From: Chrysemys picta bellii
Taxonomy: Eukaryota
Assembly (NCBI RefSeq): GCF_011386835.1
Contig: NC_088796.1
Span: 101,804,001 to 101,868,000 of the forward strand
Reading direction: 5' to 3'
DNA: 64,000 nucleotides
Shown: piece after piece, positions 1 to 64,000 of the stretch
Numbering within the stretch: position 1 is the stretch's first letter
Layout of the letters: the number at the start of each line of letters is the position of its first letter
Position numbers and translations under genes: made by a program
The notes under the pieces: generated by a model
What the model saw: the letters and a program-made list of their open reading frames with translations, nothing else
What the model was told of the DNA's origin: nothing
The model's database searches: none

Positions 1-710
1 CGCTCTGGCACTCTGGCTGGGGCATTGGCCCAAGGTCGGACCACATGGCTCAGCCCCACTCTGGCACTCCAGCAGGGACACTGGGTCGGGCCCGCACCTC
101 ACGGCTCGGCCCCACTCTGGCCGGAGCACTGGGTCAGTTGATGCACCACATGGCTCCCAGAAGTTGGTATGGCCCCACTCCGGCTCCGATGTGTTCCAAT
201 GGGAGTACAGTGGCAGTGCCTGTGGACGGGGCAGCATGCAGAGCCACCTGGCCGCGCCTCTGCATAGGAGCCAGAGAAGGGACATGCCACTGCTTTCGGG
301 AGCTGCATGAGGTCAGCGCTGCTTGGAGCCTGCACCCCCTGAGCCTCTCCCCATGCCCCAACCCCGTGCCCCAACCCCGTGCCCCAACCCTGATCCCCCT
401 CTTGCTCTCCAAACCCCTCAATCACAGCCCAGAGCACCCTCCTGCACCCCAAACCTCTCATCCCCACCCCACCCCAGAGCCCGCACTCACAGCCAGAACC
501 TGCATACTTTTCCGCACTCCTGCCCCAGCCCTGATCACCCACCCGATCTCCGAACGCCTTGGTCCCACCCCAGAGCACCCTCCTACACCACAAACTCCTC
601 ATCCCCAGCCCCACCTCAGTGTCTACACCTCCTCCTGCACCCCAACCACAATTTTGGGAGCATTCATGACCAGCCATACAATTTCTATTCCCTGATGTGG
701 CCCTCCCTGG
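1..710. mobile_element. GC-rich non-autonomous DNA-transposon-like repeat (probably hAT), left end outside the window
   Basis: C-rich low-complexity body (CCCCAGAGC/CCCCAACC units) ending in GATGTGGCCCTC, a sub-terminal motif I associate with reptile hAT-type elements. The overlapping Pro-rich ORFs are compositional. Confidence 0.5.
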
Positions 711-988
711 TCTAGGTATACTTCGTCCTGTCAATGCAGGAAGCTGAACTCTATGACCTCTTGAGGTCCCTTCTAGCCCTATATTTCTATGTTTCTTTAA
801 AGAGTCCCTGTCAAATAGTTGTAAGAAATTCAACATTTTTGCTTCAAGAAAGTGCATTAGGATCCTGGGGCTCTTCCCAAATTAATATGAACAGAAACAT
901 TTTCATATTTTCTATAAGGGAATCTTCTTTTCCAATTTCAGTGAAAATAGTTTTCTTTTTGAATTAAAACACACTTCCCTGCCATGAT

Positions 989-1035
989 GGAAACTCCAGC
1001 ACAACAGTCTGTGCTAGGGCATGTGAAAAGTGAAA
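989..1035 (+). promoter_or_regulatory. Distal kB-like + IRF module of the first B-type pseudogene
   Basis: GGAAACTCC at 989-997 and GAAAAGTGAAA at 1025-1035; the same module lies upstream of every IFN gene here. Confidence 0.5.
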
Positions 1036-1866
1036 TGTGACCACAGGAAGGTAAGGGGATTAAACAAACCAGAAGAATTTTTCTGTTCAAGCCGAGAGAA
1101 ACGCAAACATTAAAAGACAAGGGACCAGCAATAATACTAAACACTGAATTTGATTTAAAAAAAACAACAACCCATCCTAGTGACACACATGTTAAGAACA
1201 CATGGTAAGACTTCTATTCATAAGCACTTTTTAACCACACTGTAAACCACATCCATCTGTGTGGGTACCTCTGTCGAACATGGATTACCAACTGCATTGT
1301 ATTTTCAGATTTGACAGTAAGCAAAAGTTTCTTGTTTCCAGTGTCCAAGACACCAGTTTCCCTGGCATCAACATTTTAAGTGTTCTTTTTAAACTACATG
1401 ACATCTGAAAAGTGCAGATAACCAATATTTTCTGAGGGCCATAGTTACTCCTGCATTAAGCAACTTTAAATATACCTACACTATTTTCCTCTCTCAAATG
1501 AAGCAGGGTCTGAAGAAGAATTATAGTTTACAGGAGGCTATTATGTTTTGCAGTGACCATCCAGAAAATGAACAGTTTCCTCCTGCTGGTTAAGAGGATG
1601 AAATGTAGATTTACAAGTAAAAGTAGAGTCCGGACACTGTGGAGCCCTCTTAGGTGTGGGGTCTAATTCACGGGAATCAGGGGAATTGGCCTAAAGCCAG
1701 CCTGTCAGTTACCCCCAGGGATAACATGCACTACAGTGACAGTTGCAGGTAGAAGAGCTAACACAAGCTGATTACTACTTATTATTGGTATTACAGTTCC
1801 CTGGGGCCCTATCAGTGCCCAGGCACATGATTATGGGTGTTATACAAGCATTCAGTAAAAGAATAC

Positions 1867-2170
1867 CCAAGAGGGCTTCACCATCTTTAGCAAAATCCTC
1901 ATGCAAACTGCCTGGGATGGGAGTTCCCTTGTCAGGTGACAGTATGGACTTTATCTGCAAATTCAGTGGCTGGAGGCATGTTTGAGAGCACAGATGGAAA
2001 AGGAATTTACCACCCAGAAAATGAGGAGCACCAGTTCACCAGAGTGAAAAAGTACTTCCAGGGGATAGATGCATTCCTGAGGGGGAAAAAGCAATACAGC
2101 CTGTGAGTGTGAGTGTGTGATCATTCACATGGAAATACCCAGATGTTTTCTACTTATTGACAGACTCCGT
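1867..2170 (+). pseudogene. 5'-truncated B-type type I IFN pseudogene
   Basis: Translates in pieces as FTIFSKILMQTAWDGSSLVR / GLYLQIQWLEACLRAQMEK / RVKKYFQGIDAFL / QYSL / IHMEIPRCFLLID, colinear with the 38634 gene. It has frameshifts and no signal peptide or promoter. Confidence 0.9.
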
Positions 2171-2221
2171 CTTGTCCAGTACAAAACTTTTCCCCAGAGT
2201 AATTGAATTAGCATTACTGAA

Positions 2222-2612
2222 GAGAGATTTCAGGTGGCCCCAACAGGTTCTCAAGCCCACAGAATCCCTGAAGGAGAACACCCAGGTGGCAATCCAGGAA
2301 ATCTTCCAACATGTTTCCTGCTGATTTTGCAAACCTCTCCCAAGCTACCTAAGGCAGGAGTTCCATTCAGATACTCCCAAAATAATCATCATCAGCAAGT
2401 TGGGTATCTGGATACATGTTTGATTGCAGTGATGGAAAGTGGGACTCTTACTAGGAAGAATGGATCTACAGCTCACCGGGATGGAAGTGAAGAGATAACT
2501 GCATATCTATTATGAAATAATTGGTAACTTCAGCCTCAGTGCTGGCAAGAAAATCCAAGAAGAATTAAGAAGCTTTCAAATATGTGACGAGCTCATTAGG
2601 AAATTTATATAC
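2222..2612 (+). pseudogene. Ghost IFN relic G1 (5' part deleted)
   Basis: GGTGGCAATCCAGGAAATCTTCCAAC (VAIQEIFQ) and GGGTATCTGGATACATGTTTG (GYLDTCL); homologous to 13400-13790; followed by an AU-rich 3' region with AATAAA near 2840. Confidence 0.75.
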
Positions 2613-5600
2613 AAGAATACCAACTTTTTGGAAGTACTAACTGAAATGAATGAATCTTTTATATGGCATACAAAATGAGATGAAGTGGAATTTTAACAGC
2701 TGTGCTACTATTTATTCTCTTTGTGTGCTGTGACAATATTTTCAGATCATTTTACTGGCTTTGTACAGTATATTTATGTCAGTCTACCACTTATTTATTC
2801 TTCTTATTTATGTCATCATCCTAGGTATTTATTACTTATAAATAAAATATTTCATACAAATGGCAACCTCCAACTGTAGTGATTTGCATTAAATACCTAT
2901 ATAAGCAAAACAAAAAACAAAAAACCTCCAATTCCAGAAAGTGCTTAAGACCCATCCCACTGAAGTTCGTGCTTCAAGCTGGGAACACACTTAAATACAC
3001 TGATGAATCTCAAGTTCACAGGGCTTCCATATGAAAAAAATACTAACTGTGTAATTATTAGTCTTTCCACTGTAAGAAACCACATTCCACATGGATCTCT
3101 ACCCCTTTTTCCTCTTCTACCCTTTACTAGATTATTCTCCCCCACCCCCACCGGTAGTTGTGGATGTTTGGTGTAGAAGATGGTTATGTTAGAAGAGGCT
3201 AGTTTGGTGTTCTCCCCCCCCCCAATCAATCAAGTTTGCATGCCCCGCCAAAAACACACCAATTAAACTCATTTATAACCAGCCTATCTATGCCCCCCCC
3301 CCCCAAAATCAGGTTAGCCTGCATTCACACACCCCAACCAAAAATAAATTACGATTCCATGTATCCAGCACTTCTCCACAAGCAATCGTCCCCCCTTTAA
3401 GTGTGTGTGAAAACACATTCCCAGCAGATTTGCATGTCCTCTCCTTCCCCACAGCTGACTCCTTTGTATGTGTCCAGCCTAGACTAAATTCATTCTTGCA
3501 GGGTAAAATGTGCCAGATAGCATAGCTCCCGATAGATGGTTCAAGTGCACCCTACCCCACTTCCCTCGATCAGACTTGTATGTGCCTGGCTACTCCTATT
3601 TCGCCCCAACTGAGATCCATGCAGTAATCAGGCTCGTGTTTCCTCCCCAAACACCACCACTCACATTTTCATACACTCCCCACACTTCCCCCAGATTAGA
3701 TTTGCATACGCTCCCCTGAAGCAACCTGGCTTGCTTGCCCCTCCCCCTCTCAAACCAATGAGATTGGCATAAGCACAGCCATCTCCCCTCACCATCAATC
3801 AGTTTGGCATGCAACCGTTTCATATACTGCATACTGGGTATTAACATGTGGGGACTCCCTGATGGCTGTAATTGCAGATAGCATTCCAGCCATGTGCACA
3901 CAGACTGGCTTCTCAGTGCCACCTCTAAACATCCCTCCTGCAACCTGTGCTCCTCCCTCCCAGTTCCATACAGGTTGCTGCAGCCATCAGCCCTTCAAAT
4001 CCCCACCATCAAGCAGGTTTCAGTGTGCCCAGTCTCACTCTCTCCACTAATCCTCCATCAATCAGGCTTGCATGCACCTATCCCTTTATCCCTGTCAATC
4101 AAGCTTGTGTACACTCAGCTCACAAATTTCATCTCTCAGGCTTGTAGGCACGAGCCCATTTATCTCCATGTCACAAATCTCTCTGGGCTACCTCCTCTTA
4201 GCAGCTCACCAGACACTGAATCCCCCTTGGACTTTCAGATTCCCTGGGTCTCAGTAGGTGGCAGCCCTGTTTCTTCCCTTGGCCTCTCTGGCACATTTCC
4301 TGGGCTCTCACTCTATTACCTCTTCATGGAACTAGAGTCCTGCAGCCGATCAACCTTAGGCCCTCAAGACCAAAATATTTTCATAGCTTAACATGTCTTC
4401 TACCAGACGTACACCTAGACGTGTGAGCCTTCTTGTTTACCTCGTCAAAGGACCATATGTAGGTGTAGCCTATAACACGCAGACACTTTGCACAGGATTC
4501 TAACACTCTATTGCTCTTTTCTTAATGACACAAGAAATGCACAGATTTATACAAAAATAGTAAACCCGACATGAAACTCCCTGCCTCAGTTTCCTCCACA
4601 CTTCAGGCCATTTTATGGGCCTGGATCACAGTCACTTGGGATCATCCTGCATCCTTCTGTTGCAGTGCATCACTTATATTGACTAAACACAAGTATTGAC
4701 TTAACAGTTACCTGAACTCCAACATTTAAAAGTATGGTAATAAAACTGCCTGTTGGATCAGATCTAGTAAGGATCCACCTCTCTACCACATTTTGGGTAG
4801 GTAGATAGCTCTCCAGAAACACTATCAGTCAACAATTAGCACTGCAAATTTCAGCCATAGCCTAAACATTTGAGACTTATTAAAATGTATAAAAATGTCT
4901 GGCCCTTTGTAAACGTTTTCAGAAATATCTGTATGTGAGAGTTTGTTAGAAAAGAACATTTGGGTAAAGACAAAGTTTAACAATTACTTCTGTAAATACA
5001 CATTTTAAAGAGGATTCTTTCCAGAAAAGTTCATGTAGCCACCTTGAAAGCAGTTTTGAATTCCAAGGCAAACAATCAGGGAAGAGACACAATTGCACCA
5101 AATCAGGTGAACCATCATACAGAACAAGTAATAAATTATGAATAGGGAATAGTCAAAGCAAAAATTGTGGTGTGAAGGTCCTGAGCAATCAGAGATTAGA
5201 ATGTAAATAATTTGTCAAATCATATTATATAAACACATTAACAAAATCTGAATTTATTTGCAGATTTCCAAATAGGAAAAGGCGTCAAATTAATCTCTAA
5301 TTACACATTCAAATAAAGATGGCTGACATATAGAGGAGAAAAAAAATCCCCCCCAAAATTTTTGCTTTTGAATTGAAATTTAAATCTACAGTATTTCATC
5401 AAATGCTAGCAAATATTTCATCCAGCTGAGTCTGCATCTAACCTTTCCCAGAAAACAGGCTAATTGCTGATGAAAATATGCTGAAAGACTATGTGTCTTT
5501 ACTTCCATTGCTTTATTACTTTAACTTTTCTTGTTAAGATTCAGATTTTTAAATTTCTCTCTCTCTCATAAATATTCATAAGCTTCAACTTGCCAGGGAA

Positions 5601-5902
5601 TGTACACAAAATTCCCACTGGAGTAAATTGGAGATGGGGTGCAGAGCCTATATTAATATTGGGTGCCGTATACAGTATATTTATGTACAATAAACTACAT
5701 TCTTTAAAATGACACTTCCAAATAGTTTAGGGCCAAACTCCAGATTACGATTAAAGAATGTGCTTGAGGTGATAGGTCAGAGTGATGTAAAAGAAATAAC
5801 TTAAAGAGAAATATTTATAGATTTTCTTCCTTTCCTTTTTTAAAATTAATATGAAAAGCTCCATTTAAATTTTTGGGTTGAAAACCATTCCCCTTCACTG
5901 AT

Positions 5903-5955
5903 GGAAACTCCAGCATGACAGCCTAGTGCTATGGTATGAAAAACAGAAAGTGAAA
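5903..5955 (+). promoter_or_regulatory. Distal kB-like + IRF module of gene A1
   Basis: TGGAAACTCC (9/10 to GGGRNWYYCC) and GAAAGTGAAA at 5946-5955. Confidence 0.55.
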
Positions 5956-6913
5956 CTTGCTACAGGCTGCAAACTTCATTCATCAGACCACTTGAACTGC
6001 AATGTCCAAGATTGAATGGTGAAAAGTTAATCACGTCTGAAAGTGACATTCATTTATGTCAGTCTCTCTAGCATATTTATTACCAAACACACAATCTTTT
6101 TGGACAACTCCGTTCCATGTCACTACACTAAATCACTGGGAACTACTCAGAAGTGGCCGAGAAGATAACATGTTCACACTCTTCAACTGTGCCTGTTCCT
6201 CGGGCTTTTCACAGCTGGTATCAGGTTCTTAAGTAAACCTCCCAGTTTCTCAGTGCCCTCTGTCCATCCTCTGGTATTCCCTACACACATGGGTTTTCCT
6301 CTCTCAGATTTCAAATGGCCAGGAAATTGTGTGAGATTAATAGAGAATTGTCTGGGCCTCAATCTCCCGCAGGAATTATTTCCAAGCTTATCACATTTTA
6401 AGAGGTCCCTATAGTATTACTCCCTCTCAAAGGCTGCAAGGAAGGAAGGAGACAGTTAGAGTATAGCAGGGTTTTCTGATTTTGAGTGGGACACCAGAGA
6501 GGGAAAGTTTTCCATCTGCTGGCAAAGTGAAGGAACAGCAGCTTTATACATCACTTCACTGCTGTTATCTGCAGAGTCTAGGAAAAAGAAGTTCTCCATT
6601 AGTTCCCCCCATCTGCCAAAATTCATTTGTATCAGTTAAAAGCTTGGATAGTCTCGCTGATGTAACAGATATTCAGACCTGTCTAGCAGTGCTAACTACA
6701 GGAACTTGGGAGTAGACAGACAGGTCCCTACTCTAACCTGTAACTGGATCATACTGTTAATCATCTAACTCTTCTTACCCTTCAAATATTCTTTATCTAA
6801 GAGGGCAGGGGGGGCCGTAAGGAAAGAAATGTAGGGATTCTTTAATATTAAAAAAGTAATGACTGTGGTTTGGTTCTTCTAATGACTTGTTCGCTTCCAC
6901 TAAATAAAAAGAA

Positions 6914-7003
6914 GGAAACCGAAAGTAAAAACCTCAAGCAGAAAAAACCTTGAAAAGTAGAAAGTGATGAAAGCAAAATCTTTTCCTACAGAATACTTAA
7001 ATT
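6914..7003 (+). promoter_or_regulatory. Proximal IFN promoter of A1 (IRF elements + TATA-like box)
   Basis: GGAAACCGAAAGT (GAAANNGAAA) at 6914, GAAAAGTAGAAAGTGATGAAAG at 6952, and TACTTAAAT at 6994, which is conserved in all intact genes. Confidence 0.75.
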
Positions 7004-7101
7004 CAGAGACATGGGTCGAAAACACAAAAGTCTACGAAAGACCTTGAACAGGCACCAGTTGTTCAAGTTCTACACAAACACAGGGAATCTAAGACATCAT
7101 C

Positions 7102-7675
7102 ATGATCAGCAGGAGTTTGCTGCAATTTTGCCTCATGCTGCTCTTTTCCAGTGAAATCTCATGTCTGGACTGTAACAGGATTTATGTTCTACAAACCAGA
7201 ATGAACAGCGAGAGTTTAGAGCATCTGGAGAAAATGGGTGGAAACTTTCCCTTCCAATGTCTAAATGAAAGGACAGCTTTCAAGCCCAGAGATATCCTCA
7301 AGATCCGACTGTCCCAGCAAGAGAATGCCAAGGTAGCCATCCAACAGATCCTCCAAGAGCTCTTCCATATCTTTACCAACAATCTCACCCAAGCTGCCTG
7401 GAATGGGACTTCCATAAAGGAATTCCAAAATGGTCTTCACCAGCAGATTGAGAAGCTGGAGACGTGTTTGAGTGCTGAGAAGGGAAAGGAGATAACCTAC
7501 CCAGGAAATGAGAACCTCCTGCTCACCAGCCTCAAACTGAAGACATATTTCCAGACAATCGACGATTTCCTGAAAGAAAAGCAATACAGCCAGTGTGCCT
7601 GGGAGATCATCCGTGTAGAAATATCCAGATGTTTTCCAATTCTCAACATACTCACAAAAAGACTTCAAGATGAAG
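7102..7675 (+). CDS. Type I interferon A1 (IFN-kappa/beta-like), exon 1; 205 aa if spliced to exon 2
   Basis: Signal peptide then SC|LDCN, FPFQCLNE and FLKEKQYSQCAWEIIRVEISRCF type I IFN motifs; NLT and NGT sequons; donor GAAG|GTAC at 7675/7676. Confidence 0.95.
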
Positions 7676-8334
7676 GTACTATATATTGGTTTTTCCTAGA
7701 AAAACTCAAATATTATATGAATAAAACAGCTGAAGAGAGATAGGTCATAATTTTATAATTCTTATTATGTAGGGCCCAATCTTTCTACCATAGTAATTTT
7801 ACCCATACACCTATTTCAAACTCATGTTAATAAAACTGTTTTAGAGTAGCATATATAGTTTAGTGCTTCCTTACCACACACATATTCTGTATGGAAAATA
7901 TACAAATATATCGTAACTGATTACAAATGAAAAAATATCATCCGTTGATAATTAACCATACCAAATATAACTTTGCCCAGTAAGCATCTTAGTAGGGGAA
8001 AAGTTGGCTTGTTGCTGTTTTTAACAACTGCCTAGTAAGAGAAAATTCCAGTCAGGACACCAGAAAATTGATGGTCTGTGCTCACACACTTCTATCCCAC
8101 CATCTAATTCTGCCGGTTACTTCTGCACACAGGGATGGCCAAGACTACTTATTCTGCTTTCCTTCATTCTGTTTATCTCTACATTTCAACAATTTTGGTT
8201 AAAAAAAAATTGTCACAAGATTATAAGTGCAATAAGGCTCAGGATTTATGATTTGACATCTGGTTAGAAAAAGATGGCCTATATTTGGCATTTGAAACTC
8301 TCCATGTTTAAACCATTCCCCTTTTTCATTTCAG
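7676..8334 (+). other. Intron of A1 (659 bp)
   Basis: GT donor and polypyrimidine acceptor TTCCCCTTTTTCATTTCAG, both conserved in paralogs. Confidence 0.8.
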
Positions 8335-8378
8335 CACGTGATGCTTCATGTAATGATGTTATGAAAACAGCTGAATGA
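8335..8378 (+). CDS. A1 exon 2 coding part (tail ARDASCNDVMKTAE*)
   Basis: In frame with the phase-1 donor; TGA at 8376-8378; same-length frame in all four A copies. Confidence 0.7.
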
Positions 8379-8629
8379 AACTACACCTCCACTGGAGTGG
8401 TTCGTCTCTAAGTTGATTCTACAAGCAGTTCCTTTCCAGATTCTTATCAGCCTGTCTTGCATTAAACAAGGGACCAACTCCTACAGAACTCCAATTGCTC
8501 AATTTATATACTACTTGCCATTACCAGATTGATTTACTCACATGAGAAAATGTAAAACAAAAGATATTGCTGAAAATATGCCAGAAGACAATGTAGTATT
8601 TGAACCGAAGAAGAAAAACCTTATGATTT

Positions 8630-9030
8630 CCAAATCATTGATGTTACCCATTTGCTCAGAATTTGCTTTTGGCTGCTCTTAAAAATGAAATCTCACCTCT
8701 GAACTGTAACTGTTATGCTCATTTCAGCATAACAGATGTGAACCAGGTCAACTTCCAAACAAAATAGAAGGATAATTTTCCTCTAAAGTCAGAAAGAAGA
8801 GAGACTTTGTGGCCCCAAAAGGTTCTCAAGTCTTGGCAGAAAGTGACTGCCAAGTGGCCATCCAGGAAATCCTCGAACAGATTTGGTACATCAAGTGTCA
8901 AATTCCTTCTTAATCTCCTTGGAATGATAGCCCCATTAAAGATCCAAACATGGACTCATAAGCAAGTGGAGCTTCTGGAGCCCTGTTTTGCTTCAAGCAT
9001 AAAAAGCAAACAAGAGCATCCCAAATTCTA
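8630..9030 (+). pseudogene. Ghost IFN relic G2
   Basis: Nucleotide homology to exon 1 from the signal peptide (GCTGCTCTT...GAAATCTCA...CTGAACTGTAAC) through VAIQEILEQ and ELLEPCF; multiple stops and indels. Confidence 0.8.
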
Positions 9031-9059
9031 GATCATGTATAATTAAGTGCACTGGAATT

Positions 9060-9260
9060 ATAAACTATTGCTACTATATATTCTCCTCCTGCACTGTGAA
9101 AATATTTCAGATAATTTTACTGGATTTGTAACAGTATTGTGGTGTTGATCTACTTTTATTTATTGATAATATTTATGTATTGCTCTTATTTATCATTTTC
9201 AGATGTGTTTATAATATTTATAAATAAATATTTATTTATACAAAATAGCAGCCTACTGCA
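9060..9260 (+). promoter_or_regulatory. AU-rich element cluster and poly(A) signal
   Basis: Multiple ATTTA/TATTTAT motifs; AATAAA at 9223-9228. Equivalent blocks follow every ghost. Confidence 0.65.
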
Positions 9261-9683
9261 GTAGTGATTTGTATTAATTATATATTTAAAAAAAGCAAAG
9301 ACCCAATAACAATCTTATCTTGTTCTGCCTTAAGACTCCAGTTCAGCAAAGGACTTGTCAACATTTGGCTAAGGTTAAGTGCACGAGTCTTATGTTCATG
9401 TGTGGAAGTACCTTGTAAACATAAACCCTGATAATTAATTTTACCAGTCCAACAGACCACAAACCACAACCTCAGTTCTGAAGCTTTTGCATTTCTGCCC
9501 ATTACTAGATTACTTTTTCCCCCAGCATTTGTAGTTGTGGGTATATGGTGCAGTAGCTCATTGTGATAAAATAGGCTGGATTGGTAAGGGCTAATTAAAG
9601 GGGTGATAGATAGATGGGCATTCCGAGGGGAAGACTTTAGGCTGTCACAATACAAAATTGCTTGCCCCTCCTTCCCACTAATG

Positions 9684-9712
<29 letters not shown>
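9684..9712. repeat. (TG)n microsatellite
   Basis: Perfect TG run; longer in the duplicate at ~21955-21992. Confidence 0.9.
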
Positions 9713-9714
<2 letters not shown>

Positions 9715-11255
9715 CTTCCTCCCAAGTAGTCAGGTTTCCATATACTCAGCCTCCCTATCCACCACCTTTCAGACTTGTGTGGGCCTAATTTACCCCCTCC
9801 ATCAGTCAGACTTGGGTACACTTGCCTCACAAATGACATCAATCAAGCTTGCATGTACCTAATCCCTCCTGCTAAGGTCTGTAAGCACCTGGGACTACCC
9901 CTTTTGCCCTCCCCCTACTGCCCCAAAATCAAGCTTGTGTGCTCATGGACTGCATGTTCCACCAACAACCACCAGTTTTATGAGCCCAGTGCATCAAAAT
10001 TTCAGTTGTAATGTGAATAACGACTCAAAATTACCCTAAACTCAATAATTAAAAAAATATTTGAAAAAGAAAAATGAAAACAAGACTAGCCATTAGACCA
10101 GACCTAGTGAGGATCTACCTCTCTACCAAATCTGGGTACGTAGATAGTATTTTGAAGAACTACTAGTCAATCCTAGCCCTGCTTAGGACAATTTTAAGGC
10201 AGACACTAAATCCAGAGATTTCTTATTTAAAAGTTTTTAAATGAAGTCAAACAGCCACTACATTAAATGTTCAAATAGTATAAAAACAAATTGTGTGAGA
10301 ATTCTCACAATGATTGTCAATCTGCCTTTAGAGAAAAAATAGGAACATATTCCCCACTGGAAATCTCGTTTATAATGCAACCGAAAATATGGAGTTGCTA
10401 ATAGGAGCCTCTGTACATTCAAACTCAACAGATGGTGCCACTGCAGAAGCCTTTGCTTGTCTTTCCTCTGGGGTTCTAAAACAGTTCATTATGTGGGGCT
10501 AATCTCACAAAAATTGTTTTATACACTATTTCCCCACCTATTCGAGATCAGGTAACACCTTCGTGGCAGGTACAGCAAATGCTTACAAAGAGAAGTAGTA
10601 CTAGGAACGCATTTATAGTAATTTCAGTACTAGGAACATGGGATCTGCCAGTTCCCTGAAGACCACCATCAGGTCCCTCCATGTACCACCACCAAAACAT
10701 GAACCTCAGTTTGGGACCTGCTGGTTTAGAGGCATGTACAAGGAGTTAACTCTTAAAACAAATCCCTATCCTTTCTTATGGTGCAGGTTTTTTTCAGTAG
10801 CTGTGCCTATCAGTAGTAGTAGTTCTTTCCTGCTCAAGTCTCTCTGCCTTCATTCATTCTTTGGTGGAGTTGAAGCCTACAGGTTATATTGACAAAACAA
10901 GTCAAGGATTATAAACAGATTGGTTCACACCCCAAGAGGAAAGTATGTGCAAAAGTATCTTACTCCACCTCATCTCACCTGGCACCTCATCTCACTTCCA
11001 TGTGGCAAAGGTAAGAGTCACATGCAGATAGCTCTTTCCCTGCACAGATCCTCTGCAGCAGGCTCTGAGCAGTTTGTAACTAACTTTCCTCAAACAACAG
11101 ACTAGCTGTTTGCATACATGCTGCAGGGGAACTGGAACTAGGGGCACTGGGGTGCCCAGCATGAAGTAATATTAGCAAGTGAATACATGGTTTCCACCAT
11201 ATATGAGGTTTACAGTTTTGTTCAATGGCTTCCAGCACCCCTGAATTGCTGTTAC

Positions 11256-11709
11256 CATAGGTGCCAACTCCAGGGCTGGAGCACCCACTGAGAACAATTA
11301 GTGAGTGCTTAGCACCCACCAGCAGCCAGTTCCCTCCCTTCCCCACCCCCCCAGTGCCTCCGACCCACAAGCATTCCTGTTGGTCAATTCCTCCCCCTCC
11401 CTCCCAGCGCCTCCCGCCTGCCACAATCAGCTGTTCCACGGTGTGCAGGAGGCGCTGGGAGGGAGGGAGGGGGAGGAGCAGGGACAAGACATGCTCAGAG
11501 GAGGGGGCAAGGGTTGGGTAGGAAGAGGCGAGGAAAGGATGGGGGTGGGAAGAGGCAGGGTGGGAGTTTAGGGAAGGGGTGAGGGCAGGACCTGGGAGGA
11601 GCAGGGACAGGAAGAGGCAGGGCTCATGGGAAGTGGGTGGGTGTGGGGTGGGACCATGGGTGGAGCAGGGGAGTTGAGCACCCCTGGGGCCCGGAGGAAG
11701 CTGGCACCT
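11256..11709. mobile_element. hAT-type MITE (CATAGGYGCC TIR family), right end clipped
   Basis: Starts CATAGGTGCCAACTCC and ends GAAGCTGGCACCT, lacking the terminal ATG and a right TSD; same family as 51157-51534. Confidence 0.7.
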
Positions 11710-12256
11710 TCTACAGGATCAGTGGCCAAATACGAACTGATTTCCATGGCAGCAGCTTTAGGCTCTTCCTGTCCTGTCCTGGAAATGGATTTTCAATGAC
11801 ACGGATTTATTTTTCTGTGTTTCTACTGTTATTTATTTTTGCACATCTTCACAATCTCCTACCTATCAGGTGCTGTTATGCAGTAGGCAATTGGCAGACC
11901 ATGCAACAAAGTACACATACCTGGAATCCTTAGCCACCTCAACAGCACTTTGGTCATCAAAGAATTATACTTCCTCCCCCCACCCCTGACCTACCTCCAA
12001 AGTACTCTGACTTCTACGTATGTAGTGTTCTATTATGATCATGGTTGCTATTTATTAATCTGTCCTCATCAGAACTATTTCTTGTATTCCAAAGCTTGAG
12101 AAGTTTCCTAGAGACAATTATAAAAAATATGAACATACCATAAGACTTGAGATAATTAGGTGTAGAAAAGATATTTTCATTTAATTTATTAACATTAATA
12201 CAATGGAAAATTTATTTTTCACCTTTGTGTGTCAATCAATTCCTATTTCATTCCAG

Positions 12257-12312
12257 CTCAAGATACTGTCACTACTGAGGTTAAAACAGCTGGAGGATAC
12301 TGCACCATGTAG
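12257..12312 (+). pseudogene. Orphan B-type IFN exon 2 (exon 1 deleted)
   Basis: 11710-12560 is homologous to intron and exon 2 of the 38634 gene (39323-40140); acceptor ATTTCATTCCAG intact. Confidence 0.75.
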
Positions 12313-12569
12313 TGGAATCCCTTCAATCTGCAGATTCCTCCCAGAGTGACTTCTAGCACTCCATAACGCTTGACCTTGAATTATGCAATTGACTCTCTAT
12401 TATACAATTTCAACTGCACAAATTACATTTTATGTAATTATAGTCTGTTCATTTACTCAGTGTTTAAAATGCAAAATGAAGAATATTGATGCAAAAAATT
12501 ACCAGACAATTGTAATTTTAAAAGAAAGGGTTGGGACCTTAAACATTGTTGACATTATGTGTTTGGTAT

Positions 12570-13246
12570 TGTAGCACAGCGCAGACTCACCCCTGCGGCG
12601 CCTCCTGCTAGTCATCCTTGGGAATTAGCTTTGACCCAGGAGCGCCCTCTGCAGGCTGGTGATCTGCTTGCCATTGGCCCCCCACATCCCTCCCACTGCC
12701 CCTGTCTTGGGTGCTGCCCCCCCCCCCCCCCCCCAGCAGTATCCCACTATCCCTGGGTTTCCCCACCCACTATCCCCACTTTGCCTCAGTTTTGGCTGCT
12801 GCCCAGTCTCCATCTAGCCCCCGTTCACTGGGGCAGACTGCAGTATCAGCCACTCATCATTGGCAAATCAGTTTGGACTGGCTGCCTTTACCCACCTTCA
12901 GGCTGCCCCTCTGCAAGCCCAATACCTAAGACTAGGTCCTGCAGCCTGGGGAGTTGCTGGCCCAGGACTTCCCAGCTCCTAAGGCCTTTCCCCAACCCTG
13001 CCTCACTCTAGGTCCTCAGGTGAGTTCCCCAGCAGCCAGGCCTGTCTCCCTCTCCAGTCAGAGAGAGAGGCTTTCTGCTTAAGCTCCTGGCTCAAGCCTT
13101 TATAGGGCCAGCTGGTCCCTGATTGGGGCATGGCCCCAACTGAGCCTGCTTCCTCCCAATCAGCCCAGGGGTCTTGCCCTTCCAGAGCCCTCCTCCAGGG
13201 CAGTTTTAAACCTCTCAGGGCAGGAGCAGGTGACCACCCCACTACA
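12570..13246 (-). mobile_element. Solo LTR (677 bp)
   Basis: TGTAG...CTACA termini, perfect 5-bp TSD GGTAT, minus-strand TATAAA near 13100, empty site at ~40140. Confidence 0.85.
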
Positions 13247-13254
13247 GGTATATA

Positions 13255-13795
13255 TTTCTGTGGTACAACACTTCTCTGATCAAATCTAATCTTGGAACCC
13301 TAACATGCAGCATAACCACAGTATAACAGCATAATACATGTGAGCTGGAACAGCTTCCAAATAAAGAGGTGTGGATAATTTTCCTGTAAGATCAGAATGA
13401 AGAGAGAGATTTCAGGTGGCCTCAATACGTTCTCAAGCCATGAATGTCCCTGAAGGAAAATGCCCCGGTGAGAATCCAGGAACTCTTCCAACATGTATCC
13501 TGCTGCTTTTGCAAAAATCTCTCCCAAGCTACCTCGGGCAGGAGTTCCATTCAGAGAGTCCAACCTAGACTCATTAGCCAGCTGGGCATCTGGAGACATG
13601 TTTGGTTGCAGTGATGGAAAATGGGACTCTCTGACCAGGAAGAAAGGACCTAGAGCTTGCAAGGATGAAAGTGAAGAGATACCAATTATTTCCAAGCAGA
13701 GAAGCCGTTCAGCCTCAGTGCTGGCAAGAGAATCCAAGTGGAATTAAGTTTTCAACTCTAGGACAAACTCACAAAGAAGTTTAGAAAATTAAAAT
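13255..13795 (+). pseudogene. Ghost IFN relic G3, near full length, no post-stop intron
   Basis: Recognisable HLETCL, RMKVKRY, a CAWEIIRVEI-like tract and DKLTKK; runs straight into an AU-rich 3' region. Confidence 0.8.
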
Positions 13796-15019
13796 ACCAA
13801 CCTTTTAAAAATACTAACTGAAATCAATTAAAATTTTATACATGATTTAAAATGAGATGCCGTGGAATTTTAAAAACTGTTGCTACTATTTGTTCTATTT
13901 TTGCACTGCGGAAATATTTTAATATCGTTTTACAAGATTTGTAACATTATATTTATGTCAGTCTACTACTTATTTAGTGCTCTTATTTATGTATTTATCA
14001 TAGTTTTGTATTATTTATAAATAAAGTCTTATTTTATACAAAATGGCAACCTATAGTGGTAGTGATTTGTATTAAATGCCTATTTAACCAAACCAAACAA
14101 ACAAAAACAAGAAAGAGAACCAAAAAAAACCAAACCCCTGTAATTGTTCAGCCTTAAAGCCCCAACTCCAGAAAGTACTTTTGCACGTGACTAACAAAGT
14201 ATGTGACCCGTCCCACTGATATTAGTGCTTCAATTTGGGAACATACTTAAATACATTGATGAATCAGTGTCCCAGTTTGCAGTACTTCCATATTCAAATA
14301 AATAGTTACTGAAAGATAATTAGTCTTTCCATTTTCACAAACCACGCACCACACCAGAACTCTGACTCCTTTTCCAATTCTACCAAGTTACTTGTCCCCC
14401 ACAAAAACTTGTCAATTTGGATGTTTGATGTAATAGACGGTTGTGTTGGAAAAGGCTAGATTGGTGTCCTTTCTCCCACTAATCAAGATTGCATGCACCC
14501 CTTAACACATACCAATTAAGTTTGTTTGTAATTAGCCTGCCCATACCCCATCAATCAGATGTGTGCATTCACATACCCTTTCCCCCCACCAATATGAAAT
14601 CAGGTTTCTACATTTCCAGCAACTATCCACAGTATATTTACTAGCACTGCCCCCAATATTAAGTCTGTGCTCACATGCACGCTTATCAGGTTTGTGGCCC
14701 TCCACCTGATCCCATTACCTCTGTGTGCGCCCAAGCTAAATTCATTCTTGGGTGTACACCACAAACAAAATTACATCTGAATAATGAGAGCAGGAATAGG
14801 CCATTTGAATTAGGATTATCAAAGTTTCTCTTTGCCACCTCTACAATGCAGCTCCCCATTTAGTGGAATACGTCAGTCAGTTACTACCCAGGAAAAATAC
14901 AGAATTCTTCTGAAAAAGTCTAACAACCCCAAATCTATTCAGTGCTGGAGAAGGGGGGGACTATTTCCATTCATTCCATCAGACCTTTAATAAAAGAAAG
15001 GACAATGCTGAGCAGAGAA

Positions 15020-15430
15020 TTCAGTTGAACTCTTTGACAGTATCACCTGAATCATAAGGAGCAGCCATGCCTGTGGGGGAATCCCCGGTCGCATTTCTTA
15101 AAAGAGAGGAAAATTTTGTAAATATCTCCCTCAGAGATTCTCCCACATCCTTCCACTCATGGGCAGGAGGAAGGAGGGGCGGGTTCGTCCATAGACTTCC
15201 TCATGGAAGTGGCGGTCGTTCCATCTCCAGACTCAGCAGATTCGATTCTGTGGTTTCTGCACTGAACAAAAAGGTCTCTCCAGACACAGAGATCTGCAGC
15301 ATCTGTCTCAGCTCTTCACCCATTAGACTCCCCACCCCCCCATCTTTTCAGTGCCAAGTAATATTTTCTGGGGCTGCTCCAGTGCATGCAGTTGCCTCAG
15401 ACAACCTTTTAAAGTGTAATTTTTGGGCAG
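15020..15430 (-). pseudogene. Antisense IFN-like relic R1
   Basis: Minus-strand pieces EKMGG, RQMLQISVSGE and ESLREIFTKFSSLL; paralog of 42430-42845; frameshifted. Confidence 0.55.
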
Positions 15431-15779
15431 CTCTCATAATGAGGTGCAGCCCAGCAGAGCTGCAATAGGACTTTCCCCACCCAACGGGGGGGTCTGTTCA
15501 GTCCAGGCCCCTGACTCAGATCATAACCCTATGGAGAACAATCCACGGGGTCCCAGGAAAGAAGGAATGATGGGTGAAGGCAGCCGACCCTATTTCACCT
15601 CTGCCCAACTCACCCACACTTATATATGGAGCAGCTGAGAGGCTCACACGGAGAGTTCCATCTCTGTAGGAAGTCTCTGGGGCAGGTTCTGTGACCTTTG
15701 TAATTAATTCTCCTTAAAAACTATATGATATCCATGCCTAATTGCTGTTGTAACCCATGCCTGCTTGGTGTGGTGCTCT

Positions 15780-16310
15780 GTTCCCCTCTAGTGGCACCTA
15801 TCCCCACTAGAGATTGATGAGTCTGCTACAGCCTTGAGTAAGAGGCATGTGGCTTTTAACTCATGAAGCAGAGGCTCATGCATTTAGCTCCAGAGGTCCC
15901 ATGTTCAATTCTGCCTGCTGATGACCTGGGCCGCCCAGAGGATTCAGGGGGCCTGGGGCAAAGCAATTTCAGGGGCCCTTTCCATTAAAAAAAGTTGCAA
16001 TACTATAGAATACTATATTCTCTTGGGGGCCCCTGTGGGGCCCGGGGCCTGGGGCAAATTGCCCCACTTCCCCCCCCTCGGCGGCCCTGCCGATGACAGG
16101 GATCATCAGCTATTGAAAGTATGCAATCCATGCCTGGTTGGTTTGGTGCCCTGTCCGCCTCTGGACCATCTAGAGATTGATGAGTCTCCTACAGCCTTAG
16201 CTTAAGGGGCACGTGGCTTTCAGCTCATGCAATAGAGGCTCAAACCCTAAGCTTCAAATGTCCCAGGGTCAATCCTGCCCCCTGACAACTGGGGTCTGTC
16301 AGCATTACAA
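15780..16310 (+). repeat. Tandem pair of tRNA-derived SINE-like units
   Basis: Two related units, each with A-box-like GGCTTTYARCTCA and B-box-like GTTCAAT/GGTCAATCC, preceded by AGAGATTGATGAGTC. Confidence 0.45.
15926..16089. mobile_element. hAT-type MITE (164 bp)
   Basis: TIRs CTGGGCCGCC / GGCGGCCCTG; 8-bp TSD CTGATGAC/CCGATGAC. Confidence 0.8.
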
Positions 16311-18173
16311 GTGGGGGCTTGCCCCGCAAATCAACTGGGAAGTCTCTGACGCTCAGGATGTGTGTTAACACGTCCTCTCCCAGAAGTACACTCATAGGTT
16401 TGAGCCTTCTTGTTTACCTCTTCAAGGGACCACGTGGTAAGTGTAGATTATAACTCCCAGACACTCTATTGCTATTTACTTCACCACACGGAAAATACAG
16501 ATTGGAACAAAAATTGTAAACCCTACATGCAATTCCCTGCCTCAGTTTCCTCAACACTCCAGGCCATTGTATGGACCTGGAACAGAGTCACTTCGGTCCA
16601 TCCTTCTGTTGCAATGCATCACTTATATGCACAAAAACAGAGCCTTCTCCCCCAGCTTAGATAACCTGGCCTTGGCCAGTTCATCCCCTTCCTTCCTCTT
16701 GCCCAAATGTCCTGTGGTCTTCCCCCAGTGGGCCTTCAGTAACTTTCCACTCCTAACCCCCATTATCCTTAACACCAACTTGGTCAAACTGGTTCCCTAC
16801 TTAGCATAAGTATGTTGTCATTAGAACATAGTTTTAAAGTTAAATACTCCACATTCATTGTCCTTAGCCAAGGGAGTACCTGCTGTAGGTCCTGTTCAAC
16901 ATGATGGATCCACATAGAAAGAGTTTTCTCATGATAAGGAAATTTCATATCACCAACTTCATAATATCAACTAGAATTCATAAGTCCCCCCCCTCCCCGA
17001 CACAAACAAATCAAGCTGTATGAATCAGGCAAGTCACAGTCAGTTTTCTGACCAACTGGTGCCACCCCTCCACAGCCTCCAAATCAAGCTTGTGCACTCC
17101 TTGACACCAACAACCAGTTTTGTGTACAGAATGCATTAAACTATCAGTTATATAACATGAATAATGACTAAAAATTACCCTAAATTCAACATTTCAGATA
17201 TTGGTAATAAAGCTGCTGGTTGCATCAAATCTAGTGAGGATCCACCTGTATACCAGAAAAGAACATTTGCGTAAGGAAGTATAACAGGTAAATCTCTCCA
17301 GAAATGTTCTCGATTGCAGTTTTGAATTTGAAGGCAACCAATCCGGGAACAGACACAATAGCATTGATTCAGGTGAACCATCATACAGAACAAGTAGCAA
17401 ATTATGAATAGCAAATACTCATAGGGAAAAGATATGGTGAGGAAGTCCTAAGTAATCAGAGTGGAATATGTTCATATAAACCATTTGTGAAATCATTGAA
17501 AATAAATTCATCAGAAAAATCTGAATTTATTTGCAGATTATTTGCAAATAGGAAAAGGGGAGAAACTAATTTTTATTACACAGTCAGATTAAGCTGGCTG
17601 ACACAAAGGAAAAATAGTCCAATAAAATGTCCTGCTATTTTCACTGAAATTTAAATATACAGTATTTCATCAAATTCTAGCAAATATTTCATCCAGCTAA
17701 GTCTGCGTCTAACCTTTCCCAGAAAACAGGCTAATTGCTGATGAAAATATGCTGAAAGACTATGTGTCTTTACTTCCATTGCTTTATTACTTTAACTTTT
17801 CTTGTTAAGATTCAGATTTTTAAATTTCTCTCTCTCTCATAAATATTCATAAGCTTCAACTTGCCAGGGAATGTACACACAACTCCCACTGGAGTCAATT
17901 GGAGATGGGGTGCAGAGCCTATATGAATATTGGGTCCCGTATGCAGTATATTTATGTACAATAAACTGCATTCTTTAAAATGACACTTCCAAATAGTTTA
18001 GGGCCAAACTCCAGATTACGATTAAAAAATGTGCTTGAGGTGATAGGTCAGGGTGATGTAAAAGAAATAACTTAAAGAGAAATATTTATAGATTTTCTTC
18101 CTTTCCTTTTTTAAAATTAATATGAAAAGCTCCATTTAAATTTTTGGGTTGAAAACCATTCCCCTTCACTGAT

Positions 18174-18226
18174 GGAAACTCCAGCATGACAGCCTAGTGC
18201 TATGGTATGAAAAACAGAAAGTGAAA
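18174..18226 (+). promoter_or_regulatory. Distal kB-like + IRF module of A2
   Basis: Identical to 5903-5955. Confidence 0.55.
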
Positions 18227-19184
18227 CTTGCTACAGGCTGCAAACTTCATTCATCAGACCACTTGAACTGCAATGTCCAAGCTTGAATGGTGAAAAGTTA
18301 ATCACGTCTGAAAGTGACATTCATTTATGTCAGTCTCTCTAGCATATTTATTACTAACCACACAATCTTTTTGGACAACTCCGTTCCATGTCACTACACT
18401 AAATCACTGGGAACTACTCAGAAGTGCCCGAGAAGATAACATGTTCACACTCTTCAACTGTACCTGTTCCTCAGGCTTTTCACAGTTGGTATCAGGTTCT
18501 TAAGTAAACCTCCCAGTTTCTCAGTGCCCTCTGTCCATCCTCTGGTATTCCCTACACACATGGGTTTTCCTCTCTCAGATTTCAAATGGCCAGGAAATTG
18601 TGTGAGATTAATAGAGAATTGTCTGGGCCTCAATCTCCCGCAGGAATTATTTCCAAGCTTATCAAATTTTAAGAGGTCCCTATAGTATTACTCCCTCTCA
18701 AAGGCTGCAAGGAAGGAAGGAGACAGTTAGAGTATAGCAGGGTTTTCTGATATTGAGTGGGACACCAGAGAGGGAAAGTTTTCCATCTGCTGGCAAAGTG
18801 AAGGAACAGCAGCTTTATACATCACTTCACTGCTGTTATCTGCAGAGTCTAGGAAAAAGAAGTTCTCCATTAGTTCCCCCCATCTGCCAAAATTCATTTG
18901 TATCAGTTAAAAGCTTGGATAGTCTCGCTGATGTAACAGATATTCAGACCTGTCTAGCAGTGCTAACTACAGGAACTTGGGAGTAGACAGACAGGTCCCT
19001 ACTCTAACCTGTAACTGGATAATACTGTTAATCATCTAACTCTTCTTACCCTTCAAGTATTCTTTATCTCAGAGGGCAGGGGGGGCCATAAGGAAAGAAA
19101 TGTAGGGATTCTTTAATATTAAAAAAGTAATGACTGTGGTTTGGTTCTTCTAATGACTTGTTCGCTTCCACTAAATAAAAAGAA

Positions 19185-19274
19185 GGAAACCGAAAGTAAA
19201 AACCTCAAGCAGAAAAAACCTTGAAAAGTAGAAAGTGATGAAAGCAAAATCTTTTCCTACAGAATACTTAAATT
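19185..19274 (+). promoter_or_regulatory. Proximal IFN promoter of A2
   Basis: Identical IRF elements and TACTTAAAT box. Confidence 0.75.
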
Positions 19275-19372
19275 CAGAGACATGGGTCGAAAACACAAAA
19301 GTCTACGAAAGACCTTGAACAGGCACCAGTTGTTCAAGTTCTACACAAACACAGGGAATCTAAGACATCATC

Positions 19373-19946
19373 ATGATCAGCAGGAGTTTGCTGCAATTTT
19401 GCCTCATGCTGCTCTTCTCCAGTGAAATCTCATGTCTGGACTGTAACAGGATTTATGTTCTACAAACCAGAATGAACAGCGAGAGTTTGGAGCATCTGGA
19501 GAAAATGGGTGGAAACTTTCCCTTCCAATGTCTAAATGAAAGGACAGCTTTCAAGCCCAGAGATATCCTCAAGATCCGACTGTCCCAGCAAGAGAATGCC
19601 AAGGTAGCCATCCAGCAGATCCTCCAAGAGCTCTTCCATATCTTTACCAACAATCTCACCCAAGCTGCCTGGAATGGGACTTCCATAAAGGAATTCCAAA
19701 ATGGTCTTCACCAGCAGATTGAGAAGCTGGAGACGTGTTTGAGTGCTGAGAAGGGAAAGGAGATAACCTACCCAGGAAATGAAAACTTCCTGCTCACCAG
19801 CCTCAAACTGAAGAGATATTTCCAGACAATCGACGATTTCCTGAAAGAAAAGCAATACAGCAAGTGTGCCTGGGAGATCATCCGTGTAGAAATATCCAGA
19901 TGTTTTCCAATTCTCAACATACTCACAAAAAGACTTCAAGATGAAG
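19373..19946 (+). CDS. Type I interferon A2, exon 1; 205 aa if spliced
   Basis: As A1 with 3 substitutions (L>F, T>R, Q>K); donor GAAG|GTAC at 19946/19947. Confidence 0.95.
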
Positions 19947-20605
19947 GTACCATATATTGGTTTTTCCTAGAAAAACTCAAATATTATATGAATAAAACAG
20001 CTGAAGAGAGATAGGTCATAATTTTATAATTCTTATTATGTAGGGCCCAATCTTTCTACCATAGTAATTTTACCCATACACCTATTTCAAACTCATGTTA
20101 ATAAAACTGTTTTAGAGTAGCATATATAGTTTAGTGCTTCCTTACCACACACATATTCTGTATGGAAAATATACAAATATATCGTAACTGATTACAAATG
20201 AAAAAATATCATCCGTTGATAATTAACCATACCAAATATAACTTTGCCCAGTAAGCATCTTAGTAGGGGAAAAGTTGGCTTGTTGCTGTTTTTAACAACT
20301 GCCTAGTAAGAGAAAATTCCAGTCAGGACACCAGAAAATTGATGGTCTGTGCTCACACACTTCTATCCCACCATCTAATTCTGCCGGTTACTTCTGCACA
20401 CAGGGATGGCCAAGACTACTTATTCTGCTTTCCTTCATTCTGTTTACCTCTACATTTCAACAATTTTGGTTAAAAAAAAATTGTCACAAGATTATAAGTG
20501 CAATAAGGCTCAGGATTTATGATTTGACATCTGGTTAGAAAAAGATGGCCTATATTTGGCATTTGAAACTCTCCATGTTTAAACCATTCCCCTTTTTCAT
20601 TTCAG

Positions 20606-20649
20606 CACGTGATGCTTCATGTAATGATGTTATGAAAACAGCTGAATGA
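20606..20649 (+). CDS. A2 exon 2 coding part (ARDASCNDVMKTAE*)
   Basis: Acceptor TTCATTTCAG ends at 20605; identical to A1 exon 2. Confidence 0.7.
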
Positions 20650-20899
20650 AACTACACCTCCACTGGAGTGGTTCGTCTCTAAGTTGATTCTACAAGCAGT
20701 TCCTTTCCAGATTCTTATCAGCCTGTCTTGCATTAAACAAGGGACCAACTCCTACAGAACTCCAATTGCTCAATTTATATACTACTTGCCATTACCAGAT
20801 TGATTTACTCACATGAGAAAATGTAAAACAAAAGATATTGCTGAAAATATGCCAGAAGACAATGTAGTATTTGAACCGAAGAAGAAAAACCTTATGATT

Positions 20900-21300
20900 T
20901 CCAAATCATTGATGTTACCCATTTGCTCAGAATTTGCTTTTGGCTGCTCTTAAAAATGAAATCTCACCTCTGAACTGTAACTGTTATGCTCATTTCAGCA
21001 TAACAGATGTGAACCAGGTCAACTTCCAAACAAAATAGAAGGATAATTTTCCTCTAAAGTCAGAAAGAAGAGAGACTTTGTGGCCCCAAAAGGTTCTCAA
21101 GTCTTGGCAGAAAGTGACTGCCAAGTGGCCATCCAGGAAATCCTCGAACAGATTTGGTACATCAAGTGTCAAATTCCTTCTTAATCTCCTTGGAATGATA
21201 GCCCCATTAAAGATCCAAACATGGACTCATAAGCAAGTGGAGCTTCTGGAGCCCTGTTTTGCTTCAAGCATAAAAAGCAAACAAGAGCATCCCAAATTCT
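20900..21300 (+). pseudogene. Ghost IFN relic G4
   Basis: Duplicate of G2. Confidence 0.8.
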
Positions 21301-21953
21301 AAATCATGTATAATTAAGTGCACTGGAATTATAAACTATTGCTACTATATATTCTCCTCCTGCACTGTGAAAATATTTCAGATAATTTTACTGGATTTGT
21401 AACAGTATTGTGGTGTTGATCTACTTGTATGTATTGATAATATTTATGTATTGCTCTTATTTATCATTTTCAGATGTGTTTATAATATTTATAAATAAAT
21501 ATTTATTTATACAAAATAGCAGCCTACTGCAGTAGTGATTTGTATTAATTAAATATTTTAAAAAAGCAAAGACCCAATAACAATCTTATCTTGTTCTGCC
21601 TTAAGACTCCAGTTCAGCAAAGGACTTGTCAACATTTGGCTAAGGTTAAGTGCACGAGTCTTATGTTCACGTGTGGAAGTACCTTGTAAACATAAACCCT
21701 GATAATTAATTTTACCAGTCCAACAGACCACAAACCACAACCTCAGTTCTGAAGCTTTTGCATTTCTGCCCATTACTAGATTACTTTTTCCCCCAGCATT
21801 TGTAGTTGTGGGTATATGGTGCAGTAGCTCATTGTGATAAAATAGGCTGGATTGGTAAGGGCTAATTAAAGGGGTGATAGATAGATGGGCATTCCAAGGG
21901 GAAGACTTCAGGCTGTCACAATACAAAATTGCTTGCCCCTCCTTCCCACTAAT

Positions 21954-21997
<44 letters not shown>

Positions 21998-24093
21998 CTC
22001 ACAAGTAGTCAGGTTTCCATATACTCAGCCTCCCTATCCACCACCTTTCAGACTTGTGTGGGCCTAATTTACCCCCTCCATCAGTCAGACTTGGGTACAC
22101 TTGCCTCACAAATGACATCAATCAAGCTTGCATGTACCTAATCCCTCCTGCTAAGGTCTGTAAGCACCTGGGATTACCCCTTTTGCCCTCCCCCTACTGC
22201 CCCAAAATCAAGCTTGTGTGCTCATGGACTGCATGTTCCACCAACAACCAACAGTTTCATGAGCCCAGTGCATCAAAATTTCAGTTGTAATGTGAATAAC
22301 GACTAAAAATTACCCTAAACCCAATAATTAAAAAAATATTTGAAAAAGAAAAATGAAAACAAGACTAGCTATTAGACCAGACCTAGTGAGGATCTGCCTC
22401 TCTACCAAATCTGGGTACGTAGATAGTATTTTGAAGAGCTACTAGTCAATCCTAGCCCTGCCTAGGACAATTTTAAGCCAGACACTAAATCCAGAGATTT
22501 CTTATTTAAAAGTTTTTAAATGAAGTCAAACAGCCACTACATTAAATGTTCAAATAGTATAAAAACAAATTGTGTGAGAATTCTCACAATGATTGTCAAT
22601 CTGCCTTTAGAGAAAAAATAGGAACATATTCCCCACTGGAAATCTCGTTTATAATGCAACCGAAAATATGGAGTTGCTAATAGGAGCCTCTGTACATTCA
22701 AACTCAACAGATGGTGCCACTGCAGAAGCCTTTGCTTGTCTTTCCTCTGGGGTTCTAAAACAGTTCATTATGTGGGGCTAAATCTCACAAAAATTGTTTT
22801 ATACACCATTTCCCCACCTATTCGAGATCAGGTAACACCTTCGTGGCAGGTACAGCAAATGCTTACAAAGAGAAGTAGTACTAGGAACGCATTTATAGTA
22901 ATTTCAGTACTAGGAACATGGGATCTGCCAGTTCCCTGAAGACCACCATCAGGTCCTCCATGTACCACCACCAAAACATGAACCTCAATTTGGGACCTGC
23001 TGGTTTAGAGGCATGAACAAGGAGTTAACTCTTAAAACAAATCCCTATCCTTTCTTATGGTGCAGGTTTTTTTCAGTAGCTGTGCCTATCAGTAGTAGTA
23101 GTTCTTTCCTGCTCAAGTCTCTCTGCCTTCATTCATTCTTTGGTGGAGTTGAAGCCTACAGGTTATATTGACAAAACACAATTACATGAAAATGAGAGCA
23201 AAAAAAAAAAAATACTGTATAAACAAGTCAAGGATTATAAACAGATTAGTTCACAACCTCTAAAATGTATCCTCCTCTCTGGTGATACATGGCAGCAGCA
23301 GAGCATGTGGGAGCCACACAAATTCTTCTTCAAAGTCTAACTAATTCATTACCCCTACGGTGCAGAGGGGAACCTTCTGACAATCATTTCATCACACTGT
23401 TTTTAAGCTGTGTTACATGGAAGAATCAATTCATTTCTTTTAGAAGCCATTTGATGATTTCTATCATCTATGATTTTAAGCCAACCACAGCGGGACAAAA
23501 AGGGACTAATAGATTTCCACATAAGCTCTCCTTTATCCTTCCATTGGTAGGCAGGAGGAAATAAGGACAGGTTTGTCTCCAGCTTTCATCACAGAAACAG
23601 AGGCGGCTCTGGTTTCTGTACAGAACACAAGGTCTTTCCACACAATGTAATTTTTGTGCCGCTGACATTGCGAGCTACACAGACTAGAGCTGTACTAGCA
23701 CTGCCCCAGCCCAATGCGCATCTGCTCGCTAAAGACCCCCATGTGGATCATAACTGTATGAAGAACACCCCAAGAGGAAAGTATGTGCAAAAGTATCTTA
23801 CTCCACCTCATCTCACCTGGCACCTCATCTCACTTCCATGTGGCACAGGTAAGAGTCACATGCAGATAGCTCTTTCCCTGCACAGATCCTCTGCAGCAGG
23901 CTCTGAGCAGTTTGTAACTAACTTTCCTCAAACAACAGACTAGCTGTTTGCATACATGCTGCAGGGGAATTGGAACTAGGGGCACTGGGGTGCCCAGCAT
24001 GAAGTAATATTAGCAAGTGAATACATGGTTTCCATCATATATGAGGTTTACAGTTTTGTTCAATGGCTTCCAGCACCCCTGAATTGCTGTTAC

Positions 24094-24546
24094 CATAGGC
24101 GCCAACTCTAGGGCTGGAGCACCCACTGAGAACAATTAGTGAGTGCTTAGCACCCACCAGCAGCCAGTTCCCTCCCTTCCCCACCCCCCAGTGCCTCCGA
24201 CCCACAAGCATTCCTGCTGGTCAATTCCTCCCCCTCCCTCCCAGTGCCTCCCGCCTGCCACAATCAGCTGTTCCACGGTGTGCAGGAGGCGCTGGGAGGG
24301 AGGGAGGGGGAGGAGCAGGGACAAGACATGCTCAGAGGAGGGGGCAAGGGTTGGGTAGGAAGAGGCGAGGAAAGGATGGGGGTGGGAAGAGGCAGGGTGG
24401 GAGTTTAGGGAAGGGGTGAGGGCAGGACCTGGGAGGAGCAGGGACAGGAAGAGGCAGGGCTCATGGGAAGTGGGTGGGTGTGGGGTGGGACCATGGGTGG
24501 AGCAGGGGAGTTGAGCACCCCTGGGGCCCAGAGGAAGGTGGCACCT
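24094..24546. mobile_element. hAT-type MITE, right end clipped (duplicate of 11256)
   Basis: Starts CATAGGCGCCAACTC; same junction as in unit 1. Confidence 0.7.
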
Positions 24547-25093
24547 TCTACAGGATCAGTGGCCAAATAGAAACTGATGTCCATGGCAGCAGCTTTAGGC
24601 TCTTCCTGTCCTGTCCTGGAAATGGATTTTCAATGACATGGATTTATTTTTCTGTGTTTCTACTGTTATTTATTTTTGCACATCTTCACAATCTCCTACC
24701 TATCAGGTGATGTTATGCAGTAGGCAATTGGCAGACCATGCAACAAAGTACACATACCTGGAATCCTTAGCCACCTCAACAGCACTTTGGTCATCAAAGA
24801 ATTATACTTCCTCCCCCCACCCCTGACCTACCTCCAAAGTACTCTGACTTCTACGTATGTAGTGTTCTATTATGATCATGGTTGCTATTTATTAATCTGT
24901 CCTCATCAGAACTATTTCTTGTATTCCAAAGCTTGAGAAGTTTCCTAGAGACAATTATAAAAAATATGAACATACCATAAGACTTGAGATAATTAGGTGT
25001 AGAAAAGATATTTTCATTTAATTTATTAACATTAATACAATGGAAAATTTATTTTTCACCTTTGTGTGTCAATCAATTCCTATTTCATTCCAG

Positions 25094-25149
25094 CTCAAGA
25101 TACTGTCACTACTGAGGTTAAAACAGCTGGAGGATACTGCACCATGTAG
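25094..25149 (+). pseudogene. Orphan B-type IFN exon 2 (second copy)
   Basis: Duplicate of 12257-12312 with intact acceptor. Confidence 0.75.
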
Positions 25150-25406
25150 TGGAATCCCTTCAATCTGCAGATTCCTCCCAGAGTGACTTCTAGCACTCCA
25201 TAACGCTTGACCTTGAATTATGCAATTGACTCTCTATTATACAATTTCAACTGCACAAATTACATTTTATGTAATTATAGTCTGTTCATTTACTCAGTGT
25301 TTAAAATGCAAAATGAAGAATATTGATGCAAAAAATTACCAGACAATTGTAATTTTAAAAGAAAGGGTTGGGACCTTGAACATTGTTGACATTATGTGTT
25401 TGGTAT

Positions 25407-26075
25407 TGTAGCACAGCGCAGACTCAACCCTGCGACGCCTCCTGCTGGTCATCCTTGGGAATTAGCTTTGACCCAGGAGCGCCCTCTGCAGGCTGGTGAT
25501 CTGCTTGCCATTGGCCCCCCACATCCCTCCCACTGCCCCTGTCTTGGGTGCTGCCCCCCACCCAGCAGTATCCCACTATCCCTGGGTTTCCCCACCCACT
25601 ATCCCCACTTTGCCTCAGTTTTGGCTGCTGCCCAGTCTCCATCTAGCCCCCGTTCACTGGGGCAGACTGCAGTATCAGCCACTCATCATTGGCAAATCAG
25701 TTTGGACTGGCTGCCTTTACCCACCTTCAGGCTGCCCCTCTGCAAGCCCAATACCTAAGACTAGGTCCTGCAGCCTGGGGAGTTGCTGGCCCAGGACTTC
25801 CCAGCTCCTAAGGCCTTTCCCCAACCCTGCCTCACTCTAGGTCCTCAGGTGAGTTCCCCAGCAGCCAGGCCTGTCTCCCTCTCCAGTCAGAGAGAGAGGC
25901 TTTCTGCTTAAGCTCCTGGCTCAAGCCTTTATAGGGCCAGCTGGTCCCTGATTGGGGCATGGCCCCAACTGAGCCTGCTTCCTCCCAATCAGCCCAGGGG
26001 TCTTGCCCTTCCAGAGCCCTCCTCCAGGGCAGTTTTAAACCTCTCAGGGCAGGAGCAGGTGACCACCTCACTACA
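25407..26075 (-). mobile_element. Solo LTR (duplicate of 12570)
   Basis: TG...CA termini with GGTAT TSD. Confidence 0.85.
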
Positions 26076-26084
26076 GGTATATAT

Positions 26085-26625
26085 TTGTGTGGTACAACAC
26101 TTCTCTGATCAAATCTAATCTTGGAACCCTAACATGCAGCATAACCACAGTATAACAGCATAATACATGTGAGCTGGAACAGCTTCCAAATAAAGAGGTG
26201 TGGATAATTTTCCTGTAAGATCAGAATGAAGAGAGAGATTTCAGGTGGCCTCAATACGTTCTCAAGCCATGAATGTCCCTGAAGGAAAATGCCCCGGTGA
26301 GAATCCAGGAACTCTTCCAACATGTATCCTGCTGCTTTTGCAGAAACCTCTCCCAAGCTACCTCGGGCAGGAGTTCCATTCAGAGAGTCCAACCTAGACT
26401 CATTAGCCAGCTGGGCATCTGGAGACATGTTTGGTTGCAGTGATGGAAAATGGGACTCTCTGACCAGGAAGAAAGGACCTAGAGCTTGCAAGGATGAAAG
26501 TGAAGAGATACCAATTATTTCCTAGCAGAGAAGCCGTTCAGCCTCAGTGCTGGCAAGAGAATCCAAGTGGAATTAAGTTTTCAACTCTAGGACAAACTCA
26601 CAAAGAAGTTTAGAAAATTAAAATA
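26085..26625 (+). pseudogene. Ghost IFN relic G5
   Basis: Duplicate of G3. Confidence 0.8.
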
Positions 26626-27389
26626 CCAACCTTTTAAAAATACTAACTGAAATCAATTAAAATTTTATACATGATTTAAAATGAGATGCCGTGGAATTTT
26701 AAAAACTGTTGCTGCTATTTGTTCTATTTTTGCACTGCGGAAATATTTTAATATCATTTTACAAGATTTGTAACATTATATTTGTCAGTCTAGTACTTAT
26801 TTAGTGCTCTTATTTATGTATTTATCATAGTTATGTATTATTTATAAATAAAGTATTATTTTATACAAAATGGCAACCTATAGTGGTAGTGATTTGTATT
26901 AAATACTTATTTAACCAAACCAAACAAACAAAAACAAGAAAGAGAACCAAAAAAAACCCCTGTAATTGTTCAGCCTTAAAGCCCCAACTCCAGAAAGTAC
27001 ATTTCCAGCAACTATCCACAGTATATTTACTAGCACTGCCCCCAATATTAAGTCTGTGCTCACATGCACGCTTATCAGGTTTGTGGCCCTCCGCCTGATC
27101 CCATTACCTCTGTGTGCGCCCAAGCTAAATTCATTCTTGGGTGTACACCACAAACAAAATTACATCTGAATAATGAGAGCAGGAATAGGCCATTTGAATT
27201 AAGATTATCAAAGTTTCTCTTTGCCACCTCTACAATGCAGCTCCCCATTTAGTGGAATACGTCAGTCAGTTACTACCCAGGAAAAATACAGAATTCTTCT
27301 GAAAAAGTCTAACAACCCCAAATCTATTCAGTGCTGGGGAAGGGGGGGACTATTTCCATTCATTCCATCAGACCTTTAATAAAAGAAAG

Positions 27390-27810
27390 GACAATGCTGA
27401 GCAGAGAATTCAGTTGAACTCTTTGACAATATCACTCGAATCATAAGGAGCAGCCATGCCTGTGGGGGAATCCCCGCTCGCATTTCTTAAAAGAGAGGAA
27501 AAGTTTGTAAATATCTCCCCCTGAGATTCTCCCACATCCTTCCACTCATGGGCAGGAGGAAGGAGGGGCGGGTTTGTCCATAGACTTCCTCAGGGAAGTG
27601 GCGGTTGTTCCATCTCCAGACTCAGCAGATTCTGTGGTTTCTGCACTGAACAAAAAGGTCTCTCCAGACACAGAGATCTGCAGCATCTGTCTCAGCTCTT
27701 CACCCATTAGACTCCCCACCCCCCCATCTTTTCATGCCAAGTAATGTTTTCTGGGGCTGCTCCAGTGCATGCAGTTGCCGCAGACAACCTTTTAAAGTGT
27801 AATTTTTGGG
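27390..27810 (-). pseudogene. Antisense IFN-like relic R2
   Basis: Duplicate of R1. Confidence 0.55.
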
Positions 27811-28308
27811 CAGCTCTCATAATGAGGTGCAGCCCAGCAGAGCTGCAATAGGACTTTCCCCACCCAACGGGGGGATCTGTTCAGTCCAGGCCCCTGACTC
27901 AGATCATAACCCTATGGAGAACAATCCACGGGGTCCCAGGAAAGAAGGAATGATGGGTGAAGGCAGCCGACCCTATTTCACCTCTGCCCACCTCACCCAC
28001 ACTTATATATGGAGCAGCTGAGAGGCTCACACGGAGAGTTCCATCTCTGTAGGAAGCCTCTGGGGCAGGTTCTGTGACCTTTGTAATTAATTCTCCTTAA
28101 ACACTATATGATATCCATGCCTAATTGCTGTTGTAACCCATGCCTGCTTGGTGTGGTGCTCTGTTCCCCTCTAGTGGCACCTATCCCCACTAGAGATTGA
28201 TGAGTCTGCTACAGCCTTGAGTAAGAGGCATGTGGCTTTTAACTCATGAAGCAGAGGCTCATGCATTTAGCTCCAGAGGTCCCATGTTCAATTCTGCCTG
28301 CTGCTGAC

Positions 28309-28479
28309 CAGGGCTGCCCAGAGTATTCAGGGGGCCTGGGGCAAAGCAATTTCAGGGGCTCTTTCCATTAAAAAAAGTTGCAATACTATAGAATACTATA
28401 TTCTTTTGGGGGACCCTGTGGGGCCCGGGGCCTGGGGCAAATTGCCCCACTTCCCCCCCCCCCCCCCTCGGCGGCCCTG
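28309..28479. mobile_element. hAT-type MITE (duplicate of 15926)
   Basis: TIRs CAGGGCTGCC/GGCGGCCCTG; TSD CTGCTGAC/CCGATGAC. Confidence 0.75.
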
Positions 28480-30607
28480 CCGATGACAGGGATCATCAGC
28501 TACGGAAAGTATGCAATCCATGCCTGGTTGGTTTGGTGCCCTGTCCCCCTCTGGACCATCTAGAGATTGATGAGTCTCCTACAGCCTTAGCTTAAGGGGC
28601 ACGTGGCTTTCAGCTCATGCAATAGAGGTTCATACCCTAAGCTTCAAATGTCCCAGGGTCAATCCTGCCCCCTGACAACTGGGGTCTGTCAGCATTACAA
28701 GTGGGGGCTTGCCCCACAAGTCAACTGGGAAGTCTCTGACGCTCAGGATGTGTGTTAACACGTCCTCTCCCAGAAGTACACTCATAGGTTTGAGCCTTCT
28801 TGTTTACCTCTTCAAGGGACCACGTGGTAAGTGTAGATTATAACTCCCAGACACTCTATTGCTATTTACTTCACCACACGGAAAATACAGATTGGAACAA
28901 AAATTGTAAACCCTACATGCAATTCCCTGCCTCAGTTTCCTCAACACTCCAGGCCATTGTATGGACCTGGATCAGAGTCACTTCGGTCCATCCTTCTGTT
29001 GCAATGCATCACTTATATGCACAAAAACAGAGCCTTCTCCCCCAGCTTAGATAACCTGGCCTTGGCCAGTTCATCCCCTTCCTTCCTCTTGCCCAAATGT
29101 CCTGTGGTCTTCCCCCAGTGATTTCTTTTAGAACCTTTTGTTTGTGTCATCTGTCTCTTTGTCGGCCTTCAGTAACTTTCCACTCCTAACCCCCATTATC
29201 CTTAACACCAACTTGGTCAAACTGGTTCCCTACTTAGCATAAGTATGTTGTCATTAGAACATAGTTTTAAAGTTAAATACTCCACATTCATTGTCCTTAG
29301 CCAAGGGAGTACCTGCTGTAGGTCCTGTTCAACATGATGGATCCACATAGAAAGAATTTTCTCATGATAAGGAAATCTCATATCACCAACTTCATAATAT
29401 CAACTAGAATTCATAAGTCCCCCCCCCTCCCCGACACAAACAAATCAAGCTGTATGAATGAGGCAAGTCACAGTCAGTTTTCTGACCAACTGGTGCCACC
29501 CCTCCACAGCCTCCAAATCAAGCTTGTGCACTCCTTGACACCAACAACCAGTTTTGTGTACAGAATGCATTAAACTATCAGTTATATAACATGAATAATG
29601 ACTAAAAATTACCCCAAATTCAACATTTCAGATATTGGTAATAAAGCTGCTGGTTGCATCAAATCTAGTGAGGATCCACCTGTATACCAGAAAAGAACAT
29701 TTGCGTAAGGAAGTATAACAGGTAAATCTCTCCAGAAATGTTCTCGATTGCAGTTTTGAATTTGAAGGCAACCAATCCGGGAACAGACACAATAGCATTG
29801 ATTCAGGTGAACCATCATACAGAACAAGTAGCAAATTATGAATAGCAAATACTCATAGGGAAAAGATATGGTGAGGAAGTCCTAAGTAATCAGAGTGGAA
29901 TATGTTCATATAAACCATTTGTGAAATCATTGAAAATAAATTCATCAGAAAAATCTGAATTTATTTGCAGATTATTTGCAAATAGGAAAAGGGGAGAAAC
30001 TAATTTTTATTACACAGTCAGATTAAGCTGGCTGACACAAAGGAAAAATAGTCCAATAAAATGTCCTGCTATTTTCACTGAAATTTAAATATACAGTATT
30101 TCATCAAATTCTAGCAAATATTTCATCCAGCTGAGTCTGCATCTAACCTTTCCCAGAAAACAGGCTAATTGCTGATGAAAATATGCTGAAAGACTATGTG
30201 TCTTTACTTCCATTGCTTTATTACTTTAACTTTTCTTGTTAAGATTCAGATTTTTAAATTTCTCTCTCTCTCATAAATATTCATAAGCTTCAACTTGCCA
30301 GGGAATGTACACACAACTCCCACTGGAGTCAATTGGAGATGGGGTGCAGAGCCTATATGAATATTGGGTCCCGTATGCAGTATATTTATGTACAATAAAC
30401 TGCATTCTTTAAAATGACACTTCCAAATAGTTTAGGGCCAAACTCCAGATTACGATTAAAGAATGTGCTTGAGGTGATAGGTCAGGGTGATGTAAAAGAA
30501 ATAACTTAAAGAGAAATATTTATAGATTTTCTTCCTTTCCTTTTTTAAAATTAATATGAAAAACTCCATTTAAATTTTTGGGTTGAAAACCATTCCCCTT
30601 CACTGAT

Positions 30608-30660
30608 GGAAACTCCAGCATGACAGCCTAGTGCTATGGTATGAAAAACAGAAAGTGAAA
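30608..30660 (+). promoter_or_regulatory. Distal kB-like + IRF module of A3
   Basis: Identical to 5903-5955. Confidence 0.55.
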
Positions 30661-31618
30661 CTTGCTACAGGCTGCAAACTTCATTCATCAGACCACTTGA
30701 ATTGCAATGTCCAAGCTTGAATGGTGAAAAGTTAATCAAGTCTGAAAGTGACATTCATTTATATCAGTCTCTCTAGTATATTTATTACCAACCACACAAT
30801 CTTTTTGGACAACTCCGTTCCATGTCACTACACTAAATCACTGGGAACTACGCAGAAGTGCCCGAGAAGATAACATGTTCACACTCTTCAACTGTACCTG
30901 TTCCTCAGGCTTTTCACAGCTGGTATCAGGTTCTTAAGTAAACCTCCCAGTTTCTCAGTGCCCTCTGTCCATCCTCTGGTATTCCCTACACACATGGGTT
31001 TTCCTCTCTCAGATTTCAAATGGCCAGGAAATTGTGTGAGATTAATAGAGAATTGTCTGGGCCTCAATCTCCCGCAGGAATTATTTCCAAGCTTATCAAA
31101 TTTTAAGAGGTCCCTATAGTATTACTCCCTCTCAAAGGCTGCAAGGAAGGAAGGAGACAGTTAGAGTATAGCAGGGTTTTCTGATTTTGAGTGGGACACC
31201 AGAGAGGGAAAGTTTTCCATCTGCTGGCAAAGTGAAGGAACAGCAGCTTTATACATCACTTCACTGCTGTTATCTGCAGAGTCTAGGAAAAAGAAGCTCT
31301 CCATTAGTTCCCCCCATCTGCCAAAATTCATTTGTATCAGTTAAAAGCTTGGATAGTCTTGCTGATGTAACAGATACTCAGACCTGTCTAGCAGTGCTAA
31401 CTACAGGAACTTGGGAGTAGACAGACAGGTCCCTACTCTAACCTGTAACTGGATAATACTGTTAATCATCTAACTCTTCTTACCCTTCAAATATTCTTTA
31501 TCTAAGAGGACAGGGGGGGCCGTAAGGAAAGAAATGTAGGGATTCTTTAATATTAAAAAAGTAATGACTGTGGTTTGGTTCTTCTAATGACTTGTTCGCT
31601 TCCACTAAATAAAAAGAA

Positions 31619-31708
31619 GGAAACCGAAAGTAAAAACCTCAAGCAGAAAAAACCTTGAAAAGTAGAAAGTGATGAAAGCAAAATCTTTTCCTACAGAATA
31701 CTTAAATT
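31619..31708 (+). promoter_or_regulatory. Proximal IFN promoter of A3
   Basis: Identical IRF elements and TACTTAAAT box. Confidence 0.75.
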
Positions 31709-31806
31709 CAGAGACATGGGTCGAAAACACAGAAGTCTACGAAAGACCTTGAACAGGCACCAGTTGTTCAAGTTCTACACAAACACAGGGAATCTAAGAC
31801 ATCATC

Positions 31807-32379
31807 ATGATCAGCAGGAGTTTGCTGCAATTTTGCCTCATGCTGCTCTTCTCCAGTGAAATCTCATGTCTGGACTGTAACAGGATTTATGTTCTACAAA
31901 CCAGAATGAACAGTGAGAGTTTAGAGCATCTGGAGAAAATGGGTGGAAACTTTCCCTTCCAATGTCTAAATGAAAGGACAGCTTTCAAGACCAGAGATAT
32001 CCTCAAGATCCGACTGTCCCAGCAAGAGAATGCAAAGGTAGCCATCCAGCAGATCCTCCAAGAGCTCTTCCATATCTTTACCAACAATCTCACCCAAGCT
32101 GCCTGGAATGGAACTTCCATAAAGGAATTCCAAAATGGTCTTCACCAGCAGATTGAGAAGCTGGAGAGGTGTTTGAGTGCTGAGAAGGGAAAGGAGATAA
32201 CCTACCCAGGAAATGAGAACCTCCTGCTCACCAGCCTCAAACTGAAGAGATATTTCCAGACAATCGACGATTTCCTGAAAGAAAAGCAATACAGTCAGTG
32301 TGCCTGGGAGATCATCCGTGTGGAAATATCCAGATGTTTCCTCATGCTCAACATACTCACAAAGAGACTTGAAAATTAA
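31807..32379 (+). CDS. Type I interferon A3 (190 aa)
   Basis: Complete ORF with IFN motifs ending KRLEN-TAA, followed directly by G|GTAC donor. Confidence 0.95.
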   Translation: MISRSLLQFCLMLLFSSEISCLDCNRIYVLQTRMNSESLEHLEKMGGNFPFQCLNERTAFKTRDILKIRLSQQENAKVAIQQILQELFHIFTNNLTQAAWNGTSIKEFQNGLHQQIEKLERCLSAEKGKEITYPGNENLLLTSLKLKRYFQTIDDFLKEKQYSQCAWEIIRVEISRCFLMLNILTKRLEN

Positions 32380-32380
32380 G

Positions 32381-33034
32381 GTACCATATTTGTATTTTTC
32401 CTCAGGAAACTAAATCATATTAGTTCAATAAAACAGCAGAAGAGAGATGGGGATAATTTTAAAACTCGTATTATATAGGGCCCAACACTTCTCCCATAGT
32501 AATTTCAGCTATTTCAAATTCATGTTAATAAAACCGTTTTAGAGTAGCATATAATTTAGTGCTTTCATTCTACACACACAATATTCTGTATGAAAAACAT
32601 AGAAATACATCATAACTGCTAACTAATGACAAAATATCATGAGTGATAACTAACCAAAATGAATATAACTTTGCCCAGTAAGTGTCTTAGTTGGGGAAGA
32701 GAAAAGCAAAAACATCCCTTCAACAACTGCCTAGTAAGACAACATTCGAGTCAGGACACCAGAAAACTGGGGGTCAGTGACCACATTCTTCTATCCCACC
32801 ATTGAATTCTGACAGTGACTTCCGCTCATAAGGACGGCCAAGGGTACTTATTCTGCTTTTCTTTGTGCTGTTTACCACTAAGTTAAGCTGCTTTAGTGGG
32901 AAAAAAAAGGTTGTAACAGGGTGATAAGTTCACAAAGGCTCAGGATTTATCATTTGATATCAGCTTAGAAAAACATACACTATATTTGAAATTTGACACG
33001 CTGTGTGTTTCAACCATTCCCTTTTTCATTCCAG
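32381..33034 (+). other. 3'-UTR intron of A3 (654 bp)
   Basis: Donor 1 nt after the stop; acceptor TTCCCTTTTTCATTCCAG. Confidence 0.8.
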
Positions 33035-33349
33035 CACGTGATGCTTCAAGTAATGATATTATGAAAACTACTGACTGATACTGCACCTCCACTGGAGTCC
33101 TTCGTCTCTAGTTGATTCTACAAGCAGTAGACTTTCGAGACTACCTTTCGAGACTCCTGTTAGTTCATCTTGCATTAACCCCGGGACTAACTCTACTACA
33201 AAAGTCTAAATGCGCATTTTACTTACTTCTTGATATTGCTGGATTGATTCACTCACATGAGAAAGTGGAAAACAGAAGATATTGCTCCAAACAAGCCAGA
33301 GTATTTGATAAGAAGGGGAAAATCTTCATGATTTCTTAATCATCATTGA

Positions 33350-33720
33350 TATTATGCGTTGGCTCAGAATTTGCTTGGGGCTGCTCTTAAAAATGAAATC
33401 ATACCTCTGAACTGTAACTGGCTTCATTTCAGCATTACAGATGTGAACTAGGACAATTTTCAAACAAAATGGAAGGATAATTTTCCTGCAAGGTCATCTC
33501 AAAATGGTTCTTAAACCCAAAGAGACCCAGAAAGAGACTGCCAAAGTGGCCACCCAGGAGATCCCCTAACAGATTTCCTACATCTCATGCCAAATTCCCT
33601 CCCTCGCTGCCTGGAATGACAGTCCCATTCAAAGATCCAAACATGGACTCAGAAGAAAATGGAGCTTCTGGAGAGGCTTGTTTCACTGCAAGGATAAAAA
33701 AAAACGTACAAGCATATCCC
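33350..33720 (+). pseudogene. Ghost IFN relic G6
   Basis: Paralog of G2 (AAAGAGACTGCCAAAGTGGCC...CAGGAGATCC; GCTGCCTGGAATGAC). Confidence 0.75.
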
Positions 33721-34247
33721 AGTCTATAGGTCATTTATAATTGGGTGTACTGGAATTTTAAGCTAGTGCGACTCTATATTCTCTTCCTGCACTGTGAAAA
33801 TATTTTCAGATCATTTTACTATATGTGTAAAAGTATGTTTATGATCCAATTTCTATTTATTTATAATATTTATTGCTGTTATTTATCTTTTTCAGAGTTA
33901 TTTTATCATATTTATAAATACATATTTATTTATACAAAATAGGAACCTAAACCAGTAGTGATATGTATTAATAAGATTTTTTTTAAAAAAAGATTCAATA
34001 AAAATCTTCTCTTGTTCTGACTTATGACTCCAGTTCAGCAAAGGAATTGTAAACATTTGTCTAACTTTAAGTACAGGAGCCTCCCATTCACATGAGTGGT
34101 TAACGTTGGGTATCTGCTGAAGCACACAGACTATAATCCCTGATTCAACAGTGGCTCTATAAGAAAACTAGGTATGGTAATTACTTTTACCACTGCAACA
34201 GACCACACACCACAGCCTCAACTCTGCAGCTTTTGCATTTCTGCCTC

Positions 34248-35464
34248 TGTAACCCTTCTGCCAGGTGGAGGAAGCAGCAACAAGGTCTGGGTTCAATATC
34301 GAGGGGTTCATTTTCAACAATAGAACCCAAAACTGGCTCAAGCCCCGGACCCAGTGACCTGGGACAATTACACACCTCCCCCTGGGCGCCTCTAAGAGGC
34401 AATACTTCCCCTCTCACAAGCACGGAGTCTGAGTGTAGCAAAGACTTTTAATAAAAGGAGGGAATTAACTCAACATTAATTTGGGAAAACAGTGCAACTA
34501 GGGTTCATAAATAGAAACCATGAGCAAATATACCCACGCCCAGTAAATCGGGAAGTTTCCTTTTCTGCTCAGGGTCTTAAGTCCAGCAACTAGAAAGTCC
34601 CTTTAACATGCCCATCCCTTCCCTGTACCCCACTCACAGTTGCTGTCCTTGGCCAGTGCAGCCCCAGAGTTTAGAAGTTCATCCTGTTTGGAAGGAAGGG
34701 CAGGGTAAGGAGGCACCTCACATGCTGCACTGCTCAGGCACTCACTTGTGGCCCAACGGCCAATTGCCACACCTCCACGGGGCTCTGCTATGGCCCTCTC
34801 CACCAGCTTCTCTGCTGGCCACTTGCCACCCCGCTACACCAGCTGCCCACTCACCAAGATGTCTTCAGCTCCCCCCCCACACACACACACACACAGAGTT
34901 CTCAGTGATTTCAGCTGTTAGTGGGGGAGCCTCACTGCTGGTGCACACTGCCCCAAAGTAAGTTTAATACTTAGACCTAGGTATCAGCAATTTCAGCTCT
35001 GCAGCATGTAACAAGACTCTCAATTGAGTCTAAATTAGCTCTTTTATTATAACATGGAGAGAGGAAAGGTTAAATGGTGCCTAGGCCCCTTAAACAGGGC
35101 CCACACCGCCAGGTACAAGTACCTGTCCCCACTCTCTCTCAACTCTTTGGACTTTGGAACCCATGTCCCCTGCCTAGCGAGTGCCGTTCAGTGGAGGGTG
35201 AGTCCCTCCATTGGGGTATGCCAGGTACAGTTCTGCTGCCCTCGGTTCACACAACAAGGATAACAACCCTTTATTACTCCTGCCCCAATAACAAGGAGAC
35301 TGGGGATCCAACACCAGCCACAAGTGATCATTTGGGCAAGCAATCCCATCATGCTGAGCACCTAGGCAGGGTGGGTGTGTCGATCGAAACAAGATCGGCT
35401 TCTGAAGTCTTTTTCCACAGCTCACCACTAGATGTCAGGGGAGAGCTCATTTAGACTGCTTCCA
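34248..35464. mobile_element. Solo LTR (~1.2 kb, Gypsy/ERV-type)
   Basis: Starts TGTAACCC and ends GACTGCTTCCA; 4-bp TSD CCTC/CCTG; empty site TTCTGCCTGTTACC at ~49335. Confidence 0.75.
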
Positions 35465-37550
35465 CCTGTTACCAGATTATTTTTTCCCCAGCACTTGTAG
35501 TTGTGGGTGTTTGGTAGAGTAGCTAGTTGTGATGAAATAGGCTGCTTTGGTAAAGGCTAATGAGATGTGTGAGAAAACTGCCTCCCCACCAGTCAGGTGC
35601 CAAGACGCCCTAAGCCCCGACAAATAATCTTGGTTTGGTCAAATTCTCCCCCTCCATCGATCAGGCTTGGGAGCACTTGTCTCACAAAGGGCATGAATCA
35701 ACCTTGTATGTGCCCACTGCTCCTGACAGTCAGGTTTGTAAGCACCTGGTGCTGTCTCCCTTTGTCTTCCCCTGCTGCCTGAAAAATCAAACTTGTGTGC
35801 TCATGGACTGCATGTTCCGCCCATAACCACCAGGTTTATGAGCACAGTGCATCAACATTTCAGTTGTAATGTAAATAGTGACTAAAAAATTACTCTCTGC
35901 CAAGTTTGGGTACATAGATAGTATTTTGAAGAACTATTGGTCAGTCATAGCACTGCCTATGACAAATTTCACCCTAAATCTGGAGATTTCGTATTAAAAA
36001 GTTATTAAGAGAAGTCAAATAAACACTACATTAAATATTCAAAGAGCATAAAAACAATATGAATTTTCACACTGAATGGCGATCTCCCTTTAGGAAAAAA
36101 ACAGCAATGTATGCCCCATTGGAAATCCCTTTTATCACCCTAACTTGGAGTTGCTAATAGGAGCCTCTGTTCATTCTTCACAGTCAACAGCTGGCACCAC
36201 TGCAGAAGCCTTTGCTTATCTTTATCTCCAGGGTTCTCAAACAGTTCATAATGTAGGCCTAATCTTAAAAATAGTGTTCTATGGACCATTTATCCTCCTA
36301 TTCAAGATCAGGTAGTATCTTCGTGACAGGTACACCAAATGCTTACAGAGAAAGGGAGTAGTAGGAACGTATGTATACAATTTGAGCTGTCTTTAAAAGA
36401 ATGTGGGAACTGTCAGTTCTCTGAAGACTACCATCCAGTACTCTATGTACCATCACCTATTCATGAATTTCAGTCTGGGACCTGCTGGTTTAGAGGCATG
36501 TACAGGGAGTGAACTCTTAATACAAATGCCTATCCTTTCTTATGGTGCAGGCTTTTTCAGTAGCTGTACCTATCAACAGTAGAAATTCTTTCCTGCCCAA
36601 GTCTTTTTTCCTTCATTCATTCTTGGGTGTAGTTAAAGCCTACAAGTTGTACTGATAAAACACAAGTACAGGGAAATAATGAGAGTAAAAATAGACTGTA
36701 TGAACAAGTCAAAGATTATAAACAGATTGGTTCATAAACTCCAAAATGTACCCCCTCTCTGGTGGAACACGGCAGTCATATTGAACCTGGGAGCCATACA
36801 AACTCTTCTTCAAAGTCTAACGTCCCCATTTTCTCTATAGTGCAGAGGAGAACCTCCTGACAATCATTCCACCACATTGTTTTTAAGCAGTGCTACGTGG
36901 AAGAATCTTTTAATCTACTTAAGAGCCATTTGATGTTATCCATCATCTATGACTTTAGGTCTTCCTGTGGGAAAGCCAGTCACAGGTGGATAAAAAAGAA
37001 GGAAATCACCACTACTTCATCCCCACTTAAGCTCTCCCTTATCATTCCACTAGCAGGCAAGAAGAAATAGTTGCCCCAGCTTTCACCATGGAAATAGATT
37101 ACCCGATGGCTTCTGCACAGAATACAAAATCTTTCCACACAGAGCACGTGAGTGTCTGCATCACTTCTAGGCCTTTGTCAGACCTCCCTTCTGGTCCCTA
37201 TCAGCATGGCTCCATCCTGCCAGGGCTGCCCCAGGCTGGAACAACGTGTGCTGGGGGTGTGAAGCTTCAAGTAATAAGAGCAACCAAAAGCATGGTCTCA
37301 TTCATACAGTGGGTTAGCCCATGATGATCTGGGGGCTTTGGTAAGTCTGCTTTCTCTGCTTTGCAGAGTGTCTTTCAAACATTTGAAGCTAAAATCTCAA
37401 AATTCTTATACAAGTGCAGGAAAACTTGGGAGTCTCTAATCAATTTAATATGCACATAAATGTTTTCATCATTTCTTCATGTGATTTTCATTTTTAATTT
37501 CAGTGAAAATAGTTTTCTTGTTGAATTAAAACACACTTCCCTGCCCTGAT

Positions 37551-37622
37551 GGAAACTCCAGCATAACAGTCTGTGCTAGGGCTTGAGATCCAGAAAATGA
37601 ACCGTGACTACAGGAAGTGAAG
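37551..37622 (+). promoter_or_regulatory. Distal kB-like + IRF-like module of gene B
   Basis: GGAAACTCC at 37551; GAAAATGAA and GGAAGTGAA downstream. Confidence 0.5.
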
Positions 37623-38439
37623 AGAATAAAACAAACTAGAAGAATTTCCCTGCCCAAGCGCAGGGGAAGGCAAATGTTCAAAGAGAAGGAACCAGCAAAA
37701 ATGGTGAACACTGAATTTCATTTTTAAAACATTATTTGAATTCTTTCATCCCAGGGACACACTTGGTAAAAAATACATAATGTGACTTCTCTGCATAACC
37801 TCCTTCTGACCACATTGTAAATCACAGTCATCCATGTGGGTACCTCTCTAGCATGTGTTACTATACTAATTGCTCATCCTGTTTTATGAATTATTCTCAA
37901 TTTTTCACTATTGTCAGTTACTTGGAGTGATTAACAGGACATGATAGTCACACCTTTCACTGGATCTATTACTCAGCTCCAGTATGTATATTAAGACCTG
38001 GAAATAACAATGATTTAAGGTTCCATTTCCTCAGCGCATTCTATCTCCTGTGGTTTCACAGAAGGAAGATACCGATGGTAAATGTGTCTTCTGAATCGGA
38101 GGAAATGGTTAAAGTTGGGGAGATTTGCCAATATTTTTGGGAGGCCTAACCCTTTCCTCCTGCATTTACTTCCTCCATGCCTAGAAAAATTTAAATATTC
38201 CTAATCTCTCAAAAGAAGGAGGTTATGAATGGGAGGTGCACTGGCTGATGAATTGGAGGTCTTTTCTATACCACTTTGGAATTGTGGATGATCTTCTTAA
38301 ATTATAGAAATTAATGTATGATAAAAAGCCTATATGTATGTGGATCCAACATGAGTTAACAGGGTTGTGTATTGTCATGGATGGTCACTTTCACACAGAA
38401 AAAAGAAGGAGGAAACATGGTAAAAGAACTAGAAAATAG

Positions 38440-38540
38440 CAAGAAAAACAGAAAGAAAAACTCTGAAACCTCCAAGAAGGAAAATCTTGTAAATAGAAAA
38501 TGATCAAAAACATTCTCCAACCAAATACTTAAATTCAGAG
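38440..38540 (+). promoter_or_regulatory. Proximal promoter of gene B
   Basis: GAAA-rich tract and TACTTAAATTCAGAGAC near 38525. Confidence 0.55.
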
Positions 38541-38633
38541 ACATACAGGAAAGACACAGCAGTCTACGTAGGAGCCTCAACAAACTCCAGGCTCAAGGTT
38601 CCACACAAAGAAAAGGAGTGTATAGACATCATC

Positions 38634-39209
38634 ATGACCACCAGGTGTTTGCTGCATGTTTGCCTTGTACTGCTCTTCTGCACTGAAATCTCATCTCGAC
38701 TCTGTACCATGCTTCACTTCCAGCAGAACAAAGTGAACAAAGAAAGCTTGGAGCTTCTGCAGAAAATGAGCGGAAATTTCCCCTCAAAATGCATAAATGA
38801 AAGGGCAGCTTTCAAGCCCACCCAGAATGTTGTTGAACTTTCAGTGTCCCAGAAGGAGAATGCCAAGGTGGCAATTCTAGAGATCCTCCAAGAGATCTTC
38901 AACATCTTTAGCAAAAACCTCACCCAAAGTGCCTGGGATGGGACTTCCATAGTCAGGTTCCAAAGTGGACTTTACCAGCAAATTCAGCGGCTGGAGACAT
39001 GTTTGAGAACACAGATGGAGAAGGAATTAACCAACCCAGAAAGTGAGGAACTCCAGCTCACCAGTCGAAGAGTGAAAAAATACTTTCAGGAGATAGATGC
39101 TTTCCTGAAAGAAAAACAATACAGCCTTTGTGCCTGGGAGATTATTCGTGTGGAAATACCCAGATGTTTTGTACTTATTGACAAACTCACTAGAAGGCTT
39201 AGTAACTAA
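38634..39209 (+). CDS. Type I interferon B (191 aa)
   Basis: Signal peptide, FPSKCINE and FLKEKQYSLCAWEIIRVEIPRCF; TAA followed by G|GTAC donor. Confidence 0.95.
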   Translation: MTTRCLLHVCLVLLFCTEISSRLCTMLHFQQNKVNKESLELLQKMSGNFPSKCINERAAFKPTQNVVELSVSQKENAKVAILEILQEIFNIFSKNLTQSAWDGTSIVRFQSGLYQQIQRLETCLRTQMEKELTNPESEELQLTSRRVKKYFQEIDAFLKEKQYSLCAWEIIRVEIPRCFVLIDKLTRRLSN

Positions 39210-39210
39210 G

Positions 39211-39841
39211 GTACAGTACAAATCTTTTCCTTGGAGTAAAAGAATTAATATTAGTATGAATCATACAGCTGAACAGAGATAGCGGATATTTTATAACTCT
39301 GCTTATATCGGGCCTGATCATCTTCTACAGGATCAGTGGCCAAATAGCAACTGATTTCCATGGCAGCAGCTTCCGGCTCTTCCCATCCTCTGGAAATGGA
39401 TTTGCAATTACATGGATTTCTTTTTCTGTGTTTCTACTTTTATTTAGGTTTGTGATTCTTCATAATCTCCCACATATCAGGTGCTGTTATGCACTACTTA
39501 ATTGGCAGTCCATGCAACAAAGTACATATATTTCGAATCCTTAGCCACCTCACCAGTATTTTGGTCATCAAATAATGATACTTCCCCTCCACCCGCAAGG
39601 TACTCTGACTTCTACATATGTAGTGTGTTTCTATTATGGTCATGGTTGCTATTTATTAATCTGTCCTCATCATATACCACAGCTTGCAAAGTTTCCTAGG
39701 GACATTTATAAAATATATTAACTGAGCATAAGACTTGTGAGATTATGAGTAGAAAGTTATTTTCATTTAATGTATTGAGATTAATACAATGGAAAATTAA
39801 TTTTTCCCTTTGTGTTTCAACCAAATTTCATTTCATTCCAG
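39211..39841 (+). other. 3'-UTR intron of gene B (631 bp)
   Basis: Donor after the stop; acceptor TTTCATTTCATTCCAG; the following exon is homologous to A exon 2. Confidence 0.75.
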
Positions 39842-40144
39842 GTGAGGATGCAGCGACTACAGAGGTTAAAACAGTTGGATGAAATTGTACCATGTAGTGG
39901 ATTCCCTCCTCTCTACTGATTCTTCCCACAGTGACTTCTAAGACTCCATAATGCTTGATCTTCTATTATGCAATACGCTCACTTCATAATGAAATTCCAA
40001 CTGCCCATATTACAATTTATGTGATAATACTCTGTTGATTTACTCAAAGTTTAAATTGCAAAATGAAGGATATCGATGCAAAAAAATTACAAGAAAATTA
40101 AAGGGTTAGACCTTAAACATTGTTGACATTATGGGTTTGCTATA

Positions 40145-40650
40145 TAGTTCTGTGGTTCAACTCTTCTCTGATCAAATCTCATCTCTGAACTGTAACATGC
40201 AGCTTAACCACAGTATAACAGCATAACAAATGTGAACTGGAAAAACATTCAACGAAAAAAGATGTGCATAGTTTTCCTCTAAGTCAAGCCCCGAGTGTCC
40301 CTGAAGGGGTATGGCAAGGTGGCAATCCAGGAAATCTTCCAACATATTTCCAGCTGCTTTTGCAAAAATCTCTCCAAAACTACCTGAGGTGAGAGTTCCA
40401 TTCAGATATTCCAACATAGACTCATCAGCAAGTTGGGCATCTGGAGACATGTTTGGTTGCAGTGATGGAAAATGGGACACTCTGACCAGGAGGTAAGGAC
40501 CTACAGTTTCCCAGGTTGAAAGTGAAGAGATACCAATTATTTCATAAAAGACTAGCAGTTCAGCCTCAGGGCTAGCAGGAGAATCCATGTGGAATTATGG
40601 AGTTTTCAAATATAGGACAAACTCACAAAGAAGTTTAAGAAATTTAAATA
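40145..40650 (+). pseudogene. Ghost IFN relic G7, near full length
   Basis: Paralog of G3 without the LTR; VAIQEIFQ, HLETCL, LKVKRY, DKLTKK. Confidence 0.8.
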
Positions 40651-41817
40651 CCAACATTTTTAGAAGTACTAACCGAAATCAAGTAATATTTTATACATGA
40701 TTTAAAATGAGATGTTTGGAATTTTAAAAGCTGTTGTTACTATTTATTCTATCTGTGCACTATGAAAATATTTTCAGATCATTTTATGATATTTGTAACA
40801 GGATATTTATGTCAGTCTATTATTTATTTATTGTTCCTATTTATGTATTTATCATAGACATTTGTTACTTATTAATAAATAATTATTTTATATAAAATGG
40901 CAACCTATAGTAGTAATGATTTGAATTAAATACCTATTGTACCAAAAAGGAGAATAAAAAAAGAAAACCCTGTAATTGTACAACCTTAAAACCCCAATTC
41001 CAGAGATTACTTTTGCACGTGACTAACTTAAAGTATGTGAGCCATCCCACTGATGTTAGTGCTTCCAGTTAGGAACATGTTTAAATACATTGATGAATCA
41101 GTGTCCCAGTTCGCAGTAATTCCATATTAAAAATAATTGTTACAGAATGATAATTAGCCTTTCCATCCAAACAGACCACACCTGAATACCTGAACTTTGC
41201 CACCTTTTACTATTCTATTTTTTACCAGGTTATTTCCCCCTCAAAAAAACTTGTCAATTTGGATGTTTGGTGTAGTAGACGGTTGTGTTGGAAGAGGCTA
41301 GATTGGTGCTCTTTCCCTCAGTAAGCAAGATAGCATGCACCCCTTAACACACACCAATTGTTAGTTTGTAATTAGCCTGCCCATACCTCATCAATTATCT
41401 GCATTCACATAACCTCTCCCCCAACCAAAATCAAGTCAGGTTTGTAAGTATCCAGCACCTACCCACAATACATTTACTAGCACTGCCCCCAATATTAAGT
41501 CTGTGCTCTCATGCACTCTTATCAGGTTAGTGGCCCACTGCTTGATCTCATTACCTCTGTGTGCGCCCAGGCTAAATTCATTCTTGGGTGTACACCACAA
41601 ACAAAATTACATGTGAAAAATAACAGCAGGAATAGGCCATTTTGTATTAGGACTATCAAAGTTTCTCATTGTCACCTCTAAAACGCAGCTCCCCATTTGG
41701 TGGAATACGTCAGTCAGAAACTACCCAGGAAGAATACGGAATTCTTCTGAAAAAGTCTAACAACCCCAAACCTATTCAGCTCTGGGGGGAAATTATTCCC
41801 CTTCATTCCATCACACC

Positions 41818-42409
41818 CAGAGCCGGCTCCAGGCACCAGCCGAGCAAGCTCATGCTTGGAGCGGCAGATTCTAAGGGGCAGCATTCCGGCCGGCCTTTTT
41901 CTTTTTCTTTTTCTTTTTGGTTTGCCGCTCCGGCCACACTGTAGGGGGTGGCAGTGCAGAGGAGGGGTGCACCCTGCAGCAAACTCAGCAGGGCAGCCCG
42001 CATCCTTCCCTCCCAGCCGACCGGAGAGGCGCAGAGCCCTCCCAGCAGGCAGCACAGTGGGAGGGGCCGTGTGGCGAGCGCCCCGCTGAAGCCCTGGCTG
42101 CCCCCCTTCTCTCCGTCCCCCCTGCTAGACCGGGCGCGCACTCCGCTGCACGTCTGCAGAACAGGGAGTCCCCTGCGCCCTGGCTCCAGCTGCCCTGCAG
42201 GTTGTTGGGGTTTTTTTTGCATTGCTTTGCCGCTCCAGCCGCCCTGCAGGTGGTTTTTTCTTTTTGGTGTGTGTGCGTGTTTGTGTGTGCTTCGCCGCTC
42301 TAGCCGCCCTGCGGGATTTTTTTGTTTGTTTTTTCTCCCCTGCTTCACCACTCCGGCCCCCCCACAGTTTTTTTTGCTTGGAGCGGCAAAAAAGCCAGAG
42401 CTGGCCCTG
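41818..42409. mobile_element. hAT-type MITE (592 bp)
   Basis: TIRs CAGAGCCGGCTC/GAGCTGGCCCTG; perfect 8-bp TSD ATCACACC; empty site near 14970. Confidence 0.85.
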
Positions 42410-42429
42410 ATCACACCTTTAATAAAAAA

Positions 42430-42845
42430 GGGGGAATGCTGAACGCAGTGTTCAGTTGAGCTCTTTGACAATATCACCCGTATCATAAGGAGCAGCCATG
42501 CCTTTGAGGAATCCCAGCTCACACTTCTTAAAAGTGAGGAAAAAATTGTAAATATCTCCCTCAGAGATTCTCCCACAGCCTTCCACTCATGGGCAGGAAG
42601 GAGGGGCGGGTTGTCCGTAGAGTTCCTCATGGAAGTGGCTGTCGTTCCATCTCCAGACTCAGCAGATTCTGTGGTTTCTGCACTGATCAAAAAGGTCTCT
42701 CCAGACACAGAGATCCGCAACATCTGTCTCAGCTCTGGTCCCATTAGATTCCCTGCCCCAGTCTTTTCAAGTAGTATTTTTCAGGGCTGTTCCAGGCTGC
42801 ATGCAGTTGCCTTAGACAACATTTTAAAGAGTCATTTTGGGGCAG
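42430..42845 (-). pseudogene. Antisense IFN-like relic R3 (best preserved)
   Basis: LREIFTIFSSLLRSVSWDSS (42564-42505) matches LQEIFTIFSKNLTQTAWDRS of the 53112 copy at 12/20 positions, ungapped. Confidence 0.65.
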
Positions 42846-42852
42846 CTAGGAT

Positions 42853-42975
42853 TAGGGTGACCAGCTGTCTCAATTTATTAGGGGCAGTCCCGATAATTGG
42901 GGCTTTATCTTATATAGGCGCCTATTACCCCCCAATCATGCCCTGATTTTTCACACCTGCTGTCTGGTCACCCGA
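42853..42975. mobile_element. MITE, TAGGGTGACC TIR family
   Basis: TIRs TAGGGTGACCAG/CTGGTCACCCGA; TSD GCTAGGAT/GCTGGGAT. Confidence 0.8.
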
Positions 42976-42995
42976 GCTGGGATATCAGCTGGGAA

Positions 42996-43465
42996 TAGGG
43001 TGACCAGATGACAGGAAGAAAATATCGGGACACAAGGGGGGGGGGGGTCACTGGCGGAGCAAAAAAAACCAAAAAACCGAGTGCTGCCGGTGTAAGGACA
43101 CAAACAGCTCCCTCTCCCAATTCCCTACTGTGACCCAGTGCTGCCGGCAGTGGGGGCGGGAGCTGAGAACAGCCCAGGGCTGCGGGCAGTCAGAGGAGAT
43201 TATGCTTACCCTTCCTTAGGTATGCATACCTTCAGCCTCTGGTTTTTAGGAGCGGGGGGAAAAAAAACCAACAGAGAACAGCTGAGTGCTGCCGGCAGTC
43301 AGAGGAGAAGAAAAAAAAAAAAGCCGAGAACAGCTGAGTGCTGCCGGCAGAGGGAAAAAAAAAAAAAGCGGAGTGCAGCGTCCCGACCGAAGATCAATCG
43401 GGACGCGGGACAAATACCTAAATATCGGGACGATCCCGATTTTATCGGGACGTCTGGTCACCCTA
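42996..43465. mobile_element. MITE, TAGGGTGACC TIR family
   Basis: TIRs TAGGGTGACCAG/CTGGTCACCCTA; perfect TSD GCTGGGAA. Confidence 0.85.
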
Positions 43466-43650
43466 GCTGGGAAGTCTCTGACGCTTGGGTTGGGCTTCCT
43501 CAGCTAGGGGAAGTATGCAACTCATGCCTGGTTGGTGTGGTGCCCTGTCGCCCTCTAGTGGCACCTGAACCAGCTAGAGATTGAGGAGTCTGCTACAGCT
43601 TTGGCTTAAGAGGCATGTGGCTTTCAGCTCCTACAGTCGAGGCTCATACA

Positions 43651-44082
43651 TGTGGAAGCAGAGAAAAGAACTGACAGAAAGGAACTGCAATGACAGTTCG
43701 TTAGCAAGAGTCAGGCTAACTGTAACCCTGATAACGCGAGATTTGTAGAAGCGAGGAATGTGTGAGGCGGGTGAGAAAGAACTGTGTAAGAAGTCATTAT
43801 GACCTGGTATGTATAGATAAGGTGTAGAAGACCTTGTGTAGATAAGGTATAGAAAATATTGTATGTTGGCAAGAGTCAAAACAATTTAGAAAATGAGATA
43901 TCAAGGAGACAAAATGCAGCTGTCCCTCATTATTTCTGTAATGAAAGGTATAAATGCTTACTGTAATTAGTTACCTGGGAGAGATCTGCTTAGCTCTCTC
44001 CTCTGCACAATTGTGAGAGTTAATAAAGCATCTGACTTGCTGTACCTAAACAAAAGAGTGAGAACTCCGTTTTTCTCCGACA
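43651..44082 (+). mobile_element. Solo LTR (432 bp, ERV-like)
   Basis: TG...CA termini, 4-bp TSD TACA, TATAAA near 43948 and AATAAA near 44022; splits a tRNA-like unit. Confidence 0.8.
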
Positions 44083-45750
44083 TACACTAAGGTTTAAATG
44101 TCCCAGGTTCAATCCTGCCTGCTGACAACTGGGATCTGTCGGCGTTATAAGTGGGGGCTCGTCCGAGATGTCAACTGGGAAGTCTTAGAAGCTCAGAATG
44201 TGCTTTAACATGTCCTCTCCCAGAAGTACACCCAGCGGTGTTTATCTTTTCCAGGGGCCATGTAATAAGTGTAGATTATAATACCCAGACACTTTGCACG
44301 GGATTCAAACACACTATTGCTATTTACTTCATCACGCAGAAAATACACAGATTGGAACAAAAATTGTAAACCCTATACGCAAGTCCCTGCCTCAGTTTCT
44401 TCAACACAGCAGGCCATTCTATGGGTCTGGATCAGGGTCACTTGGGGACAGCCAACATCCTTCTCTTGCAGTGCATCACTTATATGCACAAAAACAGAGC
44501 CTTCTCCCCCAGCTCAGATAACCTGGCCTTGGCCAGTTCATCCCCTTCCTTCCTCTTGCCCAAATGTCCTGTGGTCTTCCCCCAGTGATTTCTTTTAGAA
44601 CCTTTTGTTTGTGTCATCTGTCTCTTTGTCGGCCTTCAGTAGCTTTCCACTCCTAACCCTCATTCTCCTTAACACCAACTTGGCCAAACTGGTTTCCCAA
44701 CTCGGGCACCCTACTTAGCGTAACGATGCTGTCATCAGAACACAGATTTAAAGTTAAGTGTCCCACATTGTCCTCAGCCTAATGAGTACCTGCTGTAGGT
44801 CCTGTCCAACAGGATGGATACACATAGAAAGAGGTTTCCTATGATTAGGAAATTTCATAACAACAACAACTTCATAATATCAACTAGAATTCACACATCT
44901 TACAGACAGACACCCCCCCTCCCCCCGACACACACACACACAAATCAAGCCATATGAATCAGTCTTGTGTACACTCAAGTCAGCAATTCTATCCCTCAAT
45001 TTTCTGACCAACTGGTGCCACCCCTCCACATCAGGCTTGTGTGTTCCTTGCCATCAACAACCAGTTTGGTGTACAGAATGTGTTCAACTTTCAGTTATAA
45101 CATCAACAATGCCTAAAAATTACCTAAACCCAACATTTAAAATTCTAGTAATAAATCTGCAGGTTGCATCAGATCTAGTGAGGATCCACTTCTCTACCAA
45201 GTTTGGTGTACGTGGATAGTAGTTCTGAAGAGCTATCAGTCAACAGTAGCACTCCAACAACATATTTCTGCTCCAGCCTAAACATTTGAGACTTATTAAA
45301 CATTTATGAAAACAGGTGAATGGCTGGTATAAATATGCTGCAAGACTATGTGCCTTTACTTCCATTGCTTTCTTATTTTAGCTTTTCTTGTTAAGATTCA
45401 GATTTTAAAATTTCTCTCTTTCATATAAATATTATCTCCTGAAGCTTCAACTTGCCAGGAAATGCACACAGAGAACTCCCACTAGAGTGAATGCAAGATT
45501 GGGGTGCAGAGCCTCTGGTATGATTGGGTCCCTTTAAAGTGACACTGCATTCTTTAAAGTGACACTTCAAAATAGTTTAGGCAAAACTCTAGATTATGAT
45601 TAAAGAAAGCGCTTTAGGTGATGGGGGAGGGAGATGTAAAAGAAATGACATGAACAGATATGTTTATGTTTTCTTCTTTTCCTTTTTAAAAATTAATATG
45701 AAAAAATTCCTTTTAATTTTTTGGGTTGAAAACCATTCCCCTTCACTGAT

Positions 45751-45805
45751 GGAAACTCCAACATGACAGCCTAGTGCTACAGTATGAAAAACAGGAAGTG
45801 AAATG
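45751..45805 (+). promoter_or_regulatory. Distal kB-like + IRF module of A4
   Basis: GGAAACTCC at 45751 and GGAAGTGAAA near 45795. Confidence 0.5.
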
Positions 45806-46790
45806 CTAGAGGATGCAAACTTCATTCATCAGACCACTTGAATTGCAATGTCCAAGCTCAGTGAAATGCACATTAAAAAAAGAATAAAGCTTGAATGGTG
45901 AAAAGACAAACACATTTGAAAGTGACATTCATTTATGTCAGTCGCTCTGACATATTTATTACCAACCACACAATCTTTTTGTACAACTCCCTTCCATGTC
46001 ACTACAGTACATCACTGGGAACTACTCAGAAGTGCCCGAGAAGACAGCATGTTCATATCCTTCAACTGTACCTGTTCCTTGGGCTTTTCACAGCTGGTAT
46101 CAGGTTCTTAAGTAAACCTCCCAGTTTCTCTGTGCCCTCTGTCCATCCTCTGGTATTCCCTACACACATGGGTTTTCCTCTCTCAGATTTCAAATGGCCA
46201 GGAAATTGTGTGAGATTAATAGAGAATTGTCTGGCCCCAATCTCTCATAGGAATTTTTTCCATGCTTATCACATTTTAAGAGGTCCCTATAATATTAGGT
46301 TGGAAGGAAGAAATGAGGCAGCCAGAGCATAGCAGGGTTTTCTGATTTTGAGTGTGACACCAGAGAGGGAAAGTTTTCCATCTGCTGGCAAAGTGAAGGA
46401 ACAGCAGCTTTATACATCACTTCACTGCTGTTATCTGCAGAGTCTAGCAAAAAGAAGCTCTGCAGTAATTTCTCCCTCCCCCCCATCTGCCAAAATTAAT
46501 TGTTATCACTTAAAAGCATCGATAGTCTTACTGCTGTAACAGACATTCAGACCTAACAGTGCTAACTACAGGAATTTGGGAGTAGACAGACAGGTCCCTA
46601 CTCTAACCTGTAACTGGATGACACTGTTAATCATCAGTCTTCTTACCCTTTACATTTTCTTTATCTAAGAGGGCTGCGGGGGGAGGGGAGCGCTAAGGAA
46701 AGAAATGTAGGGATTTTTTAATATTAACAAAGGTAATGACTGTGGTTTGGTTCTTCTAATGACTTGTTCGCTTCCACTAAATAAAAAGAA

Positions 46791-46880
46791 GAAAACTGAA
46801 AGTGAAAACCTCAAGCAGGAAAAACCTTGAAAAGTAGAAAGTGATGAAAGCAAAATCTTTTCCTACAGAATACTTAAATT
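46791..46880 (+). promoter_or_regulatory. Proximal IFN promoter of A4
   Basis: GAAAACTGAAAGTGAAA at 46791, GAAAAGTAGAAAGTG and TACTTAAAT. Confidence 0.75.
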
Positions 46881-46978
46881 CAGAGACATGGGTCAAAAAC
46901 ACAAAAGTCTACGAAAGACCTTGAACAGGCACCAGTTGCTCAAGTTCTACACAAACACAGGGAATCTAAGACATCATC

Positions 46979-47552
46979 ATGATCAGCAGGAGTTTGCTGC
47001 AATTTTGCCTCATGCTGCTCTTTTCCAGTGAAATCTCATGTCTGGACTGTAACAGGATTTATGTTCTACAAACCAGAATGAACAGTGAGAGTTTAGAGCA
47101 TCTGGAGAAAATGGGTGGAAACTTTCCCTTTCAATGTCTAAATGAAAGGACAGCTTTCAAGCCCAGAGATATCCTCAAGATCCGACTGTCCCAGCAAGAG
47201 AATGCCAAGGTAGCCATCCAACAGATCCTCCAAGAGCTCTTCCATATCTTTAACAACAATCTCACCCAAGCTGCCTGGAATGGGACTTCCATAAAGGAAT
47301 TCCAAAATGGTCTTCACCAGCAGATTGAGAAGCTGGGGACGTGTTTGAGTGCTGAGAAAGGAAAGGAGATAACCTACCCAGGAAATGAGAACCTCCTGCT
47401 CACCAGCCTCAAACTGAAGAGATACTTCCAAATAATAGACGATTTCCTGAAAGAAAAGAAATACAGCCAGTGTGCCTGGGAGATTATCCGTGCAGAAATA
47501 TCCAGATGTTTTCTAATTCTTGATGTACTGACAGATCGGCTTAAAAATGAAG
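46979..47552 (+). CDS. Type I interferon A4, exon 1; 205 aa if spliced
   Basis: IFN motifs; donor GAAG|GTAC at 47552/47553. Confidence 0.93.
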
Positions 47553-48144
47553 GTACCATATTTGCATTTTTCTAGGGAAACTAAATCGTATTGTTTCAAT
47601 AAAACAACTGAAGAGAGATGGATGGTAGTTTTATAACTTGTATTACGTAGGTCCCAATCTTTCTTCCATAGTAATTTCAGCTATTTCAAACACATGTTAA
47701 TAAAACTGTTTTAGAGTAGCATATAGTTTAGTGCTTTCATACCACACACGCAATATTCCATGTGAAAAACATAGAAATACATCATAACTGCTAACTAAAA
47801 AAGAACAGCGAGATGCCTCCCTCCAACAACTGCCTAATAAAACAACATTCCAGTCACGACCACCAGAAAACGGAGGGTCTGTGTCCACACACTTCAATCC
47901 CTCCATCGAATTCTGCCAGTTAACACTGCACATAGGATGGTCAAGGGTACTTATTCTGTTTTGGTTTTTTTTGTTCGGTTTACCCCTACATTTCAAGAGT
48001 TTTAGTAAAAGAAAATTGTCACAAGATCATAAGTGCATTAAGGCTCAAGGTTTATGATTTGACATCTGGTTAGAAAAACAGGAACTATATTTGACATTTG
48101 AAACTGTGTATGTATGTTTGAATCATTCTCCTTTTTTATTCCAG

Positions 48145-48188
48145 CATGTGATACTTCAGGTAATGATATTATGAAAACTGCTGAGTGA
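48145..48188 (+). CDS. A4 exon 2 coding part (ACDTSGNDIMKTAE*)
   Basis: Acceptor CTCCTTTTTTATTCCAG ends at 48144; same-length frame as A1. Confidence 0.7.
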
Positions 48189-48449
48189 AACTGCACCTCC
48201 ACTGGAGTCCTTTGTCTCTAAGTTGATTCTACAAGCAGTACCTTTCTAGACTCTTATCAGTCCACCCTGCATTAAACAAGGGACCAACTCTTACAGAACT
48301 CCAATTGCACAATTTATATACTTCTTGCCATTAACAGATTGATTTACTCACATGAGAAAATGTAAAACAAAAGATATTGCTGAAAATATGCCAGAAGACA
48401 AGGTAATATTTGAACCGAATGAGAAAAACCTTACGATTTCCAAATCATT

Positions 48450-61422: not shown

Positions 61423-62159
61423 TCAAATAAATTTGTTAGTCTGTAAGGTGCCACAAGTACTCCTCGTTCTTTTTGCTGATACAGACTAACACGGCTACCA
61501 CTCTGAAATCTGAAAACTAAATGATTTTTTAAACAAAAAACAGCACTATGGGTTCCATGTTTAGTGTATCTGACTCCATCTCCAACACACTCAATTTTCA
61601 AGTAGAAAAAAGTCTTAACATCCAGCAATGCAAAAGAATATAATAGCCATCTGCCCCACCCCTTCCTCCCGTAGAAGTTGAGTCTCTGCAAGACTATTAT
61701 GAATAAAAGTTTAATTTTGGTCACTAGAGTTCACATAACTTTGATAATTATAATTATTTGTTGCATCACAATTACTCGAAACTGGAAATTTTAACTAGTG
61801 TAAAGAAACTTTCTAAGTCTGGACTGTTGTAAATTGTAATTATCCCCAATGGAAAAAAAGGTATCTTTACAATTAAAAGAGGTTCCTAAGTAATTTAGAA
61901 ACATGATTAGTTAAACCAGGGTGAAGAAGAAAAGAAAATATTACCAACTAATGTAAAGATGGGTAGAGACTCAAAGACAAGCCCACAGGAGCATGCTGAG
62001 ATTATGTGTTCCATAGGATATATTACGAATATTATCTGGAAAGAGGATTTTTGTTTCTCTTGGACTTGCTGTTATTATAATACAGAAGAAAGTTTTCTGT
62101 GGGTCTATGTGCTCTATGCTGACATCTGCATGTAGACAGTTCTGAGTAATCTATTCTAA

Positions 62160-62280
62160 TTTATTTGTAATACAGTAGTGCTCAGGGTCGTAAGCAAAAT
62201 CAGAGCACTATTCTGCTAAGCTCACTGTACAAAGACATACAGTAAAAGACAGTTCCTGCCTGAAAAAAGCTAAAAGACAA
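62160..62280. repeat. Old SINE/LINE (MIR/L2-like) tail fragment
   Basis: TTATTTGTAATACAGTAG...CTGTACAAA...AAAAGACAGTTCCTGCC; a similar fragment lies at ~1780-1860. Family assigned from memory only. Confidence 0.35.
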
Positions 62281-62699
62281 GACATAACATGTAGGCGTAG
62301 CATGCAGTGGAGGAGGCGATGGGGATGGATAGAAAAAAGAAACAATATTAAGAACACATTGTTATGCCACATTTAGGCATAAGCCTTCTGAGTCATTCTG
62401 GCCAGCAAAGGACTAGTCCTTGGGATCTGGCCCCAAACCTCTCCAAGTGTGTTTACTCTTCCATTATCAGTTTATGTACTCATTAAACTACTTTGATTAG
62501 AAAACATTAAAGGGAGTTCTGAATTAAGGTTAGGAGGAGATGGGGACACAGATGGTCTTTTACAAGGGACTTTCATGTCTTAGTACAGCTAAACTGATCT
62601 ATTTTCAGTTTGGGAAATGTTTCAGATCAAATGGAAATTTGCTATAGCAATAACATAAATAATACCAGATATTAGGCAACTTGTTACGCTTTTAATAAT

Positions 62700-62865
62700 T
62701 TGCTCACTTTCTTTTAAAAAGGAAAGAAACGCTGAAAAGTACCAACTAACAGAAATATTTAAAAAAAAACAGAAAAGTGAAAATAAAAAGTCTTAATTAG
62801 CGAATGGGAACCTTGAGATGCAGAATGTGATGAAAGAAAAACTACAGAATACTTAAATTCAGAGA
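62700..62865 (+). promoter_or_regulatory. Proximal promoter of gene C
   Basis: GGAAAGAAAC, GAAAAGTGAAA near 62772, and TACTTAAATTCAGAGAC near 62850. Confidence 0.65.
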
Positions 62866-62964
62866 CATGGGTAAAAATAACACACATCAGCCTATGAAAG
62901 ACATTGCACAATCCCCAGTCTTCCAGTCTCTACACACAAACAGGGAATCTAAGTCATCATCAGC

Positions 62965-63531
62965 ATGACCACCCGGAGTTTTCTGCACATTTGCCTTGTC
63001 CTGCTCTTCACTGAAAACTCATCTGTGGACTGTAACATGCTTCACTTCCAGCAAAACAAAGTGAACCAAGCTAGTTTACAGCTTCTGGAAAAAATGGGAG
63101 GACAATTTCCTGTGCAATGTCTAAATGAAAATTCAAACTTCATATCCCTCCAGAATGTTCTCAGCTCCAGAGAGTTCCAGAAGGAGAATGCCATGGTGGC
63201 AATCCAGGAGATCCTCCAACAGATCTTCAATATCTTCAGCAAAAGTCACATCCAAACTGCCTGGGATAGGAGTTCCATAGTTGCATTCCAAAATGGACTT
63301 CACCAGCAAATTGAGCTGCTGAAGACATGGTTCGATGGAGAAAAAAAGATGGAGACAACCTACCCACAAAATGAGGACTTCACCAGGCTGAAAGTGAAGA
63401 AATATTTCCATGTGGTAGACAATTTCCTGAAAGAAAAGCAATACAGCCTGTGTGCCTGGGAGATCATCCGTGAGGAAATGAGAAGATGTTTTCTGATTAT
63501 GGACCAACTCACAAAAAGGCTTAAAAATTAA
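62965..63531 (+). CDS. Type I interferon C (188 aa)
   Basis: Signal peptide, VDCN, FPVQCLNE and FLKEKQYSLCAWEIIREEMRRCF; TAA followed by G|GTAT donor; acceptor probably beyond the window end. Confidence 0.95.
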   Translation: MTTRSFLHICLVLLFTENSSVDCNMLHFQQNKVNQASLQLLEKMGGQFPVQCLNENSNFISLQNVLSSREFQKENAMVAIQEILQQIFNIFSKSHIQTAWDRSSIVAFQNGLHQQIELLKTWFDGEKKMETTYPQNEDFTRLKVKKYFHVVDNFLKEKQYSLCAWEIIREEMRRCFLIMDQLTKRLKN

Positions 63532-64000
63532 GGTATTTTACAAAACACTTTTTTTAGAGTAATTGAAATAATAGTTTTGGGGAAAAACAGGTAAAACGTG
63601 CTGTGCTTTCATTTAAAAACTATTCTATAGGTTCTGTTGTATCCTTTATTAGAGAATATCCTGTTTATATTGCTGATATACAAAAGTGATATATGCACCT
63701 CATATAATATATCCAGGGATATGACATTGTTCAATAGATTGATGAAATGGACAGGGGAATAAAAACTGGCCTGCTCTAAACAAATACCAATCAAGATAAC
63801 ATTCCACTCATAACACCTGAAAATCCATCCCTTTTTATCCCATGCTATCTTTAGATCTAGGTCTTCTGCAGGGGAAGACAGGCAGGATTCCCTATCTGCT
63901 TTCACTGGCTCTATTCACCTATAAAGTTTAACAGTTTTAGTAAAACCTTTTGTAAAAAGAGTTTCTTTGTTAGGCTTACTGGAAGACAACTTAGGACTTA

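What the first reader, a model, noticed from the sequence alone, without database searches (positions are those of the whole stretch)
7660..8378. One-base TAA/GAA switch at a post-stop intron turns a 3'-UTR exon into a coding tail
Seen: all six intact genes have NAAG|GT at the end of exon 1. In A3, B and C it is TAAG|GT (stop then donor; 32377, 39207, 63529). In A1, A2 and A4 it is GAAG|GT (7675, 19946, 47552), and the conserved acceptor ~590-660 bp downstream gives an in-frame 14-aa tail (ARDASCNDVMKTAE or ACDTSGNDIMKTAE). The same-length frame (ARDASSNDIMKTTD) also persists in A3, where it is not translated. Established: human IFNK has an intron right after its stop codon, whereas most amniote type I IFNs are intronless. 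Inference: a multi-copy kappa-architecture family with long and short isoform genes set by one nucleotide; the direction of change is unknown.
Basis: partly seen in the sequence, partly recalled or inferred. Interest (0 to 1): 0.85.

Follow-up and report, generated by a model that had tools for sequence, protein, structure and literature searches.

The report
Stop-or-sense switch at turtle interferon intron
In a turtle interferon gene cluster every gene has an intron right at its last codon, and one base there (TAA or GAA) decides whether the protein stops or, if the intron is spliced, gains 14 residues; the intron is a known kind, the switch is a modest new twist, and splicing was not shown here.

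Summary
The window comes from a turtle, most likely Chrysemys picta. It holds six intact type I interferon genes (Pfam PF00143, E about 1e-50), and each ends NAA G|GTA. A3, B and C have TAA. A1, A2 and A4 have GAA and an in-frame 14-codon tail behind a conserved acceptor.

Across 21 turtle genes from 8 species the junction is invariant: 12 TAA, 8 GAA, 1 CAA. Exon 2 and its TGA are also conserved in alligator, where a shifted donor and a 10-nt deletion keep the frame.

The architecture is not new. Chicken IFN-kappa and human IFNK have an intron immediately after the stop (PMC5457445). RefSeq already lists 205-aa tailed models in at least 10 turtle species.

Possibly new points:
- The explicit one-base toggle.
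- Its repeated flipping, with at least 8 state changes on a protein tree.
- In the A clade the sense state looks ancestral.

Splicing in this genome was not shown. The one read-laying run gave no 7675/8335 joint, and this genome's own annotation calls A1, A2 and A4 as unspliced read-through proteins. Selection on the tail is only suggestive: no indels, but substitution rates like non-coding sequence, and TAA genes keep the frame open too.

Interest is moderate to low.

The parts
7102..7675 (+). A1 exon 1: 191 codons plus the first base (G) of the split codon. The toggle codon GAA is at 7672-7674.
7676..8334 (+). A1 terminal intron, phase 1, GT..AG, 659 nt. It holds a conserved AATAAA at 7720-7725, and the read-through frame stops at TAG 7741-7743.
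8335..8378 (+). A1 exon 2 coding part: tail ARDASCNDVMKTAE plus TGA. The exon continues as 3'UTR.
19373..19946 (+). A2 exon 1 (GAA at 19943-19945). Intron 19947-20605.
20606..20649 (+). A2 exon 2 tail, identical to that of A1.
31807..32380 (+). A3 exon 1 with TAA at 32377-32379, then G|GT. Intron 32381-33034.
33035..33078 (+). A3 exon 2 start. The untranslated 14-codon frame ARDASSNDIMKTTD is still open to the same TGA.
46979..47552 (+). A4 exon 1 (GAA at 47549-47551). Intron 47553-48144 (592 nt).
48145..48188 (+). A4 exon 2 tail ACDTSGNDIMKTAE plus TGA.
38634..39210 (+). B exon 1 with TAA at 39207-39209, then G|GT. Intron 39211-39841.
39842..39882 (+). B exon 2 start. The open 13-codon frame GEDAATTEVKTVG ends at the homologous TGA and carries a 3-nt in-frame deletion relative to the A type.
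62965..63532 (+). C exon 1 with TAA at 63529-63531, then G|GTAT. Its exon 2 lies beyond the window end.

Best explanation
The window is part of the multi-copy type I interferon cluster of a turtle, inferred to be the HACD4 locus (locus a).

Every gene carries an old phase-1 terminal intron whose donor sits one base after the last codon of the helical domain (NAA G|GTA). The first base of that codon is outside the splice consensus, so it can change without touching splicing.

- With T, the codon is a stop. The protein is 188-191 aa and the intron lies in the 3'UTR. The stop is 1 nt from the exon junction, so it is immune to nonsense-mediated decay.
- With G, the codon is Glu. After splicing, the reading frame runs 14 codons into exon 2 to a conserved TGA and gives a 205-aa interferon.

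The tail is most likely a flexible C-terminal extension of the last helix. It could modulate receptor binding or stability.

Shown here: the sequence anatomy, its conservation and the gene models in other species. Inferred: that A1, A2 and A4 are spliced in vivo and that the tail matters.
For: - Junctions and frames were verified.
- All 21 turtle genes sampled in 8 species keep NAA G|GTA[CT]: 12 TAA, 8 GAA, 1 CAA. Gharial has TAA G|GTATA. The Anolis IFN-kappa-like gene has AAA G|GTATGG and an annotated CDS that crosses the intron.
- The acceptor and the ...ATGAAAACAGCTGAATGA stretch are conserved in A, B and other paralog types and in alligator. There the donor is phase 2 and exon 2 is 10 nt shorter, so the frame still ends at the same TGA with tail STSTNVMKTSE.
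- The 44-nt tail has no indel in 8 A-type genes, against 2.9 expected from its flanks (P about 0.05). The unspliced read-through frame instead varies from 7 to 27 codons.
- RefSeq has 205-aa tailed models in many turtles. Chrysemys XP_005294852 changed from a 185-aa read-through model (version 1) to a 205-aa spliced model (version 2).
- Chicken IFN-kappa cDNA shows the same post-stop intron, as in human (PMC5457445). PMC13176653 notes that some amniote type I IFNs carry introns, citing the Pelodiscus study.
- AlphaFold2 of the 205-aa Malaclemys protein, which has the identical tail, gives mean pLDDT 81.5. Residues 191-205 come out as a low-confidence (67 falling to 55) extension of the last helix.
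Against: - No spliced RNA was seen. The only read-laying run (four runs whose RNA nature is guessed) gave no 7675->8335 joint. One contig crosses the acceptor unspliced (8279-8473).
- This genome's own annotation calls A1 and A2 as 213 aa and A4 as 198 aa, which are unspliced read-through products.
- A conserved AATAAA lies 44-47 nt inside the intron of most A-type genes. Unspliced, early-polyadenylated mRNA is therefore plausible.
- Variable columns make up 48% of the tail, like intron and UTR (43-54%) and unlike exon 1 (25%).
- TAA genes keep the exon-2 frame open as well as GAA genes do, including B-type genes that look to have been TAA since before the pleurodire-cryptodire split. The conservation may therefore be at the RNA or DNA level rather than the protein level.
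- The Carettochelys GAA gene has a shifted acceptor and a 6-residue tail, read by eye from the alignment. The script line for this gene used a wrong offset.
Confidence: 0.62

Rival explanations
1. The genes are effectively single-exon in this species. Transcripts are not spliced and are cleaved after the intronic AATAAA (7720-7725 in A1). GAA copies then make read-through proteins of 213 aa (A1, A2) or 198 aa (A4), as this genome's annotation has it, and exon 2 is not part of the mRNA.
For: - The own-genome models are 213, 213 and 198 aa.
- An AATAAA or ATTAAA is conserved 44-47 nt after the donor in Chrysemys A1-A4, Chelonia, Mauremys and Emydura.
- No spliced contig was seen, and one contig is unspliced at the acceptor.
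Against: - The read-through frame is not conserved in length (7 to 27 codons). Of 7 distinct indels in the first 70 nt of the intron, 5 are not multiples of three.
- GT, the pyrimidine tract and AG are kept for more than 200 My while the intron interior decays.
- Homologous genes of chicken are spliced in cDNA. For Pelodiscus I recall the same from memory only.
- Annotation pipelines default to single-exon ORFs when a silent gene has no RNA-seq.
Confidence: 0.2
2. The intron is spliced, but the 14-residue tail is functionally neutral. Exon 2 is conserved for a non-coding reason such as splice enhancers, mRNA stability or a DNA element. The TAA/GAA state then drifts, helped by gene conversion between tandem copies.
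For: - The tail's substitution variability equals that of intron and UTR.
- TAA genes of the A and B types keep the same open frame and the same conserved ...AAAACAGYTGRATGA core.
- Conservation runs on past the TGA.
- At least 8 state changes occur on the protein tree.
- Paralogs cluster by species, a sign of concerted evolution.
Against: - The tail has no indels in A-type genes (P about 0.05).
- The only length change in the B type is 3 nt.
- Alligator shows compensating frame changes.
- Emydura, a distant sense gene, keeps 12 of 14 residues. Pelodiscus is closer but has TAA, and keeps 8 of 14.
- All of this rests on small numbers.
Confidence: 0.3
3. The GAA copies are decaying genes that lost their stop codon.
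For: A loss of stop is a common first lesion. A frameshifted IFN pseudogene lies in the same window at 53121-53686.
Against: - A1, A2 and A4 have intact 191-codon ORFs with a full PF00143 match (E about 1e-50).
- The sense state is the majority in sea turtles, Mauremys and Emys, in many copies.
- The alligator sister gene shares the sense state.
Confidence: 0.04

Closest known systems
Human IFNK and chicken 'IFN-kappa' gene structure (Santhakumar et al. 2017, PMC5457445)
   Same: Both are type I interferon genes with one intron whose donor follows the stop codon directly, so the second exon is 3'UTR. That is the same position as in A3, B and C.
   Different: Those are single-copy genes with a stop codon. 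Here the architecture sits in a multi-copy array, and in some copies the stop is a sense codon so that exon 2 becomes coding. True IFNK orthology (MOB3B locus) is not implied.
Pelodiscus sinensis IFN1-IFN7 (Chen et al. 2022, Dev Comp Immunol 134:104461; not held, cited in PMC13176653)
   Same: These are turtle locus-a interferons. PMC13176653 cites this study for introns regained in amniote type I IFNs. From memory of the abstract, IFN1-5 have two exons and one intron. The Pelodiscus IFN1 protein (P0022) is 81% identical to A1.
   Different: The nine Pelodiscus proteins of the cluster sampled here all end as short forms. The two genes read at the DNA level have TAA at the junction. The coding-tail state therefore would not have been seen there. 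I could not read the paper to check.
RefSeq 'interferon beta-like' 205-aa models in turtles (for example XP_053888185.1 Malaclemys, XP_037759034.1 Chelonia, XP_005294852.2 Chrysemys)
   Same: They have the same exon 1, intron and 14-residue tail. The Malaclemys tail is identical to that of A1 and A2.
   Different: They are automatic models without published analysis. For A1, A2 and A4 themselves the annotation gives unspliced 213- and 198-aa products.
C-terminal length variants of type I interferons (perciform fish IFNh with about 20 extra C-terminal residues, PMC5332411; from memory, IFN-omega/tau extensions and the IFN-alpha tail effect on IFNAR2 binding)
   Same: The helical core is unchanged, and paralogs differ in a short, probably flexible C-terminal tail.
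   Different: In those cases the tail is encoded contiguously. Here it is supplied by a separate exon and switched by one base at the junction.

Membership tests
Type I interferon (Pfam PF00143, Interferon alpha/beta domain) | Full-length match to the family profile above the curated cut-off | tested here: met
   five genes were scanned (A1, A3, B, A4, C). E-values run from 2e-52 to 9e-49, at 166-178 bits against a cut-off of 26.8, covering profile positions 1-5 to 160 of 160. A2 was not scanned. It is 98% identical to A1.
Type I interferon (Pfam PF00143, Interferon alpha/beta domain) | Signal peptide, conserved cysteines and a helical-bundle fold | tested here: met
   C53 and C165 are invariant, and C24, C122 and C177 nearly so; the AlphaFold2 model is all-helical, with mean pLDDT 81.5 and pTM 0.79. 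No structure search was run.
IFN-kappa orthologs (MOB3B-C9orf72 locus) | Single-copy gene at the MOB3B locus | tested here: not met
   The window holds six intact copies plus relics in 64 kb. PMC13176653 reports that the MOB3B locus holds one gene or none in all amniotes, and that the HACD4 locus holds many genes in reptiles (median 9). The window contains no flanking marker gene, so the locus assignment is an inference.
Post-stop (3'UTR) intron architecture of IFNK type | GT donor directly after the last codon and a downstream AG acceptor, conserved across species | tested here: met
   the junction holds in 21 of 21 turtle genes, a gharial gene and the Anolis IFN-kappa-like gene. In alligator the donor is shifted by an indel. 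Of 19 turtle genes whose downstream sequence could be read, 17 keep the acceptor AG. In Emydura y it reads AA and in Carettochelys A it is shifted.
Post-stop (3'UTR) intron architecture of IFNK type | Intron removed in mature mRNA | tested here: inconclusive
   no joint at 7675/8335. The contigs are fragmentary and chimeric between paralogs, and the RNA nature of the runs is only guessed. Splicing is documented by cDNA for chicken.
Long-isoform (tailed) interferon gene | Sense codon at the junction plus an in-frame exon 2 ending at the conserved TGA | tested here: met
   A1, A2 and A4 meet it. So do Chelonia, two Mauremys genes and Emydura (CAA). Carettochelys is the exception.
Long-isoform (tailed) interferon gene | Tail present in the secreted protein and under selection | tested here: inconclusive
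   no indels (P about 0.05), but non-coding-like substitution variability. The protein itself cannot be tested with these tools.

The most novel reading that the evidence does not exclude
The terminal intron and a translated C-terminal mini-exon are ancestral features of the so-called intronless amniote type I interferons. They share their position with lizard, chicken and human IFNK and are kept in frame in turtles and alligator. The codon abutting the donor acts as an evolvable one-base switch. It has flipped between stop and sense many times, giving each species a mix of tailed and tailless interferons with different receptor or stability properties.
Probability: 0.25. Interest if true: 0.55.

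Novelty: new variant of a known kind. Interest (0 to 1): 0.35.

Why it matters
- It shows how an intron placed exactly at the stop codon makes the C-terminus of a protein evolvable. One substitution outside the splice consensus adds or removes a 14-residue tail without risking nonsense-mediated decay.
- It bears on the view that amniote type I interferons are intronless. The terminal intron is shared, by position, by turtle, crocodilian, lizard, chicken and human (IFNK) genes.
- In practice, the 213- and 198-aa products annotated for A1, A2 and A4 in this genome are probably wrong.
- Anyone expressing recombinant turtle interferon should consider both the 190-aa and the 205-aa forms.
- The gain is incremental, because both the architecture and the tailed gene models already exist in public data.

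Tried and rejected
1. RNA evidence
- Two run searches found only runs whose RNA nature is guessed.
- The single read-laying run showed exon 1 and the exon 2/3'UTR region covered, and the intron almost empty in three of four runs. It showed no 7675->8335 joint.
- The joints it did list (7179->8772, 7416->7566, 7571->8723) are non-canonical. They match other paralogous or ghost sequences, so I did not read them as splicing.
- A high-depth B-like contig in X2 runs 255 letters past 7635, but only 30 of those letters are shown, so its splice state could not be read.

2. A Logan contig encoding a 203-aa read-through form (L001) includes promoter sequence. It is genomic DNA, not a transcript.

3. Exon 2 as the relic promoter of the trailing interferon 'ghost'. 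I found no homology to the A1, B or C promoters (score 11 against a shuffle mean of 11.2). The idea is rejected as unsupported.

4. The intron as a decayed tandem copy of exon 1. The result was not significant (165 against 143 +/- 23).

5. An echo AAAACAGCTGAA occurs about 50 nt into the intron and again in exon 2. It is weak in A1 (8 of 500 shuffles reach the score), stronger in Pelodiscus (1 of 300) and absent in several genes. I only note it.

6. An alternative upstream donor in B (CTTA|GTAACT) would skip the stop in frame. It is absent from the Emydura and Carettochelys B-type genes, so I dropped it.

7. Counts of synonymous and non-synonymous changes in the tail were made by eye. They came to about 11:7 in sense genes and 13:3 in TAA A-type genes. 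The direction is as expected but far from significant.

8. Chen et al. 2022 could not be read. Literature searches for a statement on tailed turtle interferons found none.

Full report
**What is there.**
The window carries six intact open reading frames on the + strand, starting at 7102, 19373, 31807, 38634, 46979 and 62965. The five that were scanned (all but A2) match the Pfam interferon alpha/beta domain over its full length, with E from 2e-52 to 9e-49. A2 is 98% identical to A1. The closest database proteins are turtle 'interferon beta-like' entries. The entries masked as the window's own lie on a 133,555,881-bp record shared with Chrysemys picta bellii entries. The window is therefore from a painted turtle or a very close relative.

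A1, A2, A3 and A4 are 94-98% identical to each other at the protein level. The first three are spaced about 12.3-12.4 kb apart and A4 follows 15.2 kb after A3. B and C are older paralogs, 55-59% identical to A1.

Every gene ends NAA G|GTA.
- A1, A2 and A4 have GAA. A conserved pyrimidine-rich acceptor lies 659, 659 and 592 nt downstream. Splicing there joins the leftover G to 14 codons and a TGA.
- The resulting tails are ARDASCNDVMKTAE (A1, A2) and ACDTSGNDIMKTAE (A4).
- A3, B and C have TAA at the same codon.
- A3 keeps an open, same-length frame in exon 2 (ARDASSNDIMKTTD).
- B also has the acceptor, at 39842, and an open 13-codon frame that ends at the homologous TGA.
- All coordinates given in the finding are correct.

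**Is it more than paralog inheritance?**
I fetched homologous loci from Chelonia, Mauremys, Pelodiscus, Carettochelys, Emydura, Gopherus, Emys, alligator, gharial and Anolis.
- All 21 turtle genes keep NAA G|GTA[CT]: 12 TAA, 8 GAA and 1 CAA. A gharial gene has TAA G|GTATA.
- The acceptor and the stretch ...ATGAAAACAGCTGAATGA are recognisable in A-type and B-type genes of both turtle suborders and in alligator. Intron interiors drop to 38-80% identity.
- In alligator an indel has moved the donor to phase 2 (CTC AG|GTAC) and exon 2 is 10 nt shorter. Together these keep the frame open to the same TGA, with tail STSTNVMKTSE.
- In the Anolis 'interferon kappa-like' gene the junction is AAA G|GTATGG. 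The annotated CDS crosses a 0.8-kb intron to pick up one residue and a stop.

**What is already known.**
- Santhakumar et al. 2017 report an intron in the 3'UTR of chicken IFN-kappa. 'Similar to the human homologue', its second exon comes immediately after the stop codon (PMC5457445).
- PMC13176653 states that some amniote type I interferons have regained introns, citing the Pelodiscus study of Chen et al. 2022. I could not read that study. From memory, its abstract says IFN1-5 have two exons and one intron.
- The same review places multi-copy reptile interferons at the HACD4 locus and single-copy IFNK at MOB3B. The window's array is therefore a locus-a cluster with a kappa-like architecture, not a set of IFNK orthologs. 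This is an inference, because no flanking marker gene lies in the window.
- RefSeq already holds 205-aa models with exactly this tail for Malaclemys, Emys, Trachemys, Mauremys, Gopherus, Chelonoidis, Chelonia, Natator, Caretta and Eretmochelys, and for one other Chrysemys gene. That gene's model changed from a 185-aa read-through version to a 205-aa spliced version.
- For A1, A2 and A4 themselves, the genome's annotation gives unspliced read-through products of 213, 213 and 198 aa.

**Is the intron spliced here?**
This was not shown. The two run searches returned only runs whose RNA nature is guessed. The single read-laying run gave the following.
- Contigs lie over exon 1 and over 8315-9120.
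- There is almost nothing over 7709-8213 in three of four runs. That pattern is what RNA would give.
- There is no 7675->8335 joint, and one contig crosses the acceptor unspliced.
- Contigs also lie over the promoter, and several are chimeras between paralogs.

I count this as inconclusive.

The case for splicing rests on three things: conservation of both splice sites for more than 200 My, cDNA evidence in chicken, and the gene models in other turtles. Two Mauremys RefSeq models even join the A4-type donor to a different downstream exon, whose counterpart lies at 54261-54362 in this window. This hints that the donor is used, but it is not proof.

**The rival, unspliced mRNA.**
Most A-type genes carry a conserved AATAAA 44-47 nt into the intron, at 7720-7725 in A1. 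An unspliced transcript ending there would give the annotated read-through proteins.

Against a selected role for those products, the read-through frame varies from 7 to 27 codons between genes, and most indels there are not multiples of three. Both kinds of mRNA may exist. In GAA genes they would encode different C-termini.

**Is the tail selected?**
The evidence is only suggestive.

For:
- The 44-nt coding part has no indel in eight A-type genes, where the flanks predict 2.9 (P about 0.05).
- The B-type length difference is exactly 3 nt.
- Alligator shows compensating changes.
- The distant Emydura sense gene keeps 12 of 14 residues, while the closer Pelodiscus TAA genes keep 8 of 14.

Against:
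- Variable columns make up 48% of the tail, like intron and UTR and twice the share in exon 1.
- TAA genes keep the frame open just as well. This includes B-type genes of Chrysemys, Gopherus and Emydura.
- Conservation continues past the TGA.

Conservation of exon 2 for a non-coding reason, helped by gene conversion between tandem copies, explains much of this.

**Direction of change.**
- On a DNA tree of exon 1 the A clade is sister to the alligator gene (support 95/95). It contains GAA in Chrysemys, Chelonia, Mauremys and Carettochelys, CAA in Emydura, and TAA in Pelodiscus and Chrysemys A3.
- On a 121-protein tree the stop/sense state needs at least 8 changes. Two of these involve chimeric or partial models.
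- Stops within the A clade appear in Pelusios, Pelodiscus, Gopherus and emydids.
- Within the A clade, sense to stop therefore seems the usual direction, at least three times.
- The B and C clades are uniformly TAA, so the state at the common root stays open.
- Many nodes are unresolved and paralogs cluster by species. These counts are rough.

**Mechanism proposed.**
- The switch base is position -4 of the donor, outside the splice consensus, so both states should splice alike.
- A TAA 1 nt before the junction is too close to trigger nonsense-mediated decay. This follows from the established 50-55-nt rule.
- With GAA the stop lies in the last exon.
- AlphaFold2 of the Malaclemys 205-aa protein, which has a tail identical to A1's, gives a confident helical bundle. 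Residues 191-205 form a low-confidence continuation of the last helix. This fits a flexible tail.
- By analogy with C-terminal variants of other interferons (fish IFNh, PMC5332411; IFN-alpha tails, from memory), the tail could tune receptor binding or stability. This step is inference.

**Verdict.**
The architecture is a known kind, and the tailed form is already present in automatic annotations of other turtles. The explicit one-base stop/sense toggle, its repeated flipping and the deep conservation of the mini-exon frame are, as far as I could find, not described. Splicing and function in this genome remain to be shown. I rate it of moderate to low interest.

Noticed in passing
window 8651-8711 (and the equivalent stretches after A2, A3, A4 and B): Downstream of exon 2 lies a decayed interferon copy. 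Positions 8651-8711 align to the signal-peptide region 7116-7177 of A1, and tblastn finds a relic at 48606-48935 after A4. The next poly(A) signal shared by most genes is about 2.1-2.2 kb after the ATG, so the last exon may run through this 'ghost'.
   Followed up: partly
window 53121-53686 and 54261-54362: This is a B-like interferon pseudogene with a frameshift and a deleted stop/junction region (...CTACAG|GTACAG). Its exon-2 counterpart at 54261-54362 encodes, in another frame, DATTLDLLKQLNQTALWNGIPPPLPPPTVTSETP. That peptide is 100% identical to the C-terminus of a Mauremys reevesii RefSeq model (P0092), which joins an A4-type exon 1 to it.
   Followed up: partly
window 7720-7725, 19991-19996, 32427-32432, 47598-47603: An AATAAA is conserved 44-47 nt inside the terminal intron of A-type genes. 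It is also present in Chelonia and Mauremys, and Emydura has ATTAAA. It is absent in Pelodiscus, Carettochelys, B-type genes and alligator. It could drive intronic polyadenylation in competition with splicing.
   Followed up: partly
window 7711-7733 versus 8353-8375: A short echo: ATTATATGAATAAAACAGCTGAA in the intron against ATGATGTTATGAAAACAGCTGAA in exon 2. As a result the read-through frame ends ...MNKTAEER and the spliced tail ends ...MKTAE. It is weakly significant in A1 (8 of 500 shuffles) and Pelodiscus (1 of 300), and not in other genes. It may be a trace of how the mini-exon arose.
   Followed up: partly
window 8347-8356, 33047-33056, 48157-48166: Exon 2 holds a GTAAT 15-16 nt after the acceptor, and in A4 it reads CAG|GTAATG, a good donor. 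A Mauremys mutica RefSeq model (P0075, 231 aa) uses the equivalent site. It makes a 16-nt micro-exon (ARDTS) that is then spliced to a farther exon.
   Followed up: no
window 1868-2167 and 41803-42744 (- strand): Further interferon-like relics. One is a weak tblastn match (35% identity) at 1868-2167. The other is a long antisense ORF region that another first-stage note (s1-318502) describes as an IFN-like relic.
   Followed up: no

Follow-up and report, generated by a model that had tools for sequence, protein, structure and literature searches.

The question raised by this locus is why type I interferon (IFN) genes of a turtle are trailed by decayed IFN copies, and whether the live genes make use of what lies behind the dead ones. 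We analyzed a 64-kb stretch of DNA from Chrysemys picta bellii (the window), which carries type I IFN genes arrayed in tandem along the + strand. Intact first-exon ORFs fall into the 7102 class (starts at 7102, 19373, 31807, and 46979; 87–98% alike), a second class (start at 38634), and a third class, "C" (start at 62965). A tblastn and ORF survey of the window added a frameshifted gene (53112–53686) and a gene fragment (1867–2167), and self-comparison revealed a super-unit of ~12.3 kb in three copies. As expected of type I IFNs, the live genes combine a full-length match to the interferon alpha/beta domain PF00143 with a signal peptide; all relatives of the 7102 and 62965 products contain this domain and are named interferon beta-, epsilon-, or kappa-like at NCBI. 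About 1.5–2.9 kb upstream of gene C lies an inverted repeat (60090–60621 and 60942–61473) of 532 nt and 96% identity.

The displayed positions belong to unit 2, in which the live exon 1 (7102–7675, + strand) is an ORF of 191 codons plus 1 nt without a stop ahead of the donor GAAG^GTAC (the caret marks the splice position). It is followed by a post-CDS intron of the IFN-kappa type (7676–8334, + strand, 659 nt), whose donor and acceptor are kept across turtles and crocodilians, and by the start of exon 2 (8335–8622, + strand), which opens with a 14-codon tail to a TGA at 8376–8378 and continues as non-coding sequence with an ATTAAA at 8461. All live genes share a donor (T/G/C)AAG^GTA at or just past the stop, and the acceptor is conserved with a pyrimidine tract, i.e., they show the sequence features of an IFN-kappa-type post-stop intron. 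This intron is conserved in Gavialis, Alligator, Pelodiscus, Emydura, gecko, and anole, and the C-type gene likewise has a post-stop intron and exon 2 (Emydura locus L010); the donor context TAAG^GTA is present in turtle, crocodilian, and gecko genes. The post-stop intron is not new, as it is annotated in turtles and has been published for chicken IFN-kappa, where a 3′ UTR intron follows the stop, "similar to the human homologue" (PMC5457445). A recent survey that treats the HACD4 cluster also states that some "intronless" amniote IFNs have reintroduced introns (PMC13176653).

In the 7102-type copies lacking a stop before the donor, splicing is predicted to append a 14-residue tail ending at the TGA. 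NCBI models of 205 aa that end in this exon-2 tail, and hence need the splice, exist in at least nine turtle species (from Malaclemys, Emys, Trachemys, Gopherus, Mauremys, Chelonoidis, Chelonia, Caretta, and Natator). An Alligator gene (L007, 6540–7320) has no stop before the donor either; its spliced end would be STSTNVMKTSE, resembling the turtle tail ARDASCNDVMKTAE, and because of this likeness the coding exon-2 tail may date to the turtle–crocodilian split. In Anolis, the last 55 nt of exon 1 together with the donor are tandemly duplicated within the intron (L005, 7082–7136).

What, then, are the sequences further downstream? Because tblastn matches were modest, we took the coding sequences of 11 live IFN genes (Chrysemys A, B, and C, Emydura A and B, Pelodiscus, Gavialis, Alligator, gecko, and anole), leaving out the decayed copies, here called ghosts, and made an nhmmer DNA profile from them. 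It returned nine extra sense-strand matches in the window with E-values from 1e-32 to 1e-62: 2187–2609, 8651–8991, 13263–13786, 20922–21262, 26082–26616, 33352–33700, 40128–40639, 48456–48821, and 54564–55166 (units 1 to 9, respectively). Each lies within ~35 nt of a position at which an earlier note, written from the letters of this DNA, had placed an IFN relic. Live coding sequences and their own ghosts share 63–65% identity over about 360–375 nt (blastn, E 3e-22 to 6e-39), and every ghost has stops in every sense frame, so that significant collinear homology coincides with a broken frame, as in an IFN-derived pseudogene. Judged by sequence, these relics do derive from type I IFN coding sequence; they have sat in the terminal-exon region of multi-copy "interferon beta-like" genes since before the turtle–crocodilian divergence and were copied at each unit duplication.

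The ghost of unit 2 (8623–8991, + strand) extends from a relic of the ATG to about profile position 374 (nhmmer E 5.6e-32; blastn 63% over 359 nt, E 3e-22). Like the other 7102-type ghosts, it matches the profile from position 8 and ends at ~375–390, the C-terminal third being deleted; the same deletion is found in Emydura. Near-full-length ghosts are of the 38634 type only (13263, 26082, 40128, and 54564), with the motif RMKVKRY/RLKVKRY at 13662, 26491, and 40513 and DKLTKK at 13762, 26591, and 40616. The distance from exon-2 start to ghost, previously given as ~300 nt, amounts to 286–317 nt for the exons beginning at 8335, 20606, 33035, 39842, and 48145, whereas an insertion of ~680 nt extends it to ~1000 nt at 12257 and 25094.

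The other eight units, all on the + strand, vary this scheme. Four contain an intact gene: unit 4 (19373–21600; intron 19947–20605, block 21312–21600), unit 6 (31807–34021; TAA before the donor, exon 2 from 33035, block 33739–34021), unit 7 (38634–40971; 191-aa gene with donor TAAG^GTAC, intron 39211–39841, near-full-length ghost, block 40706–40971), and unit 8 (46979–49133; exon 2 from 48145, block 48858–49133), where "block" denotes the AU-rich sequence described below. Unit 3 (12257–14111; block 13851–14111) has no exon 1 and consists of the exon-2 start, the insertion, ghost, and block; unit 5 (25094–26938; block 26680–26938) is a copy of it, 98.5% alike. In both, exon 1 is gone along with ~112 nt at the beginning of the intron, and their insertion (12569–13249 and 25406–26078) is GC-rich and probably a mobile element. 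In unit 1 (2187–2929), a 5′-truncated ghost (profile 144–570) and its block follow a live gene reduced to a partial pseudogene (1867–2167); the first ~60 nt of the intron are joined straight to the ghost at profile position 144 (2168–2228), a deletion of ~1.5 kb having taken the rest of the intron, exon 2, and the 5′ part of the ghost. In unit 9 (53112–55588), the gene is frameshifted, the acceptor AG is lost near 54254, and the block (55307–55588) is the weakest of all, with ATTAAA for AATAAA at the conserved place. Antisense ORFs of 120–145 aa are open across three ghosts (13300–13737, 26129–26491, and 40172–40588, minus strand). Live genes carry the same antisense ORF, too (e.g., 7261–7668, minus strand), and the Emydura ghosts are without it; these ORFs are probably a compositional leftover.

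Each ghost is followed by the AU-rich block. In unit 2 it spans 9041–9329 (+ strand) and holds seven ATTTA pentamers, two UUAUUUA(U/A)(U/A) nonamers, an AATAAA at 9223–9228, and a conserved GU-rich stretch downstream. Within the window, clusters of at least five ATTTA per 200 nt occur only behind eight of the ghosts (the ninth has four), compared with 0.12 such clusters per window in shuffled sequence. A search of the window with a block profile gave exactly one match behind each of the nine ghosts and none elsewhere. Eight of the nine blocks carry a conserved AATAAA, unit 9 being the exception. The conserved stretch comprises the hexamer, a CA-containing cleavage zone, and a GU-rich element, which together with the clustered AUUUA and nonamers gives the block the sequence features of a poly(A) site (AAUAAA, GU/U-rich downstream) and of a class II AU-rich element. 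Hexamer and 50 nt downstream are conserved to crocodilians. An A-rich run ~60 nt past the AATAAA in turtle units, considered as a candidate poly(A)-tail remnant of a retrocopy and absent in the gharial, is too far away for a normal cleavage site.

We consider it likely, on the strength of comparisons between genomes, that the live gene reads through the ghost and uses the block for its 3′ end. The live gene would be transcribed from its own promoter and spliced from the conserved donor at or after the stop to the acceptor ~600–660 nt downstream; the transcript would then cross ~300 nt plus the dead coding sequence and terminate at the conserved AATAAA on its far side. The mRNA-instability elements and the cleavage site would come from the AU-rich block, and the ghost body would be neutral filler within a 3′ UTR of 0.85–1.05 kb. 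Between the 7102 unit of Chrysemys and Gavialis, identity is 72% in the CDS, 53% in the intron, 49% in exon 2 before the ghost, 56% in the ghost, 64% in the AU-rich part, 75% in the poly(A) signal plus 70 nt, and 41–45% further downstream. From turtle to gharial, the poly(A) block is hence conserved like the live CDS (75% vs 72%), whereas intron, ghost body, and flanks range from 41 to 56%; that the block is kept at CDS level while the ghost body drifts at background rate supports its use by the live gene well. Further support comes from Pelodiscus, which dropped the ghost body yet retained the block, and from the fact that no other poly(A) hexamer between stop and block is conserved. The ghost body can be deleted and the block apparently cannot, and the sole intact gene able to benefit from the conserved poly(A) site is the upstream one. 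These indirect lines of evidence favor the suggestion of the earlier note that live genes may use poly(A) site and AU-rich elements on the far side of the ghost.

Within turtles the contrast is modest (86% identity in the block vs 73–81% in the flanks), because turtles evolve slowly. Unit 9, with its frameshifted gene, has lost acceptor AG and hexamer and has the lowest block score; since blocks behind units lacking a live exon 1 are still well preserved, block decay after gene death rests on this one unit and is anecdotal.

The live genes might instead end upstream, either unspliced at the AATAAA at 7720 or 7829 or spliced at the ATTAAA at 8461, leaving ghost and block as a dead duplicated neighbor. 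Such intronic AATAAA hexamers stand 45 and 154 nt past the donor in all four 7102-type genes, at 7720 and 7829 and the paralogous places, and close to the donor in one sea-turtle contig, and unspliced read-through products of 198–213 aa are among the NCBI models as well. However, the three hexamers of unit 2 are missing in Emydura, Pelodiscus, the 38634-type gene, and the gharial, and a transcript ending there would have no AU-rich cluster. Moreover, the conservation of the block at CDS level over the turtle–crocodilian distance, which neutral flanks do not share, and its retention in Pelodiscus after removal of the ghost body speak against it, and we regard upstream ends as the regular ones as unlikely. 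Because the 7102-type introns carry AATAAA close to the donor, unspliced short transcripts may occur, and intronic polyadenylation is a possible minor or alternative route in these copies. Exon 2 had been described as containing ATTAAA and no AATAAA. In all five units with an intact gene, no AATAAA was found between exon-2 start and block, and in unit 7 none from the stop until 40874, but the introns of the 7102 type do hold AATAAA.

A second alternative takes ghost and block as a separate non-coding unit, a pseudogene RNA whose own regulatory role would explain the 3′ conservation. The resemblance of the block to a working poly(A) site is the sole point in its favor; there is no promoter-like homology before any ghost, and the ghost body evolves like intron or spacer and is deletable, which makes this reading very improbable. 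We thus retain termination of the live gene at the block as the best explanation.

The window translates at 54261–54365 to DATTLDLLKQLNQTALWNGIPPPLPPPTVTSETP followed by a stop, a sequence identical to the end of NCBI model P0081 (Mauremys reevesii, 226 aa) and almost so to that of P0075. In models from Mauremys, Gopherus (P0079), and Macrochelys (P0004), a 7102-type exon 1 is thus connected with exon 2 or CDS of the next unit, a hint of either read-through from unit to unit or chimeric annotation; if these models are real, transcription sometimes passes the block. The four sequencing runs that cover the stretch look like low-coverage DNA: their depth stays even across the upstream spacer, and none joins 7675 to 8335. 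Joints in the reads, considered as splices, turned out to be contigs of paralogous ghosts. A skip from 7154–7179 to 8772–8804 belongs to one contig in all four runs, which stem from two organisms; since the loose end of this contig agrees with the beginning of the 40128-type ghost, the skip reflects a paralogous ghost, neither splicing nor a deletion. Contigs retrieved by exact protein look-up as candidate transcripts (L001, L009, and L011) were genomic or too short.

To date the unit, loci around annotated IFNs of six other species were compared with Chrysemys. The whole unit is collinear in the side-necked turtle Emydura, in the gharial (Gavialis), and in Alligator. Emydura ghosts match with E-values from 1e-39 to 1e-48, each with a block. 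The softshell turtle Pelodiscus has donor, acceptor, a ~70-nt 5′ stub of the ghost, and the block in both of its units, the ghost body being deleted. Gavialis and Alligator retain donor, acceptor, and exon-2 start, and in a search restricted to exon-2 stretches they yielded short ghost remnants between acceptor and block (E 2.8e-5 and 7e-6; scores 11.4 and 13.3, where the best of 200 shuffles scored 1.8). Single-sequence comparisons showed collinear order and included ghost-to-ghost homology with E 1.2e-5. The block was recovered in all four genera with a profile made from Chrysemys only (E ~1e-50 in Emydura, 6e-33 and 1.5e-20 in Pelodiscus, 6e-16 in Gavialis, and 7e-17 in Alligator). Beyond these, a profile search found no ghost in the 3′ UTR of the gecko, there is no ghost or block within 5 kb of the C-type gene at Emydura L010, and word-based protein searches had no bird protein among their results. 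An N-terminal IFN fragment in Anolis (L005, 8124–8242, E 8e-6) was considered as a ghost; it lies downstream of that gene's poly(A) signal (AATAAA) and is therefore a separate relic. Absence of the ghost from squamates may be secondary, as its loss by deletion is documented in Pelodiscus.

A maximum-likelihood tree of ghosts and live genes was computed from profile positions 15–375, leaving out the 121-nt fragment at 1867. All ghosts form one clade (ultrafast bootstrap 85, to be read with long-branch attraction among pseudogenes in mind), and its subclades (support 98 and 100) match the live classes that they trail; each live class includes a crocodilian gene. Constraining the ghosts of each class to join the live genes that they trail lowers the log-likelihood by 22.3 units (AU p = 0.017), which rejects an independent origin beside each live class. 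Tree and cross-species results together indicate that the ghost predates the turtle–crocodilian split and that gene and ghost were duplicated as one unit. Of the amplified unit envisaged in the earlier note, an intron-bearing gene plus an intronless neighbor, the pairing of gene and ghost is upheld by monophyly, mirrored subclades, and collinearity, but a free-standing neighbor finds no backing in promoter homology; the age assumed for the unit was far too young, given its collinearity in turtles and crocodilians.

The edges of the ghost bear on how it came to lie there. Its homology to live genes begins about at the ATG (6–15 nt after it), and a promoter and 5′ UTR profile matched nothing before any ghost, its matches in ghosts being confined to their first 35–45 coding nt. 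As in a retrocopy, promoter and upstream homology to the parent is absent, although 5′ truncation is needed to account for the missing 5′ UTR; homology into flanks or introns of the parent, expected of an unprocessed tandem duplicate, was not found in the ghosts. By eye, the sequence after the ghost stop shows only short motif resemblances, both to the intron start and to exon 2. Two further ideas were dropped: the intron as the decayed first 3′ UTR (best score of intron vs ghost 3′ UTR 3.7, shuffle maximum 8.9), and homology of the ghost 3′ flank to the 5′ end of the intron, where a match seen by eye (ACCAACATTTTT) found no support from an intron-5′-end profile, which had no match in ghost flanks.

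The block may always have been the host gene's own 3′ end, the ghost being a promoter-less IFN fragment (a 5′-truncated retrocopy or local duplicate) that landed in the host 3′ UTR, with nothing captured. Such an insertion fits the start of ghost homology 6–15 nt past the ATG and the lack of promoter or 5′ UTR homology ahead of it, as well as the finding that gecko, anole, and the C-type gene share intron and exon-2 start and have no detectable ghost; in the anole, exon 2 reaches an AU-rich stretch and an AATAAA within ~460 nt. Yet the block starts 35–70 nt past the last codon of full-length ghosts, as their own 3′ UTR would, and the block profile finds nothing in exon 2 of anole, gecko, or the C-type gene, so that no host-type ancestor of the block has been identified. 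We therefore see insertion as possible but somewhat doubtful; it would leave the present-day function the same as in the preferred reading and differ in origin alone. The block may have begun either as the 3′ UTR of the ghost (capture) or as that of the host (insertion). A bearing of the locus on intron loss in amniote type I IFNs, which had also been proposed, is not supported: the intron is of the known IFN-kappa type (PMC5457445) and occurs in gecko, anole, and the C-type gene as well, and as the ghost may have arisen either way, the locus adds little on how amniote IFNs lost or regained introns.

Parts of this architecture belong to kinds already known, namely the IFN-kappa-type 3′ intron and the pseudogene-bearing 3′ UTR. 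We know of no embedded IFN relic described in exon 2 of chicken or human IFN-kappa-type genes, and the literature searched contains no mention of an IFN relic in an IFN 3′ UTR. Known cases of read-through or conjoined tandem duplicates have an upstream copy that takes its 3′ end from the downstream one. The present locus resembles these in having two tandem paralogous coding sequences in one presumed transcription unit, the downstream copy decayed and its 3′ signals retained; unlike them, the arrangement is fixed, is at least as old as the turtle–crocodilian split, was amplified as a unit, and has a downstream copy without detectable promoter. Control by AU-rich elements is established for the mRNAs of mammalian IFN-beta and IFN-alpha. 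The turtle block likewise has clustered AUUUA and UUAUUUA(U/A)(U/A) nonamers just before the poly(A) signal, but here a dead coding sequence precedes them, the stop would be ~0.7–0.9 kb away once the RNA is spliced, and their destabilizing role is putative. The IFN-kappa-type genes of chicken and human (PMC5457445) share with the genes studied here a donor that coincides with or closely follows the stop and a second exon most of which is not translated; a difference is that some copies here would continue beyond the former stop and take a 14-residue tail from exon 2. One survey divides the type I IFN clusters of reptiles at the HACD4 locus into single-copy IFN-III/C and multi-copy IFN-IV/D (PMC13176653, citing Chen et al. 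2022). The array studied here is the same kind of multi-copy cluster, while the searched text of that survey lacks the words UTR, untranslated, exon, and relic (PMC13176653).

One far-reaching scenario, which we put forward as speculative and rather improbable, is that the multi-copy IFN genes of archelosaurs took an mRNA-instability and polyadenylation module from a dead paralogue before turtles and crocodilians split, and that the post-stop intron now acts as a switch. If so, spliced RNA would have a long, ghost-bearing, AU-rich 3′ UTR and be short-lived, and RNA polyadenylated in the intron would be without AU-rich elements, more stable, and endowed with another C-terminal tail in the stop-less copies. 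For annotation, the locus is a warning, since this architecture is the source of chimeric and alternative models in several turtle genomes.

Amniote type I IFN genes are usually described as simple intronless units. The working unit of turtles and crocodilians would be composite, consisting of a coding exon, a post-stop intron, and a terminal exon with a fossil IFN and a deeply conserved AU-rich poly(A) module. If transcripts confirm it, the reliance of this gene on 3′ signals behind a dead paralogue would be both old and stable, and the sequence to use in studies of IFN mRNA stability in reptiles would be defined.
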